Of a stretch of 11,357 nucleotides of DNA, positions 1 through 11,357 are shown piece by piece. Both the position numbers and the translations under genes were made by a program. The stretch's first letter is position 1; the number at the start of each line of letters is the position of its first letter. Source of the DNA: a virus. Its lineage: Duplodnaviria > Heunggongvirae > Uroviricota > Caudoviricetes. The notes under the pieces are model-generated. The model made no database searches, had not been told where the DNA came from, and worked only from the letters and a program-made list of their open reading frames with translations. The stretch is taken from the IMG/VR virus record IMGVR_UViG_2698536339_000015; one strand, given 5' to 3'.

Positions 1-1074
1 TCATTTATTGATTTCAATTTTGTCCCATTCTCTCCCTCGGCTGTCCCTATACCGCGCCGCCATTGAATCTGATTTATGCCCGAGAAGACGTTGAGCAAAC
101 TTATCGCCAATCTGATTCCGGTATAGCCTCGCCGACAGGCTACGCAGTTCATGGAATGTTGGCGGGTCTCCATCAAATGAGAGTCCAGATGCATTTCTCG
201 CCTTTGTAAAATACTTAGATACTGTTTTCGGGGAAAGCGGTTCGTGATGCGTTGATGCAATTATTGTTTCACTGCCGCTGGCCTCCCTGCATTTCTGTAG
301 TGTATCAGCCAATGAGATATTGAGCGCGTCAATCGTTAGCGTCAGCGGAATGGCGAGCTTAGCCCCTGTTTTACCCTGCTCAATGTGAAGATGGTTGTCG
401 TTTATGTCTGACCATTTCATTCTGCATAAATCGCCTACTCTCTGCCCTGTAACGACAGCCAAATCCATTGCCAGCCTCAGCCAGATTGGGAGATGTTCGG
501 CTGCATGGTAAATCGCGACATACTCATTAGCTGTCAGCCTTGAGCGCCTTACTTCTGACTTTGCTGCGCGGGTTGCTGTTACCGGATTCGTTGCCACATG
601 CCCCTCGGCTATTGCCTCACGAAAAACGTCAACAAGGGTTGACCTGATTACTCTTGCGGACGCTGCTTTACCTTCTGCGACGTAGGTGTTTAGCATTGCA
701 GCCACCTCTTTCGTTGATATGTCAGTGAGCGGTTTGTCCGGCAATTTTCTTCGGATTGCCCTGATTTTGCTGGCGTAGTCGAGTAGAGTTTTCGGTCTGA
801 TACCCCTTTCGGTGAGGATTGTTTCATATCGGTCAAGCCACGTATGAAGAGTGATTGTGTCAGCGCCTTTAATTCTGTCTATCAGTGACTCCCGTCCGCT
901 GTCTGAGAGTAACTCAATGTTGGCCTGTATTGCTTCAGTGATTGCTATCCTCCTGTCTCTGCCTAATCCGAACTCTTTACCCGTCCTTGGGTCCCTGTAG
1001 CAGTAATATCCATTGTTTCTTATATAAAGGTTAGGGGGTAAATCCCGGCGCTCATGACTTCGCCTTCTTCCCAT
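1..1074 (-). CDS. int: Tyrosine site-specific integrase, lambda Int family (357 aa, complete; stop at window position 1-3)
   Basis: Full ORF with ATG at 1074. N-terminus MGRRRSHERRDLPPNLYIRNNGYYCYRDPRTGKEFGLGRDRR and C-terminal catalytic region (HELRSLSARLY...LLGHKSDSMAARYRD) match lambda Int from memory. Residues ~55-170 (arm/core-binding region) are strongly diverged from lambda. Confidence 0.95.
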   Translation of the reverse strand: MGRRRSHERRDLPPNLYIRNNGYYCYRDPRTGKEFGLGRDRRIAITEAIQANIELLSDSGRESLIDRIKGADTITLHTWLDRYETILTERGIRPKTLLDYASKIRAIRRKLPDKPLTDISTKEVAAMLNTYVAEGKAASARVIRSTLVDVFREAIAEGHVATNPVTATRAAKSEVRRSRLTANEYVAIYHAAEHLPIWLRLAMDLAVVTGQRVGDLCRMKWSDINDNHLHIEQGKTGAKLAIPLTLTIDALNISLADTLQKCREASGSETIIASTHHEPLSPKTVSKYFTKARNASGLSFDGDPPTFHELRSLSARLYRNQIGDKFAQRLLGHKSDSMAARYRDSRGREWDKIEINK

Positions 1075-1270
1075 TTCTGATCCTCTTCAAAAGGCTACCT
1101 GTTACTGGTCGATTTAAGTCAACCTTTACCGCTGATTCGTGGAACAGATACTCTCTTCCATCCTTAACCGGAGGAGGGAATATCCTGCACTCGCGTACCC
1201 ATCGACGAACTGTTTCAGGGCTTCTTGGGCGTCGCTGGCGTGCGTTCCACTCCTGAAGTGTCAAGTACAT
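1052..1270 (-). CDS. xis: Excisionase Xis (72 aa)
   Basis: MYLTLQEWNARQRRPRS...KRIRNGKKAKS is nearly identical to lambda Xis from memory. It overlaps the int start by 23 nt, as in lambda. Confidence 0.92.
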   Translation of the reverse strand: MYLTLQEWNARQRRPRSPETVRRWVRECRIFPPPVKDGREYLFHESAVKVDLNRPVTGSLLKRIRNGKKAKS

Positions 1271-1281
1271 CGCAAAGTCTC

Positions 1282-1295
1282 CGCAATTACTCGCA
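1282..1295 (-). promoter_or_regulatory. CII-box-like direct repeat TTGC-N6-TTGC at the pI promoter position just upstream of and overlapping the xis start
   Basis: Minus strand reads TTGCGAGTAATTGC ending about 12 nt before the xis ATG; lambda pI has the same TTGC-N6-TTGC arrangement at the xis start. Confidence 0.4.
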
Positions 1296-1323
1296 AGGGA
1301 GCGAGCAGTGGTTGATTTTCTCC

Positions 1324-1348
1324 AACAAAAAAGGAGCCGAAGCTCCTT
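1324..1348 (-). terminator. Rho-independent terminator (minus strand) directly downstream of the AntA-like gene
   Basis: Minus-strand RNA AGGAGC-UUCG-GCUCCU (6-bp stem, UUCG tetraloop) followed by UUUUUU, 7 nt after the stop codon at 1355. Confidence 0.55.
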
Positions 1349-1354
1349 TGATGA

Positions 1355-1978
1355 TTAAAATTCGAATTGTCTCGCCCGAAGGCTTTTCAGCATTGGTCTT
1401 GCCCGTTCGAAAAGGGCGCTTGTCTGGTCAAGTCGTGTCGCCTCCCTGAGCAGTGCGTCTCTGTTTTTCGTCACCGTGTAGAAAGTCTCAAACGCGATGT
1501 CATACAGCTTGCTCGAGTATGATGAGTTCAGTTCCTTCAATATCGGATACAGGCGTTTGCTGATGTCCTGTGCTTTCTCCATCTGTACCTGCATGTAGCA
1601 GAGGAGGATGATTTCCTCGTCTGTGAATTGCTGCGCTGGTTGCATGCTGCGAAGTTTCTTTTCGCACTCGATGAAGTATCGGCGTATCTGGCGGCCTTTT
1701 TCGTTGCGCTCGACCATTGCCAGCTCTTTGGCTGTGTCGAGGGTGAGGTGGTAATCCTTGCGGTTGTGACCGCCTCTACCAGATGTTTGCTTTCCCAAAT
1801 TGGAAAGCAAAATATAGTCTTGATTTTCAATGAATTCGTATTCTGAAATGCGATTTGTAATCCATGCCGCAAACACCTTTTTCACGCCTAAAAAAGCATG
1901 CAGATCGCGGGCATTGCAGAGTAGGGCTGTTTCGTTGGCGATAGTGCCGTTGAATACGGGGATGAGTTGACTGGTCAT
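1355..1978 (-). CDS. AntA/AntB-type antirepressor-domain protein (207 aa); N-terminal ~100 aa resemble the phage AntA domain, C-terminal half unassigned
   Basis: ORF with ATG at 1978 and AAGGA 7 nt upstream. N-terminal pattern LIPVF...ARDLHAFLGV...FAAWITNRI..YEFIENQDY...YHLTLDTAKELAMVERNEKGRQIRRYF recalls AntA-family proteins. Family assignment is from memory, not a search. Confidence 0.6.
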   Translation of the reverse strand: MTSQLIPVFNGTIANETALLCNARDLHAFLGVKKVFAAWITNRISEYEFIENQDYILLSNLGKQTSGRGGHNRKDYHLTLDTAKELAMVERNEKGRQIRRYFIECEKKLRSMQPAQQFTDEEIILLCYMQVQMEKAQDISKRLYPILKELNSSYSSKLYDIAFETFYTVTKNRDALLREATRLDQTSALFERARPMLKSLRARQFEF

Positions 1979-2191
1979 TTTTATGTCCTTTGCATTTGTT
2001 CAGATAGCCCTGTGTTCAGCAGGGCGGTCAGGTACTTGAACACCGTGCAAAGTCGGCCCGTATCCTTAACCTTTCGGTTGTTTTTCGGTATACGCGCTAC
2101 CCGACCATATCTGAGAAATGGACATAAAAAAGCCGCATGACTGACGGGTGCGGTTTCCGCTTTGCAAGGTGTGTTCAGCACCATGAAGCGG

Positions 2192-2221
2192 AATATAGCC
2201 CCGTTAATGCGGATTTGTCAA
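2192..2221 (-). promoter_or_regulatory. Candidate sigma70 promoter (minus strand) about 210 nt upstream of the AntA-like gene
   Basis: Minus strand TTGACA (2221..2216), 18-nt spacer, TATATT (2197..2192). Exact -35 consensus and 5/6 -10. Confidence 0.45.
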
Positions 2222-2300
2222 ATCATGTGGTCTTTATCTTGCTGTAAGCCGCGCCATTCGGTCTTTTCCCCCAGATTTGGGGAAAACTATCTTGTCAAAA

Positions 2301-2861
2301 TCATGCAGCCTTTCGTTCTCCTTCGATGAGTTCCTCGATCTTGTGCACTCCCGCCTCGTTGTAGCGAAATGTCTCGACCTGCTTGTCACTGTGCGCCGAT
2401 TTGTCGATGAACCACTTCCCGTACTTTTCTGTTTTGAGCATGTAGGTGTTGGCAATGCGCCCTACCTTGTTGGCTGAAATGCCAAGCATGGTGCCAACCT
2501 CCGACGCAGAGTAGTGATGTTCATCAATGACCGGAAGAGGGATTGCACTAAAGCCGACGACGGGATTAATCAGGCTGGCGGCAACGACCTGTTTAGCTTC
2601 CGGTGCGAGGTGAGGGAGGAAGTCGAAGAGGTCTTTCATTGTGTCGACGGTCATTTTCAATGCGCGTGCCTTACGGAATTCTTCAAGGCCATCCGGTGAT
2701 TTCTTCGTGGTCGTTTTTTGTTGCAACTGCTGTTGCATTGATTCAAGTTTGTCGACCAGCGAACGACGGACGGCTTTCGACTCACGTGCGGCGACGCGCA
2801 GGGCTTGCTTGTAGGTCATCACTATAACCACCTGATCCGCTCCGCCTTTTTTCTTATCCAT
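2301..2861 (-). CDS. Phage regulatory/antirepressor-like protein (186 aa as an intact ORF); C-terminal region reminiscent of KilA-C/ANT-type domains
   Basis: ORF with ATG at 2861 and no SD. Protein-like sequence continues in-frame upstream through a TGA to an ATG at 3044 that has a good RBS. Confidence 0.5.
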   Translation of the reverse strand: MDKKKGGADQVVIVMTYKQALRVAARESKAVRRSLVDKLESMQQQLQQKTTTKKSPDGLEEFRKARALKMTVDTMKDLFDFLPHLAPEAKQVVAASLINPVVGFSAIPLPVIDEHHYSASEVGTMLGISANKVGRIANTYMLKTEKYGKWFIDKSAHSDKQVETFRYNEAGVHKIEELIEGERKAA

Positions 2862-2863
2862 GG

Positions 2864-2886
2864 GGGTTACGAAAATTTCGTAACCC
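2864..2886. repeat. 23-bp perfect palindrome GGGTTACGAAA-A-TTTCGTAACCC
   Basis: Eleven-bp arms verified base by base around a central A at 2875, ending 3 nt from the ATG at 2861. Confidence 0.8.
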
Positions 2887-3061
2887 TCCCCCTCAAGCTC
2901 ATCTTTGATGCGTGCAATGAAGTCGTTGTTGCGTACTTCTTTTTCGCCTCACAGTCTCCGCGCCTCATTAACCATTTTCAACAGCATCTGGCTGTCAATT
3001 GTTGCAGCCGGAAACGAAGACTGATTTGCAATATTGTTAATCATGTATTCTGTCCTTTTCA

Positions 3062-3089
3062 GATAAAAGAAATCCCCGCCAATGCGAGG
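3062..3089 (-). terminator. Terminator-like hairpin (minus strand) between the ASCH-like gene and the interrupted ORF
   Basis: Minus RNA CCUCGC-AUUG-GCGGGG (6-bp stem with one G-U pair) followed by AUUUCUUUUAU. Confidence 0.35.
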
Positions 3090-3093
3090 ATTG

Positions 3094-3378
3094 TTATTCA
3101 TTGCCGATATTCACCTTTATCGCGTATACCTTTACCGGTTTATCGCCGAAGTGCGGATGTGTGATTGTCTTGATTTCATATCCGCCATACGGAACATCAA
3201 TTCTGCGGCTGGAATCGTCGCGCTTCGGATACCCCTTCGTGATGATCAGACTGCCATACTCGCGGTTAACGAGGCGCTTTTTCCAGTAGTCATTAACAAG
3301 GCGATACTCTTCCGTTTTCTCTCCGCGAATCATGGCATCGAAGTATTCACTTTTAACAGCAAGTTGCAGGTTAGCCAT
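3094..3378 (-). CDS. ASCH-domain-like small protein (94 aa from the ATG at 3378; the listed ORF begins one codon earlier at GTG)
   Basis: GEKTEEYR matches the ASCH GxKxxExR motif. Its ATG overlaps the TGA of the upstream TraR-like gene (TGATG). Confidence 0.65.
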   Translation of the reverse strand: MANLQLAVKSEYFDAMIRGEKTEEYRLVNDYWKKRLVNREYGSLIITKGYPKRDDSSRRIDVPYGGYEIKTITHPHFGDKPVKVYAIKVNIGNE

Positions 3379-3599
3379 CACTTAATCCCCCTTTGTTTGC
3401 GGATAAGCTCCAGATCTTGCTGGCAACTTGCACAAGTCCGACAACCCTGAACGGCCAGGCGTCTTCGCTCATCTATGGGATCGCCACACTCACAACAATG
3501 AGTGGCAGATATAGCCTGGTGGTTCAGGCGGCGCATTTTTATTGCTGTGTTGCGCTGTAATTCTTCAATTTCTGATTCTGAATCAATGATGTCTGCCAT
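3378..3599 (-). CDS. DksA/TraR-family C4 zinc-finger protein (73 aa), lambda Orf73-like
   Basis: Two Cys pairs, CECG...CRTCASC, in a 73-aa protein at the position of TraR-like genes in lambdoid pL operons. Confidence 0.8.
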   Translation of the reverse strand: MADIIDSESEIEELQRNTAIKMRRLNHQAISATHCCECGDPIDERRRLAVQGCRTCASCQQDLELIRKQRGIK

Positions 3600-3652
3600 C
3601 TTCCATTAATCCCTGAATTGTTGGTTAATACGCTTGAGGGTGAATGCGAACA

Positions 3653-3675
3653 ATAAAAAAGGAGCCTGTAGCTCC
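3653..3675 (-). terminator. Rho-independent terminator (minus strand) between the orf61-like gene and the TraR-like gene
   Basis: Minus RNA GGAGC-UACAG-GCUCC followed by UUUUUU. Confidence 0.5.
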
Positions 3676-3697
3676 ATGATGATTTTGTTTTTCATGT

Positions 3698-3913
3698 TCA
3701 CCGTTCCTTAAAGACGCCGTTTAACATGCCGATCGCCAGGCTTAAATGAGTCGGTGTGAATCCCATCAGCGTTACCGTTTCGCGGTGCTTTTTCAGTACG
3801 CTACGGCAAATGTCATCGACGTTTTTATCCGGAAACTGCTGTCTGGCTTTTTTGATTTCATAATTAGCCTGACGGGCAATACTGCGAAGGGCGTTTTCTT
3901 GCTGAGGTGTCAT
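3698..3913 (-). CDS. Small hypothetical phage protein at the lambda orf61 position (71 aa from the internal ATG at 3913)
   Basis: ORF upstream of the orf63/orf60a/exo cluster. Start chosen at MTPQQENALR; the N-terminal 22 codons of the listed ORF look non-coding. Start is uncertain. Confidence 0.5.
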   Translation of the reverse strand: MTPQQENALRSIARQANYEIKKARQQFPDKNVDDICRSVLKKHRETVTLMGFTPTHLSLAIGMLNGVFKER

Positions 3914-3989
3914 TGAACAAGTCCCATGTCGGCAAGCATAAGCACACAGAATATGAAGCCCGCTGCCAGAAAAATGCATTCAGTGGTTG

Positions 3990-4181
3990 TCATACCTGGT
4001 CTCTCTCATCTGCTTCTGCTTTCGCCACCATCATTTCCAGCTTTTGTGAAAGGGATGTGGCTAACGTATGAAATTCTTCGTCTGTTTCTACTGGTATTGG
4101 CACAAACCTGACTCCAATTTGAGCGAGGCTATGTGCCATCTCGATACTCGTCCTTAACTCAACGGGAGATGTTTTGTGCAT
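3990..4181 (-). CDS. Lambda Orf63-like protein (63 aa)
   Basis: Size and position match lambda orf63 immediately upstream of orf60a; sequence [23 protein letters not shown]... Confidence 0.6.
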   Translation of the reverse strand: MHKTSPVELRTSIEMAHSLAQIGVRFVPIPVETDEEFHTLATSLSQKLEMMVAKAEADERDQV

Positions 4182-4336
4182 ACAGCCCCTCGTTTATTAT
4201 TTATCTCCTCAGCCAGCCGCTGGGCTTTCAGTGGATTTTGGATAACAGAAAGGCCGGGAAATACCCAGTCTCGCTTTGTAACGGAGTAGATGAAAGTGAT
4301 CGCGCCTACCCGGATATTATCGTGAGGATGCGTCAT
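4154..4336 (-). CDS. Lambda Orf60a-like protein (60 aa from the second Met)
   Basis: [15 protein letters not shown]...[12 protein letters not shown]; overlaps the exo start by 4 nt as lambda orf60a does. Confidence 0.6.
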
Positions 4337-5013
4337 CGCCATTGCTCCCCAAATACAAAACCAATTTCAGCCAGTGCCTCGTCCATTTTTTCGATGAACT
4401 CCGGCACCATCTCGTCAAAACTCGCCATGTACTTTTCATCCCGCTCAACCACGACATAATGCAGTCCTTCACGCTTCATACGCGGGTCATAGTTGGCAAA
4501 GTACCAGGCATCTTTTCGCGTCACCCACATGCTGTACTGCACCTGGGCCATGTAAGCTGACTTTATGGCCTCGAAACCACCGAGCCGGAACTTCATGAAA
4601 TCCCGGGAGGTAAACGGGCATTTCAGTTCAAGGCCGTTGCCGTCACTGCATAAACCATCGGGAGAGCAGGCGGTACGCATACTTTCGTCGCGATAGATGA
4701 TCGGTGATTCAGTAACATTCACGCCGGAAGTGAACTCAAACAGGGCTCTGGCGTCGTTCTCGTACTGTTTTCCCCAGGCCAGCGCTTTAGCGTTAACTTC
4801 CGGAGCCACACCGGTGCAAACCTCAGCAAGCAGGGTGTGGAAGTAGGACATTTTCATGTCAGGCCACTTTTTTCCGGAGCGGGGTTTTGCTATTACGTTA
4901 TGAACTTCTGAAGCTGTGATGACGCCGAGCCGTAATTTGTGCCACGCATCATCCCCCTGTTCGACAGCTCTCACGTCGATCCCGGTACGCTGCAGGATAA
5001 TGTCCGGTGTCAT
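4333..5013 (-). CDS. exo: Lambda exonuclease (Red-alpha), 226 aa
   Basis: [89 protein letters not shown]... is near-identical to lambda Exo from memory, with the same length and the same 4-nt overlap with bet. Confidence 0.97.
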
Positions 5014-5795
5014 GCTGCCACCTTCTGCTCTGCGGCTTTCTGTTTCAGGAATCCAAGAGCTTTCACTGCTTCGGCCTGTGTCAGTTCTGACGATGCGCGA
5101 ATGTCGCGGCGAAATATCTGGGAACAGAGCGGCAATAAGTCGTCATCCCATGTTTTATCCAGGGCGATCAGCAGAGTGTTAATCTCCTGCATGGTTTCAT
5201 CGTTTACCGGAGTGATGTCGCGTTCCGGCTGGCGTTCTGCAGTGTATGCGGTATTTTCGACAATGCGCTCGGCTTCATCCTTGTCATAGATACCAGCAAA
5301 TCCGAAGGCCAGGCGGGCACACTGAATCATGGCTTTATGCCGTAACATCCGTTTGGGATGCGACTGCCACGGCCCCGTGATTTCTCTGCCTTCGCGGGTT
5401 TTGAATGGTTCGCGGCGGCATTCATCCATCCATTCGGTAACGCAGATCGGATGATTACGGTCCTTGCGGTAAATACGGCATGTGCAGGATTCGTTGTCCT
5501 GTTCAAAGTCCATGCCATCAAACTGCTGGTTTTCATTGATGATGCGGGACCAGCCATCAACGCCCACTACCGGAACGATGCCATTCTGCTTATCAGGAAA
5601 GGCGTAAATTTCTTTCGTCCACGGATTAAGGCCGTACTGGTTGGCAACGATCAGTAATGCGATGAACTGCGCATCGCTGGCATCACCTTTAAATGCCGTC
5701 TGGCGAAGAGTGGTGATCAGTTCCTGTGGGTCGACAGAATCCATGCCGACACGTTCAGCCAGCTTCCCAGCCAGCGTTGCGAGTGCTGTACTCAT
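5010..5795 (-). CDS. bet: Red-beta single-strand annealing protein, 261 aa
   Basis: [86 protein letters not shown]... matches lambda Bet from memory. Confidence 0.97.
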
Positions 5796-5800
5796 CCGTT

Positions 5801-6217
5801 TTATACCTCTGAATCAATATCAACCTGATGGTGAGCAATGGTTTCAACCATGTACCGGATGTGTTCTGCCATGCGCTCCTGAAACTCAACATCGTCATCA
5901 AACGCACGGGTAATGGCTTTTTTGCTGGCCCCGTGGCGTTGCAAATGATCGATGCATAGCGATTCAAACAGGTGCTGGGGCAGGCCTTTTTCCATGTCGT
6001 CTGCCAGTTCTGCCTCTTTCTCTTCACGGGCGATCTGCTGGTAGTGACGCGCCCAGCTCTGAGCCTCAAGACGATCCTGAATGTAATAAGCGTTCATGGC
6101 CGAACTCCTGAAATAGCTGTGAAAATATCGCCCGCGAAATGCCGGGCTGATTAGGAAAACAGGAAAGGGGGTTAGTGAATGCTTTTGCTTGATCTCAGTT
6201 TCAGTATTAATATCCAT
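5801..6217 (-). CDS. gam: Gam RecBCD inhibitor, 138 aa long form (GamS would start at the internal MNAYYIQDR)
   Basis: [138 protein letters not shown] matches lambda Gam from memory. Confidence 0.95.
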
Positions 6218-6315
6218 TTTTTATAAGCGTCGACGGCCTCACGAAACATCTTTTCATCGCCAATAAAAGTGGCAATAGTGAATTTTGTCTGGATAGCCAT
6301 AAGTTTTTTATCCAT
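6172..6315 (-). CDS. kil: Kil host-killing (FtsZ-targeting) protein, 47 aa
   Basis: [47 protein letters not shown] (lambda Kil from memory begins MDQTL...). Overlaps the gam start by 46 nt as in lambda. The ORF track gives a longer 89-aa read-through. Confidence 0.85.
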
Positions 6316-6448
6316 TTTTGGGGACTCCTGGCTGATTAAGTATGTCGATAAGGCGTTTCCATCCGTCACGTAATTTACGGGTGATTCGTTCAAGTAAAGA
6401 TTCGGAAGGGCAGCCAGCAACAGGCCACCCTGCAATGGCATATTGCAT
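6308..6448 (-). CDS. cIII: CIII (FtsH inhibitor protecting CII), 46 aa, 8 residues shorter at the C-terminus than lambda CIII
   Basis: Hand translation from the ATG at 6448: [46 protein letters not shown] then TAA at 6310..6308. AAGGAG lies upstream of the ATG. The frame continues KTYGYPDK after the stop. Confidence 0.8.
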   Translation of the reverse strand: MQYAIAGWPVAGCPSESLLERITRKLRDGWKRLIDILNQPGVPKNG

Positions 6449-6520
6449 GGTGTGCTCCTTATTTATACATAACGAAAAACGCCTCGAGTGAAGCGTTATT
6501 GGTATGCGGTAACGCCGCGC

Positions 6521-6889
6521 TCAGGCGGCTTTGATAGTCATATCATCTGAATCAAATATTCCTGATGTATCGATATCGGTAATTCTTATTCCTTCGCTAC
6601 CATCCATTGGAGGCCATCCTTCCTGACCATTTCCATCATTCCAGTCGAACTCACACACAACACCATATGCATTTAAGTCGCTTGAAATTGCTATAAGCAG
6701 AGCATGTTGCGCCAGCATGATTAATACAGCATTTAATACAGAGCCGTGTTTATTGAGTCGGTATTCAGAGTCTGACCAGAAATTATTAATCTGGTGAAGT
6801 TTTTCCTCTGTCATTACGTCATGGTCGATTTCAATTTCCATTGATGCTTTCCAGTCGTAATCAATGATGTATTTTTTGATGTTTGACAT
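6521..6889 (-). CDS. ea10: Ea10 protein, 122 aa
   Basis: MSNIKKYIIDYDWKASMEIEIDHDV...DSDDMTIKAA; same length and position as lambda ea10. Confidence 0.85.
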   Translation of the reverse strand: MSNIKKYIIDYDWKASMEIEIDHDVMTEEKLHQINNFWSDSEYRLNKHGSVLNAVLIMLAQHALLIAISSDLNAYGVVCEFDWNDGNGQEGWPPMDGSEGIRITDIDTSGIFDSDDMTIKAA

Positions 6890-6907
6890 CTATTCATATC
6901 CTCATAG

Positions 6908-6935
6908 ATAAAAAATCGCCCTCACACTGGAGGGC
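6908..6935 (-). terminator. Terminator-like hairpin (minus strand) between ral and ea10
   Basis: Minus RNA GCCCUC-CAGUGU-GAGGGC (6-bp stem) followed by GAUUUUUUAU. Confidence 0.4.
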
Positions 6936-7071
6936 AAAGAAGATTTCCAATAATCAGAACAAGTCGGCTCCTGTTTAGTTACGAGCGACATTGCTCCGTG
7001 TATTCACTCGTTGGAATGAATACACAGTGCAGTGTTTATTCTGTTATTTATGCCAAAAATAAAGGTCACTA

Positions 7072-7266
7072 TCAGGCAGCTTTGTTGTTCTGTTTACCAA
7101 GTTCTCTGGCAATCATTGCCGTCGTTCGTATTGCCCATTTATCGACATATTTCCCATCTTCCATTACAGGAAACATTTCTTCAGGCTTAACCATGCATTC
7201 CGATTGCAGCTTGCATCCATTGCATCGCTTGAATTGTCCACACCATTGATTTGTATCAATAGTCAT
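7072..7266 (-). CDS. ral: Ral restriction-alleviation protein, 64 aa
   Basis: MTIDTNQWCGQFKRCNGCKLQSECMVKPEEMFPVMEDGKYVDKWAIRTTAMIARELGKQNNKAA matches lambda Ral from memory apart from a 2-residue shorter N-terminus. Confidence 0.85.
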   Translation of the reverse strand: MTIDTNQWCGQFKRCNGCKLQSECMVKPEEMFPVMEDGKYVDKWAIRTTAMIARELGKQNNKAA

Positions 7267-7336
7267 ACGGATAGTCCTGGTATTGTTCCATCACATCCTG
7301 AGGATGCTCTTCGAACTCTTCAAATTCTTCTTCCAT
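7256..7336 (-). CDS. Small acidic ORF (26 aa) at the lambda orf28 position, overlapping the ral start
   Basis: Hand-translated MEEEFEEFEEHPQDVMEQYQDYPYDY, stop TGA at 7256-7258. No independent support for expression. Confidence 0.35.
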   Translation of the reverse strand: MEEEFEEFEEHPQDVMEQYQDYPYDY

Positions 7337-7344
7337 ATCTCACC

Positions 7345-7671
7345 TCAAATAAGTGGTTTGCTGCCTAATTTCATTTTCTGGCGACCAACACAAGTCACAC
7401 CCATTTCACTGCGTGGCTTGCTGTACCATGTGCGCTGATTCTTGCGCTCAATACGTTGCAGGTTGCTTTCAATCTGTTCGTGGTATTCAGCCAGCACTGT
7501 AAGGTCTATCGGATTCAGTGCGCTTTCTACTCGTGATTTCGGTTTGCGATTCAGCGAGAGAATAGGGCGGTTAACTGGTTTTGCGTTTACCCCAACCAAC
7601 AGGGGATTTGCTGCTTTCCATTGAGCCTGTTTCTCTGCGCGACGTTCGCGGCGGCGTGTTTGTGCATCCAT
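7345..7671 (-). CDS. N: Antitermination protein N, 108 aa from the ATG at 7671 (the ORF track extends 26 codons further upstream)
   Basis: MDAQTRRRERRAEKQAQWKAANPLLVGV...LQRIERKNQRTWYSKP matches lambda N including the arginine-rich boxB-binding motif. The last ~22 residues (RSEMGVTCVGRQKMKLGSKPLI) differ from lambda. Confidence 0.9.
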   Translation of the reverse strand: MDAQTRRRERRAEKQAQWKAANPLLVGVNAKPVNRPILSLNRKPKSRVESALNPIDLTVLAEYHEQIESNLQRIERKNQRTWYSKPRSEMGVTCVGRQKMKLGSKPLI

Positions 7672-7829
7672 CTGGATTCTCCTGTCAGTTAGCTTTGGTG
7701 GTGTGTGGGAGTCGTAGTCCTGAACGAAAAACACCCCGCAATGGCACATTGGCAGCTAATCCGGATTCGCACTTCCGGCCAATGCTTCGTTTCGTATCAC
7801 ACACACCAAAGCCTTCTGCTTTGAATGCT

Positions 7830-7860
7830 GCCCTTCTTCAGGGCTAAATTTTTAAGAGCA
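7830..7860 (-). promoter_or_regulatory. nutL: boxB GCCCTGAAGAAGGGC (7844..7830) and boxA TGCTCTTAA (7860..7852)
   Basis: Exact lambda nutL boxB hairpin on the minus strand with boxA immediately upstream, in the N leader. Confidence 0.85.
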
Positions 7861-7892
7861 TCACCTTCATGGTGGTTAGTGCGTCCTGCTGA

Positions 7893-7941
7893 TGGCTAAA
7901 TAGTACGATTTGTACTTTATCGAGTCAATACAAAATGTTCT
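7893..7941 (-). promoter_or_regulatory. pL promoter with oL operators: -35 TTGACT (7928..7923), 17-nt spacer, -10 TACTAT (7905..7900), TSS near 7893; operator inverted repeats at 7902-7916 and 7927-7941
   Basis: Promoter elements read on the minus strand. Downstream of the -10 the sequence becomes lambda-like (ATCAGCAGGACGCAC...). AGTACGATTTGTACT is a perfect inverted repeat overlapping the spacer and -10. Confidence 0.65.
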
Positions 7942-7991
7942 AAATATAATTAGTTTTTTATAACGCTTTGTATTTAATGGGTTTATATTTT

Positions 7992-8021
7992 GGAAAAAGA
8001 AAACCCGACGCTAAGGTCGGG
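7992..8021 (-). terminator. Rho-independent terminator (minus strand) downstream of cI
   Basis: Minus RNA CCCGAC-CUUAGC-GUCGGG (6-bp stem) followed by UUUUCUUUUU, 33 nt after the cI stop. Confidence 0.5.
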
Positions 8022-8053
8022 TTATTGTTGTGTGTTTTAGAGTTGTGAGGCTG

Positions 8054-8749
8054 TTAACTAAATGTCTCTTCAGGCCACTGGCTGGCGATAACTTTCCCTA
8101 CTACGGAACAGCTATCATTGCATGGAATCATTGGATATTGCGGGTTTAGTGGCTGTAGGAACACCTGACCGCTATCCCTGATCAGTTTCTTGAAGGTAAA
8201 CTCGTCACCACCAAGTCTGGCTATGCAGAAATCACCTGGCTCAACAGCCTGCTCAGGGTCAACGAGAATTAACATCCCGTCAGGAAAGCTTGGCTTGGAT
8301 CCTGTTGGCGCGGTCATGGAATTACCTTCAACTTCAAGCCAGAACGCACAATCACTGGCTTTTTTGGTTGTGCTGACCCATCTCTCCGCATCACCTTTGG
8401 TAAAGGTTCTAAGCTCAGGCGAGAACATCCCGGCCTGAACATGAGAAAAAACAGGGTACTCATATTGTTTTTTAACGGGGGCAGATGAGTATTCGCCAAC
8501 AGGTGAAAATGTACCGTCGTGGTTGAATGAGACGTTATCAATACCAAGGTATTTAAACACCACACCAATCTCGTCAAGAGATGGATGACGAGATCCGCGC
8601 AACCAGTGACCAATTCCACCCTGCGTCATACCAAGCTCTTCAGCTAACTTCTCTTGAGTTATGCCGAGCTCTTTCATTCTGGATCTAGCCAGTTCATACC
8701 ATTTCATTTTCATACCCTTATTATTACGCTCTGTACTAAAACCATCCAT
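8054..8749 (-). CDS. cI: CI-type prophage repressor (231 aa from the ATG at 8749): non-lambda HTH N-terminal domain plus lambda-cI-like S24/LexA-type autocleavage C-terminal domain
   Basis: From [30 protein letters not shown]... to the end matches the lambda cI C-terminal domain (including AGMF and GNSM). The N-terminal ~95 aa are unrelated to lambda cI but contain an HTH ([25 protein letters not shown]). Start is uncertain: TTG at 8755, ATG at 8749 (possibly leaderless like lambda pRM), or ATG at 8713/8707 after AAGGG. Confidence 0.85.
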
Positions 8750-8810
8750 GCACAAGATGTATTTTTTGTTTGCATTCTAAAAGTACATATCGTATTATTG
8801 TTTCATGGTT
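8750..8810. promoter_or_regulatory. oR/pR/pRM region: pR -35 TTGCAT (8770-8775), 17-nt spacer, -10 TATTAT (8793-8798); operator AGTACATATCGTATT (8782-8796)
   Basis: Divergent intergenic region between cI and cro. The operator repeat has the same AGTAC-N5-GTAyT architecture as the oL site and overlaps the pR -10. Confidence 0.55.
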
Positions 8811-8824
8811 ACTATGGAGGGCAT

Positions 8825-9040
8825 ATGAGCAACCTACGAAAATATCGAGAGTCACTGAATATCTCTCAAACAACACTTGCTAAGGCAGTTGGATGCACAC
8901 AGGGAGCTATCGGACATTGGGAATCTGGTCGTCGCTTCCCAGACCTTAAAACATGCCGTGCTCTTGTTGAGTGCCTAAACAAGTTGGGCGCAAAAGTCAG
9001 TCTTGATGACGTGTTCCCGCCGGAACACAAAGCCGCTTAA
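8825..9040 (+). CDS. cro: Cro-type HTH repressor (71 aa), 434-Cro-like fold rather than lambda Cro
   Basis: ATG at 8825 preceded by GGAGGG. HTH LNISQTTLAKAVGCTQGAIGHWESG has a recognition helix very similar to that of the cI N-terminal domain ([11 protein letters not shown]). Confidence 0.8.
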   Translation: MSNLRKYRESLNISQTTLAKAVGCTQGAIGHWESGRRFPDLKTCRALVECLNKLGAKVSLDDVFPPEHKAA

Positions 9041-9048
9041 GACATTCC

Positions 9049-9080
9049 CGCTCTTACACATCCCAGCCCTGAAAAAGGGC
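9049..9080 (+). promoter_or_regulatory. nutR: boxA CGCTCTTAC (9049-9057) and boxB GCCCTGAAAAAGGGC (9066-9080)
   Basis: Exact lambda nutR boxA and boxB sequences directly downstream of cro. Confidence 0.85.
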
Positions 9081-9159
9081 ATCAAATTAAGCCACACCTA
9101 TGGTGTATGCATTTATTTGCATACATTCAATCAATTGTTATCTAAGGAAATACTTACAT

Positions 9160-9438
9160 ATGCAACTTACAAGTACTCGCAAGAAAGCGAATGCAATTAC
9201 AAGCAACATCCTGAATCGAATTGCTGTACGTGGTCAGCGAAAGGTTGCCGACGCGTTAGGGATTAATGAATCGCAAATTTCGCGATGGAAAGACAGCTTT
9301 ATCCCAAAGATGGCCATGCTTCTGGCTGTGCTGGAGTGGGGTGTTGAAGACGAGGAATTAGCAAAGCTAGCAAAGAAAGTAGCCATGGTGCTGACAAAAG
9401 AAAAGCCTCAAGACTGCTGCAACAGTTTTGAGGCCTGA
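9160..9438 (+). CDS. cII: CII transcriptional activator homolog (92 aa)
   Basis: ATG at 9160 with AAGGA RBS. The central region (SQISRWK...IPKMAMLLAVLEWGV) aligns with lambda CII; both termini differ. The upstream 60 nt are lambda-like, including the pRE -10 region. Confidence 0.8.
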   Translation: MQLTSTRKKANAITSNILNRIAVRGQRKVADALGINESQISRWKDSFIPKMAMLLAVLEWGVEDEELAKLAKKVAMVLTKEKPQDCCNSFEA

Positions 9439-9463
9439 TGTAGAAAGACTGGATCAATCCACA
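9396..9463 (-). ncRNA. oop: OOP-like antisense RNA, about 65-70 nt, opposite the cII 3' end
   Basis: pO-like promoter on the minus strand (-35 TTGAGT 9498..9493, 17-nt spacer, -10 CATAAT 9475..9470). Terminator GCCUCAA...UUGAGGC (9434..9405) followed by UUUUCUUUUGU. Confidence 0.5.
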
Positions 9464-9472
9464 GGAGTCATT

Positions 9473-10372
9473 ATGACAAATACAGCAAAAATACTCAACT
9501 TCGGCAGAGGTAACTTTACCGGACAGGAGCGTAATGTGGCAGATCTCGATGATGGTTACGCCAGACTATCAAATATGCTGCTTGAGGCTTATTCAGGCGC
9601 AGATCTGACCAAGCGACAGTTTAAAGTGCTGCTTGCCATTCTGCGTAAAACCTATGGGTGGAATAAACCAATGGACAGAATCACCGATTCTCAACTTAGC
9701 GAGATTACAAAGTTACCTGTCAAACGGTGCAATGAAGCCAAGTTAGAACTCGTCAGAATGAATATTATCAAGCAGCAAGGCGGCATGTTTGGACCAAATA
9801 AAAACATCTCAGAATGGTGTATCCCTCAAAACGAGGGAAAATCCCCTAAAACGAGGGATAAAACATCCCTCAAATTGGGGGATTGCTATCCCTCAAAACA
9901 GGGGGACACAAAAGACACTATTACAAAAGAAAAAAGAAAAGATTATTCGTCCGAGAATTCTGGCGAATCCTCTGACCAGCCAGAAAACGATCTTTCTGTG
10001 GTTAAACCGGATGCTGCAATTCAGAGCGGCAGTAAGTGGGGAACAGCAGAAGACCTGACCGCCGCAGAGTGGATGTTTGACATGGTGAAGACCATCGCGC
10101 CATCAGCCAGAAAACCGAATTTTGCTGGGTGGGCTAACGATATCCGCCTGATGCGTGAACGTGACGGACGTAACCACCGCGACATGTGTGTACTGTTCCG
10201 CTGGGCATGCCAGGACAACTTCTGGTCCGGTAACGTGCTTAGCCCGGCCAAACTCCGCGACAAGTGGACCCAGCTCGAAATCAACCGTAACAAGCAACAG
10301 GCAGTCGTGACAGCCAGCAAACCAAAACTCGACCTGACAAACACTGACTGGATTTACGGGGTGGATCTATGA
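9473..10372 (+). CDS. O: Replication initiator O (299 aa)
   Basis: MTNTAKILNFGRGNF...DWIYGVDL matches lambda O from memory. ATG at 9473 preceded by AGGAG; overlaps the P start by 4 nt. Confidence 0.95.
   Translation: MTNTAKILNFGRGNFTGQERNVADLDDGYARLSNMLLEAYSGADLTKRQFKVLLAILRKTYGWNKPMDRITDSQLSEITKLPVKRCNEAKLELVRMNIIKQQGGMFGPNKNISEWCIPQNEGKSPKTRDKTSLKLGDCYPSKQGDTKDTITKEKRKDYSSENSGESSDQPENDLSVVKPDAAIQSGSKWGTAEDLTAAEWMFDMVKTIAPSARKPNFAGWANDIRLMRERDGRNHRDMCVLFRWACQDNFWSGNVLSPAKLRDKWTQLEINRNKQQAVVTASKPKLDLTNTDWIYGVDL
9821..9950. repeat. ori-lambda: four about 19-bp iterons (ATCCCTCAAAACGAGGGA-type, each an internal inverted repeat) followed by an A/T-rich segment, inside the O gene
   Basis: Iterons at about 9821-9838, 9841-9859, 9864-9882 and 9888-9907, then AAAAGACACTATTACAAAAGAAAAAAGAAAAGATTATT. 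Confidence 0.85.
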
Positions 10373-11070
10373 AAAACATCGCCGCACAGATGGTTAACTT
10401 TGACCGTGAGCAGATGCGTCGGATCGCCAACAACATGCCGGAACAGTACGACGAAAAGCCACAGGTACAGCAGGTAGCGCAGATCATCAACGGTGTGTTC
10501 AGCCAGTTACTGGCAACTTTCCCGGCGAGTCTGGCTAACCGTGACCAGAACGAACTGAACGAAATCCGCCGCCAGTGGGTTCTGGCTTTCCGGGAAAACG
10601 GGATCACCACAATGGAACAGGTTAACGCAGGAATGCGCGTAGCCCGTCGGCAGAATCGACCATTTCTGCCATCACCCGGGCAGTTTGTTGCATGGTGCCG
10701 GGAAGAAGCATCCGTTATCGCCGGACTGCCAAACGTCAGCGAGCTGGTTGATATGGTTTACGAGTATTGCCGGAAGCGAGGCCTGTATCCGGATGCGGAG
10801 TCTTATCCGTGGAAATCAAACGCGCACTACTGGCTGGTTACCAACCTGTATCAGAACATGCGGGCCAATGCGCTTACTGATGCGGAATTACGGCGCAAGG
10901 CTGCCGATGAACTGACCTGTATGACAGCGCGAATTAACCGTGGTGAGACGATACCTGAACCAGTAAAACAACTTCCTGTTATGGGCGGTAGACCTCTAAA
11001 TCGTGCACAGGCTCTGGCGAAGATCGCAGAAATTAAAGCTAAGTTCGGACTGAAAGGAGCAAGTGTATGA
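10369..11070 (+). CDS. P: Replication protein P (DnaB helicase loader), 233 aa
   Basis: MKNIAAQMVNFDREQMRRIANNMPEQYDEKPQVQQVAQIINGVF...KFGLKGASV matches lambda P from memory. Confidence 0.95.
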   Translation: MKNIAAQMVNFDREQMRRIANNMPEQYDEKPQVQQVAQIINGVFSQLLATFPASLANRDQNELNEIRRQWVLAFRENGITTMEQVNAGMRVARRQNRPFLPSPGQFVAWCREEASVIAGLPNVSELVDMVYEYCRKRGLYPDAESYPWKSNAHYWLVTNLYQNMRANALTDAELRRKAADELTCMTARINRGETIPEPVKQLPVMGGRPLNRAQALAKIAEIKAKFGLKGASV

Positions 11071-11357
11071 CGGGCAAAGAGGCAATTATTCATTACCTGG
11101 GGACGCATAATAGCTTCTGTGCGCCGGACGTTGCCGCGCTAACAGGCGCAACAGTAACCAGCATAAATCAGGCCGCGGCTAAAATGGCACGGGCAGGTCT
11201 TCTGGTTATCGAAGGTAAGGTCTGGCGAACGGTGTATTACCGGTTTGCTACCAGGGAAGAACGGGAAGGAAAGATGAGCACGAACCTGATTTTTAAGGAG
11301 TGTCGCCAGAGTGCCGCGATGAAACGGGTATTGGCGGTATATGGAGTTAAAAGGTGA
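11067..11357 (+). CDS. ren: Ren (Rex-exclusion resistance) protein, 96 aa
   Basis: MTGKEAIIHYLGTHNSFCAPDVAALTGATVTSINQAAAKMARAG... matches lambda Ren from memory. The stop codon is the last 3 nt of the window. Confidence 0.9.
   Translation: MTGKEAIIHYLGTHNSFCAPDVAALTGATVTSINQAAAKMARAGLLVIEGKVWRTVYYRFATREEREGKMSTNLIFKECRQSAAMKRVLAVYGVKR

Follow-up and report, generated by a model that had tools for sequence, protein, structure and literature searches.

In the c4-icd-ant locus of P1, in the CA RNA system of N15 and in IsrK of Gifsy-1, the arrangement of the leader keeps the antirepressor untranslated. Citron and Schuster reportedly showed in 1990 that triplets of short boxes (a1b1/a2b2/a'b') set the specificity and differ between P1 and P7. 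In P22, sar runs over the start of ant on the other strand, which makes it a true cis-antisense RNA, and the Arc and Mnt repressors are used as well. This small antisense RNA of the P22 immI region pairs with the ribosome-binding site of ant and blocks its translation (PMC10732415). In the immI regions of P1 and P7, lysogens constitutively make a c4 RNA, encoded in the leader and processed, which prevents expression of a secondary antirepressor, and C4 blocks ant expression in P1 (PMC8198154). The Gifsy-1 prophage relies on a partly read-through terminator, giving rise to a short leader RNA and a long antirepressor mRNA that remains untranslated; IsrK, the short RNA, then unlocks anrP translation in trans, with a 139-fold rise (PMC4825925). 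The IsrK-C4 system is common to P4, P1, P7, N15 and some lambdoid prophages, and the CI RNA of P4 has been equated structurally with IsrK and C4 combined (PMC3632133). Both C4 and the P4 CI RNA are RNase P substrates (PMC5499578). A further RNA of importance here is sRNA-Xcc1 of Xanthomonas campestris, the founder of Rfam family RF02221, which accumulates as a discrete 88-nt RNA (PMC2996969).

We analysed a stretch of 11,357 nucleotides from a Caudoviricetes record (IMGVR_UViG_2698536339_000015), to which we refer as the window. Sequence and comparative data make it likely, in our opinion, that its antirepressor gene is governed by a C4-like antisense lock on translation, the RNA of which comes from the sRNA-Xcc1 family and not from C4. 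All features described below lie on the minus strand.

The frame of the cassette agrees with what the sequence-only reading had proposed, namely a promoter, an AntA-domain gene and a terminator inside a pL operon. The promoter TTGACA-18-TATATT at 2221..2192 consists of a -35 hexamer (TTGACA, 2216..2221), an 18-nt spacer and a -10 hexamer (TATATT, 2192..2197). It matches 11 of 12 consensus positions and is the top site of the window in a promoter scan. By itself this match is within chance (when the window is resampled with a first-order Markov model, 19% of the resamples also contain an 11/12 site), and it is comparative data that support the promoter. In all close relatives the position of both hexamers is preserved and the -35 hexamer is conserved, with CATACT, TATACT and TATGAT as variants of the -10 hexamer. 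Among distant loci of the RNA family, TTGAC precedes the upstream pairing box b1 (see below) in 34 of 47, compared with 6% of random 75-nt windows, at a median distance of 54.5 nt; the distance in this cassette is 55 nt. Judging from the promoter position, transcription would start at about 2185/2184.

At the other end, terminator scan and folding revealed an intrinsic terminator, AAAGGAGC-UUCG-GCUCCUUU with a U-run (U6), at 1327..1349. It folds at -14.4 kcal/mol (z=-3.8), a value equalled by none of 200 shuffles. The hairpin (1349..1327) begins 5 nt past the ant stop codon; its GGAGC stem starts 8 nt past the stop, and the previously given 7 nt need only this trivial correction. The terminator is identical in all relatives sharing the MLKSLRARQFEF C-terminus of the protein, independently of the downstream sequence, and it moves with this C-terminus into three different downstream contexts. 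The location in the pL operon is confirmed by an S24-type cI (8054..8755), N, a cIII thermometer, kil, gam, bet and exo, which lie upstream of the cassette in the same direction, and by xis and int downstream of it. With its own promoter, conserved in position, and its own terminator, travelling with the gene, the cassette has the make-up of a moron, and we regard it as a supported case of an autonomous, portable unit.

The gene enclosed, ant, occupies 1355..1978, starts with ATG and encodes the expected 207 residues; a Shine-Dalgarno sequence AAGGA (1990..1986) is located 7 nt upstream of the ATG (1978). Residues 22-92 match the Pfam AntA/AntB antirepressor family (PF08346, E=1.6e-26, 93.1 bits against a cut-off of 27). 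The C-terminal ~100 residues had been left without assignment; since residues 115-176 match P22AR_C (P22_AR_C, PF10548) above its cut-off (E=1.9e-8, 34.7 bits against 22.4), the C-terminus is now assigned as well. Moreover, PHROG 377 "anti-repressor Ant" spans the whole protein (E=3.4e-93; residues 1-207 align with positions 1-213 of the 213 in the profile). Judged by its sequence, Ant is therefore an antirepressor family member, and the regulated gene is by annotation of the antirepressor or lytic regulator type, as in C4/CI systems. That Ant inactivates a phage repressor is likewise what its annotation suggests. A sequence search with Ant for relatives of solved structure returned only chance-level matches, and the literature searched contained no experiments on this Ant subfamily.

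Between promoter and ant ATG lies a 207-nt leader, overlooked in the sequence-only reading, which holds a short hairpin with a U6 terminator and an sRNA-Xcc1 RNA. At its 5' end we find a hairpin GGUG-CUGAACA-CACC (2168..2182), which presents box a1 (UGAACAC, 2177..2171) in its loop. A census of hairpins in individual sequences detected an equivalent in 34 of 45 leaders, and its stems covary (GGUG/CACC, GGAG/CUCC, GAGG/CCUC, GGCG/CGCC). The upstream copy of the second target box, b1 (UGCAAAG, 2160..2166), follows. Next comes a promoter-proximal terminator at 2126..2153, recognized by sequence and leader comparison and composed of CCGCA (2153..2149), an 11-nt loop, UGCGG (2137..2133), C and U6 (2131..2126). 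Its hairpin of 5 bp with an 11-nt loop is weak here and stays under the threshold of the terminator scan; an alternative mini-hairpin GCGG-AAA-CCGC (2160..2150) overlaps both this terminator and box b1. In 42 of 47 distant loci the interval from b1 to the RNA contains a T-run, and a hairpin adjoins the T-run in 43 of 45 leaders, built from approximately 19 different stem arms. The 72-nt leader preceding the RNA folds no better than its shuffles. RNAalifold gave no consensus structure on MAFFT-aligned leaders because differences in loop length shift the alignment register, and hairpins were counted in the per-sequence census instead. Leader structure is thus supported by comparison and not by folding energy. 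In its layout of target copies followed by a terminator, the leader is equivalent to isrK/c4-a1b1, although it has no match to the Rfam models isrK (RF01394) and c4-a1b1 (RF03163) at E<=10. A 67-aa ORF overlapping the leader (1981..2184) belongs to no Pfam or PHROG family and was treated as spurious.

The RNA itself, 89 nt at 2018..2106, was identified by cmscan as sRNA-Xcc1 (RF02221) with a score of 69.3 bits (E=3e-11; gathering score 53) across model positions 1-87 of 87. It comprises a closing stem (2106..2098 / 2034..2026), hairpin 1 and a hairpin 2 whose loop carries an antisense box. This box, b2 (CUUUGCA, 2046..2052), takes up 7 of the 8 nt of the loop and is the exact complement of b1. 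The other antisense box, a2 (UGUUCA, 2037..2042), is placed in the single-stranded junction that links hairpin 2 to the closing stem. The closing stem of 9 bp is followed by the 3' tail GCCC (2025..2022), replaced by ACCA or ACCC in relatives, and the UAUG|G context at the 5' end is conserved; stem, tail and 5' context fit a release of the mature RNA by RNase P and are suggestive of it. Directly 3' of the RNA, an additional copy of box a is exposed in the loop of the hairpin GCCCUG-CUGAACA-CAGGGC (2007..2025), which has other stems in relatives (CACCAG/CUGGUG, CCACCAC/GUGGUGG). Next to it is the putative target at the site of translation initiation (1986..2002), made up of a' (UGAACA, 2002..1997), AA and b' (UGCAAAG, 1994..1988). 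Box b' overlaps the Shine-Dalgarno sequence of ant, and in distant loci the corresponding box typically ends 8-11 nt ahead of the start codon. Only 39 nt separate the 3' end of the RNA (2018) from the ant ATG (1978), and an icd- or orf45-like coupling ORF is absent.

Relationship of this RNA to C4 was addressed with covariance models. The Rfam C4 model (RF01695, clan CL00128) had no match in the whole window at E<=1, and neither C4 nor isrK nor c4-a1b1 matched at E<=10 when a segment of 301 nt was searched with lax filters. Reciprocally, the sRNA-Xcc1 model did not match the C4 of N15 at E<=1, and sRNA-Xcc1 belongs to no Rfam clan. As the RNA scores against none of the three models, they give no support to homology with C4. 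Several RNAs and genes with similar names were set aside. 24B_1 of phage Phi24B, an RNA of microRNA size said to regulate the antirepressor d_ant, maps to a different locus, between lom and vb_24B_43; d_ant of this phage lies downstream of R. The Phi24B ant of Fogg et al. 2011 is a different gene from the pR' region with no leader RNA, and is evidence merely that P22-like Ant proteins aid induction. Pas sRNAs (bioRxiv 2026) are unrelated to the RNA of the cassette.

Taken together, b2 is complementary to both b1 and b', and a2 to both a1 and a', which is the plan of C4/CI-type systems: a same-strand leader RNA with boxes matching one copy upstream and one at the start site. In the window the bipartite motif TGAACA-N(0-8)-TGCAAAG has exactly three occurrences, where 0.01 are expected, and none of 200 shuffles reached three. 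Two occurrences are the sense copies at 2177..2160 and 2002..1988 and the third is the complement inside the sRNA; no further copies of the site exist in the window. The predicted duplex of a'/b' with the accessible part of the sRNA has -15.2 kcal/mol (7+6 bp), and pairing at a1/b1 is predicted to be stronger (-23.6 kcal/mol). The shortness of the modelled duplex near the Shine-Dalgarno sequence counts against the lock, as do the weak hairpin of the proximal terminator and the lack of an ORF like icd or orf45, in which the cassette differs from P1 and Gifsy-1.

Pairing is also supported by covariation. For close relatives, 80 viral contigs encoding an Ant homologue supplied 35 distinct leaders. 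They contain at least 11 different b boxes, each of them matched in the loop, at the Shine-Dalgarno site and at the upstream site; the b box is hypervariable, yet it changes together in all three places. When RNAs and ribosome-binding sites were compared, cognate pairing was the strict maximum in 11 of 13 box classes. As an illustration, the code reads UGCAAAG in this cassette and CUUCAAAG in another. Distant loci were collected across many bacterial taxa by the core pattern of the sRNA-Xcc1 RNA, and 17 of the 18 that were checked score above the Rfam gathering score. Three-way boxes of 6 nt or more were present in 60% of 78 distant loci and in 2.35% of 6006 non-cognate pairings; at a length of at least 7 nt the values were 33% and 0.5%, respectively. 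Two boxes in the correct antiparallel order were found in 43 of 83 family loci and in 1.75% of controls. By the criterion used, about 40% of family loci have no detectable three-way box. If RNA did not pair with RNA at the ribosome-binding site, it would be difficult to account for a hypervariable box that changes in concert in three places, one of them in the Shine-Dalgarno region.

Analogy with the known systems and the covariation lead us to infer repression, processing and a role of the upstream copy as follows. The promoter would be constitutively active in the lysogen, and most transcripts would end at the proximal terminator, resulting in a leader RNA of about 60 nt. Those that read through would yield a stable RNA of about 89 nt, possibly after cleavage by RNase P at the closing stem, which resembles that of a tRNA and carries an RCC(C/A) tail; C4 and the P4 CI RNA are precedents. 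The free RNA would pair with a'/b' and block binding of the 30S subunit, so that no Ant is made. The upstream a1/b1 copy may be a competitor or decoy which unlocks translation in the way of the short IsrK RNA. If the lock fails or is titrated, Ant would be produced and, by analogy with its family, would inactivate a phage repressor and promote induction or anti-immunity. The variable box would give each cassette its own specificity.

The upstream copy might alternatively serve a P4-like negative feedback, in which binding of the RNA frees CCGC and the terminator forms. In its strong version, this idea says that the RNA, by pairing with a1/b1 and a'/b' of nascent transcripts, chiefly causes premature termination, at the proximal terminator, through Rho or by both, and that the translation block is secondary. 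GCGG beside b1 repeats the 3' arm of the proximal terminator, and binding of the RNA to b1 plus CGG would therefore release CCGC for the terminator; 42-43 of 45-47 leaders have kept this terminator. The P4 CI RNA acts in this manner via seqA and seqC (PMC3632133). Briani et al. reportedly described such control in 2000. Nevertheless, b' sits directly on the Shine-Dalgarno sequence, as expected for translational control, and the GCGG/CCGC alternative is absent from leaders whose terminator is of the CCAAC type. Moreover, the two kinds of control are not mutually exclusive: in P1, the translational block causes polarity. We hold termination as the chief mode of action to be unlikely.

According to another explanation, sRNA-Xcc1 works mainly in trans on host genes and is merely located upstream of ant, with which it shares a promoter. 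The RNA is abundant and discrete (PMC5331693, PMC2996969), and published target predictions exist (PMC12189769). Furthermore, the Xanthomonas copies have no site near the Shine-Dalgarno sequence: none was found when one such locus (L144), followed by an unknown ORF and symE, was read base by base, and the other Xanthomonadaceae loci gave no three-way box; the upstream site is present in the Xanthomonas integron copies. On the other hand, the boxes track the two sites of their own cassette in the 60% of distant loci given above as opposed to 2.4% of controls, and the window offers no further bipartite site. A hypervariable seed is incompatible with a conserved host regulon. We consider a mainly trans-acting RNA highly unlikely, while a trans role may be an additional function of sRNA-Xcc1.

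Concerning expression in the lysogen, a case in point is E. coli O157:H7 EDL933, in which the homologous cassette has sRNA-Xcc1 directly upstream of a "phage antirepressor Ant" and no annotated phage gene upstream. In an uninduced culture of this strain, sRNA-Xcc1 (40,293 reads, RPKM 25,609, ribosome-coverage value 0.02) was among the most abundant non-translated RNAs (PMC5331693). This RNA is probably the leader RNA of the homologous cassette, an equation based on matching length and strand and on the sole sRNA-Xcc1 entry noticed in Table 1 of that study (PMC5331693). EDL933 assemblies differ by about 2.6 kb at the locus, and we infer the match to CP008957 from the 2.2 kb of the strain that were scanned. 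Thus, of the suggestion that the cassette is expressed independently of pL, possibly in the lysogen, the part on transcription is supported, with a homologous leader RNA that is probably abundant; the part on Ant protein is not. The promoter had been taken to imply Ant protein in the lysogen, but two single-stranded boxes of the leader antisense RNA are complementary to the Shine-Dalgarno region of ant. Because the leader RNA matches the ribosome-binding site of ant itself, most likely the RNA is constant and the protein off, as in P1 and N15. The architecture predicts that Ant protein is not made in the lysogen.

The same data bear on the notion of a plain moron, whose constitutive Ant would be an exclusion or anti-defence factor in the lysogen and whose leader RNA would be irrelevant or a stabilising 5' untranslated region. 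Promoter and terminator flank the gene and travel with it, and the homologous leader is probably transcribed in the uninduced lysogen, all of which would suit such a cassette. It leaves aside the covariation of a hypervariable box in three places including the Shine-Dalgarno region, and the protein belongs to an ordinary antirepressor family, with both domains assigned; we found nothing pointing to exclusion or anti-defence, contrary to the earlier proposal of such a cargo. Reasoning from known antirepressors, their constitutive production would destabilise lysogeny, and we find the plain moron very improbable indeed.

The RNA family is spread widely, with loci in Stx-type prophages of enterobacteria and also in Pseudomonas, Neisseria, Bartonella, Desulfovibrio and Xanthomonas. 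Of 5,426 complete E. coli genomes, 571 contain matches to parts of the cassette and 74 have 80% of it or more; many Stx-converting phages match as well. The cassette of E. coli AMSHJX01 (CP030939) is 100% identical to the one studied here. Homologues of AntA are accompanied either by sRNA-Xcc1 or by isrK+C4, both at an equal position; three relatives (L055, L068 and L075) and phage N15 match Rfam isrK/c4-a1b1. A Pfam scan of 36 downstream proteins (35 from distant loci and the AntA/P22AR_C protein studied here) revealed mainly families of antirepressor type, with Rha in 7, Bro-N in 5, ORF6N in 3, and P22_AR_N and AntA in 2 each; the SymE toxin was found in 2. Antirepressor-type cargo is thus present in about half of the loci, and approximately 15 proteins have no Pfam family. 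In classical type I systems, the antitoxin RNA is the labile partner. An addiction module, with a cargo harmful to the cell and a stable RNA as antitoxin stabilising the prophage or mobile element, is barely credible: the RNA lies ahead of toxin genes of the SymE family in 2 cases among the 36 proteins scanned and ahead of symE in the integron cassette most widespread in Xanthomonas (bioRxiv 10.1101/2025.06.18.660453), and those 15 or so proteins lack a family, but the cargo here is of antirepressor type, as in about half of the loci, and the RNA appears abundant (the EDL933 figures measure abundance and not half-life), unlike a labile type I antitoxin.

Returning to the antisense lock on ant, the cassette is autonomous, but its product in the lysogen is most likely a repressor RNA and not a protein. 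This ties sRNA-Xcc1, treated so far as a trans-acting virulence sRNA of Xanthomonas and Xylella, to the immunity RNAs C4, CI and IsrK, and the tie rests on three-way covariation, assessed quantitatively in many taxa. Through an RNA lock of this kind, prophages could plausibly be induced, and toxin released, independently of the SOS response. As a more speculative extension, which we put forward tentatively and with considerable doubt, the whole sRNA-Xcc1 family could be a portable, re-addressable antisense lock, with differing codes making the locks of co-resident prophages orthogonal. Each cassette may then contain a hypervariable code of 7-8 nt plus a second, semi-conserved box three times, as decoy, in the RNA and at the ribosome-binding site. 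If this is true, box codes would define specificity groups of anti-immunity. A superinfecting element of the same code could be silenced by the resident RNA, or its decoy RNA could unlock the resident antirepressor and cause induction, including that of Shiga-toxin prophages. The trans-acting, virulence-linked interpretation of sRNA-Xcc1 in plant pathogens would need revision.

Among known systems, N15 (CA RNA, which is Rfam C4, an isrK/c4-a1b1 leader and antA-antB-antC) matches the cassette in each element, and the order of the elements, read directly in N15, is equal. Both have a promoter, a hairpin with the a box in its loop, the b box, a hairpin terminator with a U-run, an RNA (about 87 nt in N15) with a closing stem and two hairpins, and then the antirepressor genes. 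The complement of b is in both cases in the loop of hairpin 2 and the complement of a in the 3' junction; the UAUGG context at the 5' end of the RNA is common to both, and the N15 RNA has the tail ACCC. In contrast to N15, the RNA of the cassette scores as sRNA-Xcc1 and not C4, and its leader is not isrK/c4-a1b1. Its hairpin 1 is longer, with an AAUACAA...GGGGAAU internal loop, its leader has one 5' hairpin where N15 has two, and its target is on the Shine-Dalgarno sequence of ant itself, whereas that of N15 is on a small upstream ORF. P1 acts through icd translation and polarity on ant, and the cassette has no icd-like ORF; it also differs from P1 and P7 in its RNA family, as judged by covariance models, and in its residence in a lambdoid prophage with an S24-type CI repressor. 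Gifsy-1 of Salmonella shares with it the lambdoid prophage and an own promoter, but the lock there has been described as an intramolecular structure acting via orf45 coupling, and its RNAs are Rfam isrK and C4 in place of sRNA-Xcc1. P4 similarly has a leader-derived RNA (CI RNA, seqB) between complementary copies upstream and downstream (seqA and seqC); it controls, however, transcription termination of a replication operon and not antirepressor translation. P22 is connected by the P22AR_C domain of the Ant studied here, although the RNA of the cassette is encoded upstream on the same strand and would pair via short boxes. The Xanthomonas locus has the same series of TTGACA, a-box hairpin, b box, terminator and RNA, while its sRNA-Xcc1 has been described as trans-acting, HrpG/HrpX-controlled and virulence-associated. 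In kind, the closest kin of the cassette are the immI region of P1 and P7, the anti-immunity operon of N15 and IsrK-orf45-anrP of Gifsy-1, with sRNA-Xcc1 standing here in the place of C4.

The promoter, 207-codon ORF and hairpin terminator with U-run claimed by the sequence-only reading are all present on the minus strand. The promoter-like site (-35 TTGACA at 2221..2216, 18-nt spacer, -10 TATATT at 2197..2192; 11/12 match) is the top match of eight such sites in the window. The match alone is not significant, since 19% of sequences resampled from the window with a Markov model contain an 11/12 site, and we regard the promoter as real because of its conserved position and not its match score. 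The ant ORF (1978..1355, minus; ATG start, AAGGA 5´ of it) is followed by the predicted hairpin AAAGGAGC-UUCG-GCUCCUUU with a U-run (1349..1327, minus; -14.4 kcal/mol, z=-3.8; 0/200 shuffles fold equally well). All relatives sharing the MLKSLRARQFEF C-terminus have this terminator unchanged, across three downstream contexts, which supports the view that the promoter-to-terminator unit is portable.

The placement of the cassette inside a pL operon is borne out by a lambda-type left-arm gene order. Upstream on the same strand lie the S24/HTH CI repressor (8054..8755), N (7345..7749), Kil, Gam, RecT-type Bet and YqaJ-type Exo, and downstream follow excisionase (1052..1270) and integrase (1..1074); the cassette is therefore embedded co-directionally. 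The lambda cIII thermoregulator element (RF01804) is matched in full length at 6403..6461 (minus, 88.5 bits). A hairpin just past the cI stop (8002..8023) is flagged on both strands, with a clean T-run on the minus strand only, and a promoter-like TTGACT-17-TACTAT lies upstream of N (7900..7928, minus); by position they fit a tImm-like terminator and pL.

The C-terminal half of Ant had been considered unassigned. This no longer holds, because Pfam matches both halves (AntA at residues 22-92, E=1.6e-26; P22AR_C at 115-176, E=1.9e-8, exceeding the cut-off) and PHROG 377 "anti-repressor Ant" spans residues 1-207 (E=3.4e-93). From family annotation only, we infer that Ant would inactivate a repressor. 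The 186-aa ORF directly upstream (2301..2861, minus) matches PHROG 1726 'anti-repressor' over positions 76-264 only and looks like a second antirepressor gene shortened at its N-terminus; a UUUUCCCC/GGGGAAAA hairpin (2264..2286) follows its stop codon. One relative, contig L042, carries a tandem pair of cassettes (700..1500) with different boxes (UCGAAAG and CCAAAAG-type). Its first ant ends after residue ~89 (AKELAMV), exactly at the promoter start of the second cassette, which suggests recombination at a conserved motif. Such recombination is also suggested to account for Stx-phage genes annotated as 'antirepressor, N-terminal part, pseudogene'.

The leader, from the inferred transcription start (~2185) to the ATG, is 207 nt long and contains a full-length match to Rfam sRNA-Xcc1 (RF02221; 2106..2018, minus), which at 69.3 bits exceeds the gathering score of 53. 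Upstream of this RNA the leader has a short hairpin (CCGCA/UGCGG) that runs into C and U6 (2153..2126, minus); by folding it is weak in the window. The loop of such promoter-proximal terminators (2148..2138 in the window, for example) carries a motif, CCCG(A/U)NAG, conserved across very distant taxa; this is unusual, and a protein or another RNA might make contact there. Hairpin 2 of sRNA-Xcc1 has the loop ACUUUGCA, with the single-stranded junction GUGUUCAAG on its 3´ side. The reverse complement of loop plus junction, TGAACA-N(2-6)-TGCAAAG, is present in two copies on the transcribed strand. The upstream copy (boxes a1/b1; 2177..2160, minus) lies ~10-25 nt past the start, where a GGUG/CACC hairpin presents its first half as loop sequence. 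In the downstream copy (a´/b´; 2002..1988, minus), TGCAAAG shares bases with the Shine-Dalgarno AAGGA; the GGA of the latter is 7 nt 5´ of the ant ATG. With spacing relaxed to N(0-8), the window contains the pattern three times and no more, at both targets and, on the opposite strand, in sRNA-Xcc1, against 0.01 expected (0/200 shuffles reach three). Predicted duplexes with the accessible 22 nt of the sRNA reach -15.2 kcal/mol at the Shine-Dalgarno site and -23.6 kcal/mol upstream. We regard a 67-codon ATG ORF spanning leader and sRNA (1981..2184, minus), which neither Pfam nor PHROG assigns to a family, as most likely spurious.

The boxes covary. Eighty viral contigs with Ant homologues (65-100% identity) yielded 35 distinct leaders, in which the sRNA scaffold is almost invariant inside subfamilies, while the loop box varies and both target copies change with it. 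Listed as loop / Shine-Dalgarno site / upstream site, the window has CUUUGCA / UGCAAAGGAC / UGCAAAGCGG and relatives have UUUCGA / UCGAAAGGAC / UCGAAAGCGG, CUUUGAAG / CUUCAAAGGAGG / CUUCAAAGCGG, CCUAUAUU / AAUAUAGGAGG / AAUAUAGGCGG, CUGUUUGU / ACAAACAGGAGG / ACAAACAGCGG and CAUAGAU / AUCUAUGGAGG / AUCUAUGCGG; the loops CUUAUUUG, CUUGUAAG, CUGACG and CUCACUGA each have their own matching sites as well. Complementarity of RNA and ribosome-binding site is at its strict maximum for the cognate pair in 11 of 13 classes.

Scanning a single genome of each bacterial species for the RNA core pattern gave at least 120 distant loci; all counts of them given here are among the matches listed. They include Pseudomonas, Xanthomonas, Neisseria, Bartonella, Haemophilus, Desulfovibrio, Azospirillum and others, and 17 of the 18 checked pass the sRNA-Xcc1 gathering score. 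A three-way box, that is a hairpin-2 word of at least 6 nt with its complement both upstream and downstream, occurs in 60% of 78 distinct listed loci versus 2.35% of 6006 non-cognate combinations (33% versus 0.5% at 7 nt or more); ~40% of the listed family loci have none under this criterion. Two separate boxes in correct antiparallel order were found in 43/83 listed loci against 1.75% of controls. The downstream box usually ends 8-11 nt 5´ of the start codon, extending into the Shine-Dalgarno sequence. A T-run separates upstream box and RNA in 42/47 loci, and a hairpin, with ~19 different stem arms, adjoins it in 43/45 leaders. A 5´ hairpin displays the a-box in 34/45 leaders (stems GGUG/CACC, GGAG/CUCC, GAGG/CCUC, GGCG/CGCC). 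TTGAC precedes the b-box in 34/47 listed loci versus 6% of random windows, at a median of 54.5 nt (55 nt in the window).

We scanned 36 proteins, the window's own Ant and 35 encoded directly downstream in listed distant loci. The listed matches comprise Rha (7), Bro-N (5), ORF6N (3), P22_AR_N (2) and AntA (2, one being the window's Ant), two SymE toxins and ~15 proteins without a Pfam family. The first five are, reportedly after Iyer, Koonin and Aravind (2002), related antirepressor/phage-regulator domains. At two distant loci, most likely L160:333-530 and L178:1991-2209, a SymE gene is preceded by an sRNA-Xcc1 module with three-way boxes; with RNA and matching boxes so placed, one RNA lock appears to serve both antirepressors and a type I toxin. 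Xanthomonas integron copies retain promoter, a1 hairpin, b1, terminator and RNA (locus L144, 2380..2080, minus, where an unknown ORF and then symE come next). These Xanthomonas-type cassettes lack the copy near the Shine-Dalgarno sequence, on base-by-base reading in L144 and, in the other Xanthomonadaceae loci (L087, L094, L096, L110, L115, L150, L169, L172 and L182), as judged from their having no three-way box.

An autonomous moron-like cassette had been proposed, which is borne out in part. Its own promoter and terminator and its portability stand; its character is different, and we consider it probable that the cassette is an antirepressor module locked by antisense RNA. The anatomy, the complementarity with its covariation and the positional equivalence with isrK/C4 are established; the mechanism proposed is as follows. 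Pairing of the RNA at a´/b´ very probably blocks ant translation. Partial termination is rather likely to yield a ~60-nt leader RNA, and chances seem even that RNase P frees the sRNA from its precursor. Tentatively, the upstream copy might be a decoy able to unlock translation. Equally tentative, and compatible with a decoy, is its role as an RNA-binding site sequestering GCGG (2160..2157); CCGC would then pair with the downstream GCGG and the terminator would form. Upon induction, N-antiterminated transcripts from pL would presumably pass both terminators, shifting the RNA:target ratio. The sRNA flanks are themselves complementary, AUGUCC...UCAGAUA (5´) with UAUCUGA...GGACAU (3´) (2108..2125 with 1983..2006, minus), in the closest subfamily (L010) and not in L009-type leaders. 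In an unprocessed precursor this pairing would hide the Shine-Dalgarno GGA in cis.

E. coli O157:H7 EDL933 (CP008957) has a homologous cassette (1394707..1393949, minus; box CAAAUAAG) directly upstream of "phage antirepressor Ant", with no annotated phage gene upstream of its promoter. An RNA-seq and ribosome profiling study of EDL933 lists one sRNA-Xcc1 of 89 nt on the minus strand, with 40,293 transcriptome reads, RPKM 25,609, abundance above CsrB and a ribosome-coverage value of 0.02 (PMC5331693). It is probably the RNA of this cassette; the study coordinates belong to another assembly (~2.6 kb offset). Northern blots show the Xanthomonas founder as a discrete RNA of 88 nt (PMC2996969). The suggested expression in the lysogen thus survives as transcription from the cassette's own promoter, the product indicated by these data being a stable RNA without translation.

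Close parallels are the C4 systems. The N15 anti-immunity operon consists of a promoter, Rfam isrK/c4-a1b1 (28502..28414) ending in a hairpin with U7, Rfam C4 (28388..28301) and ant genes. In its leader, the hairpin loop UCUCAAC and the ACAAGAAG after it complement the C4 junction GUUGAGAA and hairpin-2 loop CUUCUUGU, which on direct reading is the two-box plan of the window cassette. C4 and sRNA-Xcc1 share a closing stem, two hairpins, an ACC(C/A) tail, the UAUGG 5´ context, the b-complement in the second loop and the a-complement in the 3´ junction. Ant homologues follow sRNA-Xcc1 leaders in contigs L001, L005, L009, L010, L042 and L077 and isrK+C4 leaders in L055, L068 and L075, at the same distance to the ATG; one protein variant stands behind both leader types (L053 and L055). 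The C4-type relatives have a three-way match too, in which CCACUUAG of the RNA faces CUAAGUGG, present twice.

C4 is required for ant to stay off in P1 lysogens (PMC8198154), and the N15 antirepressor is under negative control by the small CA RNA, as cited in PMC10732415. In Gifsy-1, the short IsrK RNA, a product of partial termination, unlocks translation of the AnrP antirepressor 139-fold (PMC4825925). RNase P acts on both C4 and P4 CI RNA (PMC5499578), and P4 seqA/CI are counterparts of IsrK/C4 (PMC3632133). For Xylella fastidiosa, one study reports sRNA-Xcc1 regions (Temecula1 1,313,466-1,315,082; De Donno 1,323,982-1,324,381), one strain with five tandem copies at ~381 bp spacing and another with sRNA-Xcc1, isrK and C4 adjacent on a single strand (PMC12189769); both arrangements fit one functional system. 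The literature naming sRNA-Xcc1 makes no C4 link in the titles, abstracts and sRNA-Xcc1 passages covered. The window leader matched none of the Rfam C4, isrK and c4-a1b1 covariance models even at E<=10 and sRNA-Xcc1 belongs to no Rfam clan, hence its filing as sRNA-Xcc1. We describe the system as working like the C4 kind and not as a member of the C4 family. A by-product is the reinterpretation of the sRNA-Xcc1 Rfam family.

Follow-up and report, generated by a model that had tools for sequence, protein, structure and literature searches.

Positions 2301..3044 (-) of the window, that is, of the whole 11,357-nt stretch of viral DNA analyzed here, most probably (probability about 0.88 for this explanation as a whole) hold a gene that is conserved and non-essential, here in a nonsense allele, and that belongs to the early-left operon of a lambda-like E. 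coli prophage. The interrupted gene has 744 nt, corresponding to 247 codons and a stop codon. Direct reading of the minus strand gives an ATG at 3044-3042, followed by 31 sense codons (2952..3044, MINNIANQSSFPAATIDSQMLLKMVNEARRL) and an in-frame TGA at 2951-2949, which is codon 32 and is followed by a G. Downstream of this stop there are 29 sense codons (2862..2948) without an in-frame ATG, GTG or TTG, up to the ATG at 2861-2859 (-), which opens the 186-aa ORF reported by gene callers (P0121, 2301..2861) and ended by the terminal TGA at 2303-2301. This is the same frame given in the preliminary description of this DNA, which had also assigned to the ATG at 3044 an AAGGA Shine-Dalgarno sequence at a 9-nt spacing; the Shine-Dalgarno-like AAGGA is present (3053..3057, minus strand), but it lies 8 nt upstream. 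Likewise, the statement that the ATG at 2861 has no Shine-Dalgarno sequence holds at normal spacing; however, GAGGGGGA, a Shine-Dalgarno-like GAGG element, precedes a 23-nt hairpin which ends 2 nt before this ATG.

The same frame is already open from an ATG at 3101, where it overlaps with the end of the ASCH gene, at the stop codon of this upstream neighbor. Some annotators chose this start, giving a 266-aa protein (P0122), and most chose the ATG at 3044. A terminator-like hairpin with a T-rich tail (3071..3092, minus strand) lies between the ASCH gene stop and the Shine-Dalgarno sequence of the interrupted gene, and its loop positions 3082 and 3080 vary among alleles. Furthermore, a hairpin TTTTCCCC-N7-GGGGAAAA (2264..2286) is found directly past the stop codon of the interrupted gene, with a G-run of 4, 5 or 6 G depending on the allele. 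The search for LexA control found no exact CTGT-N8-ACAG box, and the one-mismatch matches were weak and all located inside coding sequence. Otherwise, the early region of the window consists of unbroken ORFs matching annotated genes of relatives.

The intact copy, identical to the window except for codon 32, matched PHROG 1726 with an E-value of 1.7e-96, and residues 2-246 aligned on positions 3-264 of the 264-position profile. The search retrieved 1,901 homologues; the best 120 are mostly of 241-251 aa, with about 95-100% coverage, and cross the junction uninterrupted. At codon 32, CGA (Arg) is found in the locally near-identical copies and TGC in more distant alleles, and at least 90% of the family members have Cys in this column. 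According to the homologue alignment, few parts of the family are as conserved as the N-terminal 60 codons, in which the residues I16, D17, L22, N26, R29, E34, R38, N39, N40, D48, E49, L50, G52, and Y55 are invariant. A near-identical intact 247-aa copy differs in its coding sequence only at codon 32, CGA instead of TGA. The full-length match to PHROG 1726 and this CGA copy bear out the earlier proposal that a gene of about 247 codons was broken by a single-base nonsense change. The opposite case considered there was a 186-aa gene whose homologues start at the ATG at 2861 and lack conservation upstream, and it is not what the family looks like. When the N-module alone served as query, the homologues retrieved were mostly fragments and contributed little further.

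No Pfam family was found for the protein at E <= 1, including the recognized Ant domains AntA, ANT/KilAC, P22_AR_C and Bro-N; neither a Phage_pRha N-domain nor an ANT C-domain was detectable by sequence. NCBIfam gave no meaningful match and the PDB sequence search gave no match. In the literature we found no experiment on any PHROG 1726 member and, judging from these searches, the "anti-repressor" label of this PHROG is annotation by propagation only.

The TGA is not peculiar to the window. Fourteen independent complete genomes contain an identical 861-bp stretch with TGA, and one more, the 15th, has TGA in a diverged copy (L015). Allele-specific 41-mer probes on 5,426 complete E. coli genomes detected TGA in 15, CGA in 19, and neither CGC nor TGC in any. 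Among the 11 IMG/VR contigs with the gene, three have TGA, five CGA, three TGC and none CGC, and TGA is present at all 10 sampled places encoding the product of the 186-aa ORF. In the sequence collection, this product is indexed in 953 blocks, and the 247-aa product is found on 992 contigs. A sequencing or assembly error in the window, one of the options raised in the preliminary description, can be set aside as extremely improbable because the stop recurs in so many independent assemblies, the 15 complete genomes coming from different laboratories, hosts and countries. The stop is a genuine nonsense change already flagged in public annotation, since RefSeq/PGAP lists the same sequence as a pseudogene, with the remark "internal stop". 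P0041, a candidate for a recurrent truncation, is genuine, but its frameshift is independent of the TGA and lies in a G-run that belongs to another allele.

Every TGA copy whose neighborhood was read lies in the same prophage arm. The 10 sampled places share the gene order of this arm, with mdtA as the listed downstream gene in eight; in sequenced relatives of the arm, the integrase end adjoins mdtA. In the seven places comparable in register, the chromosomal flanks differ from the reference at 2 to 130 of 3,357 nt (up to 3.9%), whereas the prophage arms differ at merely 0-16 of 3,913 nt, with the exception of one diverged copy (138 differences). The TGA allele is thus fixed in one prophage-arm lineage found in different chromosomal backgrounds, with adjoining chromosomal genes that are 1.4-3.9% divergent. 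In addition, it occurs in a prophage copy about 2% divergent and beside several different immunity regions. Near-identical arms amid diverged flanks, together with the divergent copy and the varied immunity regions, therefore indicate an established allele that travels with the prophage lineage. For the same reasons, the terms "recent" and "domesticated prophage" applied to it before need qualifying, and the decay event, datable if the prophage were domesticated, that was then suggested is not a private one but this established allele.

The structure model of the intact 247-aa protein predicts a MerR/excisionase-like winged helix-turn-helix at the N-terminus (residues 15-86), a pair of long helices (90-142) and a second winged helix-turn-helix (178-246); thus modeled, the intact product looks like a DNA-binding regulator built like the Rha/Roi/Ant-type phage proteins. 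Translation of the full-length frame can now yield no more than the first 31 residues, which in the model make up the first strand and the first helix of the N-terminal domain. The invariant R38-N39-N40 and helix 39-49, the predicted recognition helix, are encoded by the 29 codons that follow the stop, and the N-terminal domain is therefore predicted to lose this helix. The rest of this domain, the two long helices and the C-terminal winged helix-turn-helix correspond to the putative product of the 186-aa ORF. A single base separates the TGA of the window from the CGA of copies otherwise identical in coding sequence: translation from the ATG at 3044 ends after 31 residues, short of R38-N39-N40 and helix 39-49, and the full-length protein would be lost. 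On the basis of this predicted truncation we infer a loss of function. Residual products would be, at most, traces of UGA read-through and possibly some 186-aa C-terminal fragment from the ATG at 2861. Since the TGA lineage has spread across backgrounds, the gene is probably dispensable for the phage.

The change at codon 32 may have gone in either direction: CGA became TGA, or TGC became TGA and a reversion then produced CGA. The latter order, to which we give just short of even odds, supposes that the family Cys codon TGC turned into TGA in the prophage lineage and that a later T-to-C pseudo-revertant, CGA (Arg), restored the frame; the CGA allele of Stx phages and other prophages would then be the later one, and the window an older intermediate and not a recent decay of CGA. 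Single steps lead from TGC to TGA and from TGA to CGA with no missing intermediate, while the alternative path TGC-CGC-CGA-TGA requires three hits in one codon and passes through CGC, which none of the 5,426 genomes and none of the 11 IMG/VR contigs contained. Furthermore, at position 2951 the TGA alleles share the T with the outgroup alleles L011, L002, and L017, and the diverged L015 also carries TGA and keeps the outgroup states at 2997, 2352, and 2262. Selection for repair of the stop would explain why codon 32 has two substitutions against only 2 across the surrounding 150 bp, as well as the rare CGA codon and the dissimilar Arg in a column that is at least 90% Cys. By contrast, CGA is found in several unrelated phage contexts, whereas the TGA copies with surroundings read are confined to the same prophage arm, and an allele confined to one context is usually the younger one. 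The loop sites 3082 and 3080, combined with 2951, give all four gametes, so recombination or recurrent mutation is required under either direction. Moreover, the differences of L015 are patchy, with none across the 587 bp that surround the stop, compared with about 2% for the copy as a whole, which fits a recombinant mosaic and deprives this copy of value as an outgroup; no donor for its divergent patches was found among the 5,426 genomes. P0130/L030, considered as a Cys allele on the window's own background, is a recombinant in which TGC arrived with a foreign 5' segment.

It appears improbable that the gene works in two parts, with the ATG at 2861 as a true internal start, the hairpin joining GAGG to this ATG, and the TGA allele making a functional 186-aa protein. 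A split ribosome-binding site is known for T4 gene 38, and here the order is GAGGGGGA, hairpin, CC, and AUG; five "TPMD" alleles that differ elsewhere all share ACCCCCATGGA unchanged, and the TGA allele is common. All seven substitutions of L015 downstream of the stop are synonymous, as would fit selection on the C-terminal part, but they are equally explained by recombination with functional alleles and several of these states are also found in TGC alleles. However, Met62 is found only in the TPMD sub-type; because most members of the family, of VQK, GQK, and KPS types, have no Met after the hairpin, internal initiation is not its conserved role, and a designed short upstream ORF with reinitiation, also put forward previously, is unsupported on the same ground. 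The predicted fold pairs part of the G-run upstream of the ATG at 2861, the 87 nt from the stop to this ATG are considered long for reinitiation, and no homologue is natively about 186 aa: P0038 (189 aa), examined as a native short gene, is an intact ORF for which a start further downstream was chosen. Programmed recoding, with the UGA decoded as selenocysteine or otherwise read through, is highly unlikely. The family residue at this column is indeed Cys, but the predicted folding of the 81 nt that include and follow the UGA was no better than that of shuffled sequence (z -0.29) and Rfam gave no match, so that no SECIS-like hairpin was found immediately 3' of the UGA by either approach. Nor was the stop found conserved in diverged homologues, being limited to one near-identical lineage whose nearest relatives have CGA (Arg) and not Cys, and PGAP treats codon 32 as an internal stop.

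The 23-nt hairpin upstream of the ATG at 2861 is a perfect palindrome, GGGTTACGAAA-T-TTTCGTAACCC (2864..2886, minus strand), that occupies codons 54-61 (GYEIFVTP). Its position is conserved across Enterobacterales homologues, with compensatory double changes in 7 of 11 pairs. In the alignment, 90.4% of cells are paired, compared with 31-49% with slid partners, and the covariation score was 0.505 against 0.155 in shuffles, a value reached by 0 of 500 shuffles. RNAalifold independently recovered the same helix. Mismatches on the sense strand are of the G.U type in 4 unique sequences and of the A.C type in 6; an excess of G.U would point to RNA, and the counts show no bias toward RNA or DNA. Codons 54/60, 56/58, and 55 (TAC)/59 (GTA) are reverse-complement pairs. 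In addition, the inner core of the palindrome tracks residue 41 of the protein without exception, in three classes of residue and inner half-site: D41 with TACGAAA, V41 with TACAAAA, and K41 with TACAC. According to the structure model, codons 54-61 form strand 2 of the N-terminal winged helix and residue 41 is placed at the start of the putative recognition helix. No further copies were found in the window or in the complete 62.7-kb genome of phage Lyz12581Vzw beyond chance-level matches with 3 mismatches, and the palindrome sequences had no match in the literature searched. The palindrome with its co-evolving halves is an undescribed feature, new here.

We tentatively favor, at clearly less than even odds, that the palindrome is a putative operator of the gene itself, placed inside the codons of the DNA-binding domain and bound by the encoded protein. 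The latter is assumed to act as a dimer, because the site is palindromic and the structural matches are dimeric, although the model itself shows no dimer. If the palindrome is such an operator, the symmetry of the site would dictate the amino acids of codons 54-60, and in the TGA allele the operator would be orphaned, having lost the protein that binds it. In a weaker form of this idea, the element is a conserved hairpin of the mRNA, which in the TGA allele would also bring GAGG beside the ATG at 2861. A further candidate reading is a quasipalindrome that perpetuates itself through template switching.

Intact members of PHROG 1726 include YP_009907844.1 (Stx phage Lyz12581Vzw), YP_009908348.1 (Stx2a_F451) and WP_000609351.1, from which the window copy is set apart by the TGA at codon 32. 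The Lyz12581Vzw copy is full-length and collinear with the window gene, with 99.5-99.6% nucleotide identity, and shares its position, with ASCH/eaa/DUF551-type genes on the upstream side and an AntA-type Ant gene, xis and int on the downstream side. Among known systems, the HK022 Roi/Rha-type regulators (Phage_pRha N-domain plus ANT/KilAC C-domain) are similar to the window family in size (241 aa) and in layout, in which an N-domain of helix-turn-helix type is joined by a helical linker to a winged helix at the C-terminus, and both are non-essential lambdoid accessory genes. HK022 Roi reportedly binds a site inside its own gene, which an operator at 2864-2886 bound by the encoded protein would resemble. 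However, there is no detectable homology between Roi and the window family (hhalign probability 0.2%), and Roi has the Pfam pRha and ANT matches that the family lacks. Roi lies in the nin region and the interrupted gene in the early-left arm, and roi has no palindrome comparable to that at 2864-2886. The neighboring intact gene (window 1355-1978) encodes AntA and P22_AR_C domains and shares the P22-Ant C-terminal domain with Phi24B Ant, which has 82% C-terminal identity to P22 Ant and accelerates induction (PMC3064807). This likeness to P22 and Phi24B Ant concerns the neighboring gene and not the interrupted one, whose protein matches Ant-type PHROGs weakly (phrog_63, E 1e-7; phrog_130, E 1e-3) and gave no significant hhalign match to the neighboring Ant (probability 1.8%). 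Finally, the winged helix-turn-helix of MerR-family proteins, RacA and pSK1 Par resembles that of the family at 8-17% sequence identity, in alignments that do not specify which of the two domains was matched; a further difference is that the protein of the interrupted gene has no effector domain.

The stop codon by itself is of little weight, as a routine nonsense allele, flagged by RefSeq, of a probably dispensable prophage accessory gene. Nevertheless, the TGA allele is established and nearly as frequent as its intact CGA sister (15 vs. 19 complete genomes), and it is thus usable as a lineage marker for the prophage arm. The one-step chain TGC-TGA-CGA may record a stop repaired to Arg, a small natural example of pseudogene rescue. 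The covarying palindrome is a more valuable by-product than the stop. If the encoded protein does bind there, the palindrome would offer a testable function, DNA binding at a defined site, for a widespread family labeled "anti-repressor" without evidence, and it would be an unusual case in which an operator, by its symmetry, limits the sequence open to the domain that is presumed to recognize it.

The window corresponds to the integrase-to-replication part of a lambda-like prophage. On the minus strand, int (1-1074) and xis are followed by an AntA/P22_AR_C-type Ant gene (1355-1978), the interrupted gene (2301-3044), an ASCH gene (3094-3381), a TraR/DksA gene, exo, bet, gam, kil, cIII and ral, and a cI-type repressor (8054-8755); cII, O and P are located beyond cI on the plus strand, and a cro-type gene is annotated between cI and cII in related records. 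The gene order of this prophage arm was identical across all places sampled in related genomes for the 186-aa open reading frame (ORF) of the interrupted gene, and at eight of these ten places mdtA was listed beyond int. None of 5,426 complete E. coli genomes contains the exact window; several of them match its left 7.4 kb at 99.7-99.8% identity. The immunity region comes from a different mosaic than that of the left-arm relatives (window 7364-9448, compared with loci L003, L008, L012 and L016), and the cI region (7807-8996) shares 99.4% identity with an unrelated prophage in strain E2. A promoter-like site, TTGACA-18-TATATT (2192-2221, minus strand, 11 of 12 consensus matches), lies about 210 nt upstream of the Ant start at 1978, which suggests that the intact Ant gene is transcribed from a promoter of its own, with a long leader.

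The layout of the interrupted gene given in the preliminary description was confirmed from the sequence. On the minus strand, the full-length start ATG (3044-3042) opens 31 sense codons (3044-2952), followed by an in-frame TGA at codon 32 (2951-2949), 29 sense codons that contain no in-frame ATG, GTG or TTG (2948-2862), and the ATG at 2861 (Met62), which opens the 186-aa ORF ending at 2303-2301; the whole gene comprises 247 codons plus the stop. The AAGGA Shine-Dalgarno (SD) sequence described before ATG 3044 is present (3057-3053), with a spacing of 8 nt instead of 9 nt. ATG 2861 has, as described, no normally spaced SD, but it is located 2 nt past a perfect hairpin that is preceded by GAGGGGGA. 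A further in-frame ATG at 3101 keeps the frame open upstream and overlaps the stop of the preceding gene. Between the ASCH stop and the SD there is a terminator-like hairpin with a T-rich tail (3092-3071, minus strand), whose loop bases 3082 and 3080 vary by allele (T/G vs C/C) and show all four gametes with the TGA/CGA site of codon 32. No site resembling a promoter was detected ahead of the interrupted gene, and we infer that it is transcribed by antiterminated leftward transcription. An imperfect 22-nt palindrome, TGATTAACAATATTGCAAATCA (3022-3043, 9 of 11 pairs), extends from the TG of ATG 3044 through codon 8. Directly past the stop of the gene, a hairpin TTTTCCCC-N7-GGGGAAAA (2264-2286) shows a G-run of five G in TGA alleles, six in most CGA alleles and four in more distant alleles.

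The copy of the Stx phage Lyz12581Vzw, annotated as a 247-aa "anti-repressor", differs in its coding sequence only by CGA (Arg) at codon 32, and the Stx2a_F451 copy is 87% identical and shows TGC (Cys). Over its full length the intact protein matches PHROG 1726 (E 1.7e-96), and no Pfam family, meaningful NCBIfam family or PDB sequence relative was found for it. Search of a large protein collection yielded 1,901 homologues; the best 120 of these, from Escherichia, Salmonella, Serratia, Klebsiella, Morganella, Pantoea and others, are mostly 241-251 aa long and span the query completely. Conservation in the alignments is among the highest over the 60 codons upstream of Met62, invariant residues include R38, N39, N40, D48, E49, L50, G52 and Y55, and codon 32 encodes Cys in at least 90% of the family sequences. 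The proposal that a gene of roughly 247 aa has suffered a nonsense mutation is upheld, since homologues cross the junction at full length and the Lyz12581Vzw copy differs only by CGA. The alternative of a 186-aa gene with an upstream ORF was rejected, because homologues are full length rather than beginning at the 2861 ATG, and conservation upstream of Met62 is strong.

The N-terminal (residues 1-105) and C-terminal (112-246) modules each also turn up without the other, joined to different partners, in many Enterobacterales (loci L044-L093), and one relative (protein P0120) combines Bro-N with this C-module. Such module swapping is domain shuffling of the type seen in phage Ant, Bro and Rha proteins. 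The sole experimentally studied antirepressor found in our literature search, Phi24B Ant, shares the C-terminal domain of P22 Ant (PMC3064807). The intact neighbouring gene also carries this domain (P22_AR_C); Phi24B Ant is not a counterpart of the interrupted gene.

The AlphaFold model of the intact protein has a mean pLDDT of 76 (domains 70-91). It shows an N-terminal part with a strand (15-17), two helices (18-31 and 39-49), two strands (56-60 and 71-77) and a helix (78-86), long middle helices (90-113 and 120-142), and a helix-helix-strand-strand-helix C-terminal unit (178-246). From this model we infer that the protein would be a DNA-binding regulator of two modules. The codon-32 stop is located past helix 1, with loss of R38-N39-N40 and of helix 39-49, which we take to be the putative recognition helix; any product from Met62 would be without the helix-turn-helix. 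No SECIS-like structure was found downstream of the UGA, and there was no match to an Rfam family.

A sequencing error, the other explanation offered initially for the TGA, was rejected given its identical presence in independent genomes and contigs. An identical 861-bp stretch recurs in 14 complete genomes of human, chicken, giant panda, rabbit-farm and seawater origin. Allele-specific 41-mer probes, which do not seed across a mismatch at codon 32, detected TGA in 15 and CGA in 19 (29 places) of the 5,426 complete E. coli genomes, and neither CGC nor TGC on the window's background in any. Eleven IMG/VR contigs carry TGA (three), CGA (five) or TGC (three). For the product of the 186-aa ORF there is a separate database entry (P0121), indexed in 953 blocks of the collection, and all ten sampled places have TGA. 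Both RefSeq records inspected show a pseudogene with an "internal stop"; the nonsense allele is ordinary and already annotated there.

The TGA prophage arms are near-identical among themselves (0-16 differences in 3.9 kb), adjacent chromosomal genes differ from the reference at 2 to 130 of 3,357 nt (up to 3.9%) in the seven places comparable in register, and at least three different immunity regions are found right of the TGA arm. Near-identical arms in such varied surroundings point to an established allele of a prophage lineage that moved between hosts or recombined, and its spread with this lineage suggests that the interrupted gene is probably dispensable. Neither a recent decay event nor a domesticated prophage is established. 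The window shows no other broken gene; some other TGA carriers are visibly degraded. In L028 (CP148361.1) and L025 the TGA-bearing left arm is left as a remnant, and in L028 chromosomal LysR, LysE and TehB-like genes replace everything past the DUF2528 gene. In strain AMSHJX01 (L029 and L003, NZ_CP030939.1, 1772903-1824000) the int end of the prophage abuts mdtA and the other end ybhB/bioA, the lambda attachment region, which suggests an inversion between two prophages; the type III effector genes nleH, cif and espJ lie on that arm, where the major capsid gene is frameshifted. Other family alleles show independent lesions, as expected for an accessory gene under weak selection: a G-run frameshift in L018/P0041 (GCA_019602795.1, 1332-2070; in the GGGGAGGG run, giving 58-aa and 189-aa ORFs), and several C-terminal frameshifts and an internal deletion among proteins P0011, P0035, P0037, P0040 and P0064.

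The closest CGA and TGA haplotypes differ within the gene only at 2951, and over about 1.3 kb only there and in one G-run length. The two directions of this change are roughly evenly balanced. TGC, TGA and CGA form a complete chain of single steps, outgroup alleles have T at 2951, no CGC was seen, and two hits in one codon are a priori much likelier than three, all of which favour TGA as the older intermediate (TGC to TGA to CGA); repair of a stop would also account for the rare CGA codon and for Arg at a Cys column. Mutation of CGA to TGA is favoured by the confinement of TGA to one prophage arm, among copies whose surroundings were read, with CGA in several unrelated phages, by the restriction of TGA to the derived upstream-loop haplotype, and by the mosaic pattern of L015, the single diverged copy among TGA carriers, which deprives it of value as an outgroup. 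Under either direction, TGA is a nonsense allele. Locus L030 (GCA_024527455.2, 3001-3729) is a recombinant allele, of 'MKNNVMKNG' type with TGC in its 5' part to about window position 2946 and near-identical to the window in its 3' part, with the crossover between 2946 and 2875, adjacent to the palindrome described below.

The hairpin before Met62 is a perfect 23-nt palindrome, GGGTTACGAAA-T-TTTCGTAACCC (2864-2886, minus strand, codons 54-61), with the longest perfect arms among close inverted repeats of the 11-kb window and a predicted RNA stability of -19.9 kcal/mol (z -2.4). Among Enterobacterales homologues, 36 distinct sequences of many genera keep it at codons 54-61 while its sequence varies, as in GTACTACGAAAtTTTCGTAGTGC, GACCTACAAAAtTTTTGTAGGTC, GTTTTACACTaaaAGTGTAAAAC and GCACTACAAAAtTTTTGTAGTGC. 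Pairing holds in 90.4% of cells, versus 31-49% with slid partners, both-sided changes occur at seven of the 11 pairs, a single pair showing as many as five pair types, and the covariation score is 0.505 versus 0.155 in shuffled alignments (reached in 0 of 500 shuffles). In RNAalifold analysis of 240-nt stretches it was the sole helix with double changes. Residues 54/60 are G/T, T/G, F/K, H/V or Y/V, and residues 56/58 are E/F, K/F or T/S. Synonymous positions follow the pairing too: Phe is TTC opposite GAA and TTT opposite AAA (Lys), Gly is GGT opposite ACC, and Thr is ACC opposite GGT. As judged from these alignments, the constraint is therefore on the nucleic acid, with the amino acids dragged along. 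No second copy was found in the window or anywhere in the Lyz12581Vzw genome, and the literature search gave no match to the palindrome sequences.

Across 33 DNA haplotypes and 171 proteins, three inner-core classes match residue 41 with no exception: TACGAAA.TTTCGTA with D41, TACAAAA.TTTTGTA with V41, and TACAC...GTGTA with K41, which comes with E44 and with K45 (N45 in one protein). Codons 54 and 60, the outer arms, follow the wing-loop type and combine freely with all three classes. Linkage alone can hardly account for this pattern, because the couplings interleave, with codon 54 sitting between the inner core and residue 41. We favour the reading that the palindrome would be a DNA site bound by the gene's own product, assumed to be a dimer. 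Recognition of the constant TAC/GTA would then fall to the invariant R-N-N and that of the variable inner base pair to residue 41, and contacts to the outer positions would come from the wing. The HK022 protein Roi reportedly binds a site inside its own gene (Clerget & Boccard 1996), a precedent for the arrangement, although Roi has no detectable homology to this family. The palindrome may also be a cis-acting, conserved mRNA hairpin; mismatches are G.U in four and A.C in six unique sequences, and without an excess of G.U over A.C the sense RNA is not singled out. Rival accounts are a functionless quasipalindrome kept perfect by template-switch mutation and, for the residue-41 coupling, a contact of helix 2 with strand 2 within the protein. 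Follow-up is merited for codon 32, where a stop may have arisen first and then been repaired, and still more for the palindrome, given its covariation and its link to residue 41.

What the first reader, a model, noticed from the sequence alone, without database searches (positions are those of the whole stretch)
2864..2886. 23-bp perfect palindrome in coding sequence, immediately upstream of the restart ATG
GGGTTACGAAA-A-TTTCGTAACCC has 11-bp arms with no mismatches. It lies in the codons for GYEIFVTP, between the in-frame TGA and the ATG at 2861. An 11+11 perfect palindrome is very unlikely by chance in a window this size. In mRNA it would form a 10-12-bp hairpin ending 1-3 nt before the start codon, which could occlude initiation or act as a processing site. 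As DNA it has the geometry of a dimeric protein binding site.
Basis: seen in the sequence. Interest (0 to 1): 0.5.

Follow-up and report, generated by a model that had tools for sequence, protein, structure and literature searches.

The report
Conserved palindrome inside phage antirepressor genes
The 23-base palindrome is real and is the local copy of an ancient, apparently undescribed DNA dyad that nearly all genes of this phage "antirepressor-like" family keep at one spot in their coding sequence, even when the encoded amino acids change; what it does is still unknown.

Summary
GGGTTACGAAA-A-TTTCGTAACCC (2864-2886) is the only perfect inverted repeat with 11-bp arms in the window. Only 2% of composition-matched random sequences contain one.

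The host gene is on the minus strand (3044->2301). It is an antirepressor-like pseudogene: TGA at 2949-2951 replaces CGA or TGC of intact relatives. The "restart ATG" is simply codon Met62, which is present only in the E. coli subgroup.

The main result is that homologues found without reference to the palindrome keep a 9-11-bp stem at the same codons. They come from Pseudomonas, enterobacteria, betaproteobacteria and metagenomes. Compensatory changes are often non-synonymous (GGT/ACC, ACC/GGT, TTT/AAA, CAC/GTG, GAA/TTC->AAA/TTT). Rare codons are forced (Val GTA 156/156; centre codon always A-N-T).

The neighbouring AntA/AntB gene has its own palindrome (1786-1811) at the equivalent codons. 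That one is also conserved with covariation, as far as Lactococcus phages.

The constraint is strict Watson-Crick pairing, is symmetric between the two strands, and shows no G·U preference. This points to DNA rather than mRNA.

Function is unresolved. My probabilities are:
- a dyad site for a dimer, possibly the module's own product: 0.35
- a quasipalindrome maintained by template switching, with no function: 0.30
- an mRNA hairpin: 0.12
- a cruciform or recombination site: 0.10

Occlusion of a restart codon is not supported.

The parts
2864..2886 (.). Perfect 11+1+11 palindrome (mRNA sense GGGTTACGAAA-T-TTTCGTAACCC). It encodes G54-Y-E-I-F-V-T60, the first strand of the beta-hairpin of the N-terminal module.
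   Evidence: chance 2%. Conserved with covariation in homologues. The strand assignment comes from the AF2 model.
2301..3044 (-). Host gene: antirepressor-like ORF, 247 aa when intact, here a pseudogene. The N-terminal ~105 aa form an uncharacterised AntA-like module and the C-terminal part is a second helix/beta-hairpin domain.
   Evidence: Translation. Intact homologue, Lyz12581Vzw gp46. PHROG 1726 'anti-repressor'. No Pfam hit. RefSeq 'internal stop' pseudogene. Structure model.
2949..2951 (-). In-frame TGA (codon 32 of the 247-aa frame), a nonsense mutation. Homologues have CGA (Arg) or TGC (Cys).
   Evidence: The identical allele is present in at least 12 complete E. coli genomes.
2859..2861 (-). 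It lies 2 nt 3' of the palindrome and is not conserved outside the E. coli GYEIFVTPMDKKK subgroup.
1786..1811 (.). Second perfect palindrome, 10+6+10 (TTTGCTTTCC-CAAATT-GGAAAGCAAA). It encodes I-L-L-S-N-L-G-K-Q of the neighbouring AntA/AntB antirepressor gene, at the equivalent codons (~56-64).
   Evidence: Conserved with covariation in relatives.
1355..1978 (-). Neighbouring gene: AntA/AntB N-terminal domain (PF08346) plus P22_AR_C. It is a distant relative of the module that carries the finding.
   Evidence: Pfam. hhalign of the two N-domains gave probability 17%, E 1.4e-3, 78 collinear columns.
3071..3092 (-). Terminator-like hairpin plus T-run, 27 nt upstream of the gene's ATG (3044). Included for context only.

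Best explanation
The palindrome is one copy of an ancestral dyad that is embedded in the coding sequence of AntA-like N-terminal modules of phage 'antirepressor' (KilAC-type) genes and is inherited together with that module.

Shown:
- The dyad sits at the codons of the first beta-hairpin strand in almost all members.
- Its arms turn over in sequence but stay complementary, at the cost of rare codons and of amino-acid changes.
- The stem is sharply bounded at about 10 bp.
- The centre is always an A-run / one free base / T-run.
- The complementarity is strictly Watson-Crick and the same on both strands.
- There is one copy per gene, and it moves with the module between unrelated genomic contexts and host phyla.

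Inferred:
- The constraint acts on DNA, not mRNA.
- The element is a selected two-fold-symmetric duplex site, about two helical turns long with a bendable AT centre, bound by a dimeric protein.
- Only the module itself accompanies the site everywhere, so the most economical binder is the gene's own product. The N-domain is predicted to have a beta-alpha-alpha-beta-beta-alpha winged-helix/KH-like fold followed by a long helix that could dimerise.
- The site would then act as an intragenic self-site for autoregulation (a transcriptional roadblock) or for nucleation. This is analogous to parS inside parB/spo0J and to the lambda ori iterons inside gene O (both from my own knowledge).
- The symmetry of the outer, sequence-variable 3 bp is probably reinforced by template-switch homogenisation of the arms.
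For: - Unbiased homologue sets, retrieved only through the peptide MRESKAVR(R), give 190 unique sequences. The longest perfect inverted repeat in the 66 nt after the DEL motif averages 8.8 bp, against 4.9 bp in synonymous recodings. 78% of sequences reach p<=0.05.
- Pairing by distance j from the centre is 0.88-1.00 for j=1-9, 0.73 at j=10, 0.36 at j=11 and <=0.14 beyond.
- On 110 distinct 39-mers, 6 of 10 pairs show double changes and 72 cells show a change on both sides. The covariation score is 0.174 against 0.072 in shuffles, reached by 0 of 500 shuffles. Slid controls pair at 22-47%, against 89.7% for the real register.
- Codon evidence: Val GTA 156/156 (background 0.11); Tyr TAC 156/156; GAA:GAG 144:2; Phe TTT is used only opposite Lys AAA. 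The centre codon is ACT 98 vs ACC 3, AGT 15/15, AAT 8/8. No G-N-C or C-N-G centre codon occurs, although the residue varies among T, S, I, N and K. The AT centre is therefore itself constrained, and symmetry reaches bases that cannot pair in a hairpin.
- Other subfamilies with different peptides keep a stem at the same place: AGCGGTAAAAAgTTTTTACCGCT, GCGTAAAAcTTTTACGC, GGGTGGGGA-N7-TCCCCACCC, GGGGGTGCAA-N5-TTGCACaCCCCC.
- There is no G·U preference among the mismatches.
- Within the gene family this is the only conserved inverted-repeat position: 76% of sequences, against <=3% for any other position.
- The related AntA/AntB module shows the same phenomenon at the same codons, from E. coli to Lactococcus.
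- 3 of the 5 perfect inverted repeats with arms >=9 in 50 kb of phage Lyz12581Vzw lie in its three ant-like genes.
- Genomic context is not conserved: early-left near int/xis in E. coli, and after a cro-like gene and before a replication gene in Pseudomonas phages.
- Fold evidence is weak: Foldseek gave local matches to winged-helix DNA-binding domains (MerR/Xis-like, PadR/LmrR, RTP) and to KH domains, with E values of 0.03-1.
Against: - No binding has been shown, and the fold matches are not significant.
- Outer arm positions differ between close relatives whose proteins are 85-90% identical (GGT/ACC, ACC/GGT, TAC/GTG, TTT/AAA). A sequence-specific binder does not explain this, so a second process has to be invoked for those 3 bp.
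- The invariance of the inner half-site follows from protein constraint on one base of each pair plus complementarity. It does not by itself prove sequence-specific recognition.
- No second copy exists near promoters.
- Some subfamilies have a 1-nt bulge or loops of up to 11 nt, which suits a folded strand better than a fixed duplex site.
- Lavi et al. 2018 (PMC5941160) argue that perfect inverted repeats can be conserved by template switching alone.
Confidence: 0.35

Rival explanations
1. A self-maintaining coding quasipalindrome with no function. The protein segment (a hydrophobic strand followed by a polar turn) gives codons whose middle bases are already complementary. Once a stem of 9 bp or more existed, replication template switching between the arms kept copying one arm onto the other. 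Mismatches are either reverted or propagated, so the arms evolve in concert wherever the protein tolerates it.
For: - Complementarity is strictly Watson-Crick, strand-symmetric and without wobble preference.
- Paired multi-nucleotide swaps occur, such as GGT/ACC to ACC/GGT.
- Complementarity reaches the centre, and some variants extend to full palindromes (11+0+11, 11+2+11).
- The feature is independent of host, genomic context and flanking sequence, and there are no partner sites.
- Pairing decays gradually at the stem ends.
- Lavi et al. 2018 (PMC5941160) report conservation of perfect inverted repeats in Proteobacteria and attribute it to template switching. They report observed/expected enrichment rising steeply with arm length.
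Against: - The feature persists at one codon position through divergence so deep that the two modules are barely alignable, and across phyla.
- Other inverted repeats of 7-8 bp in the same genes are not conserved.
- The centre is always A-N-T and never G-N-C or C-N-G. Copying alone does not predict this.
- An A·C mismatch persists in many Firmicute sequences although the conservative correction Ile->Val is tolerated in relatives.
- Centre-base changes show no clear inversion signature (CG 9, AC 6, CT 5, AG 3, AT 1, against a background of 28% complement flips).
- Arm length clusters at 9-11 bp in three data sets.
Confidence: 0.3
2. An mRNA stem-loop inside the coding region that tunes antirepressor expression, for example as a processing or decay determinant (RNase III or a 3'-exonuclease barrier), as a ribosome slow-down site, or as a binding site for the protein's own KH-like domain.
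For: - The sense strand folds into a 10-12-bp hairpin. The 81-nt context has MFE -22.9 kcal/mol, z = -2.7.
- Stems persist with variable loops of 3-11 nt, 1x1 mismatches and a 1-nt bulge in some subfamilies.
- One deep subfamily keeps a sense-strand G·U (GGTCGCG/CGTGACC).
- Loops are A-rich in AntA genes.
- The N-domain has beta-alpha-alpha-beta-beta-alpha topology, with weak Foldseek matches to KH domains.
Against: - Synonymous alternatives that would give G·U (GTG, TAT, GAG, TTT) are almost never used (2 of ~620 opportunities).
- Mismatches in imperfect stems are not enriched for G·U (14 G·U-type, 18 A·C-type, 52 other).
- At j=10, U·G (7) is rarer than U·U (15).
- Bases next to the single centre base are constrained to A...T although they cannot pair in RNA.
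- No Rfam family matches.
- There is no U-tract and no promoter or terminator signal.
Confidence: 0.12
3. A DNA hairpin or cruciform used by structure-specific enzymes (Holliday-junction resolvases, SbcCD, replication restart). It would act as a recombination or mutation hotspot that shuffles or diversifies the variable wing of antirepressor modules.
For: - The AT-rich centre with GC-containing arms is the arrangement that favours extrusion (my own knowledge).
- The segment just 3' of the palindrome is the most variable and indel-rich part of the domain.
- The modules are highly mosaic, with one N-domain joined to many different C-termini.
- Strict Watson-Crick pairing fits a DNA-level structure.
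Against: - Arms of 10 bp are short for stable extrusion in vivo (my own knowledge).
- The benefit would be second-order and hard to select for.
- No mosaic breakpoints were mapped precisely to the palindrome.
Confidence: 0.1
4. One reading: the hairpin or dyad controls re-initiation at ATG 2861 after the in-frame TGA, or it is an operator for the resident phage's repressor or Cro.
For: - In this allele the stem ends 2 nt before the ATG.
- A purine run GAGGGGGAGGG precedes the stem, so a hairpin-bridged ribosome-binding site is geometrically conceivable.
Against: - The TGA is a recent nonsense mutation that is absent from intact relatives.
- Met62 is absent from most of the family, which nevertheless keeps the palindrome.
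- No matching site exists in the immunity region or elsewhere.
- In Tuc2009 the ant palindrome does not match the cI-cro operators.
Confidence: 0.03

Closest known systems
parS inside parB/spo0J, and lambda ori iterons inside gene O (cis sites embedded in the gene of the protein that binds them; from my own knowledge)
   Same: A dyad-symmetric DNA site lies within coding sequence and is inherited together with a gene whose product is a predicted nucleic-acid-binding dimer. There is one site per gene, and it imposes codon constraints.
   Different: Binding has not been shown here. The arm sequences vary between close relatives, whereas parS and the iterons are sequence-conserved. The site lies inside the putative binding domain's own codons. 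No partition or replication function is indicated.
Perfect inverted repeats conserved by template switching (Lavi et al. 2018, PMC5941160), and coding palindromes in Nematomorpha mitochondrial genes (Mikhailov et al. 2019, PMC6649704)
   Same: Perfect inverted repeats are retained over evolutionary time. Both arms code for protein. The arms co-evolve, with strict Watson-Crick complementarity.
   Different: Here a single short (about 21-26 bp) repeat is tied to one structural position of one protein-domain superfamily across phyla. It has a constrained AT-rich centre. Other inverted repeats in the same genes are not conserved.
Distal intragenic operators of Gram-positive phage switches. An example seen here is the Streptococcus-type locus L077, where the CI operator is repeated in the PR promoter and inside the 3' end of the cro-like gene.
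   Same: A palindrome inside a regulatory gene's coding sequence. By chance, the L077 operator even shares the 15-mer TACGAAANTTTCGTA.
   Different: Those operators have matching copies in the promoter region. The ant palindromes have none.
Structured cis-regulatory RNA elements within coding regions (for example SECIS, frameshift stimulators, RNase III sites)
   Same: A stem-loop within an ORF that shows covariation.
   Different: No wobble tolerance, no Rfam match, no slippery site, and the hairpin is 63 nt from the UGA.

Membership tests
AntA/AntB antirepressor N-terminal domain (Pfam PF08346), as the family of the host module | Significant match to the Pfam HMM | tested here: not met
   No Pfam family matched at E<=0.01 for the intact 247-aa homologue or for the 186-aa window ORF. 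The neighbouring gene 1355-1978 does match (E 1.6e-26).
AntA/AntB antirepressor N-terminal domain (Pfam PF08346), as the family of the host module | Profile-profile similarity and the same order of secondary-structure elements | tested here: inconclusive
   hhalign gave probability 17%, E 1.4e-3, 78 collinear columns. The AF2 model shows beta-alpha-alpha-beta-beta-alpha plus a long helix. Members of both groups pair the N-domain with KilAC or P22_AR_C-type C-termini.
Intrinsic (Rho-independent) terminator | G+C-rich stem followed by a T/U run | tested here: not met
   The scan reports no terminator at 2864-2886 on either strand. The flanks are CCCCCATGG and TCCCCCTCA.
Any curated RNA family (Rfam 15) | Covariance-model match | tested here: not met
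   Window 2600-3150 was searched on both strands at E<=5. Only three sub-threshold matches were found, all elsewhere.
Bacterial SECIS element (in-frame UGA recoding) | Hairpin beginning about 11 nt after a conserved UGA (from my own knowledge) | tested here: not met
   The hairpin starts 63 nt after the TGA. Homologues have CGA or TGC at that codon.
Operator of the resident phage's CI/Cro switch | Related copies of the site in the immunity or promoter region | tested here: not met
   No other copy with <=2 mismatches exists in the window. None with <=4 of 20 mismatches was found in 50 kb of Lyz12581Vzw. Only 2 weak extra sites appeared in 195 loci with +-1.5 kb flanks. The Tuc2009 ant palindrome differs from its switch operators.
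Self-site (cis site bound by the product of the gene that contains it; parS/spo0J type) | The encoded protein binds the site specifically | not testable with these tools
   Only indirect support is available: co-inheritance with the module in unrelated contexts, and weak fold resemblance to winged-helix and KH nucleic-acid-binding domains.
Quasipalindrome maintained by template switching | Strict Watson-Crick, strand-symmetric arm homogenisation, with paired multi-base changes | tested here: met
Quasipalindrome maintained by template switching | Spacer-inversion signature (complement flips of the centre base in excess) | tested here: inconclusive
   10 of 24 inferred centre changes are complement flips, against 28% in the background.
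Hairpin-bridged internal ribosome-binding site / restart codon | A start codon conserved just 3' of the stem | tested here: not met
   Met62 occurs only in the GYEIFVTPMDKKK subgroup. Other subfamilies read VVRNQ, VVQNL, VGQKN, YRYGN and similar.

The most novel reading that the evidence does not exclude
AntA-like N-terminal modules of phage antirepressor/KilAC proteins are nucleic-acid-binding domains that carry their own recognition site inside the codons of their beta-hairpin. The result is a self-contained 'domain plus site' cassette that has been co-inherited and shuffled among temperate phages of Proteobacteria and Firmicutes, and that gives each antirepressor built-in autoregulation independent of the host phage's circuitry.
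Probability: 0.25. Interest if true: 0.8.

Novelty: new variant of a known kind. Interest (0 to 1): 0.62.

Why it matters
Antirepressor-like genes are among the commonest and least understood genes of temperate phages, including Shiga-toxin phages, where they affect induction.

A nucleotide-level element that overrides codon usage, and even amino-acid choice, at one fixed position across hundreds of divergent genes and two bacterial phyla has two possible meanings. It may be an unrecognised cis-regulatory site. That would open a direct experimental route to how these genes are kept silent, or to what their N-domains bind. Alternatively, it may be one of the cleanest natural examples of a coding palindrome perpetuated by template switching, which would matter for models of sequence evolution and for alignment and phylogeny methods that treat sites as independent.

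Either outcome can be tested with simple synonymous mutants. I found no paper that contains the sequence or describes the feature.

Tried and rejected
- Total MFE against synonymous recodings is a poor statistic here (mean z -1.2). GC-rich recodings fold as well as the AT-rich native stem. I replaced it with arm length of perfect inverted repeats.
- The scan of viral contigs for TACGAAANTTTCGTA is biased by the pattern and includes chance hits. I used it only as a lead and then rebuilt unbiased sets from a distant peptide motif.
- Streptococcus-type loci with two or three copies of the same 15-mer (L077 and others) turned out to be CI operators of an unrelated switch. The shared core is a chance match.
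- HK022 Roi: I half-remembered that it binds within its own gene. The paper is not held, and roi has no comparable palindrome, so I did not use it.
- A replication-origin idea arose because the gene precedes replication genes in Pseudomonas phages. I rejected it because the initiator is the next gene and the context is not conserved.
- SECIS, terminator, Rfam family, promoter and CI-operator readings were all tested and none was met.
- A search of PDB sequences with the N-domain profile gave nothing.
- The control using the downstream gene family was too small, at 8 sequences.
- The first attempt at search for related loci failed because the alignment was too diverse.
- One literature query was rejected for syntax.

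Full report
**1. The observation**

Positions 2864-2886 (+) read GGGTTACGAAAATTTCGTAACCC, 11+1+11 with no mismatch. It is the longest perfect inverted repeat in the window. In 400 first-order Markov simulations of the window, 2% contained any perfect inverted repeat with arms >=11 and loop <=6.

The gene is on the minus strand. The ORF running 3044->2301 would encode 247 aa, but it carries TGA at 2949-2951.

Alignment with intact relatives shows that the TGA is a one-base nonsense change. Phage Lyz12581Vzw gp46 is 99.5% identical and has CGA there. Stx2a_F451 is 86% identical and has TGC. RefSeq annotates the identical allele as a pseudogene with 'internal stop'. It sits in a lambdoid prophage next to mdtABC, int and xis.

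The 'restart ATG' at 2861 is internal codon Met62. On the mRNA, the palindrome encodes G-Y-E-I-F-V-T. It lies 63 nt after the TGA and ends 2 nt before that ATG.

**2. The palindrome is conserved independently of the peptide**

Close relatives already show three different stems, all palindromic:
- GGT TAC GAA ATT TTC GTA ACC (GYEIFVT)
- ACC TAC GAA ATT TTC GTA GGT (TYEIFVG), which is again 11+1+11 when the flanking G..C is included
- TAC TAC GAA ATT TTC GTA GTG (YYEIFVV)

A pattern scan of viral contigs added F..K (TTT/AAA), H..V (CAC/GTG) and N..V (AAC/GTT). That scan was biased by the pattern and served only as a lead.

To remove the bias, I retrieved homologues solely through a distant motif, MRESKAVR(R), from three collections: 48 genome loci, 80 viral loci and 80 metagenome loci. 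This gave 190 unique domain sequences.

Results on these sequences:
- Arm length. The longest perfect inverted repeat in the 66 nt after the DEL motif averages 8.8 bp, against 4.9 bp in synonymous recodings. 78% of sequences reach p<=0.05.
- Pairing by distance j from the centre (the middle base of the codon before the conserved Phe): 0.88, 0.94, 0.99, 0.97, 1.00, 1.00, 1.00, 0.97, 0.97 and 0.73 for j=1-10, then 0.36 at j=11 and <=0.14 beyond. The stem is therefore sharply bounded at about 10 bp.
- Covariation on 110 distinct 39-mers. 6 of 10 pairs show double changes, in 72 cells. The covariation score is 0.174 against 0.072 in shuffles (0 of 500 shuffles reach it). 89.7% of cells are paired, against 22-47% when the 3' partners are slid by 1-3 columns.
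- Codon usage. Val is GTA in 156/156 (background 0.11). Tyr is TAC in 156/156. Glu is GAA 144 against GAG 2. Phe TTT is used only where Glu is replaced by Lys AAA. The centre codon is ACT 98 against ACC 3, AGT 15/15 and AAT 8/8.

Subfamilies with quite different peptides keep a stem at the same place:

| Peptide | Stem |
|---|---|
| PAVKSFYRY | AGCGGTAAAAAgTTTTTACCGCT |
| GPRKTFTHP | GCGTAAAAcTTTTACGC |
| GTGKKFRLN | AACCGGAA-N5-TTCCGGTT |
| LGVGTKIPHPY | GGGTGGGGA-N7-TCCCCACCC |
| GGCKKIAHPQ | GGGGGTGCAA-N5-TTGCACaCCCCC |
| GVQKYFTP | GGGGGTGcAAA-N4-TTTCACCCCC |

Within the gene family this is the only conserved inverted-repeat position. It is present in 76% of sequences, and no other position exceeds 3%.

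**3. The host module and a second example in the same window**

The protein has no Pfam N-domain. It belongs to PHROG 1726 'anti-repressor'. Several relatives carry a C-terminal KilAC/ANT domain, PF03374.

An AF2 model (pLDDT 75) gives beta15-17, H18-31, H39-49, beta56-60 (YEIFV), beta71-77, H78-86 and H90-110. Foldseek finds only weak local resemblance to winged-helix DNA-binding domains and KH domains.

The neighbouring gene (1355-1978, minus strand) is a bona fide AntA/AntB protein. It holds the window's second-best palindrome, 1786-1811 (10+6+10), at the equivalent codons: I-L-L-S-N-L-G-K-Q, about codons 56-64.

AntA relatives keep this palindrome with compensatory, often non-synonymous changes:
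- TTTGCTTTCC/GGAAAGCAAA
- TTTGCTTGCC/GGCAAGCAAA
- TTTGCTCCCC/GGGGAGCAAA
- CTATTTCCC/GGGAAATAG
- TTTTCGCCAAATTTGGCGAAAA (11+0+11)
- TTGCTTGCCAA-aa-TTGGCAAGCAA (11+2+11)

It is also present in Pseudomonas PS-1, Ralstonia Gamede, Vibrio D59 and Lactococcus Tuc2009 (10+8+10). In Firmicute phages generally it is more degenerate: among 71 unique sequences the mean arm is 6.7 bp against 5.1 bp recoded, and many stems read 6 bp + one mismatch + 4 bp.

The two N-domains align collinearly by profile comparison, at hhalign probability 17% and E 1.4e-3. They may be distant homologues, but this is not established. In 50 kb of phage Lyz12581Vzw there are only five perfect inverted repeats with arms >=9, and three of them are in the three ant-like genes.

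**4. What kind of constraint is it?**

(a) It does not look like RNA pairing.
- Synonymous alternatives that would give G·U are almost never used.
- In imperfect stems from the three data sets, the mismatches are 14 G·U-type, 18 A·C-type and 52 other.
- At j=10, U·G (7) is rarer than U·U (15).
- The bases flanking the single free centre base are constrained to A...T, although a one-base loop cannot form.

(b) The AT-rich centre is itself constrained. The centre residue varies among T, S, I, N and K, which have little in common beyond a codon that starts with A. G-N-C and C-N-G codons never occur there.

(c) It is not an operator of the resident switch, nor part of a multi-site system.
- No further copy exists in the window, in 50 kb of Lyz12581Vzw, or within +-1.5 kb in 195 loci.
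- The Tuc2009 palindrome differs from its cI-cro operators.

(d) It travels with the module, not with a genomic context. It lies in the early-left operon near int/xis in E. coli, and after a cro-like gene and before a replication gene in Pseudomonas phages.

(e) It matches no Rfam family, terminator or promoter.

**5. Explanations**

*Favoured explanation (0.35).* I favour a selected DNA-level dyad: two helical turns with a bendable A-run/N/T-run centre, bound by a symmetric dimer. The only candidate that accompanies the site everywhere is the module's own product. The element would then be an intragenic self-site used for autoregulation or nucleation. Precedents from my own knowledge are parS in spo0J and lambda ori in O.

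Weak points of this explanation:
- No binding data exist.
- The fold matches are insignificant.
- The outer three base pairs differ between near-identical proteins yet stay symmetric. I have to ascribe that to arm homogenisation.

*Main rival (0.30).* Arm homogenisation may be the whole story: a permissive 'hydrophobic strand / polar turn' segment carrying a quasipalindrome that template switching perpetuates. Lavi et al. 2018 proposed this for perfect inverted repeats in Proteobacteria.

It explains the strict Watson-Crick, strand-symmetric pattern and the paired multi-base swaps. It does not obviously explain:
- the AT-only centre;
- the depth and positional constancy of the feature;
- the non-conservation of other inverted repeats in the same genes;
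- the persistent A·C mismatch in Firmicutes.

A test for centre inversion was inconclusive.

*Other rivals.* An mRNA hairpin gets 0.12. The sense strand does fold (z = -2.7), and bulged variants exist, but the wobble evidence is against it. A cruciform or recombination hotspot gets 0.10.

**6. Known or new?**

I found no paper containing the sequence, and none describing a palindrome in antirepressor coding regions. Coding-embedded cis sites and conserved coding palindromes are known kinds. This would be a new variant: one that is tied to a structural position of a phage protein-domain superfamily across phyla.

**7. Verdict**

The specific mechanistic link to the TGA and ATG is not supported. 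The function remains open, and the competing readings can be separated directly with synonymous arm mutants, binding assays and a template-switch reversion assay.

Noticed in passing
window 1786-1811 (gene 1355-1978, minus strand): Perfect 10+6+10 palindrome in the neighbouring AntA/AntB antirepressor gene, at the equivalent codons of its beta-hairpin. It is conserved with covariation in relatives from E. coli to Lactococcus phages.
   Followed up: yes
window 2949-2951: The in-frame TGA replaces CGA (Arg) or TGC (Cys) of intact homologues. The identical nonsense allele is present in at least 12 complete E. coli genomes and is annotated as a pseudogene. I did not check whether a 186-aa product from Met62 is made.
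   Followed up: partly
window 3071-3092 (minus strand): Terminator-like hairpin with a T-run, 27 nt upstream of the antirepressor-like gene's start codon and between it and the ASCH-domain gene. This suggests the gene is insulated from upstream transcription unless antitermination occurs.
   Followed up: no
window 6988-7035: Imperfect inverted repeat with 22-nt arms (82% complementary, 4-nt spacer) in the early-left region, between the ORFs at 6521-6889 and 7345-7749. Its function was not examined.
   Followed up: no
window 9104-9125, 8002-8023 and 1330-1349: Three further perfect 8-bp-arm inverted repeats. TGTATGCATTTATTTGCATACA lies at the start of the ORF 9100-9438, which by position appears to correspond to the CII family gene annotated in the RefSeq record (correspondence not checked). 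AACCCGACGCTAAGGTCGGGTT lies just downstream of the repressor-side ORF. AAAGGAGCCGAAGCTCCTTT lies between xis and the AntA gene.
   Followed up: no
window 2805-3164 (+): A 119-aa antisense ORF mirrors the gene codon for codon. It reads G-Y-E-N-F-V-T through the palindrome. It is probably a by-product of the codon-aligned antisense frame.
   Followed up: no
L077 3839-3855, 3901-3915, 4136-4150 (also L082, L088, L099, L110, L120-L122): In a Streptococcus-type temperate phage switch, the 15-mer TACGAAANTTTCGTA is a CI-type operator. One copy lies between the -35 and -10 of the lytic promoter, a degenerate copy lies near the repressor gene start, and a third copy lies inside the 3' end of the cro-like gene, about 235 bp away.
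   Followed up: partly
L346 1520 and 1754: A second, degenerate copy of the dyad (ACTACGAAAAAATTGTAGT) lies 234 nt downstream of the first in one metagenomic locus. It is the only such case among 195 loci.
   Followed up: no
L377 (phage Lyz12581Vzw) 89-119 and 2368-2391: The two other long perfect inverted repeats of that phage: a 15+1+15 terminator-like palindrome near the genome end, and a 9+6+9 repeat inside a structural-protein gene. I did not test whether the latter is conserved in homologues; it would be a useful control.
   Followed up: no

Follow-up and report, generated by a model that had tools for sequence, protein, structure and literature searches.

The control region at positions 7,861 to 8,824 of a stretch of viral DNA of 11,357 nt (in the following called the window) raises the question which immunity type is encoded by a lambda-like switch, whose operators do not resemble those of lambda, 434 or P22. 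In a first-pass annotation this region was described as a heterologous immunity module, in which inverted repeats of the form AGTAC-N5-GTACT lie over the core elements of pL and pR and are read by cI and Cro via nearly identical recognition helices. The immunity type was not recognized there, which implied a novel specificity.

The early region of the window is of the lambda type, as seen from the ORF map and the Pfam assignments, and the window as a whole displays 94% identity to lambda across 72% of its length. On the minus strand the genes int, xis, exo, bet, gam, kil, cIII, ea10 and N are present. The cI repressor is encoded on the same strand at 8054–8713 (219 aa with the ATG at 8713 as start) and contains an HTH_3 and a Peptidase_S24 domain, while cro is located on the plus strand at 8825–9040 and encodes an all-alpha HTH_3 protein of 71 aa, which is followed by cII (9160–9438), O and P. 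For cI, an alternative ATG is found at 8707. The TTG start of the longest cI ORF at 8755, which lies inside oR2, was dropped and the ATG at 8713 or 8707 is preferred. The divergent cI and cro genes flank a multi-site oR, a second operator is present at pL upstream of N, and N and nutL are located downstream of pL. Taken from ORFs, Pfam domains, promoter scan and motif positions, this is the gene and operator arrangement of a lambdoid cI/Cro switch, and the reading of the region as such a switch is well supported by the comparison with relatives. Here, oL lies ~40 bp past the terminator of cI and oL1 is separated from oR1 by 0.88 kb. The backbone is lambda-like and within the window not Stx-converting.

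A comparison with lambda revealed a mosaic. Up to position 7894 the DNA is lambda-like and this similarity stops just before oL1. It is followed by a non-lambda oL (7895–7995), the terminator that in lambda lies after rexB (7996–8031), a lambda-like segment encoding the C-terminal domain of cI (8060–8464, 93.8% on nucleotide level), a non-lambda segment comprising the N-terminal domain of cI, oR and cro (8465–9046), the nutR/tR1 region of lambda (9047–9162), a non-lambda cII (9163–9447) and, from 9448 on, lambda O. Over 7895–7995 and 8465–9046 no nucleotide similarity to lambda was found, so that the immunity is not the one of lambda itself. These boundaries indicate that the specificity determinants are swapped as two small cassettes, which is the usual lambdoid pattern. 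The window shares with lambda the gene order, the tripartite oL and oR, the flanking DNA and the placement of oR1 at about −17 of pR. In contrast, the operators are unrelated, the Cro protein of lambda is of the alpha+beta type instead of the all-alpha HTH_3 type present here, and rexAB is absent from the window.

For pL, the promoter scan placed a −35 element TTGACT (7928–7923) and a −10 element TACTAT (7905–7900) with a 17-bp spacer on the minus strand (7900–7928), directing transcription leftward into nutL and N. This promoter matches the 'putative major leftward promoter' annotated for the phage VT2-Sakai (Sp5, GenBank AP000422). On the plus strand, pR (8770–8798) is composed of TTGCAT and TATTAT, again with a 17-bp spacer, and the scan gave an overlapping register at 8769–8798. 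A promoter pRM for cI is predicted on the minus strand (8720–8748), with a −35 element TGGATG (8748–8743), a 17-bp spacer and a −10 element AATAAT (8725–8720). It was read from the sequence and failed the consensus promoter scan; its position is that of the 'putative maintenance promoter for cI' in the GenBank records AP000422 and AP005153. Transcription from pRM is predicted to begin at about the cI ATG (8713), so that an mRNA without leader, like that of lambda, is suggested for cI. An intrinsic terminator of the cI transcript was detected by a terminator scan on the minus strand at 8002–8023. Its homologous counterpart in lambda is the terminator that follows rexB, and BLAST gave 89% identity to lambda for 7996–8031.

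The two proteins expected to read the operators are of different architecture. The helix TQGGIGHW of cI and the helix TQGAIGHW of Cro (surrounding segment of Cro: VGCTQGAIGHWESG), whose near-identity had been pointed out in the first-pass annotation, occupy equivalent positions of the Pfam profile HTH_3. Seven of the eight helix residues are identical, with a single G/A difference, at an overall identity of the two proteins of only 34%. The C-terminal part of cI belongs to Peptidase_S24 (E 9e-29) and is ~98% identical to lambda cI in a PDB search (lambda repressor 3bdn and others). It retains the motifs VQAGMF, GNSMT and FKKLI and carries in this way both the Ala-Gly cleavage site and the catalytic Ser/Lys dyad of an S24 autocleavage domain. 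The N-terminal domain of cI is only weakly related to lambda (E 0.003 to 1lli). The positive-control residues E34 and D38 of lambda align with glutamates. Among solved structures, 28tn_A is the one closest to Cro (E 2e-16). Weak matches to P22 c2 and the 434 repressor (E 0.006–0.1) were also obtained in the PDB search.

A motif search of both operator regions, as suggested by the first-pass annotation, gave six 15-bp sites in all. At pL, oL1 (7902–7916; AGTAC-GATTT-GTACT, AGTACGATTTGTACT) is a perfect dyad over the −10 element and the spacer, oL2 (7927–7941; AATAC-AAAAT-GTTCT, AATACAAAATGTTCT) lies over the −35 element, and oL3 (7960–7974; ATAAC-GCTTT-GTATT) is weak with 7/10. Between cI and cro, oR3 (8723–8737; ATTAC-GCTCT-GTACT, 9/10) covers the −10 element and the spacer of the predicted pRM, the weak oR2 (8749–8763; TGCAC-AAGAT-GTATT, 7/10) adjoins the −35 element of the predicted pRM and lies upstream of the −35 element of pR, and oR1 (8782–8796; AGTAC-ATATC-GTATT, AGTACATATCGTATT) covers the spacer and the −10 element of pR. 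The dyads at 7902–7916, 8782–8796 and 7927–7941 are thus present exactly as quoted before, and the promoter scan agrees with their position over the pL and pR cores. Four of the six sites had already been listed; oR3 and oR2 had been missed and oL3 had been placed one base off, at 7961–7975. From centre to centre, neighbouring sites are 25 and 33 bp apart in oL, and in oR the distances are 26 bp (oR3 to oR2) and 33 bp (oR2 to oR1), in comparison to 24 and 20 bp (oL) and 23 and 24 bp (oR) in lambda.

These dyads are enriched. With up to two mismatches, eight copies are present in the window in comparison to 2.1 expected, a number reached by none of 200 shuffles, and all copies with zero or one mismatch fall within oL or oR. 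Furthermore, an exhaustive enumeration of every 5-mer dyad with spacers of 0–9 bp in the two control regions returned AGTAC-N5 as the top dyad, while AATAC-N5 takes in all six sites. A weight matrix was trained on the sites of Salmonella phage L and Erwinia only and then run over the 11.4-kb window. Here, oR1, oL1, oR3 and oL2 were the best four positions (ranks 1–4 in this order), whereas oL3 (rank 6) and oR2 (rank 17) by themselves scored at background level. On the basis of their sequence, the first four sites stand on their own merits as candidate operators, and the assignment of oL3 and oR2 rests on context and positional conservation.

To which extent this conservation is present becomes visible from the relatives of the switch. 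A Cro scan of representative genomes yielded six loci, including three near-identical copies of the E. coli type. Two of the E. coli-type copies are binned in MAGs of Bacillota and Segatella, which is probably due to contamination. In an Enterobacteriaceae prophage (L009), Cro is 80% identical and the helices are TQGGVGHW and SQGAIGHW, and in an Erwinia phyllosphaerae prophage (L010), Cro is 77% identical and a c2 repressor of the phage L type with the helix TQGAIGHW is present. An Avibacterium locus, the Cro of which is 46% identical and has a different helix, displayed no clear dyad. The Salmonella phage L itself has a c2 repressor with the helix TQGAIGHW and a Cro that is 70% identical to that of the window. 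For the latter the complete phage L genome was used, because the older cro entry (X94331) seems to contain a frameshift past residue ~25. In the unbiased enumeration, AATAC-N5 is the top dyad in phage L as well as in Erwinia, and phage L contains five AATAC-N5-GTATT sites.

The oR regions of the window, VT2-Sakai, the Enterobacteriaceae and Erwinia prophages and Salmonella phage L, which are five diverged regions, were aligned. Invariant are the block ATTATTACG, which comprises the left half of oR3 and the −10 element of the predicted pRM, TGTA.T in the right half of oR3, CAC and GTATT in the two halves of oR2, TTG of the pR −35 element, and AGTAC and GTATT in the two halves of oR1. In contrast, all N5 spacers and the DNA between the sites are variable. 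The −10 region of pR is conserved as well, and the −35 element of the predicted pRM reads TTGTCA in phage L. The oR of phage L aligns site for site with a distance of 60 bp from oR3 to oR1, and the Erwinia prophage, whose repressor has a C-terminal domain of a different type, shares the 26/33 spacing of oR3, oR2 and oR1. Similarly, the half-sites of oL1 and oL2 are kept with variable spacers, and oL2 is conserved in the Enterobacteriaceae and Erwinia prophages. The third site oL3 is kept only in the E. coli/Enterobacteriaceae group and is not clearly seen in Erwinia or phage L.

This pattern bears on the number of sites. If the real operators were limited to the strong dyads oL1, oL2, oR1 and oR3, oL and oR would each consist of two sites, nearer to the reduced set of 933W than to lambda. 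The background-like scores of oR2 and oL3, the missing conservation of oL3 in Erwinia and phage L and the location of oR2 outside of the core promoter pR would fit to this. On the contrary, CAC and GTATT of oR2 keep both sequence and position throughout the five oR regions, although the spacer in between has changed in every lineage. Furthermore, oR2 is placed relative to pRM like its lambda counterpart (~−43 and −42, respectively), and weak sites that are filled through cooperativity are normal in lambdoid switches. A restriction to four sites is therefore considered unlikely, and the set of six is retained.

The same relatives speak to the question whether both proteins read these dyads. Since cI and Cro are so different overall and deviate at one position of the helix (G instead of A) and in its flanks, only one of them might bind here and the other one might use a different or extended element, and it is known from 434 and P22 that proteins with similar helices may differ in their order of site preference. 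However, the near-identity of the helices at equivalent HTH_3 positions argues against this, no second repeated element was found in the exhaustive dyad enumeration of the two control regions, and in phage L as well as in Erwinia this type of helix goes together with this type of dyad for both proteins. A division of this kind is very improbable, and cI and Cro are taken to share the six sites. The more distantly related phage mEp213 provides a comparison. Its Cro is 53% identical and six 15-bp N5 dyads are present in the same arrangement, but the helices (SQSRIGNY and NQSRLANY) and the dyads, A(T/A)CAC-N5-GTG(T/A)T, are those of another specificity. Another helix together with another half-site at the same geometry is as expected if the TQGGIGHW-type helix reads the half-sites of the window.

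In the phages 434 and P22, the N-terminal domain of the repressor and Cro are all-alpha HTH_3 (XRE-type) folds with near-identical helices, which share their dyads and leave a central spacer without contacts. Their half-sites are ACAA-N6-TTGT in 434 and of the ATTTAAG type in P22. The window displays the same combination of an all-alpha HTH_3 repressor domain and an all-alpha Cro with near-identical helices; the helix sequence and the half-sites are different and the similarity to the proteins of the window is marginal. The module is therefore heterologous to 434 and P22 as well as to lambda, in line with the first-pass annotation. The phage L immC (X94331), on the other hand, has the recognition helix and the operator consensus found in the window. 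Together with the Erwinia prophage it shares a Cro of 70–77% identity, dyads of the form A(G/A/T)TAC-N5-GTA(C/T)T and promoters in the same places. In contrast to the window, the C-terminal domain of c2 in these two is of another type and not lambda-like, the N-terminal domain is related but clearly diverged in sequence, and neither of them shows a clear third oL site.

A far closer match emerged when the N-terminal domain of cI and Cro were compared with characterized immunity types, a check that had been recommended before. It is VT2-Sakai (Sp5). The cI proteins are 96% identical, and no difference occurs within the first ~45 residues, which comprise helix 2 and helix 3 (TQGGIGHW) of the HTH. 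The Cro proteins share 70 of 71 residues (98.6%) and differ solely in a change from E to A outside of the HTH. The six dyads correspond to the six 17-bp 'putative operators' annotated in AP000422 and AP005153, where pL, pRM and pR are annotated too. On the level of single bases, 59 of 60 half-site positions are identical between the window and VT2-Sakai, while 6 of the 30 spacer positions differ and the intergenic DNA around the sites has diverged by ~8% (oR) to 22% (oL). In detail, oL1 and oL2 have the same half-sites as OL1 (TAGTACGATATGTACTT) and OL2 (CAATACAATTTGTTCTA) of VT2-Sakai, oL3 differs from OL3 (TACAACGCTTTGTATTT) in one half-site base, and the 15-bp core of oR3 is identical to that of OR3 (TATTACGCTCTGTACTG). 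The counterparts of oR2 and oR1 are OR2 (ATGCACAATGTGTATTT) and OR1 (AAGTACATATTGTATTT). The operator sequences have been published. They are listed in Table S5 of Yin et al., 2015 (PMC4587872), as the 'same as operator sequences in E. coli O157:H7 Sakai' with reference to Fattah et al., 2000, and the same six are given in Table S1 of PMC10742460. Both publications cite Fattah et al., 2000, for the description of the immunity region of VT2-Sakai and its six operators. According to a paper on the binding of lambda cI to these sequences, the study of Fattah et al. had also noted that the C-terminal part of the VT2-Sakai cI is lambda-like and the N-terminal part divergent.

Judged by this identity, the module is the already described VT2-Sakai (Sp5) immunity type and not a new one. 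The first-pass annotation itself had stated that identity of repressor and operators with a characterized phage would contradict novelty, and this identity is what was found. For a specificity undescribed so far one could still argue that the operators have no similarity to those of lambda or BAA2326 and that the closest phages carry generic names in GenBank. Nevertheless, the DNA-binding domain identical to that of VT2-Sakai cI, the nearly identical Cro and the shared half-sites, as well as the published operators and the wide occurrence in E. coli genomes and many Stx phages, render an undescribed specificity highly improbable. The region is very probably the lysis-lysogeny switch of a lambda-like prophage with VT2-Sakai specificity, of the same family as the immC of Salmonella phage L, in which cI acts on the dyads.

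VT2-Sakai and the window have in common the six operators at the same positions, the layout of pL, pR and pRM and the lambda-like C-terminal domain of cI. They differ in ~1.3 kb of extra ORFs that are present between oL1 and oR1 in VT2-Sakai, in contrast to the compact 0.88 kb of the window, and in the N protein, which is the one of lambda in the window and of the 933W/H-19B type in VT2-Sakai. A megablast search with 7700–9200 matched 145 phage records. Here, Dewey, Louie, vB_EcoP-720R6, vB_EcoP-683R2 and phi458 are 98–99.6% identical, and a large set of Stx phages (among them the Stx1 converting phage AP005153, Stx2 phage II, Nil2, 2851 and the PA series) reach ~93% over cI-oR-cro. The relatives of VT2-Sakai with the same immunity comprise AP005153, Stx2 phage II, Nil2, 2851, 1717, the PA-series PST1 phages, Dewey, Louie and phi458. 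In the GenBank records of the closest phages only generic names are used. Of 5426 complete genomes of E. coli, 786 carry the 582-bp specificity segment, and E. coli W as well as many strains of O157:H7 are among the carriers.

A prophage with a lambda backbone thus joins the immunity group of VT2-Sakai, which is among the commonest in E. coli and is common to major Stx1 and Stx2 phages. From the shared immunity it is predicted that a lysogen should be immune to these Stx phages and able to recombine with them. Other types were considered as well. The 933W/BAA2326 type was set aside because the footprinted BAA2326 operators are unrelated (PMC5977221); this comparison covered OR1–3 of BAA2326 as quoted there. 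The footprinting papers from the Koudelka laboratory deal with 933W and BAA2326. Operators of the PST3 type (ATAAC...GTTAT, 13–14 bp) differ from the dyads of the window, too.

The immunity type is medically relevant, and no published footprint of the cognate repressor-operator interaction was found in the literature. For VT2-Sakai (Sp5) cI or phage L c2, neither a footprint nor an EMSA nor a genetic operator mutation with the cognate repressor was found; the literature on these operators gave sequence-based operator lists and EMSAs with the heterologous lambda cI. The latter are the sole binding data that were found for these operator sequences, with apparent affinities in the micromolar range. 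The six dyads are therefore regarded as predicted binding sites. Although the module is an ordinary, known one, of which little is new, the comparative analysis adds modest value, since operator sites that were so far taken from GenBank annotation receive comparative support across four genera and the VT2-Sakai immunity type is now linked to Salmonella phage L.

The sequences themselves show the genes and domains, the sites with their promoter overlaps, the conservation and the identity to the known module. How such a switch would work can be outlined along the paradigm of lambda, 434 and P22, from which we infer the binding, the order of affinities, the cooperativity and the activation of pRM with its leaderless start. 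Dimers of cI would bind via the helix TQGGIGHW to the 15-bp dyads of the consensus A(G/A/T)TAC-N5-GTA(C/T)T. Repressor at oL1 and oL2 would block pL, and repressor at oR1 would block pR. At oR2, which is centred ~43 bp ahead of the cI start beside the −35 element of pRM, cI probably activates pRM like the repressor of lambda, and the glutamates aligned with E34 and D38 render this activation plausible. At a high repressor level, cI at oR3, over the −10 element of the predicted pRM, would shut off its own promoter. Cro consists of a single HTH domain with the same recognition helix and would read the same sites, turning off pRM and later on pR and pL. The lambda-type C-terminal domain with its Ala-Gly site, Ser and Lys predicts a RecA-dependent induction as well as dimer-dimer contacts.

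The geometry leaves some room for a different wiring. While the distances of 26 bp between oR2 and oR3 and of 25 bp between oL1 and oL2 are lambda-like, the 33 bp between oR1 and oR2 (24 bp in lambda) are not, and oR2 does not overlap the −35 element of pR, so that a lambda-style cooperativity between oR1 and oR2 is not assured. Despite the lambda C-terminal domain, the switch may hence be wired unlike that of lambda, which we regard as rather unlikely. If a pairing of oR2 and oR3 were favoured or another geometry needed, the autoregulation of pRM and the threshold of induction would depart from the textbook model. Furthermore, with C-terminal domains that are nearly identical, the cI of the window and the cI of lambda might form mixed oligomers. 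This would fit to the cross-immunity of VT2-Sakai with lambda that is attributed to Fattah et al., 2000.

In the immunity region of the window, the predicted operators are spaced, from centre to centre, by 25 and 33 bp in oL (centres at 7909-7967) and by 26 and 33 bp in oR (centres at 8730-8789). This differs from lambda, where the corresponding distances are 24 and 20 bp in oL and 23 and 24 bp in oR. The oR of Salmonella phage L can be aligned site for site with the oR of the window. The 26/33 pattern is also found in a prophage of Erwinia phyllosphaerae, yet the C-terminal domain of its repressor is different.

For phage L, the Cro encoded in the complete genome is 70% identical to Cro of the window over the full length. 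The cro gene in the older immC entry from the 1990s (X94331, 1678-1875) displays a translation that departs from all relatives past approximately residue 25, as would fit a frameshift error in this entry. The nearest solved structure for Cro of the window (8825-9040) is PDB 28tn_A, an 82-aa protein described as 'lambda repressor-like protein' (E 2e-16). Its recognition helix reads TAGAICHY, in contrast to TQGAIGHW in Cro of the window, and a model of this protein could be built on the structure.

The comparison with lambda revealed a recombination junction within cI at approximately 8464/8465, in the linker joining the DNA-binding and the C-terminal domains; the lambda-like DNA (8060-8464) lies on the C-terminal side of the gene (8054-8464, minus strand). 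Compared with lambda, rexA and rexB are absent from the window, while the lambda terminator located downstream of rexB has been kept (7996-8031) and lies immediately after cI. On the other side of the switch, cII (9163-9447, Phage_CII family) is a non-lambda allele, although the flanking nutR/tR1 region and O are 97-98% identical to lambda. The cII of VT2-Sakai is annotated as similar to CII of 933W and HK022; a comparison of the cII DNA of the window with VT2-Sakai gave no match there either.

Two short contigs, one binned in a MAG of Bacillota and the other in a MAG of Segatella copri, carry the E. coli phage module in nearly identical form. Here, contamination during binning is the most likely explanation, rather than host range.

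The leftward pL operon harbors an ORF of 207 aa (1355-1978, minus strand) with AntA/AntB and P22_AR_C antirepressor domains, which lies in the distal part of the operon, flanked by xis and the recombination genes, and does not belong to the lambda gene set. Its target could be the repressor of the window itself or that of a co-resident prophage. Furthermore, the operon contains a DksA/TraR-type zinc-finger ORF (3378-3599, minus strand, 73 aa) as well as a DUF2528 ORF (6521-6889, minus strand, 122 aa), which occupies the position of ea10; both are ordinary accessory genes of lambdoid phages.
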